The notes under the pieces: model-generated | Database searches by the model: none | Seen by the model: the letters and a program-made list of their open reading frames with translations, nothing else | Told to the model about the DNA's origin: nothing | Translations under genes and position numbers: made by a program | Shown here: one piece after another, positions 1 through 64,000 of the stretch | Layout: each line of letters starts with the position of its first letter | Position numbering within the stretch: the stretch's first letter is position 1 | Assembly: GCA_030765865.1 (NCBI GenBank) | Contig: JAVCDK010000035.1 | Location: forward strand, 291 to 64,290 | Source: Candidatus Celaenobacter antarcticus | GTDB lineage: Bacteria; Cloacimonadota; Cloacimonadia; JGIOTU-2 | Reading direction: 5' to 3' | Length of the DNA: 64,000 nt

Positions 1-284
1 ACATTTCGTACATTTCCGATTCTGATAAGCCCGAAGAATTCATTATTTTTTATTTGCGCAGTATCAAATTGATCGGTGACGAATATTTCGTCCCAGTTAT
101 CAGAAGTGTTGTTGTTTTCTACAAGTTGCTCAACTTCTATTGAGCTCAAATGACGCCAGCGGTCTTTGGGCTGAGAAGCTTGTATGTTACGAAGATAATA
201 TTCATCTTTTCCATCGGGTAGGTATTTTTTAGGTATGAAATTTTTTCCAATACCGTTTGTTGATAGAATTGAGACAGTACTCAT
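1..284 (-). CDS. 5' part of a CDS running off the left edge; the N-terminus resembles DUF4954-type (hexapeptide / beta-helix) proteins
   Basis: Not in the ORF track because there is no stop in the window. The reverse-strand ATG at 284..282 opens a stop-free frame to nt 1: MSTVSILSTNGIGKNFIPKKYLPDGKDEYYLRNIQASQPKDRWRHLSSIEVEQLVENNNTSDNWDEIFVTDQFDTAQIKNNEFFGLIRIGNVRN. The family assignment is from memory and weak. Confidence 0.45.
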   Translation of the reverse strand, partial: MSTVSILSTNGIGKNFIPKKYLPDGKDEYYLRNIQASQPKDRWRHLSSIEVEQLVENNNTSDNWDEIFVTDQFDTAQIKNNEFFGLIRIGNVRN

Positions 285-465
285 ATTATGTACTCCTTGA
301 ATTTTAAAATATGATATTGATTCCGTTTTTCTAGAATTTTAAAGTCAATAAAAAAATATCCGATGAACTAATTTTTGATTTAATTAATTTGCTGGCAATG
401 TATTGAAAGGGAAATTTAAAATTGATTAAATGTAAGCAGTTCAACACAGAATGCATTATTGCTGG

Positions 466-1809
466 TTATTTTTTCGATCTACTGAACACTTTATCAAGAT
501 TAAATATCTGATGCAGCAGTACTGCGAGGATCGTAGTTGTTGGCAATGGGTCGGTGAAAAATGTTTTAATGAATTCCGGTGCGCGTGCATACAGCTCGGG
601 TAACATAGCAGTACTCAACCCGAAAATGAGTGAAATGCCCACTACAAATGTTTTTCTGGAATCCCAACTATGACTGAACATCTCTTTCAATCCGACACAG
701 ATCATAAAGCATCCGGAGAACAAAATTGAAGCTCCTAAAACCGGTTTGGGGATCAGTGATAAAGCAGTAATTAATTTTGGGAAAAATGCTAATATTATGA
801 AGATTATTCCTGCAACCACGCTGATCCAACGGCTCACAACTTTTGTGGCTCCTGCTAATCCAATATTGCTTGAAGATGTGTCGACTGCCATACCTCCGAT
901 CAACCCTGCTACTGAAGTGGAAAGACCATCAGCGAGAAGACCTTTTCTGATTGGGGCAAAATTTACTTCTTTGAGATCAGGTTCGGATATTTTCTGAGCT
1001 GCCAAAAGATTTCCAAAAGATTTTAACGAACCACTGATAGCTATCACAATAAAGGGAATCATCATCTTAAGGTCGAATGTGATCCGTTTAAACTCCGGAC
1101 CAAATGAGGGGAGTGCAAAAGTGGGACTGCTCTTTACTGCAAAAAGACTATACCAGTATTCAGGAACAAGAATGAGGGCTAATAACCATCCTAAAACCAT
1201 GCCGATGAGCAGGCAATACATTTTGATAAAACCTTTACCCCATATATTACTCAGTACCATGATCATCAAAGAAATCGCACCGATAAAAATATCAACACTA
1301 CGAATTGCATCTCCATAAAAAGCCAATCCGAAAACAGATGTTACAGATAATTTGATAATACTGACACCAACCATAGCAACTACGAGTCCTACAACGTAGG
1401 TTGGGAAGATCCTTTTAAGTTTTTGTACTATCGGTGCAAGTGCCATCTCAACTATGCCTGCAATGATGATCATGCCACGCATCAAGGGAAGCCCACCGAG
1501 CCAAGCAGCAGAAAGGGAAAGACTGAAATAGGAGGGTCCGCAGAGATTTGGACATAAATATCCTGAACCGATAAAGGGCAGCCCGACCGACTGGATAATT
1601 GAGCCGAATCCCACTGCAAGCATGGACAGGGATAAAAGGGACGCAGTGAATTCCATTGAAGCATTTAGCTGACTTGCAAAAAGGATCGGGAGGCAAAGAG
1701 ACATCACCATCAACATCACATGCTGTACGGAAAGCACGAAAAGCTGTCCCGTGGGTGGAACTTCGTTTACTGAATATTCATATTTCCTATTTTTTTGAGT
1801 CATTGGCAC
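466..1809 (-). CDS. NCS2-family nucleobase (xanthine/uracil-type) permease
   Basis: 447-aa polytopic membrane ORF with the layout and N-terminal region (VPPTGQLFVLSVQHVMLMV) typical of NCS2 purine/uracil permeases. A gap of only 9 nt to the upstream cache gene suggests an operon. Confidence 0.7.
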   Translation of the reverse strand: MPMTQKNRKYEYSVNEVPPTGQLFVLSVQHVMLMVMSLCLPILFASQLNASMEFTASLLSLSMLAVGFGSIIQSVGLPFIGSGYLCPNLCGPSYFSLSLSAAWLGGLPLMRGMIIIAGIVEMALAPIVQKLKRIFPTYVVGLVVAMVGVSIIKLSVTSVFGLAFYGDAIRSVDIFIGAISLMIMVLSNIWGKGFIKMYCLLIGMVLGWLLALILVPEYWYSLFAVKSSPTFALPSFGPEFKRITFDLKMMIPFIVIAISGSLKSFGNLLAAQKISEPDLKEVNFAPIRKGLLADGLSTSVAGLIGGMAVDTSSSNIGLAGATKVVSRWISVVAGIIFIILAFFPKLITALSLIPKPVLGASILFSGCFMICVGLKEMFSHSWDSRKTFVVGISLIFGLSTAMLPELYARAPEFIKTFFTDPLPTTTILAVLLHQIFNLDKVFSRSKK

Positions 1810-1818
1810 TCCGTTGTT

Positions 1819-2808
1819 CTATGGGGGATTGGGCAGATCGGTGATCGCTCCCACATAAATCTTATCACCAGATAAATCGGTTTTACGAATGTACATGCAT
1901 TTTTTGATGAGCTCACGACGGAATCGATTCTTTACAAGGAACACTTCCCACACACTATCATTAGTTTTTAAACCATTCAACGCTTTCAAAAAGGGTTTAT
2001 GCCCGACTTCGTCAGCACATTCCAGGAGCTGTATCTGCGAGAGACTGTCTTCAAGAACGGGTGAAATCACTATATCTCCATTCGGACAAAATGCAAAAAC
2101 CGCCACATCTCTGTAGTTATATTGCGATGTAGGGTCAGCTATCTCCGCGAGTGCAGAATGCCCTTTTTTTTTGATGAGCTCTGCCGCGCCATCCACAATG
2201 ATCCTGATGAATTCCTGCTCTTCCTGCGGATAATTTATTCCACCGCCCACAAAGAATTCTTTGCCTTCAGGGGTAGTAACTTTAAAATGACATGAAGATT
2301 TCGGTACAGGATAGAATTTTCCTGGTTCCCACCATGAATAATGAACCCATGCGTGGGGATTGTTAGGGTCATCTAAAGCCTTCAATGTTAGTGCTGCGAT
2401 CTCTTTACCATTTTTATCCGTTACACTTATTAGGTTGGTGTTTTCAAGATTTTCCATGCCGCTATGAAAAATATTATTGCAATCCATATCGTAGATATAG
2501 AGGTAGTGATCCTTCGTAGTAAAAAGCTCACGATTGTTATGGAAGTAATCCAGACTCGCAATGCCGTCTCTTTCGAGAATTTGTGCTGCATCGTACACGA
2601 ATTTCACCAGTTTTTTTGTATCACGATATTTGTACATGTTCAGGTCGAGGTCTTCATATTTTTTGGAACAGCCGGTTGAGAAGAGTATGAGGAAAACAAG
2701 AATAATAATTGGTGACAGTTTCCGCGTATTCAGAAAAATCCTTCTCGGATTGTAATACAGGTTAAATCTATCGGACGATTTCATAGTTTGATTTGAAATA
2801 TAAAACAT
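1819..2808 (-). CDS. Cache-domain lipoprotein (two sCache-like modules)
   Basis: 329-aa ORF with a lipobox (LILFSTGC) and two repeated modules resembling extracellular cache sensor domains (HYLYIYDMDCNNIFH; VAVFAFCPNGDIVISP). The start may instead be Met9 at 2784. Confidence 0.55.
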   Translation of the reverse strand: MFYISNQTMKSSDRFNLYYNPRRIFLNTRKLSPIIILVFLILFSTGCSKKYEDLDLNMYKYRDTKKLVKFVYDAAQILERDGIASLDYFHNNRELFTTKDHYLYIYDMDCNNIFHSGMENLENTNLISVTDKNGKEIAALTLKALDDPNNPHAWVHYSWWEPGKFYPVPKSSCHFKVTTPEGKEFFVGGGINYPQEEQEFIRIIVDGAAELIKKKGHSALAEIADPTSQYNYRDVAVFAFCPNGDIVISPVLEDSLSQIQLLECADEVGHKPFLKALNGLKTNDSVWEVFLVKNRFRRELIKKCMYIRKTDLSGDKIYVGAITDLPNPP

Positions 2809-2815
2809 AAAATAG

Positions 2816-2848
2816 TGTCAAACTATTTATGATTATCTGTCTTTGAAT
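2816..2848. repeat. Degenerate remnant (copy E) of the nifS-selD upstream region
   Basis: tgtcaaactatttatga resembles tgtcaaattattatgaa of copy C. ctgtctttgaa is an 11-nt exact match to 7318-7328, and 10 of those nt (ctgtctttga) recur at 8175-8184. Confidence 0.3.
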
Positions 2849-2953
2849 TCAATTGGAGGATTTTTCTCATCGTTAACACCTGAGCTCAGCGACCCTAAGC
2901 AAGCCTTGAGTTTGTCAAAAAGCGAGTCGAGCGGGTCCGACTGCAGCGATAGG

Positions 2954-3436
2954 TTAGGTTGGTGTCCCCTTTGTCATCATATGCGCCGGCATCTGCACCG
3001 CAACTACCTGACCTCGTGCGCACACTTCCCCCTCAGCCGAGACCGTAGCACTCACCACCACCTTCCGACCCTTAACCTCCTTAACCCTCCCGCGGATCTC
3101 AAGAGGCACTCCAAGTGGCGTCGGACGCAAATACTCCACCTGCAATGACGCCGTGACGAAACGCAATGGTGGGTCAGTACCCATCTCACGTCCTTCTTTC
3201 CGGTATGACGCTGCCGAAGCCGTACCTGTGCAGTGGCAGTCGATTAACGAAGCAATCAAGCCGCCATAAACGTAACCGGGAATCGCAATGTGATATGGCT
3301 TAGGATGGAAGATGGCAACTGTCTCCTCCTCATCCCAATAGCTCTTGAGATGCAGACCGTGCTCATTGAGTCGACCGCAACCATAGCAATAGCTTAGTTC
3401 ATCCGGATAATAGTCCTGAAATGATTTCTTATTCAT
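2954..3436 (-). CDS. PaaI/hotdog-fold thioesterase with an N-terminal CxxC zinc-ribbon-like motif
   Basis: 160-aa ORF with CYGCGRLNEHGLHLKSY followed by a hotdog-type core (HIAIPGYVYGGLIASLIDCH). GC-rich: 37 of 60 nt in 3001-3060. Confidence 0.7.
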   Translation of the reverse strand: MNKKSFQDYYPDELSYCYGCGRLNEHGLHLKSYWDEEETVAIFHPKPYHIAIPGYVYGGLIASLIDCHCTGTASAASYRKEGREMGTDPPLRFVTASLQVEYLRPTPLGVPLEIRGRVKEVKGRKVVVSATVSAEGEVCARGQVVAVQMPAHMMTKGTPT

Positions 3437-3460
3437 ACGTCTATATTTTCAACGGACATC

Positions 3461-3526
3461 CTAACATATATTATACTGCTTAAAATATCATATACTGCGA
3501 AGTTGCACAGTATATAAGTACCTATC
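3461..3526. repeat. Copy A of the conserved 32-nt box plus imperfect palindrome
   Basis: ctaacatatattatactgcttaaaatatcata matches copy C (7219-7250) at 30 of 32 nt. It is followed by the 3' arm gcacagtatataag..cctatca. Confidence 0.6.
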
Positions 3527-3654
3527 ATAGAAGTGATCAATATAAATGTCCTTTATATATTTATATCCTGCTTCAGATAGAAGCTTTCTGTAAATACAAT
3601 GTCAAGAAATTCGAGATATTTCTTGCCTAATTAAGCAAGAAATATTATTTATAA

Positions 3655-3674
3655 TTTAAGCAGTATATGAGATT
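3655..3674. repeat. Isolated second copy (A2) of the palindrome 3' arm
   Basis: tttaagcagtatatgagatt matches the 3' arms at 5542-5560 and 7261-7279. No 5' arm lies next to it. Confidence 0.5.
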
Positions 3675-3795
3675 GTTTATGCAAGAAAAAAAATACTTGC
3701 GAAAGTGAAAGATCTTATCAGTAAGATGAATTATAGCAAGAGCACTATTAAACCGATGGCGTCTATCACGGCGTAATACAACACTTTTTATATTC

Positions 3796-4407
3796 TTACT
3801 TTACTACCCAGCAACCTTCTACTACCAATTTTCTTTTTTCAAATATCTTTCCGTTAAACTTATCACCAGATTTAATAGGACCTACGCCTTTTGGAGTTCC
3901 AGTCATTATTAAATCACCGTCCTCAAATGAAGGAAAACCGGCAACTTCATTTAATATTTCGCCTGGCTTATTCAGCATCAAATCACAGCCACCCTTTTGT
4001 ACCAAACTGCTATTAATATAAAGCTCCATATTCAAATCACTAATATTCCCTCTGAAAGTGACGAACTCACTAAATACCGCAGACTTATCAAAAGATTTTG
4101 CTCGTTCCCATGGCAGCCCCTTTGATCTCAAATTAGATTGAACTTCTCTCTTTGTAAGGTCTAACCCAAATCCCACACCTTTTAATTTATCAGAACTTAT
4201 TAGAAAGGAAATTTCACCTTCATAATGAATAACATCATTTTTATTAGAATAAATATTTTTTGATATGGATGAATTTGGCTTAATAAATATTATCGGTTGT
4301 TTTGGTACTTCATTATGAAGCTCTTCAATATGATCTACATAGTTTCTACCTATGCATACGATCTTAGATGGGTAAATATCTTTGCCGTCAAACTTAATTG
4401 AGTTCAT
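3796..4407 (-). CDS. Fumarylacetoacetate hydrolase (FAH) family protein
   Basis: Typical FAH-family sequence (KIVCIGRNYVDHIEE, IFIKPNSS, GDLIMTGTPKGVGPIKSGD). The start is taken at Met16 (MNSIKF, ATG at 4407) rather than 4452. Host-like low GC. Confidence 0.8.
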   Translation of the reverse strand: MNSIKFDGKDIYPSKIVCIGRNYVDHIEELHNEVPKQPIIFIKPNSSISKNIYSNKNDVIHYEGEISFLISSDKLKGVGFGLDLTKREVQSNLRSKGLPWERAKSFDKSAVFSEFVTFRGNISDLNMELYINSSLVQKGGCDLMLNKPGEILNEVAGFPSFEDGDLIMTGTPKGVGPIKSGDKFNGKIFEKRKLVVEGCWVVK

Positions 4408-4639
4408 TTTGTATTCCTCTTTATAGTTTCTTTTTGAAACAAAAAAACACAAAATGATGTCAAACTTTTAGTAGTTTGTAGTTTCAGCAACCAATTCTGG
4501 TATGAATTTTTTGAAAAGATAGGGTAATCTATAAAGATAATTGTAGGATTTTTTTGCTTGGGCGTACCGCTATCTTTTCTATCTTGATGGCTGGGCCCGT
4601 TTCTTGTTCTCTCCGCCGTCTATCTCTGCTGTCAACTTG

Positions 4640-5440
4640 TCACTCGGACAAGAAAGCATTGATGGTCATGAATACCGCCGCAGCCAAGGTGGTCAATGCA
4701 AAGATGGTCTTAAGTGTCTTGGGTTTGGTCTTCAGCGTCAACTTTCCGCCCAAGAAACTCCCAAGGGCTGCGACACAGGCCACAGGAATCGCCCAGCGAT
4801 AGTCAAAATGTCCGGCACTGGAATGACCAAAAAATCCCATTAATGCAGTTGCCGCCACCATCGCCGATGAAGTACCTACCGCCACGTGCATAGGGACACC
4901 GCAGAGCAGTACCATAAGGGGGACCTTGAACGATCCGCCGGAGATACCCACGGCACCGGCGGCGAGCCCCGTGACCGCCGTAATGGGAATCGCGAGCCAG
5001 AGATTGACAACATACTCCTCGTTCCCGAAGTTGCGATGCCAGAATCCGATACGGCTATGCTGTCCAATCGGTCGATTCCGCACCTTCAACAGCATGAGAA
5101 AGCCTGCCAAGGTCAGTAGTGCCGCTAAGAGGAACTTCAGAGCAACTCCGCTTGCCAGACCGGAGAAGTATCCCCCAACAAAAGCCATGATGTCGGTAGG
5201 AGGATCAATGACCAGTGCGAGCTTCCAGTCGACCATCTTTTGTTTGTGGAAAACGAACATCGCCGTCATGGCCGCGAACACCAGAATGAACTGACCGCTC
5301 GTCGCGGCTTCGTGCATTGGTTGCCCCGAAGCGACGAGCAACGGGACATAGAAATTTCCTCCGCCCCGTCCTGTCATTGCCATAATCACAGCTATTGCCA
5401 GAATGGCTATGGATGTAAGGATAATGCGTACCACATGCAA
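4640..5440 (-). CDS. TauE/SafE (DUF81) family anion-exporter-type membrane protein
   Basis: 266-aa polytopic ORF with the duplicated GGG..VP.L motif (GRGGGNFYVPLLV; GISGGSFKVPLMV). GC-rich: 35 of 60 nt in 4861-4920. The many overlapping ORFs in the track here are a GC artefact. Confidence 0.75.
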   Translation of the reverse strand: MHVVRIILTSIAILAIAVIMAMTGRGGGNFYVPLLVASGQPMHEAATSGQFILVFAAMTAMFVFHKQKMVDWKLALVIDPPTDIMAFVGGYFSGLASGVALKFLLAALLTLAGFLMLLKVRNRPIGQHSRIGFWHRNFGNEEYVVNLWLAIPITAVTGLAAGAVGISGGSFKVPLMVLLCGVPMHVAVGTSSAMVAATALMGFFGHSSAGHFDYRWAIPVACVAALGSFLGGKLTLKTKPKTLKTIFALTTLAAAVFMTINAFLSE

Positions 5441-5493
5441 TCCTTTGCGATGGACCTCGTTACTAGCTTTATGAAATCATCCCCTTCTATCGC

Positions 5494-5684
5494 CCAACAT
5501 ACATTATAATGCTTAAAATTTCATAAACTACTACATTGCATCAAGCAGTATATGAGACACCTATTACAGAAATAATTATTCATTAAAATCTTCCTCGCTT
5601 CGACATTATCATTCCTTTCAAATATTCGTTGTATAAATAGCAACTGTTGACACAAATAATACTCGCAAATTTTTGTCAAATATT
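5494..5684. repeat. Copy B of the nifS-selD upstream region (32-nt box, palindrome, TTGACA/TGTCAA inverted repeat)
   Basis: ccaacatacattataatgcttaaaatttcata matches C at 30 of 32 nt. atagcaactgttgacacaaataatactcgcaaatttttgtcaaatatt parallels 8218-8263. Confidence 0.7.
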
Positions 5685-5803
5685 ATGAAGCCAATTTATC
5701 TCGACTACCGAGTGTGCCCTTGTACGGAGTGCAGACAAAAAAAACAGTGGAAAAAGCTCGCAAGCAGTTAGCAGAACTTTTGCATGCAAATCCTGATGAG
5801 ATC
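5685..5803 (+). pseudogene. Displaced, diverged 5' fragment of a nifS-like gene
   Basis: atgaagccaatttatctcgactac (MKPIYLDY) aligns with 8264-8287. cgagtgtgcccttgtacggagtgcagacaaaaaaaacagtggaaaaagctcgcaagcagttagcagaacttttgcatgcaaatcctgatgagatc aligns with about 8362-8459. About 74 nt of the gene are missing in between. Homology stops at 5803, next to the hydrolase cassette. Confidence 0.7.
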
Positions 5804-5818
5804 AGGTGGATCGGATGG

Positions 5819-6616
5819 TTAACAATTGTTTAGAAAATTCAGGACACAATCAGTGAATGCCCTGGGATTTTCCATGTGTATCGAATGGGCTGCATTCTCA
5901 ATGAGAGAAAAACTTGCTCCCGGAATTGTTTGTAACAGCTTGGCACTTTCTTCTGGGGGAAACAGCAAGTCCTCTTTCCCGCAGATGATCATGGTCTCCG
6001 AAGTGATTGCAGGCAGCTCTTCCAGGCAGTTAAATCCTGCAATAGCCATGACTTGATTTCTAAATGCGGCTTTACTTTGCGGATAGGGATATTCGACTGC
6101 GAATTGAATGGCATCATTCACTATTTTCTCATTTTCAAAAAAACGATTGGAAAATATCCAGTAAAAAGTGTTTCTGAACCACAGTTTTAAGTCCATTTCC
6201 GATTCCAGATAAGAAACCCAATCAAGCAACAGAGCATTATTCCGTTCGGAATTGAATGCAGATGTTCCAGCGAGTATCAATTTGGAGATATTTTAAGGGT
6301 AGCGGATGGCACAATCCAGTGCCACGAATCCTCCCATTGAATGTCCAAGCATGTTGACGGATGACAATCCTAAATGCCTGACAAGCGAGATGCAATCATC
6401 TGTAATCTTCTGAATGCTTATATTAATATCCGATGGCTTCGTTCTGCCCACACCTCTGTTATCGGGAGTAATGACACGGTAATTCCGGGACAGGTCTTCC
6501 ATTATCGGCTGCCAACTCTGGGAGTCGCTGGCAAGACCGGCGATAAGCATTAGTGGCTCACCTTTCCCATGAATTTCGTAGTAGAGGTCAATGCCATTGA
6601 CTATTGTGCTCGGCAT
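5819..6616 (-). pseudogene. Alpha/beta-fold hydrolase interrupted by one in-frame TAA
   Basis: ORFs 6293..6616 (GHSMGG nucleophile elbow) and 5819..6280 (C-terminal part with the catalytic His region AAHSIHMENP) are in the same frame. They read ...DCAIRYP-TAA-NISKLILAGTS..., with the stop at 6295..6293. Confidence 0.75.
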
Positions 6617-6679
6617 ATTGCGATAATCTCCTATAATAAATTGCTAACGGTCAAGTTGATACAATTGTTAGGGCTTTTG

Positions 6680-7201
6680 TTATCTGCGGGAAAATACATC
6701 TAGCTCCCACTCTGCTATTGCTTTATTGCCAGCTAATTCTGTAGCTTTATTTACCAATATTTTATATGTGTCAACTGAATCCAGTTTAGTCCATGCAGGT
6801 GGATTGGATAATTTCATTTTTGAAATTATTATTCTGTCAAATGGGCAATGAGGTGGTGTTTTTACTAACCCTAAACACCATTGGTATTTTAAATAAAGAT
6901 TTACTATTTTTTGAACAATACCTAGCTTTATGCTGCGATTTTTTAGCACCTGCGAATGATTTGTATTTATCCAATTTTGAATTTCTATAAGATTGTTAAT
7001 ATGTTCATTAGATGTTACTGATGATTTTGTATATTTGCTTTTTACAAAAGCATTTATTTTATCTCTCACACTATTACGGAAATCAGATTTATTGGTGTCA
7101 GAGACATTGGCTGCATAAACTCCAGATCTTTGAAGACCACCACCAAACGTGAGAATCCATATTTCGTAATTTAGAAAATCAGATTTCTTTGTTCCCTTCA
7201 T
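6680..7201 (-). CDS. Hypothetical protein (173 aa), no family recognised
   Basis: Long ORF immediately downstream (on its own strand) of box copy C, with AAGGA 6 nt before the ATG. No motif I can name. Confidence 0.45.
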   Translation of the reverse strand: MKGTKKSDFLNYEIWILTFGGGLQRSGVYAANVSDTNKSDFRNSVRDKINAFVKSKYTKSSVTSNEHINNLIEIQNWINTNHSQVLKNRSIKLGIVQKIVNLYLKYQWCLGLVKTPPHCPFDRIIISKMKLSNPPAWTKLDSVDTYKILVNKATELAGNKAIAEWELDVFSRR

Positions 7202-7218
7202 TTTTATCCTTTATTGAT

Positions 7219-7425
7219 CTAACATACATTATACTGCTTAAAATTTCATATTCTGCGAGGTTAAGCAGAATATGAGATTCCTATTCAATAAGTAAAATTT
7301 ATTAAACTGTAATTTTCCTGTCTTTGAAATTAACAAATGTCATCTCCTTTGCTTAAATAGCAATTGTTGACAGAAATGTTAGCTCATATTTTTTGTCAAA
7401 TTATTATGAAACCTATCATACACAG
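7219..7425. repeat. Copy C of the nifS-selD upstream region, including the first ~11 nt of the CDS
   Basis: Contains the 32-nt box, an 8-bp hairpin ctgcttaa/ttaagcag, cctgtctttgaaat, and atagcaattgttgacagaaatgttagctcatattttttgtcaaattattatgaaacctat. It is nearly identical to 8174-8274. Confidence 0.8.
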
Positions 7426-7571
7426 TCCCAAATTTTTTTAGATTAATAGCACTTACAATTAAACTTAAAGAATATTATATATAATGGAAAAAAAATACAA
7501 TATTTTTCTTTTTAGATGTCAATTCTTAAATATGTAATATGACATTATTTATTATGTATAGTAATTTTTTC

Positions 7572-8036
7572 CTATCTATCAGATTGAATAAAAGTACCGA
7601 TTAAAGCACCAGTACTTCCAAAGATGAGTGGTCCCGCTAGAGAACCAATCAACAATTTAGTTTTAAGATCAAGGTGGAACTGGAACCCATTATCATCAGA
7701 ATCTTGAGGATCGACAAGTGCTAGTGTAACACCCAAAACTAATCCAATAACTACACCAACAAGTGCTCCTGTAAATGTGTTTCGTTTTTTGCCTTTCCAT
7801 AATTCAATTTTCTGAACATGTTGAACAGGAATAATAAATTTCTCTGAATGCATACTAATGAAGAGAGAATCAGATTGTATTTTATCAAATTTGCAATCAA
7901 TACGCTGAATGAAATATTCTGATGCGGTTAAACGAATACGATCATCCTGAGATAAACTGTCTAACTGTGCGAATAATATAGATTCTGTGAAAAGTAGAGA
8001 TACGAGAACGATGATTGTAATAGTTATTTTTTTCAT
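7572..8036 (-). CDS. Hypothetical secreted/membrane protein (154 aa) with a glycine-zipper-like segment
   Basis: N-terminal signal-like segment (ITITIIVLVSLLF) and a C-terminal Gly-rich hydrophobic stretch (GALVGVVIGLVLGVTLAL). Confidence 0.45.
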   Translation of the reverse strand: MKKITITIIVLVSLLFTESILFAQLDSLSQDDRIRLTASEYFIQRIDCKFDKIQSDSLFISMHSEKFIIPVQHVQKIELWKGKKRNTFTGALVGVVIGLVLGVTLALVDPQDSDDNGFQFHLDLKTKLLIGSLAGPLIFGSTGALIGTFIQSDR

Positions 8037-8074
8037 AGCCTTTATACCTCCTATGAATAAAGTTTCATACTAAG

Positions 8075-8263
8075 GATACATCATACTTCTTATAAAATCT
8101 TAGTCTGTTAAACTGTAATGTGAGGTAGTGTGAGGTCCCTGTCTAGTAAGTAAAATCAGTTAAACTGAAGTTTCCTGTCTTTGATATCTACATTTCTGAT
8201 CAATTTCTGTTATGAGATAGCAATATTGACAGAAATGTTAGCTCATAATTTTTGTCAATAATT
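8075..8263 (+). promoter_or_regulatory. Resident upstream region (copy D) of nifS-selD, shared with the divergent gene 7572..8036
   Basis: Homologous to copies C, B and A. Contains an internal ~52-bp duplication (gttaaactg..cctgtct occurs twice, at 8107-8144 and 8159-8180). Confidence 0.6.
8226..8258 (+). promoter_or_regulatory. Inverted repeat TTGACAGAAAT-N10-AATTTTTGTCAA, 5 nt upstream of the nifS-selD ATG (candidate operator or 5'-UTR hairpin)
   Basis: About 11-bp arms. Conserved in copy C (7367-7399) and copy B (5647-5679). A different hairpin occupies the equivalent place in copy A. Confidence 0.5.
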
Positions 8264-10462
8264 ATGAAACCTATATACCTCGACTATAATGCAACCACAC
8301 CTCTTGCGCCGGAAGTGGCAGACGCAATGAAGCCCTTCCTGGAAGAGTATTTCGGCAATCCTTCAAGTGCGCACTGGTATGGCGTGCAGACAAGAAAAGC
8401 AGTGGAAAAAGCACGCAGGCAGGTAGCAGAACTTATTAATGCAAACCCCGATGAGATCATTTTTACAAGCGGCGGCTCAGAATCCAATAACTTTGCAATA
8501 AAAGGCATTGCTTTTGCAAAGAGATCGCAGGGAAACCACATTATTACTTCATCTGTGGAACATCCTGCCGTTGTCGAAGTTTGCGAATACCTCAAGACAC
8601 AGGGATTTGAAATAACCTATCTTCCGGTTGATGAATATGGCATGGTCGATCCAGGTGATGTGGAAAAAGCGATCACTCCGCAGACAATACTTATCACAAT
8701 AATGCATGCAAATAATGAAGTTGGCACTATCCAGCCAATACGGGAAATTGCAGCAATTGCGCATAAGCATGATATCGTCATGCACACGGATGCTGCCCAA
8801 TCCACAGGGAAAATTCCTGCGCTGGTTGACGAATTGGGAGTTGACCTACTTTCTATTGCAGGGCATAAATTGTATGGACCGAAAGGGATCGGTGCGCTGT
8901 ATATTCGAAGAGGAGTGAAACTCCAAAAAATTATTCACGGCGCGGATCACGAGCAGAATTTACGAGCCGGTACGGAGAATATTCTTTGCGATGTCGGTCT
9001 GGGAAAAGCATGTGAAATTGCGGGTCAAAATTTGGAAAAAAATATGCAACACATGAAAGAAATGAGGGATCTGCTTCATAAGAAAATAGGGGACTCGGGA
9101 CTCGATTTCATATTGAACGGACATCCTGAAAAAAGGTTGCCGAACACACTCAGTCTTTCTTTCCGAAATGTGGAAGCGAATACAGTTCTTTCCGAACTTT
9201 CCGAAGTTGCAGCTTCAGCAGGTGCTGCCTGCCATTCCGATCAGATCGATGTATCGGCTGTACTGGAAGCAATGAATGTGCCTGTCGAATATGCAATGGG
9301 CACAATTCGGTTTTCTACTGGTAGGTTTACCACAAAGGATGATATAGAAAAAGCAGCGGATTATATCATAAAAGTTATCGGCAAATTCCAGGATAAAAAA
9401 GTAGAAGTATCTCATCAGAAAGATGCTGAGATCAAGCTCACACATTTTACTCACGGTATGGGGTGTGCCTGCAAGATAGAACTGGCATTACTAGAGGAGA
9501 TACTTAAAAAACTTCCCATACCTGACGATCCAAAAATTTTAGTAGGCACACAAACTGCTGACGATGCTGCCGTTTACCGGATCAATGATGAAACCGCATT
9601 GGTGGTTACTCTTGATTTTTTCACTCCAAATGCTGACGATCCTTATGAGTTCGGTGCAATCGCTGCTGCAAATGCATTAAGCGATGTTTACGCAATGGGT
9701 GCAACCCCTTTATTCGGACTGAACATTGTTGGATTTCCCTCAAATAGATTGCCTATGTCCGTGTTGGAAAAAATTCTGCAGGGAGCGCAGGATAAAGCTC
9801 AGGAAGCAGGCATTTTCGTGATCGGCGGACATACGATCGAGGATACAGAGCCCAAATATGGAATGGTAGTAGTCGGGCAAGTTCACCCGGAAAAGATCTG
9901 GAAGAATATCGGATTGCAAAAAGGAGATGTGCTTATCCTTACCAAACCGATCGGGACAGGCATTCTTTCAACTGCATTAAAAAGAGGTTTGCTCGACGAA
10001 ACGCAAAAAGATGTTTTGATTTCAACAATGACTAAATTGAATAAGAAAGCGGCAGAAATTCTACACAATTTCACAGTTCATGCCTGCACTGATGTGACGG
10101 GTTTCGGGCTTCTCGGGCATCTTATGGGAATGGTGCGGGGAAGCAAAGTAGCGGTTGAGATCATAGCTGACACTGTTCCCTTTATTGAAGGTGCTCTTGA
10201 ATTTGCAGCCGGGAATGTTATTCCTGGTGGAACACTCTCGAATATGAAGTATGTCGAAAATTTTGTTAAGTGGAGTTCGAGCATTTCACAGATCCAGAAA
10301 ATTATCCTGTGCGATGCTCAGACATCAGGAGGATTGCTGGTTTCAGTTCCGGAAGAAAGTGCACAAATTATTTTGAAGCAACTATATAAAGTCGGGATTC
10401 AAAAAGCAGAAATCATCGGAAAGATTATAAATAAAGATTCTCAGTTCATCAAAGTGACTTAA
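8264..10462 (+). CDS. selD: Fusion protein: NifS/IscS-like class V aminotransferase (cysteine desulfurase / selenocysteine lyase type) joined to selenophosphate synthetase SelD
   Basis: The N-terminal ~380 aa have MKPIYLDYNATTP, the PLP-Lys context SIAGHKLYGPKG and the active-site loop SAGAACHS. The C-terminal ~340 aa have HGMGCACKI (Cys-type SelD, TGC), DDAAVY and DFFTPNADDPYEFGAIAAANALSDVYAMG. ATG 8264 is preferred over TTG 8252. Confidence 0.85.
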   Translation: MKPIYLDYNATTPLAPEVADAMKPFLEEYFGNPSSAHWYGVQTRKAVEKARRQVAELINANPDEIIFTSGGSESNNFAIKGIAFAKRSQGNHIITSSVEHPAVVEVCEYLKTQGFEITYLPVDEYGMVDPGDVEKAITPQTILITIMHANNEVGTIQPIREIAAIAHKHDIVMHTDAAQSTGKIPALVDELGVDLLSIAGHKLYGPKGIGALYIRRGVKLQKIIHGADHEQNLRAGTENILCDVGLGKACEIAGQNLEKNMQHMKEMRDLLHKKIGDSGLDFILNGHPEKRLPNTLSLSFRNVEANTVLSELSEVAASAGAACHSDQIDVSAVLEAMNVPVEYAMGTIRFSTGRFTTKDDIEKAADYIIKVIGKFQDKKVEVSHQKDAEIKLTHFTHGMGCACKIELALLEEILKKLPIPDDPKILVGTQTADDAAVYRINDETALVVTLDFFTPNADDPYEFGAIAAANALSDVYAMGATPLFGLNIVGFPSNRLPMSVLEKILQGAQDKAQEAGIFVIGGHTIEDTEPKYGMVVVGQVHPEKIWKNIGLQKGDVLILTKPIGTGILSTALKRGLLDETQKDVLISTMTKLNKKAAEILHNFTVHACTDVTGFGLLGHLMGMVRGSKVAVEIIADTVPFIEGALEFAAGNVIPGGTLSNMKYVENFVKWSSSISQIQKIILCDAQTSGGLLVSVPEESAQIILKQLYKVGIQKAEIIGKIINKDSQFIKVT

Positions 10463-10752
10463 GCTGGATAAACTGAGCCAAAAATAATTCACCACAGAGA
10501 GCACCGAGAAAGAAAATAATATATTAAAATTTGGGATAATATTGAATGGTATAAATACTTATTAATAAAAGCTTCAAATAAAAAGATATTTTTCCCCATA
10601 AATGTTAAGAAATAAGAATAAATTCTCGTTCCCAAAACCCTCTTTGGGAGCGCAATATGAACTTATCCGCTTCCATGGACTTGGTAACGAGGAAAAAGCT
10701 TGCTTGACATACCATTTGTAAATCATATCCTATTTTATTATTCGGAGGTACA

Positions 10753-11790
10753 ATGAATAGTAAAAAATATATTACGAGAATTGTTGCATTAGCATTAATG
10801 CTCATAGCTCTTTCTACCATGTCACTTTCAGCAGAAATATTACTCTGGGATAATGACAATTATTCAACGATAAACGATCCCGAAGGCGCAGGATATGTCG
10901 GGTGTGAATACTCGCTTGAAAAAGCATTCAATAATATGAGTTTATCTTACACCACCTTAAGTTATCTGCCCACAAATCTGGACGATTATGACATGTTGTT
11001 CATTACACTCGGACACTGGTGCTTTGATTGAGGATCCACTCCTCCGGGCCAGGTTGGCTCAATCGAACAGCAGATGATTATCGATTTTATTACTGAAGGA
11101 AAATCAGTGTATATAGAAGGCACTGATGTTGCTTCGGGTTTGCAGGGAACGTCGCTTTTTTCCTACTTTGGAAATACTTTTAATGGCGAAGGTGACGATA
11201 TGAATGTACAAGATCTTGCCGGTGTACCGGGCACTTTTGCCGATCCTATTGTGGTTGATTATCAGTACTTTTCAGAATCTGATTACGGTGTGGATGAGCT
11301 TGGTGCAGCTTCTGCAGGAATATGTATTCAATCCCAGGATACAAAAGGTAGAGTTACTTATTGGGATGGTCCAGACGGTACATACAGAGCTATGATGAGT
11401 TCTATACTTTTTGGCTCTATAATCGATGGTTCTGGAATCAATAACAAAGCGTTTCTCCTGTCACGGTATTATTCATTCCTGAAAATCCTGCCTGTCAGTG
11501 TCGATCCACCAAATTCACCATCAAATGAAATCGTTCTGAAAAATTATCCTAATCCATTTTCAGCTTCTACTTTGATATCCTACTCAATCCCAACTTATCA
11601 CAATAATATCTCTCTTGAAATCTTTGATATCAAAGGAAGGAAAGTTAAGGAATTTTCCTCATTGCAACAGGATGGTACTATTATCTGGGATGGCTCTGAC
11701 CATTTCGGAAATAAAGTTTCTAATGGAATATATTTTTACAAATTCCAGGGAACGGATAGTGGCGTTCATAAAATGATATACATCAAGTAA
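10753..11790 (+). CDS. Secreted T9SS-tailed protein read through an in-frame TGA (11029-11031): candidate selenoprotein with a W-C-F-D-U motif; alternatively a pseudogene
   Basis: Track ORFs 10753..11031 and 11074..11790 are in the same frame, and the 42 nt between them contain no other stop. Features: strong SD (GGAGGT) before ATG 10753, a signal peptide, and the read ...FITLGHWCFD-TGA-GSTPPGQVGSIEQQMIIDF... The C-terminus has a Por-secretion-tail pattern (NYPNPFSASTLISY...GIYFYKF). Confidence 0.5.
11046..11060 (+). promoter_or_regulatory. SECIS-like hairpin GGGCC-AGGUU-GGCUC, starting 14 nt after the UGA
   Basis: 5-bp stem (one G-U pair) with a G/U-containing apical loop. The 42 nt after the TGA are 26/42 G+C in an AT-rich gene. 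Confidence 0.35.
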
Positions 11791-11813
11791 CCGAATTAAC
11801 TCATTTTTCATAT

Positions 11814-11847
11814 GCCCTCAATTTATTATTTTTGAGGGCTTTTTTTT
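11814..11847 (+). terminator. Rho-independent terminator
   Basis: gccctcaa-tttattattt-ttgagggc followed by an 8-T run, 24 nt after the stop at 11790. Confidence 0.75.
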
Positions 11848-11945
11848 CCTTTATTTACAATAACTTATTTATATTCTGTTATTTGTATAATATTTGACAA
11901 GAAAACAAGGTATTACAACTTTTAACAAAATTCATGTAGTTCGTC

Positions 11946-11971
11946 GCTGGTTCTCCCAACCAGCATTTTTT
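11946..11971 (+). terminator. Leader hairpin plus T-tract upstream of rimP-nusA (candidate attenuator)
   Basis: gctggtt-ctccc-aaccagc followed by attttttg, ending 19 nt before the rimP ATG. Confidence 0.45.
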
Positions 11972-11989
11972 GTATTTAGAAATGAGAGT

Positions 11990-12475
11990 ATGATAGACAA
12001 AAATGCACTTAAGAAAAGTATTGATCGCATCTGCGATGAAACAGGTTTTCAGCTTTATGACTGGCAACTGAAGCGGAGAGGTAGCGCCCATAATCTTGTT
12101 ATATATATTACAAAACCGGAGGGTTTGTCCCTGTATGATTGCGAGGTTTATAGCAGAATGCTCGGTGATGAACTTGATATGCATGATGTTATCGGAACCC
12201 GATATTATCTTGAAGTGTCCTCCCCGGGATTAAGTCGCCTGCTTCTTACACAAGAGCATTATCTCGGAGCAGTTGACGAATTTGTGAAAATTACTTTTCT
12301 CAATGATGAACGTAATCACGAAACGATTCGTGGAAAAATCTCGAATGTAAATGGGCAGATGCTCACTCTCATAAGCGAAGACGACGAAGATAGATTGATC
12401 AATATATCCGATGTTCAAAAGGCAAAAACTGTATTTGTGTGGCCGAACGCATCATCAAAAACTAAAAAGGTATAG
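11990..12475 (+). CDS. rimP: Ribosome maturation factor RimP
   Basis: The sequence YYLEVSSPGLSRLL and the position before nusA. The start is taken at Met33 of the track ORF (ATG 11990). Confidence 0.8.
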   Translation: MIDKNALKKSIDRICDETGFQLYDWQLKRRGSAHNLVIYITKPEGLSLYDCEVYSRMLGDELDMHDVIGTRYYLEVSSPGLSRLLLTQEHYLGAVDEFVKITFLNDERNHETIRGKISNVNGQMLTLISEDDEDRLINISDVQKAKTVFVWPNASSKTKKV

Positions 12476-12483
12476 AGGTTATT

Positions 12484-13719
12484 ATGGCATTTAATTTGAT
12501 TTCTATTATTGAAGAATTTTCCAGACTGAAGCAGATCGACAGAGAAAAAATTGCTGAGATAATCAAAGAAAGCCTGGAATCCGCCCTTCAAAAAAAGTTG
12601 TCTGAAAAGACTGAACTTGCAGTTGAGATTAATTTTGATGAAAGTGAAGTGGTCGCAAAATTTGATGCTGTAGTTGTTGAGGAAACTACCGGTTTCCTCG
12701 ACGAAATAGTGCTTGAAGACGCCCATAAGATTAATCCTGAAGCCGAACTTGGTGATATTATACCCCTTGAAATGCTGGTGTCTGATTTCGGACGCAAGAC
12801 GATACAGTCTGCACGACAGGCAATAATAAATAGGTTCAGAGAATCCGAGACCGAAAAGGTCAAAGTGGACTATGAAAAGCAAAAAGGAGAGATTGTTTCC
12901 GGTGCGGTGAAAAAGGTAGAATATAATGGGTACATAATTGATATTGGATTTACCGACGCGCTTCTACCAACTGAAGAGCAGGTGGAAACAGAATTTTATA
13001 AAGCCAATGATTTCCTGAAAGCTTATGTGGCAAGTATTCGTCAGTCAAAAAAAGGTGTGCGCGTTATCCTTTCCAGAAAACGTCCCGAATTTATAATAAA
13101 ACTTTTCGAAAACGAGATACCAGAAATTGCAGATGGCATTGTAATGATCAAAAAAATTGTCCGTGAACCGGGTTTTAGAACAAAAGTTGCTGTAATAAGC
13201 AATGATGAGAATGTCGATCCCTATGGAAGCTGTATCGGTCCGAAAGGAATCCGAATAAGTGAGATCCGCAAAGAGCTTAACGGGGAGCAGGTTGATATTG
13301 CTCTATGGAGTGATAACCCTGAAGATTTTATACGAAATGCTGTTGGTCCCGAACTTGTGAAGCGTGTTTATCTCGCTGATAAAGGACGATTTGCCCAGAT
13401 CATTGTTAATGAAGATAATAAAAATATTGCGATTGGAAAAGGCGGTAAAAATATCAAGCTTGCTGCAAAACTGACCAATTACAAACTCGATGTTCTTCTT
13501 GAAGAAGAGTATGAAGAGATCGCAGCAAATGAGCGCCGTATTACAAGTCAAATCTTTGACCTTGACGGAGTCCATGAAAAAGTTGGTAAGATCCTTCATG
13601 AAGCCGGATACACTTCGGTGCAGGATATCCATCTTGCAACGGTGGAAGAGTTGACTCATATTGAAGGTGTTGGTGTAAAAACTGCCCAAAAGATCAAAGA
13701 ATCTGCAAAATATTTTTAA
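12484..13719 (+). CDS. nusA: Transcription termination/antitermination factor NusA
   Basis: S1 and KH regions (VSGAVKKVEYNGYIIDIG; CIGPKGIRISEIRKELNGEQVDI; IAIGKGGKNIKLAAKL) and conserved synteny. Confidence 0.95.
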   Translation: MAFNLISIIEEFSRLKQIDREKIAEIIKESLESALQKKLSEKTELAVEINFDESEVVAKFDAVVVEETTGFLDEIVLEDAHKINPEAELGDIIPLEMLVSDFGRKTIQSARQAIINRFRESETEKVKVDYEKQKGEIVSGAVKKVEYNGYIIDIGFTDALLPTEEQVETEFYKANDFLKAYVASIRQSKKGVRVILSRKRPEFIIKLFENEIPEIADGIVMIKKIVREPGFRTKVAVISNDENVDPYGSCIGPKGIRISEIRKELNGEQVDIALWSDNPEDFIRNAVGPELVKRVYLADKGRFAQIIVNEDNKNIAIGKGGKNIKLAAKLTNYKLDVLLEEEYEEIAANERRITSQIFDLDGVHEKVGKILHEAGYTSVQDIHLATVEELTHIEGVGVKTAQKIKESAKYF

Positions 13720-13940
13720 TGCCCAATAAAGCTTCGAATAAAGGTCATATACCTATTCGAACATGTGTGATATGCAAAGAAAAAGGTTCGAAGTGCTCGA
13801 TGCATAGATTTGTGATACAGAAAAGTGCTATCCTCTTTGATGAGAAAAATATTCTCGACGGCAGAGGATATTATTTCTGTGATAAGGGAAAATGCAGAGC
13901 TTCGTTAGACTCATGGTTAAAGAAAGCAAAGAAAAAGTAG
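13719..13940 (+). CDS. YlxR/RnpM (DUF448) family RNA-binding protein
   Basis: 73 aa with the IPIRTCVICKEK motif. Lies between nusA and infB. Confidence 0.8.
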   Translation: MPNKASNKGHIPIRTCVICKEKGSKCSMHRFVIQKSAILFDEKNILDGRGYYFCDKGKCRASLDSWLKKAKKK

Positions 13941-14224
13941 CAAATATGCTCCGGCTTGCAAGAAAAGCAAAAGCTGTTTCAGTCGGCAGGATCGCTGTTG
14001 AAAGAAGTATCAAAAAGAGTGAAACTAAGCTCATTTTTGCAGGTAAGAAAGAAAATAATTTCATGAGAAAACGAGCAGAGGACTGTGCATCAAAAGGGAT
14101 AAAGATCTCCCATCTTTTTGATGATAGCGAATTATGTACTATTTTTGGACGGCAGAAACTGACCCTTGTGGCAGTAGTTGACAAGAACTTCACAAAGGGC
14201 ATAAATGTGATTTTAGAAAATTAA
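13913..14224 (+). CDS. L7Ae/YlxQ-family ribosomal-protein-like RNA-binding protein
   Basis: LRLARKAKAVSVGRIAVERSIKK...KLIFAGK pattern and synteny. The start is uncertain (13892, 13913 or 13946). Overlaps the end of ylxR. Confidence 0.6.
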   Translation: MVKESKEKVANMLRLARKAKAVSVGRIAVERSIKKSETKLIFAGKKENNFMRKRAEDCASKGIKISHLFDDSELCTIFGRQKLTLVAVVDKNFTKGINVILEN

Positions 14225-14233
14225 AGGATATAT

Positions 14234-16570
14234 ATGGATCAAATTAGAGTGTATGAACTGGCTCGCGAACTGAAGATCTCACCTCAGGCGCTCATCTCAA
14301 TTTTGAGGAGTCTCAAGGTGAAAGTTAAAAGCCATATGAGCTATCTTGAAGATGATAATGTTACTAAAGTGAAGCAGATGTTTCAAGACCAGTTAGATGC
14401 CGCAAAAGCACGACAGAAGCAGAGAAAAAATTACCAGAAGGAGCAGCGACAGAAACGTCTTGAAAAACTGAAAAAAGAAGAAAAGAAGCAAACTCAAAAA
14501 AAAGAAGAGCCAAAGAAAAAACCTGAAAGACAGCACGAAAAACCAAAATATCCTCAAAAAAAATCAGTCCAGGAAAAAAAGCCGAAAGAAAAAGAAAAAA
14601 CCGTGGCCGTAAAACCAAAAATAATTTCGGCGAAAGAAAAAGAAAAGCAAAGAGAAAAAGCATATAAAGACAAAAAGCAGAAAATTCTTGAAGAAAAGCA
14701 GAAGAGGTTTTTTGATCAACAAAAGATCAAGGGTAATATAAAAGCGACGCTTACCAAAGATCCTAAACGAAAGAAATATAAAAAAGAAAAAACCGAAGTT
14801 GAAGAAGAAATCACCAAGATCGTCATCAGTGAATTCACCTCAGTATCCGAACTAGCAAAGATCATGGACAAAAATCCCACAGCGATTGTTGCGAAGTTCA
14901 TGGAAATAGGAAAGATGGTTACAATCAACCAGCGTTTGGATAATGAATCTCTTATTATGATCTGTGATGAATTCAACTTTGATGTTGAGTTTGAAGACCA
15001 GTACGGGAAAGATATTCTTGAGATTAATGTAGAAGATGACGATCAGTATGAAAATACAGAAAGACCTCCAATTGTGGTAGTTATGGGTCATGTTGACCAT
15101 GGCAAAACATCAATTTTGGACTATATCCGTGAAGAGAATGTTATCGCTGGCGAAGCAGGGGGTATCACGCAGCATATTGGTGCATATCAGGTTGAACATA
15201 ATGGCAGAAAAGTCACATTTATTGATACTCCTGGTCATGAGGCATTCACAGCCATGCGAGCACGAGGTGCTGATGTCACTGACATTGCAGTTATCGTTAT
15301 TGCTGCTGACGATGGAGTCATGCCGCAAACTATGGAAGCAATAGATCATGCGAAAGCTGCGGGAATTCCACTTATTTTTGCTATAAATAAAATTGATAAA
15401 CCTGCTGCTGATCCCGAGAAAGTGAAAGTCCAACTTTCTCAGAAAAACATCCTTCTCCAAGGATGGGGCGGCGATATTGAATCTGTCTCGTGTTCAGCAA
15501 AAACAGGTGAAGGTATTGGAGAACTGCTGGATACAATATTGCTGGTTTCCGAAGTTGAAGAACTTATAGCAAAATATGGTCAGAAAGCAGAAGGAACGGT
15601 CATTGAATCTAAGCTTGATAAAGGCAAAGGACCGATTGCGACTGTACTGATTCGAAACGGAGTACTCAAACCGGGTGACATAATCATATGCGGAGCTCAA
15701 TACGGTCGAGTTCGGTTGATGCTCGATGAAAGACAAAAGGAAGTTAAGGAATGTCCTCCATCAGGCGTTGCACAAATTCTTGGTTTAAATGGTGTCCCAC
15801 AGGCAGGTGATACGCTCAATGTCGTTGATGGTGAACGTAAAGCAAAAGATATCTGTTCAAAAAGACAACAAGTGATAAGACAGAGACAGATCGCGACAGG
15901 AAAGGGAGTTACACTCGATAATATCTTTGATAAAATCCAGGAAAGCGAGATCACTTCTCTTAATCTAATAGTAAAAGGTGACACTGACGGCTCAGTCGAG
16001 GCACTTTGTGATGCACTCCAGAAAATTCGCAATGAAGAAGTTGGAGTTGATGTAGTTCATCGCGGCGTAGGAGGTATTGTCGAAGCTGATATTAATCTTG
16101 CAACTGCCTCGAAAGCTATTATTATAGGATTCCATGTAAGACCTAATGCGGAAGCCCGATCTGCGGCAGAAATCAACCGGGTTGATATACGATTGTATGA
16201 TATCATTTATGAAGCCATTGACGAAGTGAAAAAATCTCTTGAAGGATTGCTTAGTCCGACGATAAGAGAAGAACATCTTGGAACAGCAGAGGTAAAGGAA
16301 ATCTTTAAAATTTCCAAAGTCGGCACTATTGCCGGATGTATGGTTACGAATGGAAAGATCACAAGTAATGCGTTTCTGAGACTCTTCCATGATGATATTA
16401 AAGTCTATGAAGGGACTGTTGAAAGTCTTAAACGGTTCAAGGATGAAGTCAAAGAAGTGTCTGAGGGTCAGGAATGCGGAATTTCGATTGTTGGTTTCAA
16501 TGATATCAAGGTCAACGATGTTATTGATGCATATATTAAAATCGAGGAAAAGAAAAAATTAGAATTATAA
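14234..16570 (+). CDS. infB: Translation initiation factor IF-2
   Basis: GTPase motifs ([26 protein letters not shown]), a K/E-rich N-terminal linker and a C-terminal IF2 domain. Confidence 0.95.
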
Positions 16571-16573
16571 TCA

Positions 16574-16855
16574 ATGCCTGTAAAAAGCGTGCTTGTAAAT
16601 TTGTATCTTCCTACATCACATTCGCTAAAAAATAAACGAAATATTATACAGAGTATTATAAAAAAACTAAAAAATCGCTATAATGCATCAGTTTCAGAGA
16701 TTAACGGACTGGATAAATGGCAATATGCAGGTGTGGGTATTTCGGTCATCTCAAATGACCCAATTATTATTGATAAGACGTATTCAGAGATCATAACTTT
16801 TATCGAAACGAACTATACAGATGTTCAGGTAATGGGAGTTCAGGATTACGAATAA
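16574..16855 (+). CDS. DUF503 (YlxP-like) protein
   Basis: 93 aa with the LPTSHSLKNKR motif. Conserved position between infB and rbfA. Confidence 0.7.
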   Translation: MPVKSVLVNLYLPTSHSLKNKRNIIQSIIKKLKNRYNASVSEINGLDKWQYAGVGISVISNDPIIIDKTYSEIITFIETNYTDVQVMGVQDYE

Positions 16856-17208
16856 TGCAGCAGCATAGAGCAGAACGATTGAATAAACTTCTTCACCAAA
16901 CCCTCTCAAATATTATTGGTTTTGAACTTTGTGATAGTCGAATAGAGAATATCAATGTTGAGTATGTAATTGTATCTTCTGATATGCGGGATGCAACAGT
17001 TTTTTTTTCTGTTTTGGATGAAGAAAAAAAATTCGTGGCACTCGCCGGTTTGAACAATGCAAGTAAAGTGATAAGAAAGAAGCTTGCTGATTCATTAAAC
17101 CTGCGCTTCACACCAAGACTGCATTTCAAATTTGATACGCAGGAATCCAAAGCGCAGCATATTGAGGATATAATTAAGAAAGAGAGAAAAAGAAATGAAT
17201 CTGAATGA
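16855..17208 (+). CDS. rbfA: Ribosome-binding factor A
   Basis: 117 aa with an RbfA-like sequence (RAERLNKLLHQTLSNII...LRFTPRLHFKFD) and conserved synteny. Confidence 0.9.
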   Translation: MQQHRAERLNKLLHQTLSNIIGFELCDSRIENINVEYVIVSSDMRDATVFFSVLDEEKKFVALAGLNNASKVIRKKLADSLNLRFTPRLHFKFDTQESKAQHIEDIIKKERKRNESE

Positions 17209-18169
17209 ATTCAAAGAAACCCTTTCAAAATTGATCGGGAGCTACGATACTTTCATCCTTACCACTCATGAAAATTCAGATGCTGATGGTGTTGGCGCAG
17301 AGTATGCAATCTATCTTTATCTTGAAATGTTCGGAAAAAACGTGAGAATGATAAATAATGATAAGCCGTCATCTGAATGTGAGTTTTTTCATATTGGAAA
17401 TAAGGTCCATACCCGGATAGAAACTCTTGATACAAATGATATTGTCTTTATGCTTGACTTCAACGAGATAAATAGAGTTGGGAAAAGATTAATTCCATTG
17501 TTTACATCGGGCAACCAGATTGTAAGGATCGATCATCACAAGAAACCGGAGACAATGTCGAATTGCATTTCATATATTGATGATACAGCTTCTTCCACTT
17601 GCGAACTCGTGTTTAACATTATTGAGGATGAGCTTTCTCATTTTCCTGAAGAAGTGCAAAAACAGATCGCTCTTGCACTTTACAGCGGCATTATCTTTGA
17701 TACGAATAATTTTGCAAATAAAAATGTATCTCCCAGAACATTTGAAGTGTGTGCTCAACTCAATGCTTACGGTGCTGATAATCATCTCGCATATAAGAAA
17801 CTTTTTGAAAATAGAAAAACTAAGGAATTGCAGCTCCTCGGACTTACTCTTAGCAGTATCGAAGAATTCTATGATGGAAAGGTCGTTCTGTATTTTACTA
17901 CCCAAAAAATGCTTGAGGAGTCTGAGCTTCCGATAGAGGCAACGGAAGGTTTTTCTAAGGATGTCAAGCCGACAAATGGAAGAGAAGTTGTAGTTTATAT
18001 ACGCGAAACCGGAAAAAATACTTATCGTGTTTCCCTTCGCTCGGACCACAGGGATGTCCAAAAGATCGCTGAACATTTTGATGGCGGGGGACATATTCTG
18101 GCATCGGGTTTTCGTGCAAAAATGAAATTAACTGATCTGAAATCTGAATTATTATCTCTATTAAAATAA
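17195..18169 (+). CDS. nrnA: DHH/DHHA1 phosphoesterase (NrnA-like oligoribonuclease / pAp phosphatase)
   Basis: HENSDADGVG, IDHH and the C-terminal GGGH motif. Confidence 0.75.
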   Translation: MNLNEFKETLSKLIGSYDTFILTTHENSDADGVGAEYAIYLYLEMFGKNVRMINNDKPSSECEFFHIGNKVHTRIETLDTNDIVFMLDFNEINRVGKRLIPLFTSGNQIVRIDHHKKPETMSNCISYIDDTASSTCELVFNIIEDELSHFPEEVQKQIALALYSGIIFDTNNFANKNVSPRTFEVCAQLNAYGADNHLAYKKLFENRKTKELQLLGLTLSSIEEFYDGKVVLYFTTQKMLEESELPIEATEGFSKDVKPTNGREVVVYIRETGKNTYRVSLRSDHRDVQKIAEHFDGGGHILASGFRAKMKLTDLKSELLSLLK

Positions 18170-18179
18170 GATATTAAAT

Positions 18180-18899
18180 ATGCACGGTGTAGTTTTTATA
18201 GATAAACAAGCAGGAATGACATCTTTTGATGTGATCAAACGTCTGCGAAGTATCACACAGATTCGCAAAATTGGGCACGCAGGCACGTTAGACCCTTTTG
18301 CAACAGGTTTGTTAATAGTTTGTATAAGCAGGCAGGCAACGAAATTTATTGATGAATTTGCTCAATTAAATAAGACATATACTGCTGTGTTGAAACTTGG
18401 TGAAAAGACTGACACTGCTGATATTGAAGGAAAAATAATCGAAATTAAGGATATACCGGATAATGTTGAACAGAATATTGATGATGTATTCACTTCTTCG
18501 TTGGGTGAGATCGATCAGATACCACCTCAGTTTTCAGCAATAAAGAAAAATGGAGTCCGGTTGTATAAAACTGCAAGAAAAGGTATCCAGGTTGAAGTTG
18601 AACTAAGAAAAGTTTATATCCATTCTCTCTCATTTATGAATTATCAAAAACCTTATCTTGATTTCAGATCAACTGTATCCAAAGGCACATACATTCGGTC
18701 ATTAGGTGAGGATATTGCTGCCAAGCTCGGTACTGTGGGGCATCTCACAGAATTGAGGAGAGATTTTATTGGTCCATTCTCAGTTAAAAATGCACTGAGT
18801 TTGGGAAATATAAACAAAGAAATTCTTGAAAACTCAATACGACCTATTGAAGAAATTATTGCAACGGTGCAGGAATATAAAAATGAAAAATCTTCATAA
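18180..18899 (+). CDS. truB: tRNA pseudouridine(55) synthase TruB
   Basis: GHAGTLDPFATGLL catalytic Asp motif and IPPQFSAIKKNG. Confidence 0.9.
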   Translation: MHGVVFIDKQAGMTSFDVIKRLRSITQIRKIGHAGTLDPFATGLLIVCISRQATKFIDEFAQLNKTYTAVLKLGEKTDTADIEGKIIEIKDIPDNVEQNIDDVFTSSLGEIDQIPPQFSAIKKNGVRLYKTARKGIQVEVELRKVYIHSLSFMNYQKPYLDFRSTVSKGTYIRSLGEDIAAKLGTVGHLTELRRDFIGPFSVKNALSLGNINKEILENSIRPIEEIIATVQEYKNEKSS

Positions 18900-19821
18900 G
18901 ATTAAGAAGCATCTGATAAATCCTGTTGTCACTCTTGGCACTTTTGATGGAGTGCATATTGGTCATAAAGCTTTGCTTGAGAGAGTCGTGGAGCGAAAAA
19001 AAGCAATACATGGTGTTTCAATTGTTATCACATATCATCCTCATCCGATTGAGATTTTGAAGAAAAAAGTATATCCCTTCCTTCTTACAGAAAAGATAAA
19101 GAAAGAGCAATTCATGAAAGCAATCGGCGTTGACTACGTGCTTTGGCTTGATTTTGATATGAATCTTGCTCATCTTACTCCGGAAGAATTTGTGAGGGAT
19201 TATCTATACAATCAACTCGGAACAAAAGAGATAATTATTGGATATGACTGGCACTTTGGTAAGAACCGTGCCGGAGATTACCATTTTCTAAAAAAAATGG
19301 AGCAGGAGCTTAATTTTCATGTTGAGATGGTCAACGAAGTTTTTATCGATAATGAGATCGTCTCCAGCACAGCTATTCGGAAATATCTAAGCGAAGGTAA
19401 TATTCAACGAGCGAATAAAATGCTGGGACGGAATTATTGTATTATGGGAACTGTGGGAAAAGGCGATCATATCGGCACTGGATTCGGATACCCGACGATT
19501 AATCTTAAACCCGCTGAGATCAGGAAATTATATCCTGCCATCGGAGTGTATCTTACGAAGATAAAATATGCGCATGAGATGTTCTGGGGTCTCACCAATG
19601 TGGGTACAAGACCTACTATTGATAAAAATAATCGACAGAAAAATGTTGAGACACACATTTTAGATTTTAATGAGCACATCTACGAAAAGGAAATTGAATT
19701 ATTTTTTGTTCAGAAAATTCGTGATGAAGTTGAATTTGAATCAATAGATGCCCTGGTTGGTCAGATCAGAAATGATGAAATATATGCTCGTAAAATTATT
19801 GGGAAATTAAACAATGAGTAA
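18883..19821 (+). CDS. ribF: Bifunctional riboflavin kinase / FMN adenylyltransferase
   Basis: LGTFDGVHIGH, and a C-terminal kinase domain (GFGYPTINL, ETHILDF). The start is taken at MKNLHK (ATG 18883), overlapping the end of truB. Confidence 0.9.
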   Translation: MKNLHKIKKHLINPVVTLGTFDGVHIGHKALLERVVERKKAIHGVSIVITYHPHPIEILKKKVYPFLLTEKIKKEQFMKAIGVDYVLWLDFDMNLAHLTPEEFVRDYLYNQLGTKEIIIGYDWHFGKNRAGDYHFLKKMEQELNFHVEMVNEVFIDNEIVSSTAIRKYLSEGNIQRANKMLGRNYCIMGTVGKGDHIGTGFGYPTINLKPAEIRKLYPAIGVYLTKIKYAHEMFWGLTNVGTRPTIDKNNRQKNVETHILDFNEHIYEKEIELFFVQKIRDEVEFESIDALVGQIRNDEIYARKIIGKLNNE

Positions 19822-20518
19822 TTGCGCAATACTAACTGCTGCCGGGAGTGGGCAACGGATGCCCTCCTCGAAGAAGAAGCAATTTATTGAAATTGCCGGC
19901 AAACCAATTCTTCTTCATACCCTTGATAAATTCATAAAAGCGCTGTGCTTCGAAAAAATAGTCATAACCTGCCCGGCATCGGATATTGTATTTTTGAAAA
20001 ACCTGCTTTTTAGTAAATTTGATTATAATCCCGGTCAAATCTCAATAATCTCAGGCGGAAAAAAACGGCAGGATTCCGTGTATAATGCGTTAAAAATAAT
20101 TAATGAGACAACAGAGATCGTGGCAATCCACGATAGTGTCCGTCCTTTTGTGAAGATTTCAGGGATACTACAGAGTGTTGAATTAGCAAAAAAATATGGA
20201 GCAGTAACCCTTGCTCATCCTGTAAAAAATACGATAAAGCAGGTTAAGAACAGTAAGGTTCTCAAAACTTTGGAAAGAAAGAACTTATGGGAAATTTATA
20301 CCCCACAAACTTTTGCCTTTATGCTTATCAAAGAAGCTCATGAAAGGGCTGAATCTGAAAATATTACTGTGCGTGATGATGCTGAGTTAATAGAAAAAAT
20401 GGGGTACCAGGTTCATGTTCTCGAGGGTTCATCTCATAATATAAAAATCACCGACCATTTTGATCTCATGTTGGCAGAAAAATTATTTAAGGATCTCTAT
20501 GAAGAGAATACTCTGTAA
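19814..20518 (+). CDS. ispD: 2-C-methyl-D-erythritol 4-phosphate cytidylyltransferase
   Basis: AILTAAGSGQRM, GGKKRQDSV and IHDSVRPF motifs. Confidence 0.9.
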   Translation: MSNCAILTAAGSGQRMPSSKKKQFIEIAGKPILLHTLDKFIKALCFEKIVITCPASDIVFLKNLLFSKFDYNPGQISIISGGKKRQDSVYNALKIINETTEIVAIHDSVRPFVKISGILQSVELAKKYGAVTLAHPVKNTIKQVKNSKVLKTLERKNLWEIYTPQTFAFMLIKEAHERAESENITVRDDAELIEKMGYQVHVLEGSSHNIKITDHFDLMLAEKLFKDLYEENTL

Positions 20519-20629
20519 GCTGTTGCATGTGTGTAAGAATCCAACAATTCCTGTACCAACCTTTGATATGGGATTTGGTGTGCTTTACATGATCGTTTGG
20601 AATCTGCGTGTCATTTAGGAGGTAAAAAA

Positions 20630-21109
20630 ATGAAGATAGGTTTTGGATATGATGTACATAAATTAGTTAAGGGGAGAAAACTTATGCTGGGTGGGATTCA
20701 CATTCCATTTAATAAAGGTTTAATCGGTCATTCTGATGCAGATGCGCTCATTCACGCTATCATTGATAGCCTTCTCGGCGCTGCAAATCTTGGAGATATT
20801 GGCATACATTTTCCTGATACTGATGAAGCATATAAAAACATATCTAGCGCAATACTTCTAGAGAAAACAAAATTATTACTTCAAAAATCCAGATATAAAA
20901 TTATAAATATCGATGCAACTATTGTTCTGGAAAAACCGAAGTTGACTACCTATATTGTTGATATGAAGGAAATTATTGCTGACAAACTTGACATAACAAG
21001 CACACAAATCTCGATTAAAGCTACTCGAGAAGAGGGGATGGGATTTGTCGGAAATGGCGAAGGCATAAAGGTTTTCGCTGTATGTTTAATTGAAGAATCT
21101 AATATATGA
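20630..21109 (+). CDS. ispF: 2-C-methyl-D-erythritol 2,4-cyclodiphosphate synthase
   Basis: MKIGFGYDVHKL and GHSDADALIHAIIDSLLGA. The start is taken at ATG 20630. Confidence 0.9.
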   Translation: MKIGFGYDVHKLVKGRKLMLGGIHIPFNKGLIGHSDADALIHAIIDSLLGAANLGDIGIHFPDTDEAYKNISSAILLEKTKLLLQKSRYKIINIDATIVLEKPKLTTYIVDMKEIIADKLDITSTQISIKATREEGMGFVGNGEGIKVFAVCLIEESNI

Positions 21110-22362
21110 TAAAGAATAAGCATTTAGATATAATAATAAAAAATGCAAGTCAGATTGTAACGGCAACCTCGAATATACCTAAAACCGGATCAGCATTACA
21201 GAATTTAGGTATCATTGAAGGCGGTGCTATAGGTATTGCAGATGGAATGATTTCTTGTGTGGGGAATACAGAAGAAATTCTTAAAACCTTCACTGTAGAT
21301 ACAATTATGGATGCCTCTCAGAAAGTTGTCATGCCCGGTTTTGTTGATCCACATACTCATCCAATCTTTGTGAAAACCCGTGAAAATGAATTGGAGATGC
21401 GATTGCAAGGGAAATCATATAAAGAGATTTCACAAACTGGTGGAGGAATACGAGCCAGTATTCAAGATGTGAGAAATGCATCTTTAGAAGAACTTGTTGA
21501 TCTTGGAGTTAGACGTATCAATAAAATGCTTACAATGGGCACAACCACAATTGAAGCCAAAAGTGGGTATGGGCTTACTACAGAATCAGAGATCAAAATG
21601 CTTAATGCGATAAAAATGATCAATGAAATGTCAGATATGGAGATTATACCAACTTTTCTTGGGGCTCATGAGTATCCTGAAGAATATAAAGATGATCATG
21701 AGAAATATATTGAAATCTTGATTAATGAGATGCTTCCTGAAGTTAAAGAGCAGAGTTTAGCTGAATATTGTGATATTTTCTGCGAAGAACATGTTTTTAC
21801 AGTAAGTGAATCTCGAAAAATTCTGAATGCTGCAAAGGAACTTGGCTTCAAAATCCGATTTCATGCAGATGAACTTGAACCAATTGGAGGAGCTGAATTA
21901 GCAGCAGAAGTGAATGCTGTTTCTGCGGATCATCTTGTTGCTATTTCTGATAAGGGAATACAGAGTTTGAAAGAAGCTGGTGTTATCCCGATTCTTCTTC
22001 CAGCAACTACGTTCAGTCTGGGGCTTTCAAAATATGCTCCAGCGCGAAAGATGATAGATGCTGGTTTACCAATAGCACTTTCCACAGATTTCAATCCCGG
22101 TTCCTGTAATTGTGATTCGCAGCAATTTGTAACGAGCTTGGCTTGCCTTCAGATGAAAATGCTTCCTGCAGAAGCTATAAATGCAATCACTATCAATGCA
22201 GCTCATTCCCTGGAAAGGGGTAAACTTATTGGCTCACTTGAGGTTGGGAAACAGGCAGATGTTATTATTCTGGACATTCCGACCTATCAATATTTACCAT
22301 ATCACCTTGGAAGCAACACGGTGGAATCTGTGATCAAAAAAGGTAAAATAATAAAAAGTTAA
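21106..22362 (+). CDS. hutI: Imidazolonepropionase-like amidohydrolase
   Basis: PGFVDPHTHP, EAKSGYGL, HADE and DFNPGS motifs. Confidence 0.8.
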   Translation: MIKNKHLDIIIKNASQIVTATSNIPKTGSALQNLGIIEGGAIGIADGMISCVGNTEEILKTFTVDTIMDASQKVVMPGFVDPHTHPIFVKTRENELEMRLQGKSYKEISQTGGGIRASIQDVRNASLEELVDLGVRRINKMLTMGTTTIEAKSGYGLTTESEIKMLNAIKMINEMSDMEIIPTFLGAHEYPEEYKDDHEKYIEILINEMLPEVKEQSLAEYCDIFCEEHVFTVSESRKILNAAKELGFKIRFHADELEPIGGAELAAEVNAVSADHLVAISDKGIQSLKEAGVIPILLPATTFSLGLSKYAPARKMIDAGLPIALSTDFNPGSCNCDSQQFVTSLACLQMKMLPAEAINAITINAAHSLERGKLIGSLEVGKQADVIILDIPTYQYLPYHLGSNTVESVIKKGKIIKS

Positions 22363-22376
22363 ATGGATTATCAACT

Positions 22377-23708
22377 ATGAGAAAACATATTTTTATCGTA
22401 ATTTTAATCATGCTTCTGCCAGTCATTCTTGTAGCTCAATCGAAAATGGATTTGACCCAGTCGTCTTATCAGATGATTCAGTACAGTGTGTCCGTTGTTG
22501 GAAACGTACGTTATCCTGGAACTTATAGGTTACAAGCGGATCAACGTGTGTTTGATGCAATCAAACGCGCTAACACGTTTATTGACGAAAATGGAAATTT
22601 GCATTTTAGTCCACCGGAGAATTCGTCTACTCGAAATATCACATTAAAAAATAAGAATGGAGTTTCCTACATAGACATTGAGAGATTTCTCCGTCTTGGT
22701 GACGAAAAACATAATCCATATATTCACGATGGAGACATTATTATAGTACCTGCAATAGAAGAAAATATTATCATATCTGGTGCTGTAAATAATCCTGGTG
22801 AGTTAGAGCTTTTAAAAAATGATCGCATTCTGGATATTGTCATGCTTTCAATGGGACTATCTAATAATGCATATTTGGACTCAATTGAAGTTGTACGTTT
22901 TATAGACAATTCCTCAAACACCGAGATGATATTTGTAAATTTCAATGATATTCTTAATAATCCAGATAATGAACAAAACATACTTTTAAAGAATGATGAT
23001 CGAGTATTTGTAAGATCAATTCCCGAATATCATAGAAAAGAAGGGGTTGTAATTACTGGTGAGGTTGAGTTCCCTGGCGGTTATGCCATTGAAAACGGAA
23101 AGACAACTCTTCATGAGGTTTTGGTTGAATCTGGAGGGCCCACTGAGAAAGCTGATCTTCGAAATGCTTATCTCCAACGAAGAAGTAGCGAAGATGTTGT
23201 TGATCCCGAATATGAACGCTTAAAAATGATGCTTGTTGAAGATATGACTCCTCTTGAATATGAGTATTTCAAAACAAAGTCAAGAGAGATGAGAGGAAAG
23301 TTTGCCACAGATTTTCAGAAACTCTGGTTTGAGAATGATCCCGAGTTCAATTTCCTGCTAAAGACTGGTGACTATATTTATATTCCGGACAAAACTGTGA
23401 CAGTTACCATATCCGGACAGGTAAAAAATCCTGGCTTGGTCACTTATGTAGAGGGTAATAATTATCTCTATTATGTTGATAAGGCAGGTGGATTTGCCTG
23501 GCGAGCACGAAAAGGTAAGATACGTCTCATAAAAGCAAATACAGGTGAGTGGTTGAAACCTAATGAGAATACTCCAGTAGAAGTTGGTGATATGGTTTTC
23601 ATTCCTGAAAAACCAGAAATTGATTACTGGGTTTTAACAAAAGATATAATGACCATTGCTGCACAAATAGCGACAGTGATCATTGTGATACAGAATGTGG
23701 CGAAATAA
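22377..23708 (+). CDS. Polysaccharide export protein (Wza-like, SLBB repeats)
   Basis: Signal peptide and repeated GxVxxPGxY/SLBB-like modules (VVGNVRYPGTYRL, GAVNNPGELEL, GEVEFPGGYAI, GQVKNPGLVTY). Confidence 0.75.
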   Translation: MRKHIFIVILIMLLPVILVAQSKMDLTQSSYQMIQYSVSVVGNVRYPGTYRLQADQRVFDAIKRANTFIDENGNLHFSPPENSSTRNITLKNKNGVSYIDIERFLRLGDEKHNPYIHDGDIIIVPAIEENIIISGAVNNPGELELLKNDRILDIVMLSMGLSNNAYLDSIEVVRFIDNSSNTEMIFVNFNDILNNPDNEQNILLKNDDRVFVRSIPEYHRKEGVVITGEVEFPGGYAIENGKTTLHEVLVESGGPTEKADLRNAYLQRRSSEDVVDPEYERLKMMLVEDMTPLEYEYFKTKSREMRGKFATDFQKLWFENDPEFNFLLKTGDYIYIPDKTVTVTISGQVKNPGLVTYVEGNNYLYYVDKAGGFAWRARKGKIRLIKANTGEWLKPNENTPVEVGDMVFIPEKPEIDYWVLTKDIMTIAAQIATVIIVIQNVAK

Positions 23709-23727
23709 GTAAAAAGGAAAGCAATAA

Positions 23728-24924
23728 ATGGACAGTAAAGATAGAAGTATTGATTTTTTAGATGTATTAATGATTCTTGCAAGGCATAAAAAATTTATCA
23801 TCTTATCCGTTTTAATAATCAGCATTTTAGCTGTTGTTTATAGTATCTTAGCTTCACAATATTGGAGATCTACAGCTTCAATTTTACCAGCTGAAGAGAG
23901 GAAGAGTTCTCTTGCCTTGGATAGTTCACTTATGGGATTGGGTTCCGCAGTTCTCGGCGGTTCATTTCAATTGCAGGGAGTTGATCTTGTTACTATTATG
24001 AAAAGCAGGTCGTTTACGGATGATATCATTAAGGAATTTAATCTTATTGAATATTTCAAAATAAAGCATCCTGATTCTTTGGTTGTTTTTGAAAAGGCGA
24101 GAAAAAAATTCAACAATAAGGTAAAACATATTAGTCTGGATGAAGAAACAGGTTTGATTTCTATAACGATAGAAACAAAAGATAAGTATTTATCTACTGA
24201 AATTGCTAATTATTACTGGAAAAAATTAGAAAAATATAATCTTGAAAACCGTATGAGCAAAGGAAAGCAAAAGCGTATTTTTATTGAAAAAAGAATGTAT
24301 GAAGTCGAGGCAAGTATAGATTCGCTATCACATTTTCTCAATACTTTCCAAGAAAAAAATAACACTATTAATTTAGAAGAGCAGACAAAAGTTTTAATTG
24401 CACTTTATTCAGATTTGGTTGCACAACAGATTCAAACTAAAATCGAACTTGAATATCAAAGGACTTTTCTTGAGGAAAGTTCTCCCATTGTTACAAAATT
24501 AAGAAATAAACTCCAGTTGCTGAACAATCAAATCAAAAATATGGAAACAAATGAAGAAACCCAAGTTTCAAAATATACACTAGAGATTGATAGTATTCCA
24601 AATATTATGCAACAATATTCTGCAATATTGCTCGACCTTGAGATTCAGAAAAAGCTCTATGAATTTTTATACCCGCAGTATGAAGATGCAAAAATAGAAG
24701 AAATAAAAGATTTACCTACTATCGAGATTGTAGATGAAGCTGTTCCTGCAGGATTACGATTTCGTCCAAAAAGAGCACGAATTTGCATCATTATTTTCTT
24801 CTTGGCTCTTATTATTAGTTCCATATTAGTCTATACAAATTACTTATTACAAGAAACAGGCAGAGATCAGAAAATAAGACAGTTTTGGAGTCTACTCTTT
24901 AGAAAGCTACCTAGGAATGAGTAA
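23728..24924 (+). CDS. Wzz/GumC-like chain-length determinant protein (no kinase domain)
   Basis: An N-terminal and a C-terminal TM segment flank a long coiled-coil region. The N-terminus is Wzz-like (IDFLDVLMILARHKKFI). Confidence 0.7.
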   Translation: MDSKDRSIDFLDVLMILARHKKFIILSVLIISILAVVYSILASQYWRSTASILPAEERKSSLALDSSLMGLGSAVLGGSFQLQGVDLVTIMKSRSFTDDIIKEFNLIEYFKIKHPDSLVVFEKARKKFNNKVKHISLDEETGLISITIETKDKYLSTEIANYYWKKLEKYNLENRMSKGKQKRIFIEKRMYEVEASIDSLSHFLNTFQEKNNTINLEEQTKVLIALYSDLVAQQIQTKIELEYQRTFLEESSPIVTKLRNKLQLLNNQIKNMETNEETQVSKYTLEIDSIPNIMQQYSAILLDLEIQKKLYEFLYPQYEDAKIEEIKDLPTIEIVDEAVPAGLRFRPKRARICIIIFFLALIISSILVYTNYLLQETGRDQKIRQFWSLLFRKLPRNE

Positions 24925-26365
24925 ATTTGTAAAGTCTAGTGTTTGGAGCATTGGAGCTAATTTTTTTGTTCGAGCACTAAGTATAGTTACTTATCCTTTT
25001 TTGGTTAGGTATTTTCTAAGGTCGGATATTTCAATTTTTAAATCCTTACAATCATTCATATTTATTCTGGTCACAGTTATTCCATTTGGGACGAATTATC
25101 TGTATATCAGCTCAACCAAAGAAAACAGACTGAATCGATGGAATTTAGTCATTCTGGTTAGTATTATCAGCACATTGATTTTGGTCTTTCTATTTATGTT
25201 CGATAAACGAATTGTTAATTTCTTTATAAGAAATGAGATTAATAGTTTTTTAGCCAGCCTAATATTAATATTACCTTTCTTATCTTTAGTAAAATCTATT
25301 GCGCTCACTCAATTAACTAGCAATATGGATTTTAAGGAAATCTCATTAGCACTCATCATTAAACAAATATTACTTTATTCGCTCATCATTTGCGTTTCAC
25401 TTACAAATGCAAAATTTTCATTGTTGATCACTATCTTGATATTTACTGAAATCTGCGAAGGGCTTTTACTGATATTATTTTGCTATAAACAAAAGTTAAA
25501 AATCTTTCCCATAAAAGGTAAGAAAGTTTTTCCCATTGATAAAATTTCTAAGAAATTTCTATTATTTTCAGGGTTAGATCAAATTTTTATTGTTTTAGCA
25601 CTACAATTTCCAACGATTTTTGTTGTTATTGTAATGGGACCGGTATTAGCTCCTGAGTTTCAGCTTGCTCTATATGCAATTAATATCCCAGCTTCATTAA
25701 TTGCTTATCAGGTATCGAGGGTAATTTTTCCATATTTGTCAGAAAAACGAGATGATGAGAAGATGCGGAATACTTTATTGAGAATAGAGTTTATTATCTC
25801 AATTTTATTAATACCAATTTTATTTACAATCTCTTTTTTCTCAAAAGAAATCGTAAGTCTTGTTTTTGATAAATCATGGTCAAATGCAATGCTCGCTTTT
25901 ACTTTCTTACCAATAATGGTACTCGCAAGTGCCATTAATAATCCATTTTCTACAATTGCGGCGGTGAAAGAAAAGCCATATATTCAATTGGCTTATTCAG
26001 TTTGTTTGCTGGGAGGTAGAATTTTATCTATATATATAGGATTCAAACTTGCTGGTTTCATTGGTGCTTTGCTTCTTTTTATATCGATAGATGTTTTGGT
26101 AAGATCCTTACGTTTGATGATTGATATATACTTGATTAAGATGAAGATTATAGATTTTATAAAAAATATAAGATACACTCTTCTTTATGGTTTGCTCTTG
26201 GTCAGTTTCTCTCAATTGTTGATGTTAATGAGCAATCGTAAAGTTGTCGTTTTTATCTTATCCTTCTTAATATCTTCATCCATCGTTTTTGTTATAGAAA
26301 AGAAAAGAATCTTTGATAATATCAAAGTAATATTCCAGAGTTTTAAAAATGTATCAAGTATCTAG
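24917..26365 (+). CDS. Oligosaccharide flippase (Wzx/MOP superfamily)
   Basis: 482-aa polytopic protein with Wzx-like topology, located in the glycan locus. Confidence 0.65.
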   Translation: MSKFVKSSVWSIGANFFVRALSIVTYPFLVRYFLRSDISIFKSLQSFIFILVTVIPFGTNYLYISSTKENRLNRWNLVILVSIISTLILVFLFMFDKRIVNFFIRNEINSFLASLILILPFLSLVKSIALTQLTSNMDFKEISLALIIKQILLYSLIICVSLTNAKFSLLITILIFTEICEGLLLILFCYKQKLKIFPIKGKKVFPIDKISKKFLLFSGLDQIFIVLALQFPTIFVVIVMGPVLAPEFQLALYAINIPASLIAYQVSRVIFPYLSEKRDDEKMRNTLLRIEFIISILLIPILFTISFFSKEIVSLVFDKSWSNAMLAFTFLPIMVLASAINNPFSTIAAVKEKPYIQLAYSVCLLGGRILSIYIGFKLAGFIGALLLFISIDVLVRSLRLMIDIYLIKMKIIDFIKNIRYTLLYGLLLVSFSQLLMLMSNRKVVVFILSFLISSSIVFVIEKKRIFDNIKVIFQSFKNVSSI

Positions 26366-27707
26366 TAACACATTACCAAACAAGATTTCTCTCAAAAACA
26401 AATATATTATATTTTTAATCACCATTATTATGGCTTATGGTTTTGGGATATATCCATTTGAATCAACTGTGTTATTATCATTTTTATTGCCATTTATTCT
26501 TTTATTGATCAATAAAAAATTGGGTTTATTTTACTTAATTTTATCTTTACCGATTCTAAAAAAACTCATGTATTATGTTGCTGATGGTGGAGCATCTATT
26601 ATTTTTTACGGAAGTTTTGCGCTGGGTATTGGATTTATTATTTATGATAATATTATTCAAGGTGTTAAAATTCGTTTTTCTCTTTCAAAACTGGATGTTT
26701 TACTGATACTATTTACAATTTATTGTTTTGTTTCGCTAAGTTTATTTGGCGCTTCAGATTATGGTTATGCAAAGTACTTTGTCTTTTTTACCTCAATTTT
26801 AACAATATACATTTTAATAAATTATATCAAGTCTGAACAAGACATTCGGTACTTCTTTTATGCAATTTATCTATTTGGGATTGTTCTCCTTATTTATTCA
26901 TTATTAAAAATTTCTGATCTACAATTATATTACAGTGTAACGTATCGAGGAAGATTTACCGTTCTTGATATTAATCCAATATGGATAGCTCGGTATTTTT
27001 CATTTTCCTTGTTTATTGGAGTTTACAAAATTATCAAGTTGAGCAATGATTTTATATCAAATCTGGGAAAGATATTAATTCTTATTATAATTTCAATTTT
27101 TCAATTTTATTTTATCCTTATTTCAGCTTCACGAGGGCCTTTGTTATCAATTATTATAGCATTGTTCGTAAGTTTTCTTATTAATAAACGAATCAAGTTC
27201 AAATATATCCTCTACGTACTATTATTTGCAATTTTCCTAATTGTTATAATACTTACAGTTACCCCTCCGGACTTTCTTGATAGAATATTGGGTAGGAATA
27301 CACTTAGCCAGAATACAATGTTAGTAAGAATATTTGCGAATTATGAAGCATTAAGATTGTTTATACAAAATCCAATATTTGGTATTGGCTTTGGGAATTT
27401 CACTTTTGGCGGTGGAATTTTTACGGTTCTTATTTATCCTCATAATATTTTTTCTGAGATTATGTCCGAAACAGGAGTGATTGGTCTCATTTTGTTCTTA
27501 GGCATAATTATCACTACTTTTACTTACTTGAAGCGAATTAATAAGAAGCTTGATGCAAGTATCTATAATCAGTTATTTGGTCTCTTTATTGCATCTTTTA
27601 TTAATGCCAATTTAAGCGGCCATATTGGTGCAAATGTGTATCTGTTTATAACAATTGGTTTGATTTACGCATCATACCTGTTTGCTATAAAATATAATAA
27701 AACATGA
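26349..27707 (+). CDS. O-antigen ligase/polymerase-like (Wzy) membrane protein
   Basis: 452-aa polytopic protein with SASRGPLLS and PHNIFSEIMSETG motifs, typical of the O-antigen ligase family. Confidence 0.65.
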   Translation: MYQVSSNTLPNKISLKNKYIIFLITIIMAYGFGIYPFESTVLLSFLLPFILLLINKKLGLFYLILSLPILKKLMYYVADGGASIIFYGSFALGIGFIIYDNIIQGVKIRFSLSKLDVLLILFTIYCFVSLSLFGASDYGYAKYFVFFTSILTIYILINYIKSEQDIRYFFYAIYLFGIVLLIYSLLKISDLQLYYSVTYRGRFTVLDINPIWIARYFSFSLFIGVYKIIKLSNDFISNLGKILILIIISIFQFYFILISASRGPLLSIIIALFVSFLINKRIKFKYILYVLLFAIFLIVIILTVTPPDFLDRILGRNTLSQNTMLVRIFANYEALRLFIQNPIFGIGFGNFTFGGGIFTVLIYPHNIFSEIMSETGVIGLILFLGIIITTFTYLKRINKKLDASIYNQLFGLFIASFINANLSGHIGANVYLFITIGLIYASYLFAIKYNKT

Positions 27708-28804
27708 AAATACTTTATTTGATCTCTCATGATCCATTCGTCGAGGATGGGATTACCAAAAAAATCATTTCCCAAACAAAAAGTTGGAAAGATATTGGCC
27801 ATACCGTAAAGATATTTAATATTTACATTCAAAATGTGATACCAGATAAACCCAATATACTTGATGCAGAAATTTTTCAACGTACAAAATACTATAAAAT
27901 GCCCGATCAACTATTTGAAAATATCAAAGAATTTGATTCGGATGTGATTTATTTCAGGTACGAACCCTATAAGCCATTTTTAAATAAAATTTTCAAACGT
28001 TTCATTACGATAGTGGAATTAAATACCAAAAATATTTCAGAACAAAAATCCACAGCAAAACTCACCCTGTTTAATTATTTTAGATTCATATATAACAAAT
28101 ATACCTACAATAAAGCATTGAAATATATTGATGGAATAATTGGTGTAACAGAAGAAATTATAACATCATCCGAGATTTCTAAATTAAAAATACCGAAAAT
28201 TGGTATCCCGAATTCAATTGTCTTATCGGATTATCAGATAGTTAAGACTGCTGATGATCATAGTAAAGTGGCAAATGTTTTTTTTATGGGTTCAAAGGAA
28301 TATCTCTGGAATGGCCTTGATAAGGTTTTACAGCTTGCTGCACGAACTCTAAACAAGCTTATTTTTCATATTGTCGGCATGGATAAAGATGAAAAGGAAG
28401 TCTTGCCAAATGTGCATTATTATGGTTTCCAAAAGAAGGACGTATATATCAAAATTCTGCAGCAATGTCATGTTTGCATTGGAAGCCTTGCAATGCATAG
28501 AATTTCTTTGTATATGGGCAGTACTTTGAAAGTACTTGAATATCTTGCTTATGGATTTCCTATAATAATCGGTTATCATGAATTTGCGTTAATGGATATA
28601 GAAAATAGAGAATTTATCATGGAATTAGATAATGAGGAAGCTAATGTAATAAATAATGTTAACAAAATTGTTGATTTCTGTTATACAAATATTGATAGAG
28701 TTGTTCAGCACAATGAGGTTTATCAATTTATTGATTCGAATATTATCGAAAAGAAAAGGGTAGATTTTTTTAATAGAATCAGGAAATCAAATGTTAAAAA
28801 TTAA
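27704..28804 (+). CDS. Glycosyltransferase (GT1/GT4-like)
   Basis: C-terminal STLKVLEYLAYGFPIIIG nucleotide-sugar-binding-type motif; locus context. Confidence 0.6.
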   Translation: MKILYLISHDPFVEDGITKKIISQTKSWKDIGHTVKIFNIYIQNVIPDKPNILDAEIFQRTKYYKMPDQLFENIKEFDSDVIYFRYEPYKPFLNKIFKRFITIVELNTKNISEQKSTAKLTLFNYFRFIYNKYTYNKALKYIDGIIGVTEEIITSSEISKLKIPKIGIPNSIVLSDYQIVKTADDHSKVANVFFMGSKEYLWNGLDKVLQLAARTLNKLIFHIVGMDKDEKEVLPNVHYYGFQKKDVYIKILQQCHVCIGSLAMHRISLYMGSTLKVLEYLAYGFPIIIGYHEFALMDIENREFIMELDNEEANVINNVNKIVDFCYTNIDRVVQHNEVYQFIDSNIIEKKRVDFFNRIRKSNVKN

Positions 28805-29603
28805 CGTATTAGTATCTTCAATGAATTATTCATTTCAAAATAATAAGAAATTATTTATACCTTCTACGAATGTTTCATATATAATCATAAATCAAATTAC
28901 GTCACATTCCGATAAAGATGTTGATGAATATTTCACTAATCGGGAAGATATAGGGATTTTTAACTACCAAGAAAAAGGTTTGTCAAAAAGTCGGAACAGG
29001 GCTATATCTCAGTCAACTGGCGATATCTGTTTGATCGCTGATGATGATGTATATTATGATGAGAATATCTTTCAGATTCTCCGTGAGAAATACGAGTCTG
29101 ATAAGAATATTGAAGCCATTACTTTTCAGGATAAATATGCCCAGGAGATAGGTAAGAAAAACTATATTCATAAAGAATTTCTACATAACAAATATACTGC
29201 TCTTAAAGTGACATCATTCGAAATTTCTTTTAGGAGAAATGCTGTTGTAAATAATGAAATGTATTTCGATGAGCGTTTTGGATTAGGAGCAAAAATTCCC
29301 TTGGGTGAAGAAAATATATTTCTTGGTGATATCCTAGATAAGAAAATGAAAATTCTTCATATACCAGAGTTTTTGGTAAATCATCCTCATGAAAGTACTG
29401 GTTGCCTGTATGATAAATTAAGTGGATTTAATAAAGGAGTGGTTTTCGCTCGGATTTTCCCAAGCTTAACTGCATATTTCATCTGTATAATTTTTGCTCT
29501 AAGAAAGAGAAATAAATTAAATTCTAAGATTTCTTTTCAAGGTTATATTAAAGCCCTGATATCTGGGGCTTATTTCTATTTCAAGAACATGAAACAATGC
29601 TAA
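28791..29603 (+). CDS. GT-A fold glycosyltransferase (family 2-like)
   Basis: GLSKSRNRAISQSTGDICLIADDDVYY (DxD region). Confidence 0.55.
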   Translation: MLKINVLVSSMNYSFQNNKKLFIPSTNVSYIIINQITSHSDKDVDEYFTNREDIGIFNYQEKGLSKSRNRAISQSTGDICLIADDDVYYDENIFQILREKYESDKNIEAITFQDKYAQEIGKKNYIHKEFLHNKYTALKVTSFEISFRRNAVVNNEMYFDERFGLGAKIPLGEENIFLGDILDKKMKILHIPEFLVNHPHESTGCLYDKLSGFNKGVVFARIFPSLTAYFICIIFALRKRNKLNSKISFQGYIKALISGAYFYFKNMKQC

Positions 29604-30733
29604 TAATTTTTTTTCTTGGAGTTTTTTTTATAGCATACCACTTAGTGATTTATCCAATCCTCATTTATGTATTAGGTAGCCATAATTGGTTCAAAGCAGT
29701 TAAAAAGAGTAAATATTTCCCAAGCATTTGCATCATTTGTGCAGCTTATAATGAAGAACAACATATTGAACGAAAGATTCAATCCTTTATCTCCTTGAAT
29801 TATCCAAAAGATAAAATTAAACTTATAATAATTTCAGACTGTTCAACCGACGGCACTAATGAAATTGTTGGGAAATATAGCAAAGAATATAAAAACATTC
29901 GTCTTAAAATTCAGAGCACTCGCCAAGGTAAACCAGCTGCACAAAATCTTGTTGAACCGGAAATAGATAGTGAGATAGTAATTCTAAGTGATGCTGCTTC
30001 TATGTTAGAAAAGAATTCAATTATTCGTCTAATCAATTACTTCAAAAATGATGACATAGGTTTAGTATCAGCAAAACTAGAATATAGAGATGAATCCGGT
30101 CAATCTGTTGAGAGCTTGTATTGGAAGTTTGAGACTTTTCTCCGTATGCAGGAATCAAAGTTTTTCTCTATAATCGGAGCAAGCGGAGCTTTATTCGCAT
30201 TACGAAGAGAGTATTTTACACAAATTGATTCTTCTTCACCTGATGATTTTGAACGGGTTTTAATTGTATTAGAAAAGAAAAGACGTGCTATATATGTCGC
30301 AGATGCTGTCGTTTATGATTACCTTGTCAGCAAATCTTCGCAGGAGATAACACGAAAGATAAGAATGATATCCCGCGAATGGTTTGTGCTAATGCGTCAT
30401 TTAAAATTAATAAATCCATTTAAATACCTACGAGCTTCTTTTATTTTATTCTCTCATAAGATCATTAGGTGGGTATTACCGATATTTTCATTAATGATTT
30501 TAGTGAGTTCGATTGTTTTATCATTCGAACATCCAATGTTTATAGTAATTACATCATTCCAGCTATTGATCTATCTTATGGGAAATATTGGCTTGCTTCT
30601 TGAGAAAAAATTTCATCTACCCATTTTTCTAAGAATTCCAACTTATTATTTAGGAATGAACTACGCATCTCTGATTGGATTATTGAAATTCTTGTTGAAC
30701 AAAAAAGAAACGACTTGGGATACAATTCGTTAG
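29597..30733 (+). CDS. Family 2 glycosyltransferase with flanking TM segments
   Basis: ICAAYNEEQHIERKI, ISDCSTDGT, and C-terminal TM helices. Confidence 0.75.
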   Translation: MLIIFFLGVFFIAYHLVIYPILIYVLGSHNWFKAVKKSKYFPSICIICAAYNEEQHIERKIQSFISLNYPKDKIKLIIISDCSTDGTNEIVGKYSKEYKNIRLKIQSTRQGKPAAQNLVEPEIDSEIVILSDAASMLEKNSIIRLINYFKNDDIGLVSAKLEYRDESGQSVESLYWKFETFLRMQESKFFSIIGASGALFALRREYFTQIDSSSPDDFERVLIVLEKKRRAIYVADAVVYDYLVSKSSQEITRKIRMISREWFVLMRHLKLINPFKYLRASFILFSHKIIRWVLPIFSLMILVSSIVLSFEHPMFIVITSFQLLIYLMGNIGLLLEKKFHLPIFLRIPTYYLGMNYASLIGLLKFLLNKKETTWDTIR

Positions 30734-30740
30734 GAGAAAT

Positions 30741-31712
30741 ATGAACATTTTTATTACCGGCTCAAATGGATTCGTTGGTTCACAATTAATGTGGCATCTA
30801 GAAGAGTTGGGACACAAGGTCTTTGGAATTGATAAAAGGGATGAGTGTTTAATTGAAAAACATCCCCACACAAGAAAAGGTGATATACGAGAAATCGATG
30901 ATTTGCGTTTCTTTAACGATGTTGAAATAGATTTGATAATCCATTGCGCAGCAGATAAACACGATTGGGGAATTTCCAAAGAAAGTTATTACAGTAATAA
31001 TGAGTATGGCACAAAAATACTAATGGACTATGCAAGTGAAAGAAATATTAAGAAAGTGATATATTATAGCACAGTTTCTGTGTATGGTCATGCATCTGTT
31101 CCATGTGATGAAAATGGCGAGATTCATCCTGATAATGAATATGGGGCAAGTAAATTAGCTGGTGAAAAAGTAATTGAACTTTGGTTGAACGAAAATGAGA
31201 CAAGAGAAGCAGTTTTCCTACGTCCGACTATCATATACGGTCCGCATAATTATGCAAATATGTACAATCTCATTGATCGGTTGCATAAAAAATCCATTTT
31301 CATGGTTGGGGATGGAAATCATATCAAATCCATAGTATCACTGGCAAATCTGGTTGACATGACCATTTTTGTAATTCCTCATATGAAGAGAGGACTGCAA
31401 GCATTCAACTGTATTGATAAGCCCTATATCTCACTTCATAAATTAATGGAAATCATTGCAGAGAACAAGGGCTTTAGTATGCCGCTAATCAACATACCCT
31501 TGAAGTTTGCTTTGCTTGGTGGAAAGTTCTTTGATTTGGTTGGAAAGATCATAAAAAAGGATATCCCAATTAATAGTGATCGTCTTTCAAAGCTTGCGAC
31601 TTCTACAGAATATCATTCGGAAAAAATCAGGGAATTGGGCTATGTTCAGAATCATTCGATCGAGCAGGAAATAAAGAAGACCTGTGATTGGTATTTGGAA
31701 ATAATAAAATGA
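30741..31712 (+). CDS. NAD-dependent NDP-sugar epimerase/dehydratase (SDR)
   Basis: ITGSNGFVGSQL Rossmann motif and YGASK catalytic motif. Confidence 0.8.
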   Translation: MNIFITGSNGFVGSQLMWHLEELGHKVFGIDKRDECLIEKHPHTRKGDIREIDDLRFFNDVEIDLIIHCAADKHDWGISKESYYSNNEYGTKILMDYASERNIKKVIYYSTVSVYGHASVPCDENGEIHPDNEYGASKLAGEKVIELWLNENETREAVFLRPTIIYGPHNYANMYNLIDRLHKKSIFMVGDGNHIKSIVSLANLVDMTIFVIPHMKRGLQAFNCIDKPYISLHKLMEIIAENKGFSMPLINIPLKFALLGGKFFDLVGKIIKKDIPINSDRLSKLATSTEYHSEKIRELGYVQNHSIEQEIKKTCDWYLEIIK

Positions 31713-32785
31713 AAATCGTTTCAATAATTGGTGCAAGACCTCAATTTATTAAAGCTTCGCCAGTAAGTATGGAAATAAGGAAAAATGGTTTGGATGAAAT
31801 TATCGTTCATACAGGACAACATTTTGATGCGAATATGAGCAATATCTTTTTCGATCAGATGAAAATTCCTGAACCGGATTATAATTTAGGCATTAATAGT
31901 CTCAGTCATGGTGCGATGACAGGAAGGATGCTTGAAGAAATAGAAAAAGTGCTGATTGTTGAGAAGCCCGATTGGGTGATAGTATATGGTGATACAAATT
32001 CAACATTAGCTGGTTCTCTAGCAGCAAAAAAGATGCACTTGAAAGTTGCTCATATCGAAGCTGGGTTGAGATCATTTAATATGAATATGCCGGAAGAGAT
32101 TAATCGAATTTTAACTGATCGAGTGAGTGATATTTTATTTTGTCCCACACAAACATCTGTTGACAATCTTCTCCTCGAAAGATATGACAAGTTTGGCAGC
32201 AAGATTGTTAACTGCGGAGATGTTATGTTAGACGCTGCGTTAATGTATAAAGATATGGATAAAAAACCGGCAGATGATATTCCTAACAAGTTTATTTTAA
32301 CCACAATTCATCGAGAAGAAAATACTGTTGATAAGAAACGCTTAAGAGCAATTTATGATGCCCTATCTGTAATCTCAGAAGAAACACCCATTATCATCCC
32401 GACACATCCGAGAACAAGAATTATGCTTTCTGAACTGAATTCATCATCCCAAAATGATAGAATAAAGTTGATCTCGCCTGTTGGGTATCTCGAGATGCTC
32501 TATTTAATTCAAAAATGCTCCCTTATCATTACTGATAGTGGAGGACTTCAAAAAGAATCCTATTTCTTTGAGAAACCTTGTGTGACGATTCGTGATGAAA
32601 CCGAATGGACAGAATTAGTTAGAATTGGATCTAATATTGTCGCAGGAACTGATGTTGATAATATCTTAAATGCTTACGGTCAGATGAAAGATCGGAAGAT
32701 TAATTTCTCATATAAATTATTTGGCTTGGGAAATGCTGCCCAGATAATTGTTAATGAAATATTAGTAGAAAAAAGAATACTCTGA
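31709..32785 (+). CDS. wecB: UDP-N-acetylglucosamine 2-epimerase (non-hydrolysing)
   Basis: GARPQFIK, VHTGQHFD, VYGDTNSTLAG, EAGLRSFN and DSGGLQKE. The start is taken at ATG 31709 (ATGA overlap). Confidence 0.9.
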   Translation: MKIVSIIGARPQFIKASPVSMEIRKNGLDEIIVHTGQHFDANMSNIFFDQMKIPEPDYNLGINSLSHGAMTGRMLEEIEKVLIVEKPDWVIVYGDTNSTLAGSLAAKKMHLKVAHIEAGLRSFNMNMPEEINRILTDRVSDILFCPTQTSVDNLLLERYDKFGSKIVNCGDVMLDAALMYKDMDKKPADDIPNKFILTTIHREENTVDKKRLRAIYDALSVISEETPIIIPTHPRTRIMLSELNSSSQNDRIKLISPVGYLEMLYLIQKCSLIITDSGGLQKESYFFEKPCVTIRDETEWTELVRIGSNIVAGTDVDNILNAYGQMKDRKINFSYKLFGLGNAAQIIVNEILVEKRIL

Positions 32786-33014
32786 AAAAAATATCTTTCC
32801 TCAAACGTTCTTAATTCGACAGCTTCACTTGTAAAGCCAGATCTATTTATAACGAAGGATTCCGATTTTGCGTACAAAGAATATTGATTCACTTCAAGAT
32901 TTTGATAATGACTCTAGTGGATTATTAAAACATTGACAGATATGCAGTATGATAGGATAAAAAAATATGTTTGCAAGTTTGGGCATATCTAGGAGAAAAA
33001 CCAAGGAGAAAAAA

Positions 33015-35681
33015 ATGAAAAAATTACTACTCATTTTACTATCAATTTCAATCCTTATCATAATATCATGTGAAAACCCAACACCACCAGATGATGACCA
33101 AGAAGAAATTGTCTTATCAGAAGAAACAGTACTAATTGATGAGACAAATCTTTCAGAACCAGATATTGACAGCACAGGAACTTATTATTCTTACACCTTT
33201 ACCGGTGTTCCACCTGATATTAATGTTGATGATGTGATAATAGGCGAAACAGACTATGGGTATTTAAGAAAAGTTGCTAATGTTGAAGTTCAGGGAAATG
33301 AATTAATTTTACAAACAGAACAAGCGTGTCTTACTGATGCCATTGAAAAATGCTCAATTAAAGATTCTATACAACTGACTATCGGAAAAAATAAATTGAA
33401 CGGAATGTATTGCACATACTTGGCAAAGGGAGTATCGGTTGAGAAAGATGGTATAGTATTAGATAACACAACATTATATTCAGGAAATGTTGGAGACGTT
33501 ACGATCACAGCAACCATCCCTGATGGTTATGTGTCCTTTGAACCGATTCTCAATACAGAGCTCGATATAAATTTTGTGCCACCAAGAATAAATCACCTGC
33601 TTTTATCAGCAGGAGGTATCTTGGAGTATGATTGTGATTTAAAGATCACAGCATCCTCATCGTTAGATTATTCGAAAGAAGTCTTGCTATGCACATTTAT
33701 CTCTCCACCCTTTCTAATCGGTCCTATTCCGTGTTTTTTTGAATTGTCATTCGTTGCCGGATTTGAAACGGAATTGGACGTCGAGGGCACGATAAAAAGT
33801 GGATTTGATTCTGAAGCATCCATGGAAATTGGTGCGGAATATAATTATGGTGTTGGGTGGGATGAAATATGGAACAAATCTTTTGAGTTCAATAATCATC
33901 CAATACAATGGGGAATAACCGGAGATGTGTATGCAAGGGGTTATATTACACCTCAAATCACTTTGAAGGTGGCTGGTGTAATGGGTCCTTACTTAGAAGC
34001 GGAACCGTACCTGAAATTTGATGGCAATGTAACGATACCAACAAGCTGGGAATGGGAATTACTCGGGGGTGTTGATGCCAATCTTGGTTTTGAGGTTGAA
34101 ATACTGAGCTTTTCGTTAGCAGATTTCAATACTACTCTTGCAAGCTGGGAAACGACAATAGCAAGCGATAACGGTTTATTGTATTATATCACCGTCACTT
34201 CACCCGATGCAGGTGACACGTGGCAGATGGGGACATCACAGACGATAAAGTGGGATGACAACTTCAGTAATAATGTAAAGATAGATCTTTATAGATCTGG
34301 AGAATGGAAGAGTACGATAAAAAATACCACAGAGAGCGACGGCAGTTATATATGGAACATACCCACAGATCTTCCAGAATCCTCATTGTATCAGATCAAG
34401 ATACGGAGTGTCTCGAATGATAATTTGTTTGATTACAGTGATAATTTCACGATACAAGAAGCACCCCCCAGCTATTACGTTACCGTCACTGCCCCAAGTG
34501 CAGGTGATACATGGCAGATGGGCACGACTCAAACGATAACATGGGATGACAACTTCAGTAATGATGTAAAGATAGACCTTTATAAATCTGGAGGATGGGT
34601 GAGAACAATTAAATCGTCTACTCCAAGTAATGGAAGCTATACTTGGGAAGTACCGTATATTGCAAACTCTTCAGAATACAAAATTAGAATAAAAAGTGTT
34701 GCAAATGATAATATCTACGATTGGAGCGACTATTTTACTTTGGATGCACCAGATCATTATATTACTATTACCTCACCAAGCGCTGGAGAAACTTGGTATA
34801 TGGGCACTGCTTGTAATATCACTTGGGATGCTAATATTGGTGGCAATGTAAAGATAGATCTCTATAAATCCGATACATGGGTGAGAATGATTGAAAATTC
34901 AACCCCTAGCACTGGTTCATATACATGGGATATACCCACACAAATTGATGCTTCTTCTGAATATCAGGTACGAATAAAAAGTGTATCTAATGATAATGTA
35001 TATGATTGGAGTGATTATTTTACCATTGAAGAAGGAGGGGGAACTGGCACCGTAACAGACATAGATGGCAATGTGTACCAAACAATAATATTTGGTGACC
35101 AGGAATGGATGGCAGAAAACCTGAAAGTTACCCGTTATCGAAATGGTGATCCAATTCCCAATGTTACAAATAATAGCACTTGGGCTGGGCTTTCCACAGA
35201 CGCGTATTGCTATTATAACAATAATACTGCTAATGGAAATACTTATGGAGCACTTTACAACTGGTATGCGGTTGATGACACAAGAGGACTTGCACCGGTA
35301 GGATGGCATGTGCCTACTGATGATGAAATTAAGGAGTTAGAGATGTATCTCGGCATGAGTCAATCGCAAGCAAATTCAACTGGATGGCGCGGGACTAATG
35401 AAGGCAGCAAACTGGCTGGAGGATACGATTTATGGAACAGTGGTGTTTTGAGAAACGACCCTGAATTTGACACCAGTGGCTTTAGCTTCATTCCTGGTTG
35501 TTACCGCTACTACTACGATGGAGCCTTCGGCAATGTGGGCAACTACGGTAACTTATGGTCATCTGCAGAGGACGGTAGTTACGGCGCCTGGTACCGGTAC
35601 TTGTACTATGGTAGCGCTTCCATGTACCGGTACTACGGCAGTAAGCGAAACGGGTTTTCAGTTCGTTGTATTAGGGATTAA
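33015..35681 (+). CDS. Large lipoprotein: unknown N-terminal beta-rich region, three tandem Kre9/KNH-like (Ser/Thr-rich GPI-anchor-like) repeats, and a C-terminal Fib_succ_major-like (C-type-lectin-fold) domain
   Basis: AAGGAG SD before ATG 33015. Lipobox LIIISC. Repeats of the form YYITVTSP.AGDTWQMGT.QTI.WDDNF..NVKIDLY. The C-terminus has DIDGNVYQTIIFGDQEWMAENL...GFSVRCIRD. Confidence 0.8.
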   Translation: MKKLLLILLSISILIIISCENPTPPDDDQEEIVLSEETVLIDETNLSEPDIDSTGTYYSYTFTGVPPDINVDDVIIGETDYGYLRKVANVEVQGNELILQTEQACLTDAIEKCSIKDSIQLTIGKNKLNGMYCTYLAKGVSVEKDGIVLDNTTLYSGNVGDVTITATIPDGYVSFEPILNTELDINFVPPRINHLLLSAGGILEYDCDLKITASSSLDYSKEVLLCTFISPPFLIGPIPCFFELSFVAGFETELDVEGTIKSGFDSEASMEIGAEYNYGVGWDEIWNKSFEFNNHPIQWGITGDVYARGYITPQITLKVAGVMGPYLEAEPYLKFDGNVTIPTSWEWELLGGVDANLGFEVEILSFSLADFNTTLASWETTIASDNGLLYYITVTSPDAGDTWQMGTSQTIKWDDNFSNNVKIDLYRSGEWKSTIKNTTESDGSYIWNIPTDLPESSLYQIKIRSVSNDNLFDYSDNFTIQEAPPSYYVTVTAPSAGDTWQMGTTQTITWDDNFSNDVKIDLYKSGGWVRTIKSSTPSNGSYTWEVPYIANSSEYKIRIKSVANDNIYDWSDYFTLDAPDHYITITSPSAGETWYMGTACNITWDANIGGNVKIDLYKSDTWVRMIENSTPSTGSYTWDIPTQIDASSEYQVRIKSVSNDNVYDWSDYFTIEEGGGTGTVTDIDGNVYQTIIFGDQEWMAENLKVTRYRNGDPIPNVTNNSTWAGLSTDAYCYYNNNTANGNTYGALYNWYAVDDTRGLAPVGWHVPTDDEIKELEMYLGMSQSQANSTGWRGTNEGSKLAGGYDLWNSGVLRNDPEFDTSGFSFIPGCYRYYYDGAFGNVGNYGNLWSSAEDGSYGAWYRYLYYGSASMYRYYGSKRNGFSVRCIRD
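34182..35033 (+). repeat. Three in-frame tandem coding repeats (291, 282 and about 279 nt)
   Basis: Repeat starts at 34182 (YYITVT), 34473 (YYVTVT) and 34755 (HYITIT), with long identical nucleotide runs such as gatgacaacttcagtaat..atgtaaagataga. Confidence 0.85.
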
Positions 35682-35693
35682 AATTGTTGACTA

Positions 35694-35795
35694 TTTGTCT
35701 ATCCGCCGGTGGGCGGACGGGCAAAGCCCGTTTGTCTATTTATCCCGCTGAAATCGGGGTCGGAAATTTTGCGAATGGTCGGTAAATCTTCGCAA
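35694..35795 (+). other. GC-rich structured spacer: four hairpins and short direct repeats downstream of the lectin-like gene
   Basis: Hairpins: ccgcc-ggtg-ggcgg (35703-35716), acgggc-aaa-gcccgt (35717-35731), cccg-ctgaaat-cggg (35744-35758) and ttgcgaa-N13-ttcgcaa (35769-35795). tttgtctat occurs at 35694 and 35731. Confidence 0.4.
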
Positions 35796-35857
35796 GGATC
35801 GGTTACCCTACGCCCAGATAAAACTTTGTGGTACGCTCCACTCCTCAAGAATATTCA

Positions 35858-36946
35858 TTATTGTTTATGATATAATAAACTATCTGTAAATTTATTATTT
35901 TTTACAGTCAAGTTACCCTGTTGATTCATTTGGATCACGGCTTTTGAGACGTTGTCCTGAGCAAAAATATTCTTATAAATACAGCACTCCACCTGTGGAA
36001 TGCCCCTAATCATAACTGCATAAACATGATCAGCCCCAAAAGTATTATTATATATCAGAATGATATCGCCAGCAATATCACTATTATCACCTCTGTCAGT
36101 CCCTCCATGCATATCAAAGCTATGTCCATTTGCATTTTCTAGAACAAGGTTGTTGTAGGCTTCATAGCTCGTTCCTTTTTTTCCTAAACCTGAAATGCAA
36201 TGTCTGTTCCAATCAAAAAGATTGCTTTCAATTATCGCATCACCTACATCAATTTCGATGCCATAACCCAAACCGGAGCGCTGATTATGATTAAAATAAT
36301 TGTTGTGAACATATCCCAGGTTCCCTCCATTTTTGAAGTATATTGCTGATCTCGACCAGTTAAATAGCTCACAATTATCAACTTCCAGGCTGTCGTTATT
36401 GGTGTAAATTCCCACTGAATAAGGAATTGTGTCGTATCTTTTCCCTTGGCTTCGTATTACGAACATTTCGAGGGTTCTCATTAATGGATCGGGTCCCATA
36501 ATTCTTAATCCGGTAATCCTCACATTGTTACCAGCATATAGCATAGGAGATGTGCTAATATCAGTACAATATAATAATGCACCCGGCGAGTTTTTGTAAC
36601 CTCTATTACTTGCTATGGTAATCCCATCTGGAATTGCAATTTTTATATTATCAGTCAAATCTATTTCAGCCTTTTGGTTAATGAAAATTGTGTCTCCATA
36701 TTCTGCATTCTTAATAGCTTCTAAAAAATCTAGAGTATTTTCTACTATAAATGTTCCTGTTCTCACAATCCTACTATATCCTTTTCCACCCCCAATAGGA
36801 TGACCCTGAATATTTTTATTACATCCATATTCTGGGAGTTTGTCACTTATATCTATGAATTCTGGATGTTTGAGCAATGAATTTGCTTCGATGGAAGTCG
36901 CAAAAAGAATGATAATTACAAATATAACTTTTAGATTATTTTTCAT
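35858..36946 (-). CDS. Secreted right-handed parallel beta-helix repeat protein (pectate-lyase-fold)
   Basis: Signal peptide and repetitive beta-helix-type segments (NNYFNHNQRSGLGYGIEID, NNLVLENANGHSFDMHGG). Confidence 0.65.
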   Translation of the reverse strand: MKNNLKVIFVIIILFATSIEANSLLKHPEFIDISDKLPEYGCNKNIQGHPIGGGKGYSRIVRTGTFIVENTLDFLEAIKNAEYGDTIFINQKAEIDLTDNIKIAIPDGITIASNRGYKNSPGALLYCTDISTSPMLYAGNNVRITGLRIMGPDPLMRTLEMFVIRSQGKRYDTIPYSVGIYTNNDSLEVDNCELFNWSRSAIYFKNGGNLGYVHNNYFNHNQRSGLGYGIEIDVGDAIIESNLFDWNRHCISGLGKKGTSYEAYNNLVLENANGHSFDMHGGTDRGDNSDIAGDIILIYNNTFGADHVYAVMIRGIPQVECCIYKNIFAQDNVSKAVIQMNQQGNLTVKNNKFTDSLLYHKQ

Positions 36947-37058
36947 ATTCGTAGATTGAAAAGCAATTTTGATTTGTCAAGAATAGCTGTTAACTTAAAA
37001 AACTTGCCTAAAAAAGCAGCACATTGTGTTTGAAGTACTATTAATAATGGAGTACAAG

Positions 37059-38069
37059 ATGAAATATTTAGTGACTGGTGGAGCCGGATTTATTGGCTCA
37101 AATATTGTTCGGGAGCTTCTAAACAGGGGAGAAAATGTCCGAGTTCTCGATAACTTCGCAACAGGAAAACGAGAAAATGTATTTTGTTTCAGGGATAATA
37201 AGAATTTTGAACTTATTGAAGGCGACCTGCGCAGCTTTCATACTGTAAGGGATGCGGTGCGAGAAGTTGATTATATTTTGCATCAAGGTGCCCTGCCTTC
37301 TGTTCCAAGATCAATTAACGACCCCATAACGACAAATGATGTTAATATATTAGGGACATTAAATATTTTGGAAGCTGCTCGGGAATTTGATGTGAAGAGA
37401 ATAGTATATGCTTCATCATCTTCTATATATGGCGATAGTGAAGAGCTTCATAAAAGAGAGGATATGTTCATTCAGCCGCTGTCACCCTATGCCCTTTCTA
37501 AATATACTGCAGAACGATATTGCCAGATTTTTACAAAAATTTACAATTTAGAATCTGTATGCCTTCGCTATTTTAACGTATTTGGACCAAATCAGGACCC
37601 ATATTCTCAATACAGCGCTGTGATACCTAAGTTCATAAAACTCATTTCAGAGAATAAACAACCCACGATTTATGGGGACGGAACACAATCAAGAGACTTC
37701 ACTTATGTTCAAAATATTGTTGAGGCCAATCTTCTAGCATGCGCTTCCCCGAACGCTGCAGGACAGGTGATTAATATCGCTTGTCAAACTAGTACTACAT
37801 TATTGGAGCTTGTTAAAATGATAAATGATTATCTTCATAAGGATGTTAGCCCCCAATTTGCTGAAGGTCGAAGCGGTGACGTAAAACATTCTTTAGCTTC
37901 AATTGAAAAAGCTGAAGATCTATTAGATTATAAAGTTGAAGTCACCTTTATGGATGGGTTATATAAAACTATAAATTTTTTACTTAATAACAAGAAAAAA
38001 AATGCTGAACCACGAAATACCAGTCTCCACTACGTTACGCCGAGGCAGGCACGAAACACACAAAATTAA
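37059..38069 (+). CDS. WbpP/TviC-like UDP-sugar 4-epimerase (SDR) with an atypical ~25-aa C-terminal tail
   Basis: VTGGAGFIGSN, LHQGALPSVPRS, SPYALSK and RYFNVFGPNQDP. The start is taken at MKYLVTGG (ATG 37059). Confidence 0.8.
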   Translation: MKYLVTGGAGFIGSNIVRELLNRGENVRVLDNFATGKRENVFCFRDNKNFELIEGDLRSFHTVRDAVREVDYILHQGALPSVPRSINDPITTNDVNILGTLNILEAAREFDVKRIVYASSSSIYGDSEELHKREDMFIQPLSPYALSKYTAERYCQIFTKIYNLESVCLRYFNVFGPNQDPYSQYSAVIPKFIKLISENKQPTIYGDGTQSRDFTYVQNIVEANLLACASPNAAGQVINIACQTSTTLLELVKMINDYLHKDVSPQFAEGRSGDVKHSLASIEKAEDLLDYKVEVTFMDGLYKTINFLLNNKKKNAEPRNTSLHYVTPRQARNTQN

Positions 38070-38162
38070 TAAAATAATGTTTGGAGAAATATTTTTTCTT
38101 AAAACCTATTTTCGTGTCTTTAGTGCTTTTCGTGGTAAAATTATTTATATGTAGGAGAAGTA

Positions 38163-39122
38163 ATGAAGATTTTAATTACAGGCGGTTCGGGATTTATAGG
38201 ATCATATCTTGCCGAGTACCTTTTGAAGAATGGACATTCTGTTGTGATTTTAGATAACCTTTCTACCGGACGATTATCAAATATAAGAAGCATATATCGG
38301 CATAAAAATCTTGAAGTACACATCGATACGATCTTCAATCGTGAACTGGTCGACAAATTAGTAAAAAGTTGCGATCAGATATACCATCTTGCAGCTGCCG
38401 TTGGAGTGCGTTTTATTGTTGACAATCCCGTTCAGACTATCGAGACAAATGTTGGAGGGTCAGAGATACTCCTTCAGGTTGCAAATAAATACAAGAAGAA
38501 GATTTTTATTGCCTCGACCTCCGAAGTATATGGAAAATCCGATGAGCTTCCTTTTAAAGAAGGTGCAATGAGGGTATATGGTCCTACAACAATTCGCAGA
38601 TGGTCCTATGCAGAGTCAAAGGCCATAGATGAGTTTCTTGCTTTGGCTTATCTTCATGAAAAGAAATTACCGGTTGTCATTGCTCGTTTGTTTAACACTG
38701 TTGGTCCCCGTCAATCAGGTCAGTACGGAATGGTTGTCCCGCGTTTTGTCCAACAGGCATTGCTTGATCATCCTATTACTGTTTATGGCGATGGAAAACA
38801 ATCCCGTTGTTTTGGTTATGTGGGAGATATCGTTGGAGCTATTGTAAAGCTAATGGATAATGATAAATGTATAGGACAAATATACAATATTGGTTCAAAT
38901 GAAGAAATTTCTATAAACGACCTGGCAAAAAAGGTTAAAGATCTCACAAATAGTAAATCCCAGATCAAACTTATTCCTTACGAAGAAGCATACGAGGAGG
39001 GCTTTGAGGATATGAAAAGAAGAATTCCCGATATCTCAAAAGCTGGAAGGGATATCAATTATAAACCCAAAGTATCTCTAAAAAGAATCTTACAGGAAAT
39101 CATTGAATACTATAAGAAATAA
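38163..39122 (+). CDS. NDP-sugar epimerase/dehydratase (UXS / ArnA-decarboxylase-like SDR)
   Basis: ITGGSGFIGSYL, STSEVYG, YAESK and RLFNTVGPRQ. Confidence 0.75.
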   Translation: MKILITGGSGFIGSYLAEYLLKNGHSVVILDNLSTGRLSNIRSIYRHKNLEVHIDTIFNRELVDKLVKSCDQIYHLAAAVGVRFIVDNPVQTIETNVGGSEILLQVANKYKKKIFIASTSEVYGKSDELPFKEGAMRVYGPTTIRRWSYAESKAIDEFLALAYLHEKKLPVVIARLFNTVGPRQSGQYGMVVPRFVQQALLDHPITVYGDGKQSRCFGYVGDIVGAIVKLMDNDKCIGQIYNIGSNEEISINDLAKKVKDLTNSKSQIKLIPYEEAYEEGFEDMKRRIPDISKAGRDINYKPKVSLKRILQEIIEYYKK

Positions 39123-39124
39123 GC

Positions 39125-39562
39125 ATGGAGTTCAAAAATAAGAAAGCTGCAAGGGATTACTATATTGAGAAAACCTATGAAGCAGGCATTGTACTTACTG
39201 GAAATGAAATCAAATCTATACGTGAAGGAAGAGTGAACTTTACAGATAGTTATGCCCGGGTGAAAGAAGGTGAGCTTTGGCTCGAAAACCTACATATAAG
39301 TCCCTATGATAAAGGTTTCAACTACGGTTATAATCCCAAGCGACCCAGAAAATTACTCATGCATAAATATGAAATACACAGGTTGGAAAATAAAACTGCT
39401 GAAAAAGGATACACCCTGATTCCCGTTTCTCTGTTTATAAACGAGAATGGATTAGCAAAAATAATTATCGGTCTTGCGAAGGGTAGACGAGCATATGAAA
39501 AACGTGACAAGATCAAAGCCCGGGATGCCGATCGCGAGATGGACCGAGCAATGCGAAGATAA
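39125..39562 (+). CDS. smpB: SsrA-binding protein SmpB
   Basis: 145 aa with YEAGIVLTGNEIKSIR, ISPYDKG and RPRKLLMHK. Confidence 0.95.
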   Translation: MEFKNKKAARDYYIEKTYEAGIVLTGNEIKSIREGRVNFTDSYARVKEGELWLENLHISPYDKGFNYGYNPKRPRKLLMHKYEIHRLENKTAEKGYTLIPVSLFINENGLAKIIIGLAKGRRAYEKRDKIKARDADREMDRAMRR

Positions 39563-39567
39563 GCACC

Positions 39568-40401
39568 ATGATTTGGATCTGGAATCCCGCAACCCATATA
39601 CAGCTCTGCAGGCAGGCGTTAACGAAAATGTCACCCTTTTTTAATGAGCTGATAAATGTATATCCTGAATATTTCGAACTTGGGATCATAGCTCCAGATA
39701 AATTATTCTGCGATACAACAAACCATTATTATAACTGTACTCCAAGTCCATCCGGCTATCATTATGGCAGCGTGGTAAAAAAAATAATAAAGGAAACAGT
39801 GCTCATCCAGGAGATGATAAAAAATCACGACTCACTAGTATATCATCCAAAATGTAATTCTTATTTAGCACATATTCTTGATAATCCTATTAAGACTCTT
39901 GTATTCGAACTTGGTGTGATTTCTCATTATATTGCCGATCTCCACCAACCTTTTCATACAGACGGGAAATACAGATTTGAATACGAAGAAGTGCCGCATA
40001 GGATCTACGAGGCAGATGTACGTAAGCATTTTAGCGAACTACATCTTGATATTGGTAAAAGAAGATACCACATTCGAAATCTTGAAGAATATTTTTATGA
40101 CACTATTTATAGGATCAATAAATCTTACGAACCGCTAATAAATTGTTATTTCCTCACTCCAAATAAAGTCAAAGCAGACAGGTGGGAAAAAGCAAGATCA
40201 AAAACTGAGAAATTTCTTTCTGAAGCAGCAAAATGTATCGCAAATATCTGGTTTTCATTTGAATCATATTTGAAGGTGTATAATAAACAGTTGAAAAATA
40301 TTTATTTAATGCAAGAACTGGATAAGGCAATCGCGTTGGATGGCAGCTATCACTTGATAAAATACAGTTCCGGAACAGTGAGCATACGGAGGAAAAAATG
40401 A
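39568..40401 (+). CDS. Zinc-dependent phospholipase C / S1-P1 nuclease superfamily-like protein
   Basis: N-terminal W..ATH and SHYIADLHQPFHT metal-ligand-type motifs. The assignment is tentative. Confidence 0.45.
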   Translation: MIWIWNPATHIQLCRQALTKMSPFFNELINVYPEYFELGIIAPDKLFCDTTNHYYNCTPSPSGYHYGSVVKKIIKETVLIQEMIKNHDSLVYHPKCNSYLAHILDNPIKTLVFELGVISHYIADLHQPFHTDGKYRFEYEEVPHRIYEADVRKHFSELHLDIGKRRYHIRNLEEYFYDTIYRINKSYEPLINCYFLTPNKVKADRWEKARSKTEKFLSEAAKCIANIWFSFESYLKVYNKQLKNIYLMQELDKAIALDGSYHLIKYSSGTVSIRRKK

Positions 40402-41078
40402 ATAATAATATAGTTATACAGATTGAGAACATCACGAAGATATATAAGATGGGAAAAGTTACTGTGCCCGCACTTGCAGGTATTGACCTTTCGATAGAAA
40501 AACACACTTATACTTCGATTATGGGACCTTCCGGTTCCGGCAAATCAACATTACTTCATATTTTGGGATGCCTTGATACACCAACTGAAGGTGAATATTA
40601 CCTTGATCACGAAAAGGTGAACGATATTAGTTACAATAAGTTAGCAGAAATTCGCAATAACAAGATCGGGTTTGTCTTTCAAGTTTTCAATCTTCTGCCG
40701 AACATGAATGTGCTTGAAAATGTTGAACTGCCGCTCATGTATGCCGGAGTTCATAAAAAAGAGAGGAAACAACGCGCAACTGAAGTTCTTGATAGAGTGG
40801 GACTTGGTCACCGCCTTAAACACAAACCTCAGGAATTGTCCGGTGGTGAGAGACAACGAACAGCCATTGCAAGAGCATTGGCGAATAATCCTTCCATCAT
40901 TCTTGCAGACGAGCCAACTGGCAACCTGGACAGCACTTCAGGAAGCAGTATAATGAAAATATTTTCCGATCTGCATGAGCGAGGGCATACAATCATCGTT
41001 GTAACACATGACAATAATATAGCGAAAATGACACAGCGCGTTATCAAGTTAAATGATGGGAAAGTCGTAAACTCATGA
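40398..41078 (+). CDS. ABC transporter ATP-binding protein (MacB/LolD type)
   Basis: Walker A GPSGSGKST, signature LSGGERQR and Walker B ILADEPTGNLD. Confidence 0.9.
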   Translation: MNNNIVIQIENITKIYKMGKVTVPALAGIDLSIEKHTYTSIMGPSGSGKSTLLHILGCLDTPTEGEYYLDHEKVNDISYNKLAEIRNNKIGFVFQVFNLLPNMNVLENVELPLMYAGVHKKERKQRATEVLDRVGLGHRLKHKPQELSGGERQRTAIARALANNPSIILADEPTGNLDSTSGSSIMKIFSDLHERGHTIIVVTHDNNIAKMTQRVIKLNDGKVVNS

Positions 41079-42301
41079 GCATATTTTATAATATACGACT
41101 CGGTATTGTTGATATGGTCCACAATGTTGGGCGAACTTTGATAACAATGCTTGGAGTAATCCTTGGCACGATGTCTATTATTGCTGTTCTCGCGCTTGTG
41201 CAGGGCGGTCGGGAACAGTCAATTCGCTGGCTTGAAGAGCGTGGTGGAGTGCTCAAGCTTTCAATCGATACGAAGTGGACATTTGACCTCGATGAACGCT
41301 CACAGATTCGTGATCAGCGCTTGATGCTTAAAGATATGAGACTTATAAGAAATTATTTCCCAGATCTTTTGAATTTCAGCCCGGAAAATTCAAAATGGCT
41401 TCAAATGAAGTACAAAGATAAAAATTATTCTACTCGTGTGAATGGTGTTTACCCTGCATATCAGGAAGCAGAAAATTTCAGCATAGGAGAGGGAAGGTTT
41501 ATTTCTGAATTTGATATTGAGCAAGCAAGCCGAGTTATTGCAATTGGGGTTAGGGTTAAGGATGCCCTTTTTGGCAAAGAAAATGCTTTGGGGAAGAACA
41601 TTATCATCAGCAATAATCAGTTCAAGGTTATTGGAATCATGGAAGAGAAAAAGATGGAAATGTCTGGATGGGGCGGTCACAATCCAATGGATTGGCTGAA
41701 CCGTCAATCTTTCATTCCACTTACTACAATGCTCAAAAAACTATTTGCAGATGAACCGATAGACGAGATCAACTTTCAGGTCGCTTCTTCAGAAATGGTA
41801 AAACCAACTCAGGATAGATTGAACCAATTTCTTAAAGCTCTACGCGGCGGCGAGGAGATATTTGAAGTCCGGGCAAACAGTGACAGACTTGAAAACATTC
41901 AAAAGAATTCCAATGACACTCAACTGATTCTTATGATCATTGGCGGTATTTCTTTGATTGTTGGCGGTATCGTCATCACCAATATCAGTCTCGCCTCGGT
42001 AAAAGAACGTTTGCGCGAAATCGGTGTTCGAATGGCAGTTGGCGCTAAAAGAAAGGATATACTCGTCCAGTTCTTGATCCAAACAACTTTTATGAGTCTG
42101 ATCGGAGGAATAATCGGAGTTTTAATGGGATTATCACTTCTACAAGCGCTCGAGAAATTTCTCTCTTCACCAACCTCGGCAAATCCAAATATGATAATTA
42201 TTGCACTTGTTCTGTCCGTCGGAGTTGGCTTTATTGCGGGTTTCTTCCCAGCTATGCAGGCGAGTAGATCAGACCCAATTAAAATTTTGCGATACGAGTA
42301 A
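41075..42301 (+). CDS. ABC transporter permease (MacB/FtsX-like, large periplasmic domain)
   Basis: MacB_PCD-like region followed by a C-terminal FtsX 3-TM module (ERLREIGVRMAVGAKRKDI). Confidence 0.85.
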   Translation: MSIFYNIRLGIVDMVHNVGRTLITMLGVILGTMSIIAVLALVQGGREQSIRWLEERGGVLKLSIDTKWTFDLDERSQIRDQRLMLKDMRLIRNYFPDLLNFSPENSKWLQMKYKDKNYSTRVNGVYPAYQEAENFSIGEGRFISEFDIEQASRVIAIGVRVKDALFGKENALGKNIIISNNQFKVIGIMEEKKMEMSGWGGHNPMDWLNRQSFIPLTTMLKKLFADEPIDEINFQVASSEMVKPTQDRLNQFLKALRGGEEIFEVRANSDRLENIQKNSNDTQLILMIIGGISLIVGGIVITNISLASVKERLREIGVRMAVGAKRKDILVQFLIQTTFMSLIGGIIGVLMGLSLLQALEKFLSSPTSANPNMIIIALVLSVGVGFIAGFFPAMQASRSDPIKILRYE

Positions 42302-42304
42302 CTC

Positions 42305-43330
42305 ATGAAAAAGGGTTTAATAAAATTCTGGAAAAATCTCAAAATAATCTATTCCAATTTTACTGAAGATCAGGCATTTTTAAGAGCAACAGGACTGTCT
42401 TACATAACTTTTCTGGCATTCATGCCTTTCATCATGGTGATATTTCTTTTTACACCAAATATCACTGTAATTAGGATAAAAGATGTTTTTCTCAATTTTA
42501 TTTTTACCACCTTCATACCTCAATCTGCAGAGGTGCTCAAGGAAATCTTTAATGAGATGCTTGCACGAAGAACAGGGCTTGATGTGATCGGTGTTATATT
42601 ACTTGTTTTGACATCTTTTTTTCTTTTTAAATCAATTTCGCATACTTTTGATAAGATATTACGGGCTCCTAAACTGAGGGAAAGGTCTGTTTTAAGAGAC
42701 TTTGAACGTTTCATAGCGGCGATTGTTGGAGGATTTATCGTGCTTGCTGCATTAATTGTTGCTGCATCGATCCCTATGATTAGCCAGATTATTAAGATTG
42801 GAATATTTATTAAGCTTCTTCCTTACTTAAGTATGATACTACTCATCTTTACTATGTATGAGGTTATCTCTTCAGTACATCCAAAAGTGATCCATGCCCT
42901 GATTGGGGCAGTATTTACAAGTATAATATGGTCAATAGGTAAAGGTGGTTTTGACTGGTATATTGCGACTTTTACGAACGTTCGTTCTGTATATGGTACA
43001 CTTGGGGCATTTCCGATTTTTCTCATATGGCTCTATTTTACTTGGCTTACAATTCTTTTTGGAATGGAAATTGTCGCATTCTTGTCCGGAAGAACCGGTA
43101 CGAAAAAGGTTGAAGAGAAACCTGGTAGCACAATTGCATTGACCTTATCCTTGGAAAAAAGGGTGCCAGGGGAACTTGCACAAGAGATAAAAAAAATTCA
43201 GAAAACAAAAAAACAAATAGATAATAAAACTTTTATGAAGTTAGTAAAAGAAATAATAAGTCCGCCTAAAAAAGAGAACGAAAAAAAACCGGATGGAGAA
43301 AAGGAATCCCATGAGCTACAAGAGAAGTGA
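42305..43330 (+). CDS. YihY/BrkB family membrane protein
   Basis: A polytopic ORF with a YihY-like N-terminus (RATGLSYITFLAFMPF) and a Lys/Glu-rich tail. Confidence 0.7.
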   Translation: MKKGLIKFWKNLKIIYSNFTEDQAFLRATGLSYITFLAFMPFIMVIFLFTPNITVIRIKDVFLNFIFTTFIPQSAEVLKEIFNEMLARRTGLDVIGVILLVLTSFFLFKSISHTFDKILRAPKLRERSVLRDFERFIAAIVGGFIVLAALIVAASIPMISQIIKIGIFIKLLPYLSMILLIFTMYEVISSVHPKVIHALIGAVFTSIIWSIGKGGFDWYIATFTNVRSVYGTLGAFPIFLIWLYFTWLTILFGMEIVAFLSGRTGTKKVEEKPGSTIALTLSLEKRVPGELAQEIKKIQKTKKQIDNKTFMKLVKEIISPPKKENEKKPDGEKESHELQEK

Positions 43331-44054
43331 TAATAGAAAAGTTGATCAACTACGAAATTTCAAGATCACAAGAAACTATCTCAATGACCCCGAGGGATCT
43401 GTTCTTGTTGAGCTGGGAAACACCAAAGTGATCTGTACTGCAACCATCGATCATAAGGTCCCACAATTTATTCGAGAAAGTGGCGCCAAACACGGATGGC
43501 TAACAGCGGAATATGATATGCTCCCTCGAAGTGCGAACAGGCGGATCCTTCGAGACAGATATCAGGGCAAGATAAAAGGGAGAAGCCAGGAGATCCAACG
43601 ATTGATTGGACGTTCTCTACGAGCTGTATTCGATTTAACACAGATACCTGACAAACAAATAATATTGGATTGTGATGTCATTCAAGCAGATGGCGGTACG
43701 CGAACTGCTGCGATCAACGGTAGCTTCATGGCATTATATGATGCCTGTTCATTCATGAGAGAAAGAAAATGGATTAAGGAGTTTCCAATCAAAAATTTCA
43801 TTGGAGCTATCAGTACAGGTATCGTTCAGGATACTGTTTTGTTGGATCTTGCTTATGATGAGGACTTGGCAGCACAGGTTGATATGAACATTGTGATGGA
43901 TGAAAACGGTAAATTTATTGAAGTTCAGGGAACGAGTGAGGAAACACCTTTTAGTCATGATCAGCTTCAGAAAATGCTGAAATATGCAGAAAAGGGTATT
44001 AAAGAGATCATTGATTACCAGAAAGAATTAATACTTAAAGGACTGACATCATGA
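43311..44054 (+). CDS. rph: Ribonuclease PH
   Basis: SVLVELGNTKVICTA, GRSQEIQRLIGRSLR and DCDVIQADGGTRTAAI. The start could also be 43293. Confidence 0.9.
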   Translation: MSYKRSDNRKVDQLRNFKITRNYLNDPEGSVLVELGNTKVICTATIDHKVPQFIRESGAKHGWLTAEYDMLPRSANRRILRDRYQGKIKGRSQEIQRLIGRSLRAVFDLTQIPDKQIILDCDVIQADGGTRTAAINGSFMALYDACSFMRERKWIKEFPIKNFIGAISTGIVQDTVLLDLAYDEDLAAQVDMNIVMDENGKFIEVQGTSEETPFSHDQLQKMLKYAEKGIKEIIDYQKELILKGLTS

Positions 44055-45937
44055 TGAATGTGAGATTTTCAATTGAGCGTCTGACTGAATTAAGTAGAAT
44101 CTGCAAAGGCGATATCATTAAGATGACAACTATTGCGAAGAGCGGACATCCCGGTGGTTCCATGTCATCTCTCGATCTGTATCTTGCGCTATATGCTTAT
44201 GCAAATATTACTCCCGAAAACCGCTTGAAGGAAAATCGAGATAGAGTTGTGATAAGTCACGGGCATACCGCTCCCGGTATTTATTCTGTTCTCGGACGTT
44301 TGGAATTTTTTAATATTGATAATGCTATTGCATATTTCAGAAAAGCCGGGAGTATCTTTGAAGGACATATAGAACCGGAAGTGCCTGGCATTGAATGGGC
44401 AACTGGTAATCTCGGGCAAGGACTCTCTGCGGGAGCAGGATTTGCATTGGCAGGTAAACAAAAGGGTTTAGACTATAATGTTTATGTGTGCATGGGGGAT
44501 GGAGAGCAGCAGAAGGGACAATTGACCGAAGCACGCAGATTTGCAAAAAAGTATGGTCTTTCAAACATTACTGCCCTCGTTGATTATAATCAACTCCAAA
44601 TTAGCGGCAGCGTTCATGATGTGATGCCTCAGAATATCAAAGCTAATTATGAATCCGACAGCTGGGATGTACTAGAGATTAACGGACATGATTTTAATGA
44701 AATATTTAGAGCACTGGATAAAGCAAATGCTAATGATAATCCGACTGTAATAATTGCTCACACTGTTATGGGGCACGGAGTACCATTCATGGAAAATGAT
44801 GAAGGATTTCACGGGAAAGCTCTCGCTTATGATGAATGTGGAAAAGCACTCGAGCAGCTTGGATTAGAAAACGATCTGGATAAATATATCAAAATGAGGG
44901 AAGGATTTGTTTCTCCTGATCCGGAAATATTTCATCCAAACTATCCACATATAAGGAGGGGCGATAGTATTTTTTATTCAAAAGAAAAACCCGTTGCTTG
45001 CAGAAATGCTTATGGAACAGCACTTGCTGATCTGGCTCAGAAAAACAAAAATACGCAATTTGCCGTTTTTGATTGCGATCTTGCAGGTTCTGTGAAAACT
45101 TCTCAATTTGCAAAGGAAAATCCATGCAAATTTTATCAGGGTGGTATTCAGGAACATAATACCGCAGTGATAGCCGGGGTGATGTCAAAAGAAAATGTCG
45201 TGACCTTTTTTTCTGATTTTGGTGTGTTCGGGGTTGATGAAACCTACAACCAGCAGCGGCTGAATGATATAAACAAAACCAATTTAAAGCTCGTAACAAC
45301 TCATGTCGGTCTGAATGTCGGCGAAGACGGTAAAACTCATCAATGTATTGATTACATTTCTTTAATGAGCAATTTGTATGGTTTCAGAATTATCATTCCT
45401 GCGGATGCGAACCAGGCAGATAAAATTATTCGATATATTTCATCGATGTCAGGCAATTTCTACGTTCCAATAGGTAGATCAGGTACCGATATTATCACTG
45501 ATGAACAGGGAAATGAAATTTATGGAAAAAACTATATGTTCCGATATGGTTCAGCAGACCACCTTCGGGAAGGAAATGGTGCTGCTTTGATCGCAACCGG
45601 AGTCATGGTCGAGAAAGCACTGAAGGTTCATGAAATATTAAAAAAGCAAAGAATTTCAATCGATGTCTGGAACATATCTTCAATATCTGAGATTCAGGGA
45701 GATGATCTCAAGAAAATTGCAATGCATAAAAACATTTTTACTTATGAAGACCATAATGTCAATACCGGGATGGGTTCGATCGTTGCATCAAAAATGAATC
45801 AATTCCATTTAGATGCATATGTTCATCCGTTCGGAGTAACTCATTACGGCGTTTCCGGAAGCAGTGAAGATGTATATGCATATTTTCATCTTGATCCCGA
45901 TTCAGTTGCTGAAAAAATTACTACATTTATCAAATGA
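44051..45937 (+). CDS. tkt: Transketolase (single-chain short form)
   Basis: SGHPGGSMS, GNLGQGLS and CMGDGEQQKG thiamine-diphosphate motifs, plus a C-terminal pyrimidine-binding/transketolase C region. Confidence 0.85.
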   Translation: MMNVRFSIERLTELSRICKGDIIKMTTIAKSGHPGGSMSSLDLYLALYAYANITPENRLKENRDRVVISHGHTAPGIYSVLGRLEFFNIDNAIAYFRKAGSIFEGHIEPEVPGIEWATGNLGQGLSAGAGFALAGKQKGLDYNVYVCMGDGEQQKGQLTEARRFAKKYGLSNITALVDYNQLQISGSVHDVMPQNIKANYESDSWDVLEINGHDFNEIFRALDKANANDNPTVIIAHTVMGHGVPFMENDEGFHGKALAYDECGKALEQLGLENDLDKYIKMREGFVSPDPEIFHPNYPHIRRGDSIFYSKEKPVACRNAYGTALADLAQKNKNTQFAVFDCDLAGSVKTSQFAKENPCKFYQGGIQEHNTAVIAGVMSKENVVTFFSDFGVFGVDETYNQQRLNDINKTNLKLVTTHVGLNVGEDGKTHQCIDYISLMSNLYGFRIIIPADANQADKIIRYISSMSGNFYVPIGRSGTDIITDEQGNEIYGKNYMFRYGSADHLREGNGAALIATGVMVEKALKVHEILKKQRISIDVWNISSISEIQGDDLKKIAMHKNIFTYEDHNVNTGMGSIVASKMNQFHLDAYVHPFGVTHYGVSGSSEDVYAYFHLDPDSVAEKITTFIK

Positions 45938-45999
45938 CATTTACTATTTCGTGTGAACAGTTTTTATGTGAGGAGTTACAAAATCACATATAAGTATTT

Positions 46000-46884
46000 A
46001 TGGATTACATGCTGAAATTTATCAAAAATTATGAAACAACTCGAAGGAATTTAAACGAGAAATTCACTAAATTCTACATTTATAATTTGCGTATTTTATA
46101 TTATCGAATATTCATCAGAGTCAAATATACACTATTGATAAAATTACATTTAATGAATTTGTTCCATAACTATCTATTCATCTCCGCTGATATAGAAACA
46201 TACGGTTATTGTAATCGCACGTGTGAATTTTGTTTTAATAATCCAAAATTTCCCCAAAGAGAAAAGGGAATAATGTCTGTATCTTTGTGGAAGAAGATCA
46301 TTAATGAACTGTCTGAACTAAATTACTTTGGTCGGATATCACCACATTTCTATGGAGAACCTTTGCTGGATAAAAGATTAGTTAATCTTATTACTTACGC
46401 AAGAGCAAAGTGTCCCAATGCATATATTCTTATCGATACAAATGGTGATTATCTCAATGAAGATATAATGAGACGGTTGATTTCAAGTGGTGTAAATAAA
46501 TTTTTTGTTACAAGTTATGATGAATCGATACCAGCACATCTAAGAGAGCTAAGAGGTAAATTTCCTGTTCATGTCAGTTTAAGAAGTTATCTTGATTTTG
46601 AAAAGGTTAACAGATCGGGGAAAATATTTGATGTAAAAACTATTAGTAATAAAATATGTTATAATCCCACTTTTCAGCTTATCATTAATTGGCAAGGATA
46701 TGTTTTGCTATGCTGTATGGATTATTACAAAGGACTTACGTTCGGTAATGTGAAAGATTTCAGCATTCTCGATATTTGGTCAAGTGAAAGATTTCTGGAT
46801 AGTCGGATACAGCTGAGAAAAGGAAATCGAGAATCGATTTCTATTTGTAAATATTGTGACTATGCAGGTACTATTCCATGGTAG
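46000..46884 (+). CDS. Radical SAM protein with a Cys-rich (SPASM-like) C-terminus
   Basis: CNRTCEFC (CX3CX2C), and C-terminal Cys residues (LLCCMDYY, ICKYCDY). The true start is probably internal (for example Met52 at 46153), because the first ~50 codons are AT-rich and low-complexity. Confidence 0.7.
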   Translation: MDYMLKFIKNYETTRRNLNEKFTKFYIYNLRILYYRIFIRVKYTLLIKLHLMNLFHNYLFISADIETYGYCNRTCEFCFNNPKFPQREKGIMSVSLWKKIINELSELNYFGRISPHFYGEPLLDKRLVNLITYARAKCPNAYILIDTNGDYLNEDIMRRLISSGVNKFFVTSYDESIPAHLRELRGKFPVHVSLRSYLDFEKVNRSGKIFDVKTISNKICYNPTFQLIINWQGYVLLCCMDYYKGLTFGNVKDFSILDIWSSERFLDSRIQLRKGNRESISICKYCDYAGTIPW

Positions 46885-46910
46885 TACAAATTAGCGAAAA
46901 TTGTTAATTA

Positions 46911-47921
46911 ATGATTAAAAAAACTAAAATATTCGTTGTGGCATCGTATAATGCAACTTATATTCTTCGAGATATTGAAATGTTAAGAAAATATTACTAT
47001 GTCAAAGTAATTGGTTGCAATGATAATCATAAGAACGTAATTAATATTTTATATACAATTATTGAGGTTATTAAGGGGGTGTGTTGGTCCGATTTGTCAT
47101 ACATCTGGTTTGCAGATTTTCGTGCGTTTGTAACAGTTCTGTTTGCTAAAATATTAAGGAAGAAAACGATCCTCGTAGTCGGCGGATATGAAGTTGCTCA
47201 TGTTACTGAAATATCCTATGGCGGCACGCTAAACGCTTTTTTAAAAAAGAAGATATCTTGGATCATACATCATGCTGATGTTGTTCTTTCGGTATCCAAT
47301 GCCAGCCGAAAAGAGCTGAAAAATAACTATGATTTTCATTCCTCCAAGCTCATCTATAATGGTGTGGAAACAGAAAAATTCAATGTTGATCCAAAAATTG
47401 GCAAAGAAGATATTGTAATTACTGTTGGTAATGTCACTAAGTCAAATCTATTACGAAAAGGAATCGAGATTTTTGTGAAAACTGCATCATATCTTCCTAA
47501 AATACCTTTTTATGTAATTGGAAGATATAATGAAGAAACGTATAATTATCTCAATGAAATTGCATCGGGCAATGTTATTTTTACCGGATTTATTTCAGAA
47601 AAGGAGCTTATCAAATTCTATCAAAAAGCCAAAGTGTATGTGCAGGTTTCTGCCCATGAGGGATTTGGTATCTCCCCTGCTGAGGCAATGTTATGTGAAT
47701 GTATTCCGGTCACGACCAATAGGGGAGCTCTTCCCGAAGTAGTGGGTAAAACTGGTTTTTATGTACCCTTTAATGATCCGGAAGAGACAGCAAAGGCAAT
47801 CAGAAAGGCAATCGAATCAGATAAAGGGTCCGAAGCACGAAATTATATATTAGAGAATTTCTCGATGAAAAAAAGAGAGGAAGCTATAAAAAACATCATT
47901 CAAGATACATTATGCAAATAA
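46911..47921 (+). CDS. GT4 glycosyltransferase
   Basis: EGFGISPAEAMLCECIPVTTNRGALPEVV (the E-X7-E region). Confidence 0.75.
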   Translation: MIKKTKIFVVASYNATYILRDIEMLRKYYYVKVIGCNDNHKNVINILYTIIEVIKGVCWSDLSYIWFADFRAFVTVLFAKILRKKTILVVGGYEVAHVTEISYGGTLNAFLKKKISWIIHHADVVLSVSNASRKELKNNYDFHSSKLIYNGVETEKFNVDPKIGKEDIVITVGNVTKSNLLRKGIEIFVKTASYLPKIPFYVIGRYNEETYNYLNEIASGNVIFTGFISEKELIKFYQKAKVYVQVSAHEGFGISPAEAMLCECIPVTTNRGALPEVVGKTGFYVPFNDPEETAKAIRKAIESDKGSEARNYILENFSMKKREEAIKNIIQDTLCK

Positions 47922-49447
47922 AAATCGGCCTTTGTATTCCAAATCCCGGCTGGGAACTTGTACTTTCCCAAGAAGGACTTTGCTTCGAGACTATCGAAAA
48001 AGATTCGGAATTTAACTTGGAAGAATTCGTTCTTGTCATTCCAAACCGTGAATTTGTAGAAAGCAATAGATATCTCTTTATTAAATACCTCGCAAAGAAT
48101 GGGCTGATTATAGTAGATAAAGAAACATTTCCCATACTCCTCGATATTGGAGCTCATAAAAGGAATGTGTCATATATAATCCCCAAGGTCGGTTCTTTGT
48201 TTATGAAATTCGGTCTTGTCGATTTTTATTCTGAATTCAGTATTCCTAAAGGTAATTCATTGTTAATTCTGGATGAATTCCTTGATATTTATGAATATTT
48301 AGATAAATCAGGAACTGTAGTAATTTTACCGTTTTCGATAAATGAACTAATTCTTAACAAGAGCTCAGTCCGTAAACGTTTCTATGCAGAAAGAAAAGAG
48401 CTTCCATCCGAAGTTGTATCGAAAGTGAGCAAAGGTAAGATCAGGGAGATAATTTTCCAGATAATACTACAAAATTTTCTGAAATTGAAAATTCCTCTTG
48501 CTCAGAAATGGTACTATCCGTCCGGAAGTGAGAGTGTTTTTATCTTTCGTGTAGATACTGATTTCTGTTCTGCAGAGGATGCAAAAAATCTGTATGCACT
48601 TTGTATAAAATATAATATCAATGCCACGTGGTTCGTTGACACAAAAGACCAAAGGATGCTTCCCGAAATATATAAATCTTTTACTCAGCATGAGCTTGCT
48701 ATACATTGTGAGAACCATAAGGTTTATAAATCTTATAAGGAAAATTATGATAATATCCTTTGTGCTAAGAATAAGTTAATGAAGTATGGTGTCACTGCGA
48801 AAGGATTCGCTGCTCCTTTTGGAGAGTGGAATAACAATCTCGGAAAGGTGTTGGAAGATCTTGATTTTGAATACTCGTCAGAATTTGGACTGGATTATGA
48901 TGATCTGCCATTCTATCCCTTTGTGGAAGACCACTTCACATCAGTTATGCAAATACCAATCCATCCAATAAGTGTTGGAAGACTGCGAAGAGCGCATTTC
49001 AACGATGTGGAAATGGTGAATTATTATAAAGCTATTATAGACTATGATCTTTCACAAAATATGCCTGTGATTCTTTATCACCATCCACATCATAGGCGGC
49101 TGAATGTTTGGGAAGAGGTATTTTCGTACATTCAAACAAAAAAAGTTTGGAATCCAACAATGCATGAGTTTTTTAAGTGGTGGAAGAGAAGAAATAATAA
49201 TTCATTTTCTTATGATTTCTCGGATGAAAATATAAAAGTAATTAGTAATGGTGACATGGATTTTCGATTACTTGACTTTCAAAAGGGTTCTACGATTGTG
49301 AATTCAAATGTGTCACATAAGCTCGATGAAATATCCTTTACTAAAAAAGAGTATCTTCGTTTTAATGAGAAAAAATCAATGAGAAGATATCATTGGCGAG
49401 ATTCGCTTAATAATTACGAACAAAAGAAAGCAAAGAAGAAACAATGA
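47912..49447 (+). CDS. Two-domain protein: unknown N-terminal ~190 aa plus a polysaccharide deacetylase (NodB/CE4)-like domain
   Basis: FIFRVDTDF, ATWFV, ELAIHCENH and PFGEW motifs consistent with a CE4-like fold. Confidence 0.55.
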   Translation: MQIKIGLCIPNPGWELVLSQEGLCFETIEKDSEFNLEEFVLVIPNREFVESNRYLFIKYLAKNGLIIVDKETFPILLDIGAHKRNVSYIIPKVGSLFMKFGLVDFYSEFSIPKGNSLLILDEFLDIYEYLDKSGTVVILPFSINELILNKSSVRKRFYAERKELPSEVVSKVSKGKIREIIFQIILQNFLKLKIPLAQKWYYPSGSESVFIFRVDTDFCSAEDAKNLYALCIKYNINATWFVDTKDQRMLPEIYKSFTQHELAIHCENHKVYKSYKENYDNILCAKNKLMKYGVTAKGFAAPFGEWNNNLGKVLEDLDFEYSSEFGLDYDDLPFYPFVEDHFTSVMQIPIHPISVGRLRRAHFNDVEMVNYYKAIIDYDLSQNMPVILYHHPHHRRLNVWEEVFSYIQTKKVWNPTMHEFFKWWKRRNNNSFSYDFSDENIKVISNGDMDFRLLDFQKGSTIVNSNVSHKLDEISFTKKEYLRFNEKKSMRRYHWRDSLNNYEQKKAKKKQ

Positions 49448-50484
49448 GAATTTACTTGGCAAGCTACCAAACTTTAATGATCAATCGGGGAGGACCCACT
49501 TATAAGATATTATGTCTGAGAGATGAGCTTGAGAAAATGGGCGTGGATGTTCACTTGTTCGATATGTGGGATTATGGCATGAAGTTTACCGATGATGATT
49601 TGATCCATATTTTCAATGCGAACATTTATACTTATCCTCTTGCAATTAATCTAAAATTGTATGGTGCCAAATACGTCGTGAATCCAATTTTTTATAGCAA
49701 TCATTCTGCTCAAAAGATTCACATGTATAGAATGCTTGAAGCTCCTTTCAGAAAGATATTCAAAAGAACTTATTCCGATTATTTTTTCACGAAATATATC
49801 TGTGACAATGCTGAAAGGGTTTTACCGAATACTCGTGATGAAGGGAATATTCTAAATAGTGCACTCGGGATAAAGAGAGAAAAGATCGAAGTAATACACA
49901 ATGGCGTCGAGGAACGATTCGCTTATGCTGACCCCTCTCTTTTTGAAAAGAAATATGGTCTTAAGGATTTTATTTTATATGTAGGTCATCTTGGAGCGGT
50001 GAGAAAAAACGGTCCTAAGATTATCGAAGCACTGAAAAAGATCGATAATCCTGCAGTTATTATTGCGGATGTTCTAAAAAATGAAGAAGGTGCTGCATGC
50101 AGGGAGGAAATCGAAAAATCCAATAATATTACGTTTATTGAATGGCTAAAACATGACGATCCGATGTTCGCATCTGCATATGCTGCTTGCCATACTTTTA
50201 TTTTGCCGACCCGTTATGAAACGCCCGGAAGAGCAGCGTTGGAAGCAGGACTTGCAGGTGCAAATATAGTTATCACTCCATATGGCGGAACGAGAGAGTA
50301 TTTCGAGCATTTCGCTGAGTATGTTGAACCCCATTCAGTTGATTCCATAAAAAAGGGAGTCGTAAGATCATTGAATAAAAAGAAAAACGATCAGCTTAAA
50401 GAGCATATTTTAAGTAGATTTGTTTGGGAAATAATTGCCGCAAAAACAGTGGATATGTATGATAAAATATTAGAAAATGAGTAA
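49444..50484 (+). CDS. GT4/GT1 glycosyltransferase
   Basis: ILPTRYETPGRAALEAGLAGANIVITPYGGTREYF. Confidence 0.7.
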   Translation: MRIYLASYQTLMINRGGPTYKILCLRDELEKMGVDVHLFDMWDYGMKFTDDDLIHIFNANIYTYPLAINLKLYGAKYVVNPIFYSNHSAQKIHMYRMLEAPFRKIFKRTYSDYFFTKYICDNAERVLPNTRDEGNILNSALGIKREKIEVIHNGVEERFAYADPSLFEKKYGLKDFILYVGHLGAVRKNGPKIIEALKKIDNPAVIIADVLKNEEGAACREEIEKSNNITFIEWLKHDDPMFASAYAACHTFILPTRYETPGRAALEAGLAGANIVITPYGGTREYFEHFAEYVEPHSVDSIKKGVVRSLNKKKNDQLKEHILSRFVWEIIAAKTVDMYDKILENE

Positions 50485-51937
50485 ATATCTAAAGAAAATT
50501 TTAGAGTATTCTGCAAATACATTCTTCAATAAACTTCTTTTACTCTTATTGTTACCCTTATTTACAAGATGGCTGATTCCTGAAGAATATGCAATCTATA
50601 CCAATTTGCTTGTTTTTACATCCTTTGCAGGTCTCATCTATATGTTAGGGCAGCAGCAGGCAGTTTTTTCTTATTTCTATTTTAAAAAGACAGATGATTA
50701 TCATTTTACATATATTTCCTCGATCTTTGTCACTATTATCTCTGTGGGAATTGTATTATCTTTACTGGTAATTTTATTTAGACATCAACTTTCGATTTTT
50801 GTGTTAAGAACGAGCAAATATTCTCATCTTTTTATTCCTGTTTCCATTCTACTATTTTGTGATGTGCTTCTGGGACTGACACTCAGTATTCTTAATATAA
50901 TGGAGAAGTCATCGTCATTTTTGAAAATCGGAATGATAAAAAATTCTATGTTCTTTTTGTTTATTATATCGTGCGTTATTATTAAAGGATTTTCGATAGA
51001 ATGGATATTTATTTTTCTTGCAATTTCTTCATTCGTTTCCGCTTTATGCGGATTGATTACTATCAGAAAAATATTAAATAGATTTTCTTGCAAACATGCT
51101 AAAAAATGTTACTTTTCACTTTCGCGTATAAAAACACTTCTTGCATTTGGCATAATAATGATACCCGGTACTCTTGCAATGATATCTTTAAGACTTTCCG
51201 ATAGATGGATGCTTACATATTTTTCGCCTAACTCACTCTATGATGTAGGAATTTATGCAGTTGGATATAAAATAGGAATGATAATCACGATTGTTAATTC
51301 TCTGGTTAGTCTTGTTTGCTTTCCTTATGCAATGAAGATAAAAGATCCTAAGAGTGCAAAAAAGGTTTTTACAAAAATATTTAATTATTATGTACTCTTT
51401 GGGGGTTTTATAGGGATAATTATTGTCGTTTTTGCACCGGAGATTTTCAAGATTTTTATTGATAAAACTTATTTCAGTGCAGCAAAATTAGTGATCTTTG
51501 GCGTTGCATCTAATTTTTTACTCGGTATTTACAATATCATTAATCTCGTGTTGTATATGAACCAGAAAGCAATAAATATAACTATTGCAGTTGCTATCGG
51601 CGCTGCTTCAAATTTGCTCCTAAATTATCTGCTTATTCCGACTTTCGGAGTGAACGGAGCCGGTTATGCTTCCATTATTGCCTATTCAATAATCGTAATT
51701 TGTAATTACTATTATTCGAGGAAAGTATTTCAAATGAAATATAAGATCGAGTATGTGTCTGTCGTTTTATTATGTCTGATTGCCATCTCATACATAACAT
51801 GTCTTTTGCCGACAACATGGATGATTTCCACAGCCAAATTATTGATTATCCTCTTCATATCTTATTTGATGTTCAAGCATATTGTAAAAAGTCATGACAA
51901 AATATTTATAAAAAAGTTGTTCGTACAAAAATACTGA
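50477..51937 (+). CDS. Second oligosaccharide flippase (Wzx/MOP superfamily)
   Basis: 486-aa polytopic protein with Wzx-like topology, located in glycan locus 2. Confidence 0.65.
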   Translation: MSKYLKKILEYSANTFFNKLLLLLLLPLFTRWLIPEEYAIYTNLLVFTSFAGLIYMLGQQQAVFSYFYFKKTDDYHFTYISSIFVTIISVGIVLSLLVILFRHQLSIFVLRTSKYSHLFIPVSILLFCDVLLGLTLSILNIMEKSSSFLKIGMIKNSMFFLFIISCVIIKGFSIEWIFIFLAISSFVSALCGLITIRKILNRFSCKHAKKCYFSLSRIKTLLAFGIIMIPGTLAMISLRLSDRWMLTYFSPNSLYDVGIYAVGYKIGMIITIVNSLVSLVCFPYAMKIKDPKSAKKVFTKIFNYYVLFGGFIGIIIVVFAPEIFKIFIDKTYFSAAKLVIFGVASNFLLGIYNIINLVLYMNQKAINITIAVAIGAASNLLLNYLLIPTFGVNGAGYASIIAYSIIVICNYYYSRKVFQMKYKIEYVSVVLLCLIAISYITCLLPTTWMISTAKLLIILFISYLMFKHIVKSHDKIFIKKLFVQKY

Positions 51938-51954
51938 AGAGTTTGAAAAAACAA

Positions 51955-53226
51955 ATGAGATTGTTATTATTTAGCTATTATTATCCTCCATTAGGCGGTC
52001 CCGGAGTTCAGAGACCGTGCAGGATGGTTTATTATTTTCGTAAGAACGGATGGGATGTCGATGTTATTTCCGTTAAAGATATAGTATTCCATTCCTATGA
52101 CAGAGTTATGCTGAAAGAATGCAGGGAGAATTCTGTGCATCGAGTGAGATCATGGGATTTAATGTCACTGTTCCATTGGTTGAAAAGAAGTCGCGATTTT
52201 AAGGAAGAAAAGATATATTTTCAAACTCAGGAAAAGTATAAAAGGATTATTAGAGGATTATTTCCAATTGATGATAAAATTGGCTGGCTGCCATTTGCTT
52301 ATAAACAGGGTGTGAAATTATGCTCCAAAACTCGCTATGATGCAGTCATGGCAACGATAGGACCTTATTCTTCTGCTGTTGTGACTTATCTTGTTAGTAA
52401 GAGATGCGATATACCACTCGTTATAGATTATCGTGATGCATGGACACTTCATCCTTATGTGAATTTCCTCTCTATTCTCCATAAGAAGTTAGCTCATAAC
52501 TGGGAACTTAAAATATTGAAATGGTCTCGTGCTATTTCTGTAAACAGCAAGCAACTTAAGAAAAATCTCTCTGTAGAGTTTGGTGACAATTTAAAACCAA
52601 AAATACATGTTATGTATAATGCATGGGATGAAAGAGATTTTCCTGTTAAGCTACCTAAGAAAGTAAAACGTAATGTAATTGAGTTTTTTTATATGGGGGG
52701 ATTCTATGGACTTCAAACTCCCAAATATTTTATTTCAGCTTTAGATGAGCTGATATCGGAAAATTCTATGCCCGACAATGTCATAGTAACCTTTGTAGGA
52801 AATTATTTTTATGAAGTTACACAGTTGTTGAAAAATTGCAGAGCACGGGAAATAATTGATGTTGTGCCGCAAATTTCCCATAAAAAAGTAATTGAGAAAA
52901 TGCTTTCAGCAGATGTGTTGATTTTATTCGTTGCTACTTACAAAGGGAAGGGAGTTATCCCGGGAAAACTTTTTGAGTATTTGCGCTCCCAAAAAGAAAT
53001 TCTTGCCATGATACCTCCAGATGGTGAAACGGCAGAGATCCTGAAATATCACGGTCATACTATGATATGTTCTGTGGAAGATATTGAGAAACTTAAAGCG
53101 AATTTTATAGAAATTTACAATAAAGTTCTCACCGGTAGGGAGCAGAGCTACAAAATTGATGAATTCTATAGCAGAGAGCATCAAACAAAAGAATTTATGG
53201 ATTTCATACAGAAGAGAATCAATTAA
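51955..53226 (+). CDS. Glycosyltransferase (GT4-like)
   Basis: LLLFSYYYPPLGGPGVQR N-terminus and C-terminal GKLFEYL. The start is taken at ATG 51955 rather than TTG 51943. Confidence 0.6.
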   Translation: MRLLLFSYYYPPLGGPGVQRPCRMVYYFRKNGWDVDVISVKDIVFHSYDRVMLKECRENSVHRVRSWDLMSLFHWLKRSRDFKEEKIYFQTQEKYKRIIRGLFPIDDKIGWLPFAYKQGVKLCSKTRYDAVMATIGPYSSAVVTYLVSKRCDIPLVIDYRDAWTLHPYVNFLSILHKKLAHNWELKILKWSRAISVNSKQLKKNLSVEFGDNLKPKIHVMYNAWDERDFPVKLPKKVKRNVIEFFYMGGFYGLQTPKYFISALDELISENSMPDNVIVTFVGNYFYEVTQLLKNCRAREIIDVVPQISHKKVIEKMLSADVLILFVATYKGKGVIPGKLFEYLRSQKEILAMIPPDGETAEILKYHGHTMICSVEDIEKLKANFIEIYNKVLTGREQSYKIDEFYSREHQTKEFMDFIQKRIN

Positions 53227-53227
53227 T

Positions 53228-54217
53228 ATGATATATAAGTTTACTGTCAGACAAAATATAATTTACACCTTATCAAAAATAAGTAATTTGTTCCGAATAT
53301 TCCACAGAATTCCTCATAGAAAAGAGGGGATCAGTGTGATGATGCGAGTTAAGAACGAAGAGGATTGGATCGGTTTGTCTCTTCAATCCTTGAAATCCTT
53401 TGCCGATGAGGTGATTATTGTTGATAACGGTTCAACTGACAATACGATTCGGGAAGTAGAAAAAGTAATACCAATTCTTCCATTCAAAGTGATAATTGAA
53501 CAAAATCCATCTTATGATATTTGTGAGATTGGCAACCGGGCTTTAGCGCTCACATCTTATAGATGGATTGTTCGGTGGGATGGTGATTTTATCGCATATA
53601 CTTCTGGCGAACGCAATATTATTGGACTACGAAAATATTTGTTATCTTTGAACCAACATAATTTTTATCACATTTATCCGGTTCTTATTAATTTTTCTTA
53701 TGATCTATTTCATATTAGAAAAGCTCGTGATCTCCATTCCGAGGGCTATATTCATACATTTCATCCATCTCTTAGGTACGTCAAAAGAGGAGTGTTTGAA
53801 GTATTAAAGGTCCCTCTTTTTTATCGTCTAATAAAAATATATGATATATACTTTATTCATACAGGAAATACAAAATCAATTGAAAAACTACTTTACAGAC
53901 ATTACTTGCTTTCATGGATCAGATTAAAAAAGAGAAGAAAAGCATGCAGTATAATAGATTTTATTCATGCAGAAGCAAAAAAAACATGGGGCACGGAAAA
54001 TCTAAAGAAAATCATACAGGAGATCTTTCTCGAACAACGACCATATTTACAAAAATATCAAGTAGAAAAATACGGTGATTATCCACAATTGGTTAAGCCG
54101 GCATTGCAAAATCAGAAATACAGAATTGTTTACAGGGATGGGAAACCGTTCATGAGAAACGATATGCTTATCTTTAATGAAGATAGTATTAATAAAAACG
54201 GTATTTTATATCGATGA
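53228..54217 (+). CDS. Family 2 glycosyltransferase
   Basis: ISVMMRVKNEEDWIGLSLQSL..VIIVDNGSTDNT. The start is taken at ATG 53228, just after the preceding stop. Confidence 0.7.
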   Translation: MIYKFTVRQNIIYTLSKISNLFRIFHRIPHRKEGISVMMRVKNEEDWIGLSLQSLKSFADEVIIVDNGSTDNTIREVEKVIPILPFKVIIEQNPSYDICEIGNRALALTSYRWIVRWDGDFIAYTSGERNIIGLRKYLLSLNQHNFYHIYPVLINFSYDLFHIRKARDLHSEGYIHTFHPSLRYVKRGVFEVLKVPLFYRLIKIYDIYFIHTGNTKSIEKLLYRHYLLSWIRLKKRRKACSIIDFIHAEAKKTWGTENLKKIIQEIFLEQRPYLQKYQVEKYGDYPQLVKPALQNQKYRIVYRDGKPFMRNDMLIFNEDSINKNGILYR

Positions 54218-55365
54218 AAGAAATATTTGATAAACCAAAGATAAAAATTTTGCATATCCAGTTATTGCCTTTATTATCGGGAGTGCAGAATGTGATGATA
54301 GATATAATGGAAAATGCAAGTCCCGACCAATTTGAATTTTCAGTTATTTCAGCACCTCATGGACCATTAATTATGAAACTTAAGAATATGGATCTAAAGC
54401 ATTATCCATTACCTGGTTTGATTCGAGAGATAAATTTGTATGATATCATTATTTTTTTTAAAATTTATAAGGTCTGCCGTAGTGGTGGATTTGATATTGT
54501 GCATACACACTCTTCCAAAACAGGTTTCCTTGGTAGAATCGCTGCAAGAATAGCCGGTATTCCTGTTGTTATCCATACTATTCATGGTTTCCCTTTCAAT
54601 CCTTTCCAAAGTAAGGTAAAGCAAAATCTCTATAAAACGTTGGAAAGAATCGCCGGTTACTTTTGCGATATGACAGTTTCGGTAAATCGCTCGGAACGAG
54701 AACTCGCTATTAAAGATCATATAATTCCTTCAGAAAAAATCATGACCATATATAATGGGATCGATATAGTTAATTCAAGAACCTGTATTCATAGAGAGGA
54801 GCTGGGGTTTGATAAGAAGGATATAATTATTGGTTCGATTTGCAGATTTTCCGAACAAAAAAATATAATCAATATGATAAAAACTGCCATCGAAATCGTC
54901 GAAAAAAATAATAAAATTAAATTTGTATTTCTTGGAGATGGTGAATTATGGAGTGAAGCTGAAAAATTAGTTCAAGAGAAGAATCTAACTTCTAAAATAT
55001 TGCTTCCAGGATGGACAACAAACGTTAGAAATTGGCTATTATTATTTGATATTTATGTTTTGTACTCTCGATGGGAAGGATTATCTCTTTCTATTCTCGA
55101 AGCAATGTCGGTTGGCTTGCCGATAATTGCATCAGACATAAAAGGAAATAATGAACTTGTGCAAAATGGTTATAACGGCTTTTTAATAAAAATCGACGAC
55201 AAAACTTTACTTGCTCAAAAGATTTTAAGTTTATCTACACATTATAAGATAAGAAATGAAATGGGTAAAAAAAGTCTTGTACTTGTGAAAAATATTTTTT
55301 CCTTAAAATTATTTTTAGATAGCTATAATAATTTATATAATAATTTATATAGAGTAAAATCATGA
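54214..55365 (+). CDS. GT4 glycosyltransferase
   Basis: VHTHSSKTGFLGR and WEGLSLSILEAMSVGLPIIASDIKGNNELV. Confidence 0.8.
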   Translation: MKEIFDKPKIKILHIQLLPLLSGVQNVMIDIMENASPDQFEFSVISAPHGPLIMKLKNMDLKHYPLPGLIREINLYDIIIFFKIYKVCRSGGFDIVHTHSSKTGFLGRIAARIAGIPVVIHTIHGFPFNPFQSKVKQNLYKTLERIAGYFCDMTVSVNRSERELAIKDHIIPSEKIMTIYNGIDIVNSRTCIHREELGFDKKDIIIGSICRFSEQKNIINMIKTAIEIVEKNNKIKFVFLGDGELWSEAEKLVQEKNLTSKILLPGWTTNVRNWLLLFDIYVLYSRWEGLSLSILEAMSVGLPIIASDIKGNNELVQNGYNGFLIKIDDKTLLAQKILSLSTHYKIRNEMGKKSLVLVKNIFSLKLFLDSYNNLYNNLYRVKS

Positions 55366-56417
55366 TTTATTTCGGAGTATTTCTGCTTTCATTCTTAGTA
55401 ACCTATTTTATGGTACCTATAAATTGTAAGCTTTCCAAAAAATTTGGTATAATTGATTACCCAAGAGGGAGACGTATTCATAAAGTTCCGACCCCAAAGA
55501 GCGGCGGCATTTCACTTTTTATTGGATTAATTGTTAGCCAATTTGTTTTAGTTTTACTTGGAGTTCAGGAGTTCAATAATCTTTTCATAGGTTTGATTTG
55601 TGGTGGATTTCTCATGCTTGTTTTAGGTTTATTGGACGATATTTATAATTTACGTCCTTGGGAAAAATTAGTTGCAGAAGTTATTATTGCTTTATTTATG
55701 ATTCTCCTCGGATTCAAAATTAGATTGATCACTAATCCTTTTGGTCCATCAGTAAATGTCGGAGTTTTATCTATTCCTCTCACAATAATTTGGTTTCTGC
55801 TTATAATTAATTCAATAAATTTAATTGACGGACTTGATGGATTAGCAGCTGGTATTGCGGCAATCGTGACGCTAACATTAAGTATAGCTAGCATAGTATG
55901 TTGTAACATCTTTATTGCTTATTTTGCTTTTTCTATCTTTGGGAACTGCCTGGCTTTTCTGAAATACAATTTCCACCCTGCAAAAATATTTTTGGGAGAT
56001 ACTGGCAGTCTTTTTTTGGGATTTAATATCGCAGCAATATCTGTAGCAGGTAATATACAGTTCAAAGGCACGACTGCAATGACAATGTTAATTCCGATAA
56101 TTGTATTATTCATCCCATTATTTGATACGATTTTGGCAATTATTCGGAGATTGAAGTCTTCTAATAGTCTCTTCGAAGCAGACAAAAATCATCTTCATCA
56201 CAAAATGCTGGATATAGGTTTACCCTATAAGACAGTGGTCTTAATAGGATATTTTTTGACTTTTTTATTTGGTATTATTTCTATGGGGTTTTTATTGGTT
56301 GATAAAAAGATTCTTTTCAGTCTTTGTGTTATTTTAGGCGCAATAATATTAATAATATTATTTAATATTATTAAAAGAGATTTTTTTAAATTACATAAAA
56401 ATATAAAAATATTATGA
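55362..56417 (+). CDS. Polyprenyl-phosphate glycosyl-1-phosphate transferase (WecA/MraY family)
   Basis: NLIDGLDGLAAG, FLGDTGSLFLG and multiple TM helices. Confidence 0.85.
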   Translation: MIYFGVFLLSFLVTYFMVPINCKLSKKFGIIDYPRGRRIHKVPTPKSGGISLFIGLIVSQFVLVLLGVQEFNNLFIGLICGGFLMLVLGLLDDIYNLRPWEKLVAEVIIALFMILLGFKIRLITNPFGPSVNVGVLSIPLTIIWFLLIINSINLIDGLDGLAAGIAAIVTLTLSIASIVCCNIFIAYFAFSIFGNCLAFLKYNFHPAKIFLGDTGSLFLGFNIAAISVAGNIQFKGTTAMTMLIPIIVLFIPLFDTILAIIRRLKSSNSLFEADKNHLHHKMLDIGLPYKTVVLIGYFLTFLFGIISMGFLLVDKKILFSLCVILGAIILIILFNIIKRDFFKLHKNIKIL

Positions 56418-56500
56418 ATTAAAATAAGTTAATTTCATATAAAAAAATATTGTTATTATGCAGGAATTACCTAATGACAGAAACAAAAAGAGGATTTGTA

Positions 56501-58939
56501 ATGAAAAAGGGATTTTTAGTCTTATTACTTGTTTTTTATTCGATTTATCTTTATGGTTATCAGGCAGAAGATATATACCTAACAGGTTGGAAAACCTATA
56601 CCAACACCACTCATATTCACCAGATACTTTGCAAGGGAGACTCTGTCATAGCTGCAACATGGGGTGGGGTCAATATCTTCGATAAGACAAACTCAACTTT
56701 TTCAACATTGGTAAAAAGCGATGGTTTAGGTAAAAATGATGTGCGGTCGATCCATTATATCAACGATGTTAATGAATATTGGTTCGGTACATCTGTTGAA
56801 GGCATTTCACGTTATCAAGATGGCAAATTTCTTAAACCATATCAAGAGAATCAGGGAGTTGACTGTGATTATATTAATGATATAGATGATAATGACGATT
56901 TTATTTTTATATGTACAGATCAGGGGCTTACCATGTTCGAAAATTTGGAGGAAAGAATACAATTTATTAAAACTTTTAATGCTCCAAGATGGCTGTTCAA
57001 CAATTATGTGAACACAATCAATTTTGATGATTCAAATAGGATTTGGGTAGGCACGAACGAAGGAATTGACTATGCCGTTATAGACTATGACTCGATGCTG
57101 GTTGTAGATGGTTGGTGGAAACATATCAATAATACTACTCCAGGCTATCCTTTCGGGAATACTAGTATTACGGACATTGATTTTTACAATGGAAGAATTT
57201 ATTTTGGAACCGAAGAGGGATTTGGAATTGTTGATAACATTTATTCCGATTCCTTAGAATTTACAAAATATACAAATTATCTACCATCCCAAAAAGTATC
57301 TTCCATCAAAGCAGCGAACGATTCTATAGTATGGATCGGCTCAGGTATGTGGGATGAGACGAATCAAACCTATGATTACGCTAATGGTATAGCAAGATAC
57401 AATATTTTGGATCCCGGAGAATCTCAAATTTGGAATGAACAAGACTCGATATGCGATATGATATCCGACATTGATATCGATGATTCCGGCACTATATGGG
57501 TTAGTAGTTGGGGTGAAGATTTGTATTGTTTTAAAGATGAGATGTGGTATCACTATAAAAGGAATTGTATTAATTCAAATATAGTTGCTGAAATGATGTT
57601 AGATGATGATAATAATCTTTGGTGTGGCTTTAGTAGAATCAATCTTTCTCCGGCAAGTAAGAAAGGTGTATCTAAATTCGATGGAACAATCTGGACAAAT
57701 TACGATATAAGTAATTCAGGATTAGGAAATAATACTGTCTATTCTTTATGCCAGGACAATAATGGAAATATGTGGTTTGGTCATTGGGGGGGGAGTAACA
57801 ATATTTCAGTTCTAAATCCATCAAACAATGACTGGAAAATATTTAAAAATATCAATGAAGATTGGTTGTTGTGTCCGGCAATTTCGTTTCTGCTTTGTGA
57901 TGAGGACAATAATATATGGATAGGCAACTATGCTGCTGGACCGGGAGGTGTAACAATCTTAAAACCTGACAGCAGCTATGTTTATTTTGCACCGAATATG
58001 TTATATGAAAATGAGCATGCAGATATGCTAACTATGAAGAAAGTAGATGGTAAGATATGGTTCGGTTGTTACTACACAGGCATTCAATATTGGGATGGTC
58101 CGGGTTTCCCACAAAATGATAGTACACAATATTGGGATAGCTTCTCTGGTGCCGACGGTCTAAGTTGTTATAATTTCGAAGTGCAGGGTTCAGGTGACTA
58201 TGTGGACTATTTTTTTGCAGCATGTGTTGATGGATTATATATGTATGATTTTTATTGGCAGCAATGGTTCCGCTACACGAACGGGCTAGTTGAAGATGTT
58301 AAAATGTACCGTTGGAATGGCATCGAATGGGAAAATTACGATTATTACTGGTATGACGAAGAGGGCAATCCCGAATCGCGTATGGGTTCTGGAAAATCAA
58401 GTCAGGTTAATCAGGTGTATGTCGATCAACACGGTCGCAAGTGGATCGCTACTAATGGCGGCGGTATCTCCATGCTCGATGAAGATAACTACTACTTCAA
58501 AAATTTTACTACTGAAAATTCATCCCTTCCAAGTGATGTGGTGCTCTCTTTTGCTCATAATATTTATACAGGCGAGCTTTTTGTGGGAACTGCTGAAGGA
58601 ATGTGCACATTCAATATCGGAGCTCAGATTAATAACGGGCAGGGGACAGGCAGTATTGATGATGTGGTGATTTACCCAGATCCATTCAAGCCTGCTGAAC
58701 ATTCTTGTATCTATTTTGAGTCCAGACCTTATGCAAAACTTCCTACCGGTGAAAATATGCTGTATATCTACAATCTCGCTGGCGAATTGGTTGCAGAACT
58801 CGAAGAGTCAGATCATTTCAGATTTATCTGGGATGGTAAAAATAGTGGAAAGGATGTTGCGAGCGGTATATATTTCTTTGTTCTTTCTTCTAAATCTGAT
58901 AAGACTTATCTGAACGGAAAATTTGCAATAATCCGCTAA
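56501..58939 (+). CDS. Secreted beta-propeller (two-component-regulator-propeller-like repeats) protein with a T9SS C-terminal sorting domain
   Basis: Signal peptide from MKKGFLVLLLVF (ATG 56501). Recurrent W.GT..G. propeller-type repeats. The C-terminus reads IYPDPFKP...IWDGKNSGKDVASGIYFFVL. Confidence 0.7.
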   Translation: MKKGFLVLLLVFYSIYLYGYQAEDIYLTGWKTYTNTTHIHQILCKGDSVIAATWGGVNIFDKTNSTFSTLVKSDGLGKNDVRSIHYINDVNEYWFGTSVEGISRYQDGKFLKPYQENQGVDCDYINDIDDNDDFIFICTDQGLTMFENLEERIQFIKTFNAPRWLFNNYVNTINFDDSNRIWVGTNEGIDYAVIDYDSMLVVDGWWKHINNTTPGYPFGNTSITDIDFYNGRIYFGTEEGFGIVDNIYSDSLEFTKYTNYLPSQKVSSIKAANDSIVWIGSGMWDETNQTYDYANGIARYNILDPGESQIWNEQDSICDMISDIDIDDSGTIWVSSWGEDLYCFKDEMWYHYKRNCINSNIVAEMMLDDDNNLWCGFSRINLSPASKKGVSKFDGTIWTNYDISNSGLGNNTVYSLCQDNNGNMWFGHWGGSNNISVLNPSNNDWKIFKNINEDWLLCPAISFLLCDEDNNIWIGNYAAGPGGVTILKPDSSYVYFAPNMLYENEHADMLTMKKVDGKIWFGCYYTGIQYWDGPGFPQNDSTQYWDSFSGADGLSCYNFEVQGSGDYVDYFFAACVDGLYMYDFYWQQWFRYTNGLVEDVKMYRWNGIEWENYDYYWYDEEGNPESRMGSGKSSQVNQVYVDQHGRKWIATNGGGISMLDEDNYYFKNFTTENSSLPSDVVLSFAHNIYTGELFVGTAEGMCTFNIGAQINNGQGTGSIDDVVIYPDPFKPAEHSCIYFESRPYAKLPTGENMLYIYNLAGELVAELEESDHFRFIWDGKNSGKDVASGIYFFVLSSKSDKTYLNGKFAIIR

Positions 58940-58957
58940 CGTGCACTCGGAGTAAAA

Positions 58958-61036
58958 GTGGCATTCCAGTTGCATGATAATATACAATTTGTTCCGGGTG
59001 TCGGACCAAAAAGGGCAAAACTTCTTAATAAACTAGGTGTCAAAACCGTTAAAGATCTGCTCTTTTATTTTCCAAGAGATTACCTCAGTAAAATATCTGA
59101 CAAGCGTATTGCAGATCTGAAGATCAATGATATGGCAAGTGTAAAGGGGCGTATAACCGGGTTTGACACAAAAGGGAGCAGATTTCAAAAGCAGCAGTTC
59201 CGAGTATTTATTTCTGATGGAACAGGTTATATTACTTTAATGTGGTTCAGACCAACTTCGTGGCTCATCAAACAGTTTGAAATTGGTAAAGAAATTATCA
59301 TACTTGGGAAAATTCAGTACTACTATAACAAATTATGCGTGATCCACCCTGATTTTGAGATTGTGCAGGATAAAGAAAAGAAAAGTTTTTGGGTCGAGCA
59401 GGATATTCTCCCTCTATATCCACTCACGGAAGGAATATCAAATAAAATTTTACGAAAAATTGTTGGGAACGTCTTATCTCAGAAACTACTCCTAGACGAA
59501 ACCTTGCCGGAATATATTAGACAGACTCAACAGCTTTTACCCTTGAACGAAGCTCTTCATAAGATTCATATTCCAGATTCTGATGAAGATATCTCAGCTT
59601 CGCGTAAAAGATTTGTATTTGAGGAATTATTTTTTCTGGAGCTGATGCTTGCACGCAAGAAAGTAAACTGGCATAAGGCATCTGGTTATTCTATGGAATT
59701 GAAAAAAACTTATACTACAAAGCTGAAAAAGTTACTCCCTTTTACTCTTACAAATGCCCAGAAGCGTGTGCTCAATGAGATCGTGGAAGACATGAGATCA
59801 CCTCATCAGATGAATAGACTCTTGCAGGGGGATGTGGGTTCCGGAAAGACAATAATTTCGATTTTTGCGATGCTGCTGGCTATTGAGAACGGTTTTCAAG
59901 CAGCGATCATGGCACCTACAGAAATACTCGCGACGCAGCATTATTTTTCATTGAAGGAATTTCTCGAAAATTTCGGTTTGCGCGTTGAACTTTTACTAGG
60001 AGGAGTGTATGCAGGAAAAGAAGACATCAAGGCAGCAATAGAAAGCGGTGAAGTGGATATTGTCATTGGAACACATTCTCTTATTCAGAAAGATGTAAAT
60101 TTTCACAAACTCGGGATGATCGTGATAGATGAACAGCACCGCTTCGGAGTTATGCAGCGTCTTTCATTTACCCAGAAGGGACAAACACCTGATAAGCTTA
60201 TCATGAGTGCAACACCCATTCCGCGCTCACTTGCACTTACTGTGTACGGCGATCTCGATGTGAGCGTGATCGATGAACTGCCGCCATTTAAAAAAGAGAT
60301 CTATACAAATTGGATTTCTTCAGATAAAAAGTCACAAGTTTATAATTTTATCACAAAACAGCTCGATATGGGACGTCAGGTATATATCGTATGTCCACTT
60401 GTTGAGGAATCCGAGAAACCGATCCGCCAGCTGGCGGATGCAACGAATACTTACAAAGAATTGCAAAGCACAGTGTTTAAAAAGTACAATGTCGGACTTC
60501 TTCATGGCAGAATGCACAACCAGGAAAAAGACGATATCATGCATGCTTTTAAAGAGCACAAAATAGACGTACTTGTCTCAACCACAGTTATAGAAGTCGG
60601 CATCGATGTGTCGAATGCCACCATTATGATGATCGAACATGCTGAGCGCTTCGGACTGTCACAACTTCATCAGCTCAGAGGGCGTGTTGGCAGGGGAGCT
60701 CATAAATCCTATTGTGTGCTTGTCGCATACGAACCCGTCAGCGAAGACGCATTGATACGGCTTAACACAATGAAAGAGACCAATGATGGATTCCGAATTT
60801 CAGAAGTTGATCTCGAGTTGCGAGGACCCGGTGAATTTTTCGGAACAAAGCAGTCTGGGTTACCTGCGTTTCGTATAGCGAATATTGTTCGTGACAGACC
60901 TGTCCTTGAGGATGCAAGGAAATTGTCTTTCGAGATTATCCAAAATGATTACAATCTTGATGATGAGAGAAATAGGGAATTAAAGGAAAAGTATAAAAAG
61001 TATTATTTGAAAAGAGAGAAGTTGTTTAGTTATTAA
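58958..61036 (+). CDS. recG: ATP-dependent DNA helicase RecG
   Basis: Wedge domain followed by helicase motifs (GDVGSGKT, DEQHRFGV, SATPIPRS, QLHQLRGRVGRG). GTG start. Confidence 0.95.
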   Translation: MAFQLHDNIQFVPGVGPKRAKLLNKLGVKTVKDLLFYFPRDYLSKISDKRIADLKINDMASVKGRITGFDTKGSRFQKQQFRVFISDGTGYITLMWFRPTSWLIKQFEIGKEIIILGKIQYYYNKLCVIHPDFEIVQDKEKKSFWVEQDILPLYPLTEGISNKILRKIVGNVLSQKLLLDETLPEYIRQTQQLLPLNEALHKIHIPDSDEDISASRKRFVFEELFFLELMLARKKVNWHKASGYSMELKKTYTTKLKKLLPFTLTNAQKRVLNEIVEDMRSPHQMNRLLQGDVGSGKTIISIFAMLLAIENGFQAAIMAPTEILATQHYFSLKEFLENFGLRVELLLGGVYAGKEDIKAAIESGEVDIVIGTHSLIQKDVNFHKLGMIVIDEQHRFGVMQRLSFTQKGQTPDKLIMSATPIPRSLALTVYGDLDVSVIDELPPFKKEIYTNWISSDKKSQVYNFITKQLDMGRQVYIVCPLVEESEKPIRQLADATNTYKELQSTVFKKYNVGLLHGRMHNQEKDDIMHAFKEHKIDVLVSTTVIEVGIDVSNATIMMIEHAERFGLSQLHQLRGRVGRGAHKSYCVLVAYEPVSEDALIRLNTMKETNDGFRISEVDLELRGPGEFFGTKQSGLPAFRIANIVRDRPVLEDARKLSFEIIQNDYNLDDERNRELKEKYKKYYLKREKLFSY

Positions 61037-61082
61037 GGAATTAGTTGATTAACCGCTTCAGTCCTTGACGAATGTATATGTC

Positions 61083-62327
61083 CTATTCTTTCTCCGATGC
61101 CTCCAGGATCGTTGTAACAAAATTCTCTTTATCAAATATTCTTTGAGCAACCCGTTGAATGTCTTCGGGAGTAATTTTCTCAATTTGTGCGATCACTCGA
61201 TCGATAGGGTATATATCTCTATTGTAAATGTACTGCTTTGCAAGCCGGTTCATGCGCGCAGAGGTGCTCTCAAGCCCGATCAAAATGCTTGATTTGAGTA
61301 ATGCTTTTGTACGTTCGAGCTCGAATTCTTTAACAGGTTTCTCCAAAAATAACTGTATTTCTTTACCGATCAATTCAATGCTTTTCTTGCTGTATTTGGG
61401 TTTGGTTGCAGCATAAACAGCTATGCAACCAGTGTCATGGAAAAAGTCTGTAAATGAACCAATATCATAAGAAATTCCATGTTTCTCCCGAATATTTTGG
61501 AAAAGTCGCGAACTCATCCCGCCGGAAAGAATTGTATTAAGTGTGAGAAGTATGTATCGATCCTTATCTGTATATGGGAAAGTGCGAGTGCCGATGCATG
61601 CATGTGTCTGATAATTTGCATTTTTTTTGTATATATGCTTATATTTTTTAACTGGAGTCGGAGATTTTATAATTCGCTCAGAGGATGCATGGATTGATCT
61701 GTCAAAATGAAAATATTTCTCCGTAAAACGCACGAGTTTTTGATGATCAATATAACCTGATACGGAGATAATAAATCGCTCTGGATTATAGTGCTCGGAC
61801 ATAAAGGAGGTGCATGTAGATTTTTCAAAACGAGTAACTTCCTCTTTATATCCTACGATCGGGTATCCAAGTGAGTTATCTGGAAACAGGTTCCCATAAA
61901 AATAATCAAAGATTAAATCACCCGGAGTATCATGAATGTCATTGATCTCATCTATCACGACTTCCTTTTCTTTTTGCAATTCATCATCAGGAAAAGTGGA
62001 GTGGAGAAGCAAGTCTGAAATAAGATCAACACTTTGTTCAAGATATTCTTCGAGGCATCGTGCATAAATACAGGTATATTCTTTACTTGTAAATGCATTG
62101 ATGGATCCACCGAGAGATTCCAGGTAATTAGCGATCTCGATCTTTGAGCGGGTTTTGGTGCCTTTAAACAACATATGCTCAAGAAAATGAGCAATACCGC
62201 GATTATGCACAGTTTCATCTCGCGAGCCAGCATTGATCCATACACCGATAGAAATTGATTGCACATGTTCAACATGTTCTGAAAGGACAGTAATCCCATT
62301 ATCCAAAATAGTTTTTTTATAACTCAT
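61083..62327 (-). CDS. M16 family (pitrilysin-like) zinc peptidase
   Basis: HFLEHMLFKGT (HxxEH). The start is taken at MSYKKTIL (ATG 62327), directly after the coaD stop. Confidence 0.85.
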   Translation of the reverse strand: MSYKKTILDNGITVLSEHVEHVQSISIGVWINAGSRDETVHNRGIAHFLEHMLFKGTKTRSKIEIANYLESLGGSINAFTSKEYTCIYARCLEEYLEQSVDLISDLLLHSTFPDDELQKEKEVVIDEINDIHDTPGDLIFDYFYGNLFPDNSLGYPIVGYKEEVTRFEKSTCTSFMSEHYNPERFIISVSGYIDHQKLVRFTEKYFHFDRSIHASSERIIKSPTPVKKYKHIYKKNANYQTHACIGTRTFPYTDKDRYILLTLNTILSGGMSSRLFQNIREKHGISYDIGSFTDFFHDTGCIAVYAATKPKYSKKSIELIGKEIQLFLEKPVKEFELERTKALLKSSILIGLESTSARMNRLAKQYIYNRDIYPIDRVIAQIEKITPEDIQRVAQRIFDKENFVTTILEASEKE

Positions 62328-62328
62328 C

Positions 62329-62817
62329 TTATTGTTTTTCTTTAAATTTTGCTGCCATTTTATCACTTATGGATCTGGGTACATATTCCTTGATCGATCC
62401 GCCTGTGCTGATTATCTGTTTCACCAAGCTTGAACTGAGATAGAGGTATTTACTCTGAGGGATAAGAAAAATTGTCTCAATTTCTTCGGAAAGTGTTCTG
62501 TTTGCAAGAGCAATTTGCAGTTCATATTCAAAATCCGATACTGCGCGAAGCCCCCGGATCATTACTGAACTGTCCTTCTCCAGTACATAATTGACTGCGA
62601 GACCTGAAAAAGATTCTACTTGCACATTAGGAATATGTTTTGTTCCTTCTTTAACGAGCTCGACCCGCTCGTCCAAAGTAAACAGGCAATCCTTATAAGT
62701 TTCTTCTGCAACGCCAATTATAACCTTGTTAAATATCGTGGCAGCACGCTCTATGATATCAATATGCCCGTTCGTGATCGGGTCAAAGGTGCCGGGATAA
62801 ATTGCTATTTCTTTCAT
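62329..62817 (-). CDS. coaD: Phosphopantetheine adenylyltransferase
   Basis: AIYPGTFDPITNGHIDII, 162 aa. Confidence 0.95.
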   Translation of the reverse strand: MKEIAIYPGTFDPITNGHIDIIERAATIFNKVIIGVAEETYKDCLFTLDERVELVKEGTKHIPNVQVESFSGLAVNYVLEKDSSVMIRGLRAVSDFEYELQIALANRTLSEEIETIFLIPQSKYLYLSSSLVKQIISTGGSIKEYVPRSISDKMAAKFKEKQ

Positions 62818-62825
62818 GATATTCC

Positions 62826-64000
62826 TTATTTTTTCATGATCGTTTCGATGTCTGATATCTCTTTTGGTATATCTTTTGAGAGGGTTTCATGCCCTTCTTT
62901 CGTGACAAGAATGTCATCCTCAATACGGACCCCAATTTTTTCTTTGGGTATATAAATTCCTGGTTCGACAGTGATGACGTTTCCCGGTTCGAGTTTTTTT
63001 GCTCGATCAAAAAGGTCATGAGCATGCAGTCCCAAATGATGACTTACTGAGTGCATATAATATTTTTTAAACTCTTCATCCTTTTTGATCAGGTTTAATT
63101 TTTTTAGAGCTTTCTTCATCATTTTTATAGTCTCTTCCTGTAATTTGTAAAGTGTAAGACCGGGTTTGACTTTATTTATAATAGTCTTATTAATTTCGAG
63201 GACAGCATTATATACTTCCTTTTGCCGTTTTGTAAATTTACCATTTGCAGGAAACGTTCGTGAGATATCAGCACAGTATTCATTCCATTTGGCTCCCACA
63301 TCAGCAAGGATGAGATCTTTAGAGCCGACTTTTCCGACATTCTTTTCGTAATGAAGAATCGTTGCATTCTCACCGCTTGCAATAATAGGGAAGAATGCCA
63401 TTTGCTTTGCATTATTTCGAATACATTCATAGCGGAAGTGTGCTTCAAGTTCATATTCCATCATGCCGGGTTTTGTATTGGTAATGAGATTGTGTATCGC
63501 ATCTTTCGTTATAGCGATTGCTTTCTTTATATTTTCGATCTCATCACCTTTTTTTTGCGAGCGGAGTATAGTCATAAACGTTTCTGGGTGAAGAATTTTG
63601 AGTGCCGGATAATGGGTTACGATCTCTTTGAGCTGGAATAATGAATCCGTCAAATTAGCTTCGATCTTATTTGCGACATGGTCATAGAAGCAGACTTCGC
63701 TTGAAAGAGCGTAAGTGTGAAGGACTACTGGGAACTCATCTATAAAAAAAGCATGTTCAATTCCAGAAATTTCCTTTGCATCTTCTTGTGATATTTTTTT
63801 TCCAATCCAAACTTCCATTTTAGGAATGTTTCTTTCTATGAAAAGAATACTGAGATTCGTCTTTCCGTTTTTATAAAGCAAAATTTGAGCGTTTGGAATT
63901 TTCAATCCTGTCAGATAAAAGAAATTTGCATTTTGCTCAAAATCAACAGGCAGGCTACCCGAGTCTGAAACTGTTGCCGAGAATATAGCGAGACTATTAT
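62826..64000 (-). CDS. pepP: Xaa-Pro aminopeptidase (M24B), with the N-terminus beyond the right edge
   Basis: HSVSHHLGLHAHD and VEPGIYIP..GVRIEDDI. The frame stays open from 63905 to nt 64000 (..EQNANFFYLTGLKIPNAQ..), so the TTG start in the track is an artefact. Confidence 0.85.
   Translation of the reverse strand, partial: NSLAIFSATVSDSGSLPVDFEQNANFFYLTGLKIPNAQILLYKNGKTNLSILFIERNIPKMEVWIGKKISQEDAKEISGIEHAFFIDEFPVVLHTYALSSEVCFYDHVANKIEANLTDSLFQLKEIVTHYPALKILHPETFMTILRSQKKGDEIENIKKAIAITKDAIHNLITNTKPGMMEYELEAHFRYECIRNNAKQMAFFPIIASGENATILHYEKNVGKVGSKDLILADVGAKWNEYCADISRTFPANGKFTKRQKEVYNAVLEINKTIINKVKPGLTLYKLQEETIKMMKKALKKLNLIKKDEEFKKYYMHSVSHHLGLHAHDLFDRAKKLEPGNVITVEPGIYIPKEKIGVRIEDDILVTKEGHETLSKDIPKEISDIETIMKK

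Follow-up and report, generated by a model that had tools for sequence, protein, structure and literature searches.

In a Candidatus Cloacimonadota bacterium, the DNA directly upstream of nifS-selD in the window (the whole 64,000-nt stretch analyzed here) very probably represents a sedentary chromosomal integron whose integrase has been lost. We interpret its leftward ORFs as gene cassettes, with 5' ends at core sites (G|TTRRRY) joined either to an attI box or to the attC of the preceding cassette; nifS-selD is the conserved anchor of the site. The features are collected in Table 1, and related loci are given by L numbers.

TABLE 1 Features of the nifS-selD upstream region (window coordinates)
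Feature	Position	Strand	Description
Segment E/U	2780..2865	.	Homologue of the FAH upstream region, itself a degenerate nifS-upstream remnant
Thioesterase cassette 3' region	2871..2959	-	attC-like, degenerate; from sequence and fold, pairing poor
4HBT thioesterase cassette ORF	2954..3436	-	PF03061; 160 aa; 56% GC
Copy A	3437..3678	+	Putative attI box 3461-3518, spacer, Pint-type palindromes; aligned with attI-intI spacers of L114 and L118
intI stub	3679..3752	+	Start codon and about 23 codons of integron integrase gene, frameshifted in poly-A run
FAH (fumarylacetoacetate-hydrolase family) gene and upstream region U	3796..4564	-	Gene 3796-4407, U 4408-4564; PF01557
TauE/SafE permease cassette ORF	4640..5440	-	PF01925; 55% GC
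Copy B	5480..5804	+	Degenerate attI box 5494-5551, spacer, native nifS upstream part, nifS-selD 5' pseudogene fragment (ATG 5685)
Alpha/beta-hydrolase cassette	5808..6648	-	Broken into ORFs 5819-6280 and 6293-6616; Pfam
173-aa orphan cassette	6642..7223	-	ORF 6680-7201; core GTTAGAT (7217-7223) to 45-nt attC remnant
Copy C	7203..7421	+	Intact attI box 7219-7276, spacer, nifS upstream part, nifS-selD +1..+11/15 (ATG 7406)
154-aa orphan membrane-protein cassette	7426..8036	-	ORF 7572-8036; 146-nt AT-rich 3' region
Copy D	8037..8410	+	Active upstream region with degenerate attI box, and first ~150 nt of nifS-selD
nifS-selD fusion gene	8264..10462	+	Cysteine desulfurase and selenophosphate synthetase; PF00266, PF00586, PF02769

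Repeat copies upstream of nifS-selD

Self-BLASTN of the window confirmed the series of repeats that an earlier note had described here. Copy D (8131-8278) and copy C (7273-7421) are 78% identical (E=4e-25), C (7221-7416) and B (5496-5695) are 72% identical (E=3e-21), and copy A (3461-3525) matches C (7219-7284) at 83% (E=4e-12). The right part of copy B (5711-5804) is 84% identical to the nifS-selD CDS at 8366-8459 (E=6e-23). Elsewhere in the window (58 kb), self-BLASTN found no additional repeat copies. A profile built from the window copies (the T profile, where T stands for the repeat copies, or attI-nifS' modules) recovered all four in one orientation, at 3441-3635, 5480-5688, 7203-7409, and 8063-8267, and the start codon of a leftward ORF adjoins each copy, as had been noted.

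Copies B, C, and D comprise about 230 nt of sequence upstream of nifS-selD together with 11 to 196 nt of the CDS start, with E values of 1e-21 to 1e-25. Each is a chimera in which the attI box, together with the ~100 nt of attI-intI spacer that follow it, is joined to the native ~75-nt upstream region of nifS-selD, the coding sequence following this chimeric part. The two reaches into the CDS that had been proposed are both real: copy C retains ATGAAACCTAT at 7406-7416, the first 11 nt of the CDS, and in alignments copy B retains nifS-selD +1..+27 and +103..+196, about 120 nt, with 75 nt internally deleted. Copy A has only its left ~135 nt in common with B to D. The same array is found in ten independent ENA and JGI contigs encoding identical NifS-SelD, which rules out an assembly artefact.

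The attI box and the integrase remnant

The left end of each copy carries a box of about 50 nt (YAAC|AYAYATTATACTGCTTAAAAT.TCATA..CTGC....TTAAGCAG.ATA) that we identify as a putative attI site. The box of copy C forms a 15-8-15 hairpin at 7242-7279. The hairpin is conserved (z = -3.2 and -3.6, about -3.4), and the alignment of C with the copies A, L012, and L014 contains a compensatory T:A to A:T change.

Copy A appears to be the original integron platform, attI-Pint-intI, with the spacer continuing into a truncated intI. Its Pint-type palindromes, CAAGAAAT-N7-ATTTCTTG and ATATTTCTTGCCTAA/TTAAGCAAGAAATAT, lie at about 3603-3645 in the inverted-repeat listing. Window positions 3619-3746, which span Pint and the 23 codons, match L118 254-383 at 87.7% (E=3.5e-41), and the stub peptide KKILAKVKDLISKMNYSKSTIK matches the IntI N terminus at 64% over 22 aa (tblastn). 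The remaining ~930 nt of intI are deleted up to the FAH stop. Because the right part of copy A is an intI remnant and does not continue into nifS-selD, copy A is not a displaced 5' region of the target gene.

Full-length integrases are present in relatives. Matches to the integron integrase model TIGR02249 (cutoff, 265) score 460 bits in L106/L110 (a Ca. Celaenobacter polaris MAG) and 437 bits in L062/L118. The order in L118 is attI box, intI(+), FAH(-), a 378-aa ORF(-), and nifS-selD(+), within a total span of at most 3.9 kb; full-length intI is likewise followed by FAH(-) in L062. L114 and L118 carry the same box between the leftward sequence and an intact intI, which is located ~170 nt downstream of it, and the T profile matches both (L114 112-219, E=3.7e-14; L118, E=1.5e-15). 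The intact gene occupies the same place as the window stub, and other cassettes occupy the same points in relatives with intact IntI or the same attI. Integron integrases are also annotated by NCBI in Cloacimonadota MAGs; our literature search found no paper describing Cloacimonadota integrons. The earlier statements that no integrase is visible and that the mechanism is unexplained are superseded by the stub and by a box and cassette ends that point to a largely integron-type mechanism.

Cassettes and their boundaries

The Pfam assignments agree with the earlier annotation of the ORFs as a 4HBT thioesterase, an FAA hydrolase, TauE, a split alpha/beta hydrolase, and two orphans. The 5' end of the hydrolase cassette, CTAAC|, is identical in three contexts: next to the 173-aa orphan in the window, to a canonical attC in L052, and to the attI box in L080. 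An 810-nt insertion located exactly at the box-edge site CCTAAC|ATATATT is present in L052 and absent from L055. It consists of one ORF and a 64-nt attC whose R'' is ATCTAAC and whose R' is GTCAGAT; with its bulged stem, this site takes the fold of an attC. The L106 clade has five different plus-strand cassettes, each ending in an attC joined at G|TTAGGCAGTATAGG of T. All distinct full-length T copy types have YAAC| on the left edge except the degenerate D (for the L052 insertion, GAC|).

Within the window, no attC site passes even a lenient scan and the cassette 3' ends are degenerate; the case for an integron in this genome is therefore built on the intI stub, attI homology, the cassette 5' cores, and the relatives. 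The attC scanner was nonspecific, giving a similar match density in conserved flanks, and the attC evidence is therefore restricted to individually inspected sites.

The thioesterase cassette starts, in ORF orientation, with GTTAGGA (3459-3465), and its 3' region has an R'' (ACCTAAC) overlapping the stop codon and an R'-like GTTAACG. The same cassette in L012 and L055 shares only the first ~36 nt past the stop; in L012 it sits at another array position, with 91% identity. FAH is present in 13 related loci at variable array positions, and homology of the FAH unit ends at about 4553-4564 in L012, L052, and L071. Segment E/U, upstream of a Cache lipoprotein gene, has direct repeats with window 4444-4469 and 4528-4553 (repeat listing), and 75 nt of it (2780-2854) are 79% identical to L012 1940-2015 (BLASTN, E=4e-10). 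It contains what had been described as a short remnant of copy C; the 11-mer shared with C is real, but the homology of 2780-2854 is to the FAH upstream region and not directly to C.

In ORF orientation the first bases of the TauE cassette are GTTGGGC, at the left boundary of copy B; the cassette is missing from this position in L052 and L071. The hydrolase, unbroken in L052, L014, and L069 (265-266 aa), has its 5' boundary at G|TTAGCA (6642-6648), and no attC was found for this cassette, whose 3' tail is only 14 nt. The attC remnant of the 173-aa orphan (AGATAAC...GTTAGCA, 6642-6684) has lost its folding; in L052 this slot instead holds a 299-aa ORF, which has a canonical 75-nt attC. The 3' region of the 154-aa cassette has a 90-nt hairpin and no AAC/GTT cores, and the cassette occurs together with D only in L038 and L071.

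Turnover at the nifS-selD left flank

About 25 related Cloacimonadota loci have a conserved right flank of nifS-selD (rimP-nusA-infB) and a left flank with differing cassettes in differing order, a comparison that supports an insertion hotspot. The variation extends even to the near relative L071, which is 96% identical over C, the 154-aa cassette, D, and nifS-selD (96.3% at the nifS-selD start) and has three other ORFs in place of the window's TauE, B, hydrolase, and 173-aa orphan. Cassettes of the relatives include SIR2_2, GNAT, M78+DUF4411, a nitroreductase, an EEP nuclease, and unknowns.

The newest event can be followed at copies C and D. Copy C shares 94% identity with the upstream region that is active in the sister lineage L049/L052 and only 72% with D, which supports its being a recently displaced former active copy; copy B has its nearest active counterpart upstream of nifS in L011/L069 (84%). 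The window nifS-selD is 96-100% identical to that of L049 from about +150 on, 82-88% in +1..+147, and about 70% upstream, giving a mosaic breakpoint relative to L049/L052 at about +148..+200, and copy D is at most 75% identical to every other T copy outside its own lineage. Copy D was evidently brought in from a divergent lineage together with about 150 nt of the nifS-selD start. The serial insertion and displacement first proposed stands for the hotspot and for this newest event, not for copy A. All ten same-species contigs have the same single array, which gives no sign of current mobility in the species.

That single array, the 72-84% identity between copies, as for old paralogues, and the passive decay seen as internal deletions would also fit an old local tandem duplication of a gene-plus-intergenic unit, followed by divergence and gene replacement with no dedicated mobility mechanism. 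We consider this extremely improbable and already contradicted by the present data: C is nearer another lineage's active copy than its neighbor D, nifS-selD is a mosaic, even lineages that are 96% identical do not have the same cassettes in the same order, the GC profile spans 30 to 56% across the cassettes, and the insertion polymorphism at the box is precise.

Origin of the attI-nifS' modules

For the multiplication of the modules, the reading that we tentatively prefer, at somewhat short of an even chance, is that array segments spanning the attI-nifS junction were exchanged between lineages. The exchange would probably proceed by homologous recombination anchored in the conserved nifS-selD 5' end and in T copies, and for this an unequal double crossover would suffice, as would the Campbell-type integration of a circle. 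After each event the previous attI-nifS' copy would be stranded upstream and then eroded by deletions. L118/L107 have nifS' duplications on both sides of a cassette without any attI box, which points to an IntI-independent recombination route. On their right, at +11/15, +37, +42, +53, +104/106, and +196, the T copies end without G|TT junctions; these ends lie outside IntI chemistry and count against the integron model, which does not explain them. The same junctions also fall near the 3' ends of ORFs at a higher rate than random illegitimate joining would give, a feature that the recombination model does not predict.

A distinctly less probable alternative is that the integrase itself moved the copies, as deltaattI-type cassettes, with IntI excising and reinserting an ORF plus T via the box as recombination site. 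A long stretch of the attI region, reaching from the crossover point into nifS-selD, would take the place of the cassette's own attC or come after it. The left edge of every T copy indeed lies exactly at the crossover point, with a variable rightward extent; the hydrolase and FAH cassettes lack their own attC and have a T copy on the 3' side; the box hairpin is conserved, with its compensatory change; and the same architecture, with 14-244 nt retained, occurs in class 1 and 2 integrons and is functional with IntI1 (PMC12901181). However, the imported block reaches about 150 nt into functional nifS-selD, which box insertion cannot yield, and neither G|TT nor GWT junctions occur at the nifS' ends of the T copies. 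Moreover, the nifS' duplications in L118 are box-free, and D is the newest copy, yet its box is degenerate.

Integrative elements such as phage 21 and e14 at the icd 3' end, and islands at tRNA genes, bring a replacement end of their target gene. Tandem accretion of small elements at a fixed core in the nifS-selD 5' end (near +196), each supplying a replacement promoter and 5' end, with the recombinases since lost, would resemble those cases in that the new gene end comes with the incoming DNA and the old copy is left as a direct repeat in a tandem age series (D active, C intact, B eroded). It would also agree with +196 being the furthest reach of any displaced copy and with the mosaic breakpoint at +148..+200. 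We regard it as very improbable: intI aside, no unit contains a recombinase or a remnant of one, the units are single ORFs of 0.5-1 kb, and there is no fixed core, the displaced copies having many different end positions and only one at +196. The cassette ends are integron cores, and the locus has attI and an integron integrase; viral contigs gave no match to the box and T patterns (bar one to a shorter T pattern); and, unlike icd, the window gene has its 5' end replaced and not its 3' end.

Relation to known systems

One comparable system, a sedentary chromosomal integron with a decayed integrase, is that of Xanthomonas, where the integron is fixed downstream of ilvD (bioRxiv 10.1101/2025.06.18.660453). 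As there, a whole clade keeps the platform next to a housekeeping gene, at a single conserved point of the chromosome; some lineages retain an intact intI and others have an inactivated one; and the arrays, which differ from lineage to lineage, consist mostly of cassettes of unknown function and are stable where intI is dead. Unlike in Xanthomonas, the attI region is fused to the nifS-selD start and acts as its upstream region, the module of attI and gene start is repeated within the array, and the phylum is Cloacimonadota.

The closest known analogue of the attI-nifS' module appears to be the deltaattI-type cassette of class 1 and class 2 mobile integrons, in which partial or complete attI copies, of origin stated as unknown, replace attC in the array (PMC12901181; also treated in Partridge et al. 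2009, as cited there). Both kinds of copy stop at the crossover point and vary in length upstream. The window copies, however, are longer (245-426 nt as against 14-244 nt), cross the whole attI-proximal spacer into the adjacent gene's coding sequence, and differ from each other by 15-30%, being traced to different donor lineages. The window array also resembles a CALIN, a cluster of attC sites without an integron integrase, in having no functional intI nearby, but to count as a CALIN an array must contain two or more attC sites that can be detected (Cury et al. 2016, PMC4889954), and those of the window are too degenerate for detection. Since an intI stub and attI are present, "decayed complete integron" is the better name.

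Under the lineage exchange that we prefer, each stranded copy would remain available as an attI-like site and would probably also supply the cassette to its left with an outward promoter. The array in this genome would now be frozen, or would turn over by homologous recombination only, unless IntI is encoded elsewhere.

Repeats and gene units left of nifS-selD

The region upstream of nifS-selD is very probably an integron, a known kind of element. A complete integron comprises an integrase gene (intI, encoding a tyrosine recombinase of the IntI subfamily), an adjoining attI site that takes up cassettes, mostly single-ORF cassettes in one orientation that are bounded by GTTRRRY and carry an attC site at the 3' end, and a Pc promoter directed into the cassettes. 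The attC site, R''-L''...L'-R', is an imperfect palindrome that folds as a bulged hairpin at the cassette 3' end. Below, L-numbers denote related or same-species loci or contigs compared with the window, T is the repeat unit (and profile) built from the four copies A to D, the box is the ~50-nt left end of every T, and a slash in a sequence marks a joining point.

Self-comparison of positions 2700-8600 against the whole window showed direct repeats of significant similarity, a point that the earlier note had left to alignment: D and C are 78% identical over 152 nt (E=4e-25), C and B 72% over 207 nt (E=3e-21), and A and C 83% over 66 nt (E=4e-12). Copy B also matches the nifS-selD coding sequence (84% over 94 nt, E=6e-23), and no further similar repeats were found in the rest of the 64-kb window. 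A search with the T profile placed the copies in one orientation (see the table), and every copy adjoins the start of a leftward ORF, as had been claimed. The window cassettes are all leftward and encode a 4HBT thioesterase, an FAA-hydrolase-family protein (FAH), TauE, a split alpha/beta hydrolase, and two orphans; the gene to the right of the array is a NifS-SelD fusion. From one unit to the next, GC content swings between 30% and 56% (background, ~40%).

The same array is present in ten independent metagenome contigs encoding identical NifS-SelD, so the structure is no assembly artefact. There is no cassette polymorphism among these ten contigs, and array polymorphism appears only in relatives differing by about 4% or more. 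One of the ten, L003, is ~218 bases longer than the rest in the stretch that separates nifS-selD from the following gene. In the window and in all same-species contigs, two ORFs make up the broken alpha/beta-hydrolase cassette; the gene is intact, with 265 to 266 aa, in L052, L014, and L069, and the split version is therefore a pseudogene in a frozen array.

The repeats do not belong to any known RNA family, as the whole window gave no Rfam match at the gathering threshold. When viral contigs were searched, the box pattern had no match and the T pattern had one (L037), and these searches found no evidence for a phage origin of the repeats.

Positions of features in the window and in compared loci (rc, reverse complement; the four T copies share one orientation)
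Locus	Positions	Feature
Window	466-2808	Genes for a xanthine/uracil permease and a Cache lipoprotein, to the left of the array
Window	3441-3635	T copy at copy A (profile search)
Window	3679-3752	Frameshifted 23-codon intI stub
Window	5480-5688	T copy at copy B (profile search)
Window	5647-5684	Palindrome TTGACAGAAAT-N11-ATTTTTGTCAA
Window	5819-6616	Alpha/beta-hydrolase cassette
Window	7203-7409	T copy at copy C (profile search)
Window	7368-7405	Palindrome TTGACAGAAAT-N11-ATTTTTGTCAA
Window	8063-8267	T copy at copy D (profile search)
Window	8226-8263	Palindrome TTGACAGAAAT-N11-ATTTTTGTCAA, directly before the nifS-selD start
Window	11074-11790	Porin-secretion-tail (T9SS-type) protein
Window	22000-56500	Long rightward cluster: polysaccharide export, flippase, O-antigen-ligase-like, and glycosyltransferase genes (capsule or EPS locus)
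Window	56450-58939	Porin-secretion-tail (T9SS-type) protein
L003	about 12200-12700	~218 extra bases after nifS-selD
L012	800-1305	Region in which the DUF4954 gene adjoins FAH
L012	8223-9871	Peptidase_M78 and DUF4411 pair, rightward
L014	6186-6239	attC
L015	111-1759	Peptidase_M78 and DUF4411 pair, rightward
L047	7373-7503	attC
L089 (rc)	3998-5450	Peptidase_M78 and DUF4411 pair
L106	210-350	attC
L106	2585-2653	attC
L106 (rc)	2585-2660	Plus-strand cassette clade, junction of cassette and T
L110	4996-5886	Second, non-integron tyrosine recombinase
L118	3200-3239	Palindrome TTGACAGAAAT-N11-ATTTTTGTCAA, directly before the nifS-selD start

The box and the integrase

The box lies ~170 nt upstream of an intact intI in L114 and L118, and from this position we read it as an attI site. 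The T profile matches the attI-intI spacers of the same two loci over profile positions 9-135 (E about 1e-14 to 1e-15), a match from which the left two-thirds of T are taken to be that spacer. Copy A connects the box with an intI stub, and one nucleotide of the box is the joining point for many different cassettes. A 15-8-15 palindrome in the box had suggested an XerC/D dif-like or loxP-like site, a reading that was dropped because the box is found upstream of intI. As a 50-nt attC (R'' ATCTAAC, R' GTTAAGC), the box would have internal arms that are direct rather than inverted repeats, with R'' and R' unpaired; attI fits better.

Leftward cassettes join the box at YAAC/. Rightward cassettes join it at its opposite end: in the clade of L106, L047, L050, L057, and L101, five different plus-strand cassettes with terminal attC, upstream of nifS-selD, are all joined to T at G/TTAGGCAGTATAGG (G/TTAGGC). 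In L110, plus-strand ORFs with attC stand directly upstream of intI. The putative attI box apparently serves cassettes in either orientation, at both ends.

A tyrosine recombinase scoring 460 and 437 bits with the integron-integrase model TIGR02249, well over its cut-off of 265, adjoins the array in two relative loci, one of them from a Candidatus Celaenobacter polaris MAG. L118, a 3.9-kb contig with the order leftward ORF, box, intI, FAH(-), 378-aa ORF(-), and nifS-selD, is a compact intact integron platform. The earlier note had seen no integrase and left the mechanism unexplained; in fact the window holds a stub of intI, and the relatives carry the gene intact. Copy A aligns over its full length with the attI-intI spacer of L114 and L118 and continues into intI. 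The match between window 3619-3746 and L118 254-383 (87.7% identity, E=3.5e-41) takes in the Pint-type region with its palindromes and the opening 23 codons of intI; one base has been lost in a poly-A run, and the remaining ~930 nt of intI are deleted as far as the stop codon of FAH, the gene found downstream of intact intI in L118 and L062. No IntI was found elsewhere in the 64-kb window, either by tblastn at E <= 1e-5 or by eye, and tblastn at a relaxed threshold recovered the short stub only. The view of the copies as repeats of the nifS-selD upstream region is therefore right for B, C, and D, which carry that region, and not for A, which is the attI-intI spacer.

IntI homologues 81% identical to those of L062 and L118 occur in L114, L116, and L117, where the contexts end at the integrase and do not adjoin nifS-selD, so the platform does not keep one position throughout the phylum. 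L110, from a Ca. Celaenobacter polaris MAG, has a second recombinase of 296 aa (Phage_integrase and MrpR_C_cat) among plus-strand genes 4 kb upstream of intI.

Cassette boundaries

In cassette orientation, the window cassettes start with GTTAGGA, GTTGGGC, GTTAGCA, and GTTAGAT. Compared with L055, L052 has an 810-nt insertion precisely at CCTAAC/ATATATT, the left edge of the box, consisting of one ORF (EEP nuclease) and a 64-nt attC that folds as such (R'' ATCTAAC, a bulged stem, and an R' that reads GTCAGAT once the cassette is circular). The hydrolase cassette has its 5' end fixed to one nucleotide (CTAAC/ on the plus strand, G/TTAGCA in cassette orientation) next to three different neighbors, namely, the 173-aa orphan in the window, a canonical 75-nt attC in L052, and the attI box in L080. 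Judged by their sequences, these boundaries are of the integron type.

Clear attC sites are present in relatives, among them L052 (cassettes of the 240-aa and 299-aa ORFs), L047, L106, L012 (after a 307-aa ORF), and L014. In the window, only badly decayed remnants are left and no attC is detectable with confidence: the thioesterase cassette retains no more than R'' and about 30 nt, the site of the 173-aa orphan is a non-folding remnant of 45 nt, and hardly any 3' tail follows the hydrolase and FAH. Our attC scanner was home-made (RYYYAAC...GTTRRRY with constrained folding) and found as many matches in conserved flanks as in arrays; it was therefore dropped as a statistic, and only individually inspected sites are used here. 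A sigma-70 consensus promoter scan gave fewer matches than shuffled sequences, the consensus being uninformative for this phylum.

A variable locus in relatives

The closest genomes are Candidatus Cloacimonadota MAGs. Their loci, together with those recovered from metagenomes by a motif conserved where nifS-selD begins, gave about 28 loci that were oriented and mapped. On the right-hand side of nifS-selD, the genes keep their order (rimP, nusA, infB ...); on the other side, neither content nor order is constant. The left side holds mostly leftward ORFs interspersed with T copies of uniform orientation. FAH (13 loci), the hydrolase, and the thioesterase recur at different positions, and many other units are unique; the relatives' units encode, among others, SIR2_2, trypsin-like, M78+DUF4411, GNAT, nitroreductase, and EEP nuclease proteins and proteins with no Pfam match. 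L071 is 96% identical to the window across C, the 154-aa cassette, D, and nifS-selD and has three other ORFs in place of TauE, B, the hydrolase, and the 173-aa orphan. In L052 and L055, the nifS-selD body is nearly identical to that of the window, and two slots hold different cassettes.

In L012 and L015, a Peptidase_M78 (ImmA/IrrE-like) and DUF4411 pair adjoins nifS-selD upstream and replaces everything beyond -14, including the usual upstream palindrome; in L089, the same pair follows a T remnant, and the locus ends before nifS-selD. The permease and Cache genes left of the array are missing in L012 and found in L082, with the Cache gene also in L086, and may be part of the variable region.

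Chimeric copies and their multiplication

Copies B, C, and D are three-part chimeras of the attI box with ~100 nt of attI-intI spacer, the ~75-nt native nifS-selD upstream region, and 11 to 196 nt of nifS-selD coding start (nifS'). The native region contains the palindrome TTGACA-N21-TGTCAA and stands alone before nifS-selD in L118. The palindrome listed in the table is kept in every lineage, also where the attI part is missing, and a related one, CAAGAAAT-N7-ATTTCTTG, precedes intI in copy A, L114, and L118; intI and nifS-selD may share these palindromes as an operator.

B, C, and D form an age series, in which D is active with a degenerate box, C is intact, and B is eroded, with an internal deletion. 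Copy C matches the active copy of the sister lineage L049/L052 at 94% identity and D at only 72%. The window nifS-selD is 96 to 100% identical to that of L049 from about +150 on and 82 to 88% identical in +1..+147, where the window is the outlier among relatives. From these identities and this mosaic we conclude that the 154-aa cassette entered from a divergent lineage in one block with D and the nifS-selD start (~150 nt), stranding C, and that the right-hand crossover of this newest import was inside nifS-selD. The proposal that insertion displaces an older 5' copy is thus supported for the newest event.

An integrative element with gene-end replacement (a site-specific island) was rejected, as no unit holds a recombinase and there is no fixed core, the nifS-selD junctions varying from +11 to +196. 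Another explanation is that IntI would move ORF+T units as deltaattI-type cassettes. In a cassette of that type, the 3' recombination site is part of an attI, stops at the crossover point, and is a substrate for IntI. The architecture fits, in that B, C, and the T copies of relatives stop at the crossover and reach 245 to 426 nt upstream, and deltaattI-type cassettes work in class 1 and 2 integrons (PMC12901181). The right (nifS') ends of the T copies are not G/TT junctions and show no consistent microhomology, and in L118 and L107 a duplicated nifS-selD -40..+25 flanks a cassette without any attI box. The missing G/TT right ends and the box-free duplication favor homologous recombination as the means by which T multiplied, a reading we hold tentatively, at somewhat less than an even chance. 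Such recombination would use the conserved 5' end of nifS-selD and T copies as anchors, by unequal double crossover with donor arrays or by Campbell-type integration of looped-out circles, and deletion would afterwards erode the stranded copies.

A wider scheme strikes us as rather unlikely: the attI-promoter region would have been recruited to stand upstream of an essential-type housekeeping gene, and attI-nifS' modules would serve as portable homology handles by which lineages gain, lose, or swap whole cassette blocks by homologous recombination after integrase decay. If true, the integron would still be exchanging cassettes without its integrase.

Discussion

Cloacimonadota is an uncultured phylum abundant in anaerobic digesters and anoxic waters. 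Our literature search found no published description of Cloacimonadota integrons; NCBI labels integron integrases in Cloacimonadota MAGs. What had been a puzzling repeat pattern becomes a recognizable system, and integron biology is extended to this phylum. The closest analogue of the whole system is the Xanthomonas chromosomal integron, which lies beside ilvD and has had its intI repeatedly inactivated (bioRxiv 10.1101/2025.06.18.660453). For the repeats, it is the deltaattI-type cassette, a likeness that within the window is confined to B and C, since A is the original attI and D the active one. A CALIN has at least two attC sites and no intI within about 4 kb (PMC4889954); the window likewise lacks a functional intI, yet its array is no clean CALIN, because no attC is detectable with confidence while attI and an intI stub are present. 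The unusual features are the fusion of attI to the start of a housekeeping gene, the repetition of this module in the array, and the apparent use of both box ends.

L118 and the window provide a natural series from an intact platform to an integrase stub. The long attI-derived repeats inside a chromosomal array bear on the origin of deltaattI sites, which has been stated as unknown (PMC12901181), and the copies, with attI, spacer, and neighboring gene start, are long enough for tracing donors and breakpoints. Judging from our home-made attC scans rather than from IntegronFinder, annotation tools based on attC and intI probably miss this array. The locus suggests that homologous recombination anchored in a conserved neighbor gene can sustain cassette turnover after integrase loss.

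Follow-up and report, generated by a model that had tools for sequence, protein, structure and literature searches.

A predicted exported selenoprotein family with a Cys-x-x-Sec site and a type IX sorting domain in Cloacimonadota and other uncultured anaerobes

The search for prokaryotic selenoproteins has gone on for twenty years. A 2026 catalogue lists 119 prokaryotic selenoprotein families (PMC13188914), including extracytoplasmic ones (DsbA-like proteins, BtuF and an FCYXU-type TonB-dependent receptor) and one on a glutamine-amidotransferase scaffold with the catalogue motif GxUxG (PMC13188914 Table 1). Published bacterial SECIS elements (bSECIS) have a loop of 3-9 nt, a stem of 4-16 bp and a G in the first two loop positions, and they lie 16-37 nt from the UGA with a minimum free energy of -7.5 kcal/mol or lower (PMC13188914 Fig. 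2). Here we examined a locus in a 64-kb stretch of DNA from Candidatus Celaenobacter antarcticus (hereafter the window) in which two neighbouring open reading frames had been proposed, in an original prediction made from the letters alone, to be the two parts of one new selenoprotein gene. We conclude, with a probability of roughly 0.88, that positions 10753-11790 of the forward strand are one gene for a 345-residue exported selenoprotein in which the UGA at 11029-11031 is read as selenocysteine (Sec). A conserved UGA, Cys homologues, purifying selection, constraint on the RNA and neighbouring Sec-pathway genes all support the candidate as it was first put forward. The UGA would be decoded by SelB and Sec-tRNA(Sec), recruited by a stem-loop in the coding sequence 14-29 nt downstream of it, and the product would consist of a signal peptide, an alpha/beta domain of about 225 residues resembling class I glutamine amidotransferases (GATase1-like) and a type A sorting domain for secretion by the type IX system (T9SS).

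The two frames, 10753..11031 and 11074..11790, are in the same register, and reading through the sequence we found TGA 11029-11031 to be the sole stop between them. The joined gene (10753..11790, forward strand) has 345 codons and a TAA stop and is one open frame except for this TGA, which is codon 93. A Shine-Dalgarno-like GGAGGT (10744..10749, forward strand) lies 3 nt 5' of the ATG, and a hairpin resembling an intrinsic terminator, GCCCTCA-(12 nt)-TGAGGGC with T8 after it, lies at 11814..11847 on the same strand; both were read by eye, the 12-nt loop of the latter being outside the 8-nt loop limit of our terminator scan. The translation opens with a predicted Sec-type signal peptide, MNSKKYITRIVALALMLIALSTMSLSA (10753..10833, forward strand), in which we recognized a basic n-region, a hydrophobic core and small residues at -3 and -1, with cleavage after SLSA; the N-termini of homologues are equivalent. 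It is followed by a domain of about 225 residues without annotation (residues 28-250; 10834..11502, forward strand), in which the read-through product includes LFITLGHWCFD[TGA]GSTPPGQVG. Within the C-x-x-U motif Sec93 is paired with Cys90 (codon TGC, 11020..11022, forward strand), which is invariant in all CxxU and CxxC members. The G+C content of the gene is 38%, and that of the first 42 nt 3' of the TGA is 26/42. The features from which the original prediction was built, namely a same-frame pair split by TGA with 14 stop-free codons between, a strong Shine-Dalgarno sequence, a W-C-F-D-U motif (HWCFD[TGA]GSTPPGQ, in frame) and a G+C-rich stretch after the UGA, are thus all present. A scan of the 64-kb window for other same-frame pairs split by TGA gave no further selenoprotein candidate.

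Conservation of this codon far exceeds what chance would give. TGA (11029..11031, forward strand, in the window) occurs at the identical codon in all 37 distinct, DNA-verified Sec-type homologues, which come from at least four lineages (Cloacimonadota, candidate division WOR-3, Stahlbacteria and a Bacteroidota-like metagenome-assembled genome), and the aligned codon is TGC, giving W-C-x-x-C, in 6 distinct sequences from six Cloacimonadales species (loci L018, L024-L026, L030 and L031). The proteins P0014, P0021, P0022, P0091, P0122 and P0128 carry CxxC. The original prediction had asked whether homologues carry Cys, TGA or something else at this position; among the 37 TGA and 6 TGC sequences neither TAA nor TAG was found. 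Such a Sec/Cys pair among homologues is the classical selenoprotein criterion. In the WOR-3/Stahlbacteria clade the Cys adjoins the Sec (vicinal C-U), and the site variants are CxxU, CU and CxxC. Full-length relatives at greater distance have no Cys/Sec motif at all and are therefore uninformative on the UGA codon. The TGA also recurs in contigs from other samples that are 99-100% identical (L033 and L034), which rules out an assembly error.

If the TGA were a true stop, the locus would hold either two genes, for a secreted peptide of 92 residues and a protein of 238 residues, or a pseudogene disrupted by a nonsense codon. All public gene callers do split the locus in this way, the second frame in the window has an ATG, and the C-terminal piece appears at NCBI under the name 'T9SS type A sorting domain-containing protein'. 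Against this, the codon is always TGA in the 37 distinct sequences despite near-saturated synonymous divergence (dS about 1.7-1.9), and dN/dS, at 0.076 for the part upstream of the TGA and 0.094 for the part downstream, indicates strong purifying selection on both sides; in the signal peptide it is relaxed (0.63). The protein block of highest conservation spans the TGA, and the 14-codon linker is kept as protein. The ATG of the second frame is unconserved, being CAG in L010 and missing in other clades too, and the start assigned to the downstream piece varies among gene callers. Moreover, a C-terminal T9SS domain needs a signal peptide, which is confined to the upstream part, and a free-standing C-terminal piece would have the sorting domain without one. 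Full-length homologues with Cys at the site also exist. The outcome that the original prediction had named as fatal to it, a downstream part that is normally a separate gene, was accordingly not borne out, and we regard termination at this codon as highly improbable.

A hairpin GGGCC-AGGTT-GGCTC had been predicted to begin 14 nt after the TGA, and it is present at 11046-11060 (forward strand), where it can be drawn as GGGCCA-GGU-UGGCUC with a 6-bp stem and a 3-nt loop, 20 nt from the UGA. This candidate bacterial SECIS agrees with the bSECIS geometry in its stem length, its GGU loop with G first and its spacing. Its energy when folded alone is -6.5 kcal/mol, weaker than the published limit of -7.5. 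Only 1.2% of positions in the coding DNA of the window match a SECIS hairpin equally well. Folding energies of single sequences around the UGA were not better than those of shuffles (z -0.1 to -1.8), and thermodynamics alone therefore gives no support for a SECIS. Comparison of sequences revealed constraint at the level of the RNA. The stem is kept with G-C/G-U changes and one double change from G-C to U-A. Within codons 94-102, five of the seven invariant degenerate codons use a single codon in 8/8 sequences, against 10% elsewhere (Fisher p = 5e-4 for frozen synonymous sites in the nine codons after the UGA), and the linker has a dS of 0.67, compared with 1.7-1.9 elsewhere. In the WOR-3-type clade another hairpin takes this place; its pairing is 91%, slid controls give 25-59%, and both partners have changed in two of its pairs. 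The conserved PPGxVG peptide may account for part of the hairpin conservation. At five of the six Cys-form loci the hairpin has the same spacing and is stronger still, so that it does not tell Sec forms from Cys forms; a compliant hairpin is absent in one Sec-form locus (L020), and the clade of L014, L015 and L017 has weak hairpins only. A further small hairpin, GAGGA-UCCAC-UCCUC, overlaps the UGA itself (11030..11044, forward strand); it is an RNAalifold consensus conserved in the close clade, with five pairs in 8/8 sequences and no double-sided changes. A search of the window against Rfam matched no family.

Directly upstream of the gene lies a fusion of a NifS-like cysteine desulfurase with a Cys-type selenophosphate synthetase, SelD (8252..10462, forward strand; Pfam Aminotran_5 1.3e-82, AIRS 1.9e-29 and AIRS_C 1.4e-22; TIGR00476 selD 391.6 bits, cut-off 125). 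The gene had been placed 290 nt downstream of selD; the distance is exact, and the neighbour has to be redescribed as a NifS-like/SelD fusion, not a plain selD. A NifS-SelD gene also precedes the homologue in L001-L004, L007 and L012-L015, and the adjacency is kept in two Cloacimonadota subclades about 50% identical to each other. A tRNA-Sec (ARAGORN; Rfam 60.1 bits) follows the family gene in both L028 and L053. In L028, which belongs to a different phylum and is the locus in which the neighbours beyond the tRNA were checked, the family gene stands directly upstream of tRNA-Sec, SelA (1.8e-135) and SelB. The Cys forms and the WOR-3/Stahlbacteria Sec forms have no adjoining sel genes. No tRNA-Sec, selA or selB lies within the 64-kb window, where ARAGORN found no tRNA at all; we infer that all three are present elsewhere in the same genome, and a 'Cloacimonetes-type' tRNA-Sec has been documented (PMC5330540).

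These data also bear on the idea that the UGA specifies a standard amino acid instead of Sec, either Trp or Gly (genetic codes 4 and 25) or whatever near-cognate suppression would insert. The lack of a tRNA-Sec in the window would fit such decoding, as would the public protein P0019, which shows Trp at the site. We rejected P0019 as a Trp homologue, since its Trp is merely a gene caller's mistranslation of TGA. TGA is an ordinary stop in the window, where it ends 13 of 40 other long frames with further stops soon after. The homologues with a sense codon have Cys, the analogue of Sec, near a second Cys; Sec-pathway genes adjoin the family gene in two phyla; and the RNA constraint falls exactly at the position expected of a bacterial SECIS. 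We give decoding as a standard amino acid very little credence and retain Sec as the residue encoded.

The domain that carries the site gave no Pfam, NCBIfam or PDB sequence match. Searches of 28 family members against Pfam at permissive E-values returned nothing consistent, and in PDB sequence-profile searches with two alignments (A1 and A5) the matches were limited to the C-terminal sorting domain. We relied on an AlphaFold2 model of the Cys homologue P0128 (pLDDT 83.9), which is about 25-30% identical to the window protein. Foldseek matched this model to 8hx9, 4e5v, 2gk3 and the middle domains of GH42 and GH164 enzymes (E-values 7e-8 to 2e-5, probability 1.00), and as modelled on this homologue the domain has a class I glutamine-amidotransferase-like (flavodoxin-like alpha/beta) fold, of the type found also in ThuA and DJ-1 domains. 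The motif occupies a loop after the third beta-strand of the model, with the next helix about eight residues further on. Loops of this kind are where active sites are found in alpha/beta folds, and Cys90-x-x-Sec93 would be the functional site of the protein. In a 34-sequence family alignment the sole two invariant columns are Glu122 (YIEG) and Asp181 (VDEL). True amidotransferases work through a Cys-His-Glu triad, the Cys of which occupies the nucleophile elbow. At the end of the following strand of the model the invariant residue is this Glu, not a Cys, with the Cys/Sec pair in the preceding loop, and the Glu appears to occupy the strand end equivalent to the nucleophile elbow. The original prediction had seen in W-C-x-x-U a mirror of thioredoxin WCGPC. 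That likeness holds in sequence only, and a thioredoxin fold was rejected: no thioredoxin-family model of Pfam or NCBIfam matched, and the motif, which thioredoxin folds carry at the N-terminus of helix 1, lies in a loop on a GATase1-like model.

The most probable role of the pair is that of a selenenylsulfide/selenol-thiol redox couple or of a ligand pair for a soft metal(loid). A more specific proposal is that the protein captures selenium or a soft metal(loid) at the surface and feeds it to NifS-SelD, with no general thiol-disulfide redox role. The conserved NifS-SelD adjacency in the two diverged subclades is what one would expect of it, as are the position of the family gene beside selC-selA-selB in a different phylum and the tolerance of the site for CxxU, CU and CxxC spacing. 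Catalogued vicinal C-U motifs, in addition, belong largely to families that handle metals or organometals (SaoL, HgcA and MbdU; PMC13188914 Table 1). The Cys forms and the WOR-3/Stahlbacteria Sec forms, having no sel genes beside them, argue the other way; common regulation, or transfer together with the Sec machinery, might explain the clustering instead, and no conserved transporter or selenium-binding partner is encoded nearby. We consider a capture role doubtful. The still bolder composite picture, of uncatalogued T9SS-sorted surface or extracellular selenoproteins of FCB-group anaerobes (Cloacimonadota, WOR-3, Stahlbacteria and some Bacteroidota) in which a Cys-Sec pair on a GATase scaffold captures selenium or a soft metal(loid), coupled to NifS-SelD or selC-selA-selB, is speculative and we rate its chances as low. 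If it were true, the protein would be the first selenoprotein to be linked with the acquisition of selenium at the cell surface.

A Por-secretion-tail had been predicted at the C-terminus, and residues 265-342 (11545..11778, forward strand) do match the T9SS type A sorting domain, with scores above the curated cut-offs of both PF18962 (29.4 bits, cut-off 27) and TIGR04183 (30.8 bits, cut-off 23); PDB profile matches of this region are the C-terminal domain (CTD) of PorU and Ig-like domains of FlgD. A CTD above the curated threshold and a predicted N-terminal signal peptide are the features of T9SS type A cargo, and a protein with both would therefore be exported across the inner membrane; from its sequence, the product probably ends up on the cell surface or in the medium. 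Alternatively, the CTD could be an FlgD-like or structural beta-sandwich, and the selenoprotein a periplasmic or outer-membrane one that arrives by another route. The PF18962 score is barely above its threshold, the same stretch is matched by FlgD_ig and CHU_C at scores slightly under theirs, the best PDB sequence matches are to FlgD, and outside Bacteroidota a T9SS only 'may be present' in Cloacimonadota (PMC11285876). Conversely, the TIGR04183 cut-off was passed, homologues carry the NCBI annotation of T9SS type A sorting proteins, PDB matches include the PorU CTD, and the same tail is found in homologues across FCB-group lineages. On balance we think a destination other than the T9SS unlikely. 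The original prediction had also judged an extracytoplasmic T9SS-exported selenoprotein to be unusual. Our literature searches found no T9SS cargo with selenocysteine, and the tail is in this respect new; export as such is already known for other selenoproteins.

The family is large, comes mostly from uncultured anaerobes and is new to current selenoprotein catalogues. Sec forms greatly outnumber Cys forms, with 37 distinct DNA-verified sequences to 6. Sequence clusters at 50% identity that look like Sec forms number at least 124, and among the 149 representative clusters listed (184 were found) 123 are truncated at the site. The family is not in the table of 119 catalogued prokaryotic families (PMC13188914 Table 1), and against NCBIfam release 20 the read-through product and the Cys homologues match T9SS tail models only. 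Since the family lies outside NCBIfam models, public databases hold only truncated 'T9SS sorting domain' fragments of it. Literature searches on Cloacimonas or Cloacimonadota with selenium or selenocysteine, and on selenoproteins with T9SS, found no prior description. Abundant anaerobic-digester organisms are among the Cloacimonadota, WOR-3 and related uncultured phyla, and confirmation of Sec at this codon would correct the annotation of hundreds of genes in these phyla. It would also extend a mostly thioredoxin-like repertoire by a new, GATase1-like scaffold in which Sec is placed outside the nucleophile elbow, and provide what is apparently the first selenoprotein predicted to use the type IX secretion system. 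The natural CxxU, CU and CxxC variants at one site could then be used to ask why Sec is preferred over Cys under extracytoplasmic, anoxic conditions, and because the family gene is found repeatedly beside selD or selC-selA-selB, a connection with selenium handling can be tested.

Among known systems, the locus resembles the bacterial CxxU/UxxC redox selenoproteins (GrdA and the SelW-like, AhpD-like and DsbA-like proteins; PMC13188914 Table 1), with which it shares a UGA followed by a stem-loop in the coding region (here a candidate SECIS), a Sec paired with a near Cys, Cys homologues and proximity to Sec-pathway genes. It differs from the catalogued members in that the protein has no sequence match to them, is GATase1-like and not thioredoxin-like in its modelled fold, and is T9SS-tailed. 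The type of scaffold is common to the catalogued selenoprotein of the class I glutamine-amidotransferase type (PMC13188914 Table 1). The window protein, in contrast, is predicted to be exported and has no match to NF004836. The GxUxG of that selenoprotein is presumably at the catalytic nucleophile position, whereas the Sec of the window protein would lie in the loop after the preceding strand. The best structural matches are ThuA-like, STM3548-like and GH42-middle-domain members (PDB 4e5v, 2gk3, 6t5o and 8hx9), but TM-scores are only 0.36-0.46 and identities 10-16%, no relationship was detected at the level of sequence profiles, and the CxxC/CxxU loop is absent from all four structures. With type A cargo of the T9SS (TIGR04183/PF18962) the protein shares a signal peptide and a C-terminal Ig-like sorting domain; unlike established cargo, it comes from a phylum whose T9SS is itself only inferred. 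Finally, the FCYXU-type TonB-dependent receptor of the 2026 catalogue is a beta-barrel predicted to lie in the outer membrane, whereas the window protein has a soluble GATase1-like domain without an NCBIfam match; both are predicted extracytoplasmic selenoproteins with a C-x-x-U motif.

Translation of window positions 10753-11790 showed that the open reading frames 10753..11031 and 11074..11790 lie in one frame and that the TGA at 11029-11031 is their sole interruption. The features on which the original prediction of a selenoprotein was built were likewise recovered: a Shine-Dalgarno GGAGGT (10744-10749) 3 nt 5' of the ATG; a predicted signal peptide, read from the translation at the N-terminus MNSKKYITRIVALALMLIALSTMSLSA, where basic residues are followed by a hydrophobic stretch and small residues; the motif LFITLGHWCFD-TGA-GSTPPGQVG in the read-through translation; a G+C content of 26/42 in the 42 nt 3' of the TGA, in a gene of 38% GC overall; and a C-terminal Por-secretion-tail that scores 29.4 bits with Pfam Por_Secre_tail, where the cut-off is 27, and 30.8 bits with TIGR04183, where it is 23. 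A promoter-like site TTGACA-16-TATCCT (10704-10731) and, 3' of the gene, an intrinsic-terminator-like hairpin with a 7-bp GC-rich stem, a 12-nt loop and T8 (11814-11847) suggest that the gene can be transcribed alone. We conclude that the central interpretation holds and that the finding is real, and put the probability that 10753-11790 is a genuine single gene encoding selenocysteine (Sec) at about 0.88.

Among 5.8 billion proteins, word-indexed searching matched only 13 clusters, from Candidatus Cloacimonetes and all annotated as a 238-240-aa C-terminal piece. In the DNA fetched around these homologues, an open reading frame of ∼90 aa ended exactly 42 nt 5' of the C-terminal frame in every case, and read-through translations of the close homologues placed the stop at the identical codon, always TGA. 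The most conserved protein block, SYLP..L..Y..L.ITLGHWCF[DG]-U-G[ST]T[PS]PGQVG..EQQ, spans this TGA. An exhaustive HMMER search with the exact window piece after the TGA as query returned 184 representative clusters at 50% identity, and from the best 150 of these 184 we classified 149, omitting the window's own cluster (P0004). Most (123/149) start no more than 30 residues past the site and none of the 123 crosses it; 6 of the 149 are full-length and align a Cys to the site, in a [WY]-C-x-x-C motif (P0014, P0021, P0022, P0091, P0122 and P0128), 16 are distant full-length members without the motif, and 3 begin further downstream. One cluster, P0019, shows Trp at the Sec position, an assignment that we rejected since its DNA (locus L032, 251-1285) reads TGA, which the gene caller had translated as Trp in a code 4-like manner. 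The other genes of the L032 contig show no TGA-as-Trp usage. Records of this kind could mislead tallies of Sec, Cys and other residues.

Pattern-based scans independent of the Sec/Cys state give an unbiased sample of the site codon. They yielded 20 loci from one genome per GTDB species and 23 from JGI metagenomes and, with duplicates removed, 39 distinct sequences, in which the codon was TGA in 33, TGC in 6, and never TAA or TAG. The question put to the homologues by the original prediction, whether the aligned position is Cys, TGA or something else, was thus answered by TGA or TGC throughout this sample: a conserved UGA alternates with Cys. Four more divergent members fetched singly also have TGA, for a total of 37.

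Other explanations of the TGA were weighed against read-through. Assembly error is excluded by the same TGA in two contigs from other samples (L033 and L034) that are 99-100% identical to the window. A pseudogene was ruled out because both halves have evolved under strong purifying selection, with synonymous divergence close to saturation: pairwise dN/dS is 0.076 over residues 28-92, 5' of the TGA, and, 3' of it, 0.094 over residues 108-250 and 0.16 in the C-terminal domain. The downstream frame has no conserved initiation site, since locus L010 has CAG in place of the second ATG, the gene caller having picked a later start. Its product would carry a sorting domain for outer-membrane secretion yet lack a signal peptide, from which we infer that the fusion alone makes topological sense. 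TGA ends 13 of the 40 long open reading frames of the window, each with other stops shortly after, so the organism does not generally read TGA as sense.

The hairpin GGGCC-AGGTT-GGCTC noted as a possible SECIS element is present (15 nt, 11046-11060, beginning 14 nt past the TGA). From eight close sequences RNAalifold predicted two small hairpins 3' of the UGA. The first, GAGGA-N5-UCCUC, overlaps the UGA; its window form, GAGGA-UCCAC-UCCUC (11030-11044), takes in the last two UGA bases and does not vary within the close clade, and the UGAGGA at the window UGA is also Shine-Dalgarno-like. The second, GGGCCA-GGU-UGGCYC, keeps its pairs through G-C/G-U exchanges; L009 has one pair replaced on both sides, G-C to U-A, and L004 has one A.C break. 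Folding energies were no better than those of shuffled sequences (z -0.1 to -1.8), so stability alone proves nothing. Among columns whose amino acid is invariant and has a degenerate codon set, a single codon was used in all eight sequences at 5/7 in codons 94-102 versus 12/116 elsewhere (Fisher p = 5e-4; Mann-Whitney p = 0.0014); the 2/7 that vary are stem positions with compatible changes, and the linker accumulates synonymous changes at about one third the rate of the remaining gene. The published bSECIS model has a loop of 3-9 nt with G in its first two positions, a stem of 4-16 bp, a spacing of 16-37 nt and an MFE of -7.5 kcal/mol or lower (PMC13188914). In the window, a 6-bp stem closes a 3-nt loop, GGU, at a spacing of 20 nt; folded alone this hairpin reaches -6.5 kcal/mol, against the model limit of -7.5, and its 57-nt context -13.2 kcal/mol. 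Compliant hairpins this stable occur at just 1.2% of in-frame positions in 23 kb of window coding DNA. A different hairpin, UUGCUYC-GGC-GGAGCAA, stands 23 nt past the UGA in the WOR-3-type clade; it is 91% paired across 13 sequences versus 25-59% when the partner strand is slid, with two pairs altered on both sides. Synonymous sites, published geometry and this independent clade all support an RNA-level constraint 3' of the UGA.

A stable hairpin with a GGUCG loop at the same spacing, 20 nt past the TGC, is also kept in 5 of 6 Cys-form loci, as CGGUGC-GGUCG-GCACCG (L024, L025 and L026) or CAGUGC...GCACUG (L030 and L031). The two versions differ by a compensatory pair, Gly-to-Ser on one side and synonymous on the other. 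These hairpins may be fossil SECIS elements after Sec-to-Cys conversion, a by-product of the PPGxVG peptide, or have another role. The Sec-form locus L020 has no compliant hairpin, and the subclade L014, L015 and L017 has weak candidates only. For these reasons we take the window hairpin as good supporting evidence for a SECIS, short of proof.

The neighboring selD was correctly placed, with a gap of exactly 290 nt to the ATG, but is not a plain selD: the gene directly upstream (8252-10462, 736 aa) fuses a NifS/IscS-like cysteine desulfurase, possibly a selenocysteine lyase, to a Cys-type SelD (GMGCACK). The fusion recurs at 70-87% identity in related Cloacimonadota contigs, the order NifS-SelD, gene under study, rimP-nusA-infB is kept in the close clade, and in a second, ∼50% identical Cloacimonadota subclade (L014 and L015) NifS-SelD again lies directly 5' of the family gene. 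Within the 64-kb window we detected no tRNA, no Rfam match and no other split gene resembling a selenoprotein. In L028, from a Bacteroidota-like MAG, and in L053 a tRNA-Sec lies within ∼60 nt 3' of the family gene (ARAGORN anticodon TCA; Rfam RF01852, 60.1 bits against a threshold of 47). An open reading frame scan of L028 placed SelA (PF03841, 1.8e-135) and then SelB (GTP_EFTU and Beta-barrel_SelB) after it, forming a compact Sec-machinery cluster headed by the selenoprotein gene (L028 2915-8402); L053 shares the arrangement of family gene and tRNA-Sec. The L028 member has an extra N-terminal domain of ∼250 aa, and its TGA is at 3956-3958. A separate 'Cloacimonetes type' tRNA-Sec appears in the Secmarker paper (PMC5330540) and, together with the adjacent sel genes, leaves Sec decoding well supported in the lineage, from which we infer it for this particular genome.

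The ∼225-aa domain between signal peptide and sorting domain has no sequence relative in Pfam, NCBIfam or PDB. The Cys homologue P0128 was modeled with confidence by AlphaFold2 from an alignment of 34 sequences (mean pLDDT 83.9, most of the domain above 90). In Foldseek searches of the PDB this model matched the ADC synthase glutamine-amidotransferase domain (8hx9), a ThuA-like protein (4e5v), STM3548 (2gk3) and the middle domains of GH42/GH164-type glycosidases, with probability 1.00 and E 7e-8 to 2e-5 at TM-scores of just 0.36-0.46. As modeled on this homologue, the domain has a class I glutamine-amidotransferase-like fold, and the likeness drawn between W-C-x-x-U and thioredoxin WCGPC does not extend to the scaffold. 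The Cys-x-x-Cys pair of the model lies in a loop that joins strand 75-79 to helix 97-108. Only two alignment columns are invariant, the Glu in YIEG (window E122), where the next strand after this loop ends, and the Asp in VDEL (window D181); the model would place the Cys/Sec loop next to a site formed by this Glu and Asp, along the C-terminal edge of the sheet. Both residues are retained in members without any Cys/Sec. Distant Cys-less members carry the domain fused to a subtilisin S8 (P0124) or legumain-like C13 peptidase (P0090), which hints at a link to extracellular proteolysis, and closer ones have Ig-like and NIDO modules; all are typical secreted or surface architectures. P0142 is a further candidate for such a fusion, the subtilisin S8 being confirmed for P0124. 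Other distant members, of ∼260 aa and without Cys/Sec motif or T9SS tail (P0057, P0103, P0105, P0135, P0151, P0153 and P0159), end in (S/T)-(W/L/F/I/V)-G-x-(I/V)-(K/R)-x-(L/C)-(F/Y/W)-(R/E), for example SWGDIKACYR or SLGYIKSLYR, which may be a different sorting signal.

SelB would insert Sec at codon 93, and the product would be exported by the Sec translocon and then sorted by the T9SS, of which it is probably a cargo. The site varies across the family: HWC[FLP][GAD]U in Cloacimonadota, CYSU in a 'Bacteroidetes' MAG and an activated-sludge contig, and CLSU and CESU in other metagenomic members. In candidate division WOR-3, Stahlbacteria and relatives (L021-L023, L027, L029, L042-L052, L054 and L055) a loop shorter by one residue puts Cys directly next to Sec, as R-C-U-G-D or, in L054, F-V-C-U-T-D. 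Tolerance of CxxU, CU and CxxC argues for two-chalcogen chemistry with flexible spacing, in which Cys90 and Sec93 could form a selenenylsulfide-selenol couple or a soft-metal(loid) ligand pair. We lean somewhat towards redox chemistry over capture. Capture of metal or selenium appears unlikely. The Cys and WOR-3 forms have no sel genes next to them, and where sel genes do adjoin a family member, the cause might be common regulation or joint transfer with the Sec machinery. A DsbD-like gene (DsbD_TM and Thioredoxin_7; L058 7295-7941) lies ∼2.3 kb 3' of a CxxU member on a 3-Mb contig, and could supply reducing equivalents to the exported Cys/Sec site or be there by coincidence.

Of the 119 prokaryotic selenoprotein families and subfamilies that a 2026 review lists together with models, none is a counterpart of this domain (PMC13188914), and the June 2026 NCBIfam release matched the T9SS tail alone. 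The catalogued glutamine-amidotransferase-related selenoprotein, which gave no match to the window protein, has instead the motif GxUxG (PMC13188914), presumably at the position of the catalytic nucleophile. The vicinal C-U of the WOR-3/Stahlbacteria clade is similar both to the GCUG with which thioredoxin reductase ends and to the CU motifs in selenoproteins that handle metals. That an extracytoplasmic, T9SS-exported selenoprotein would be unusual stands only in part: extracytoplasmic ones are already tabulated (DsbA-like, DsbG-like, BtuF, substrate-binding proteins and an FCYXU-type TonB-dependent receptor; PMC13188914), whereas a full-text literature search returned no paper on selenocysteine in T9SS cargo, nor on the family. 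Compared with known selenoproteins, this is a new, large family with an unusual scaffold and predicted destination but a standard recoding mechanism.
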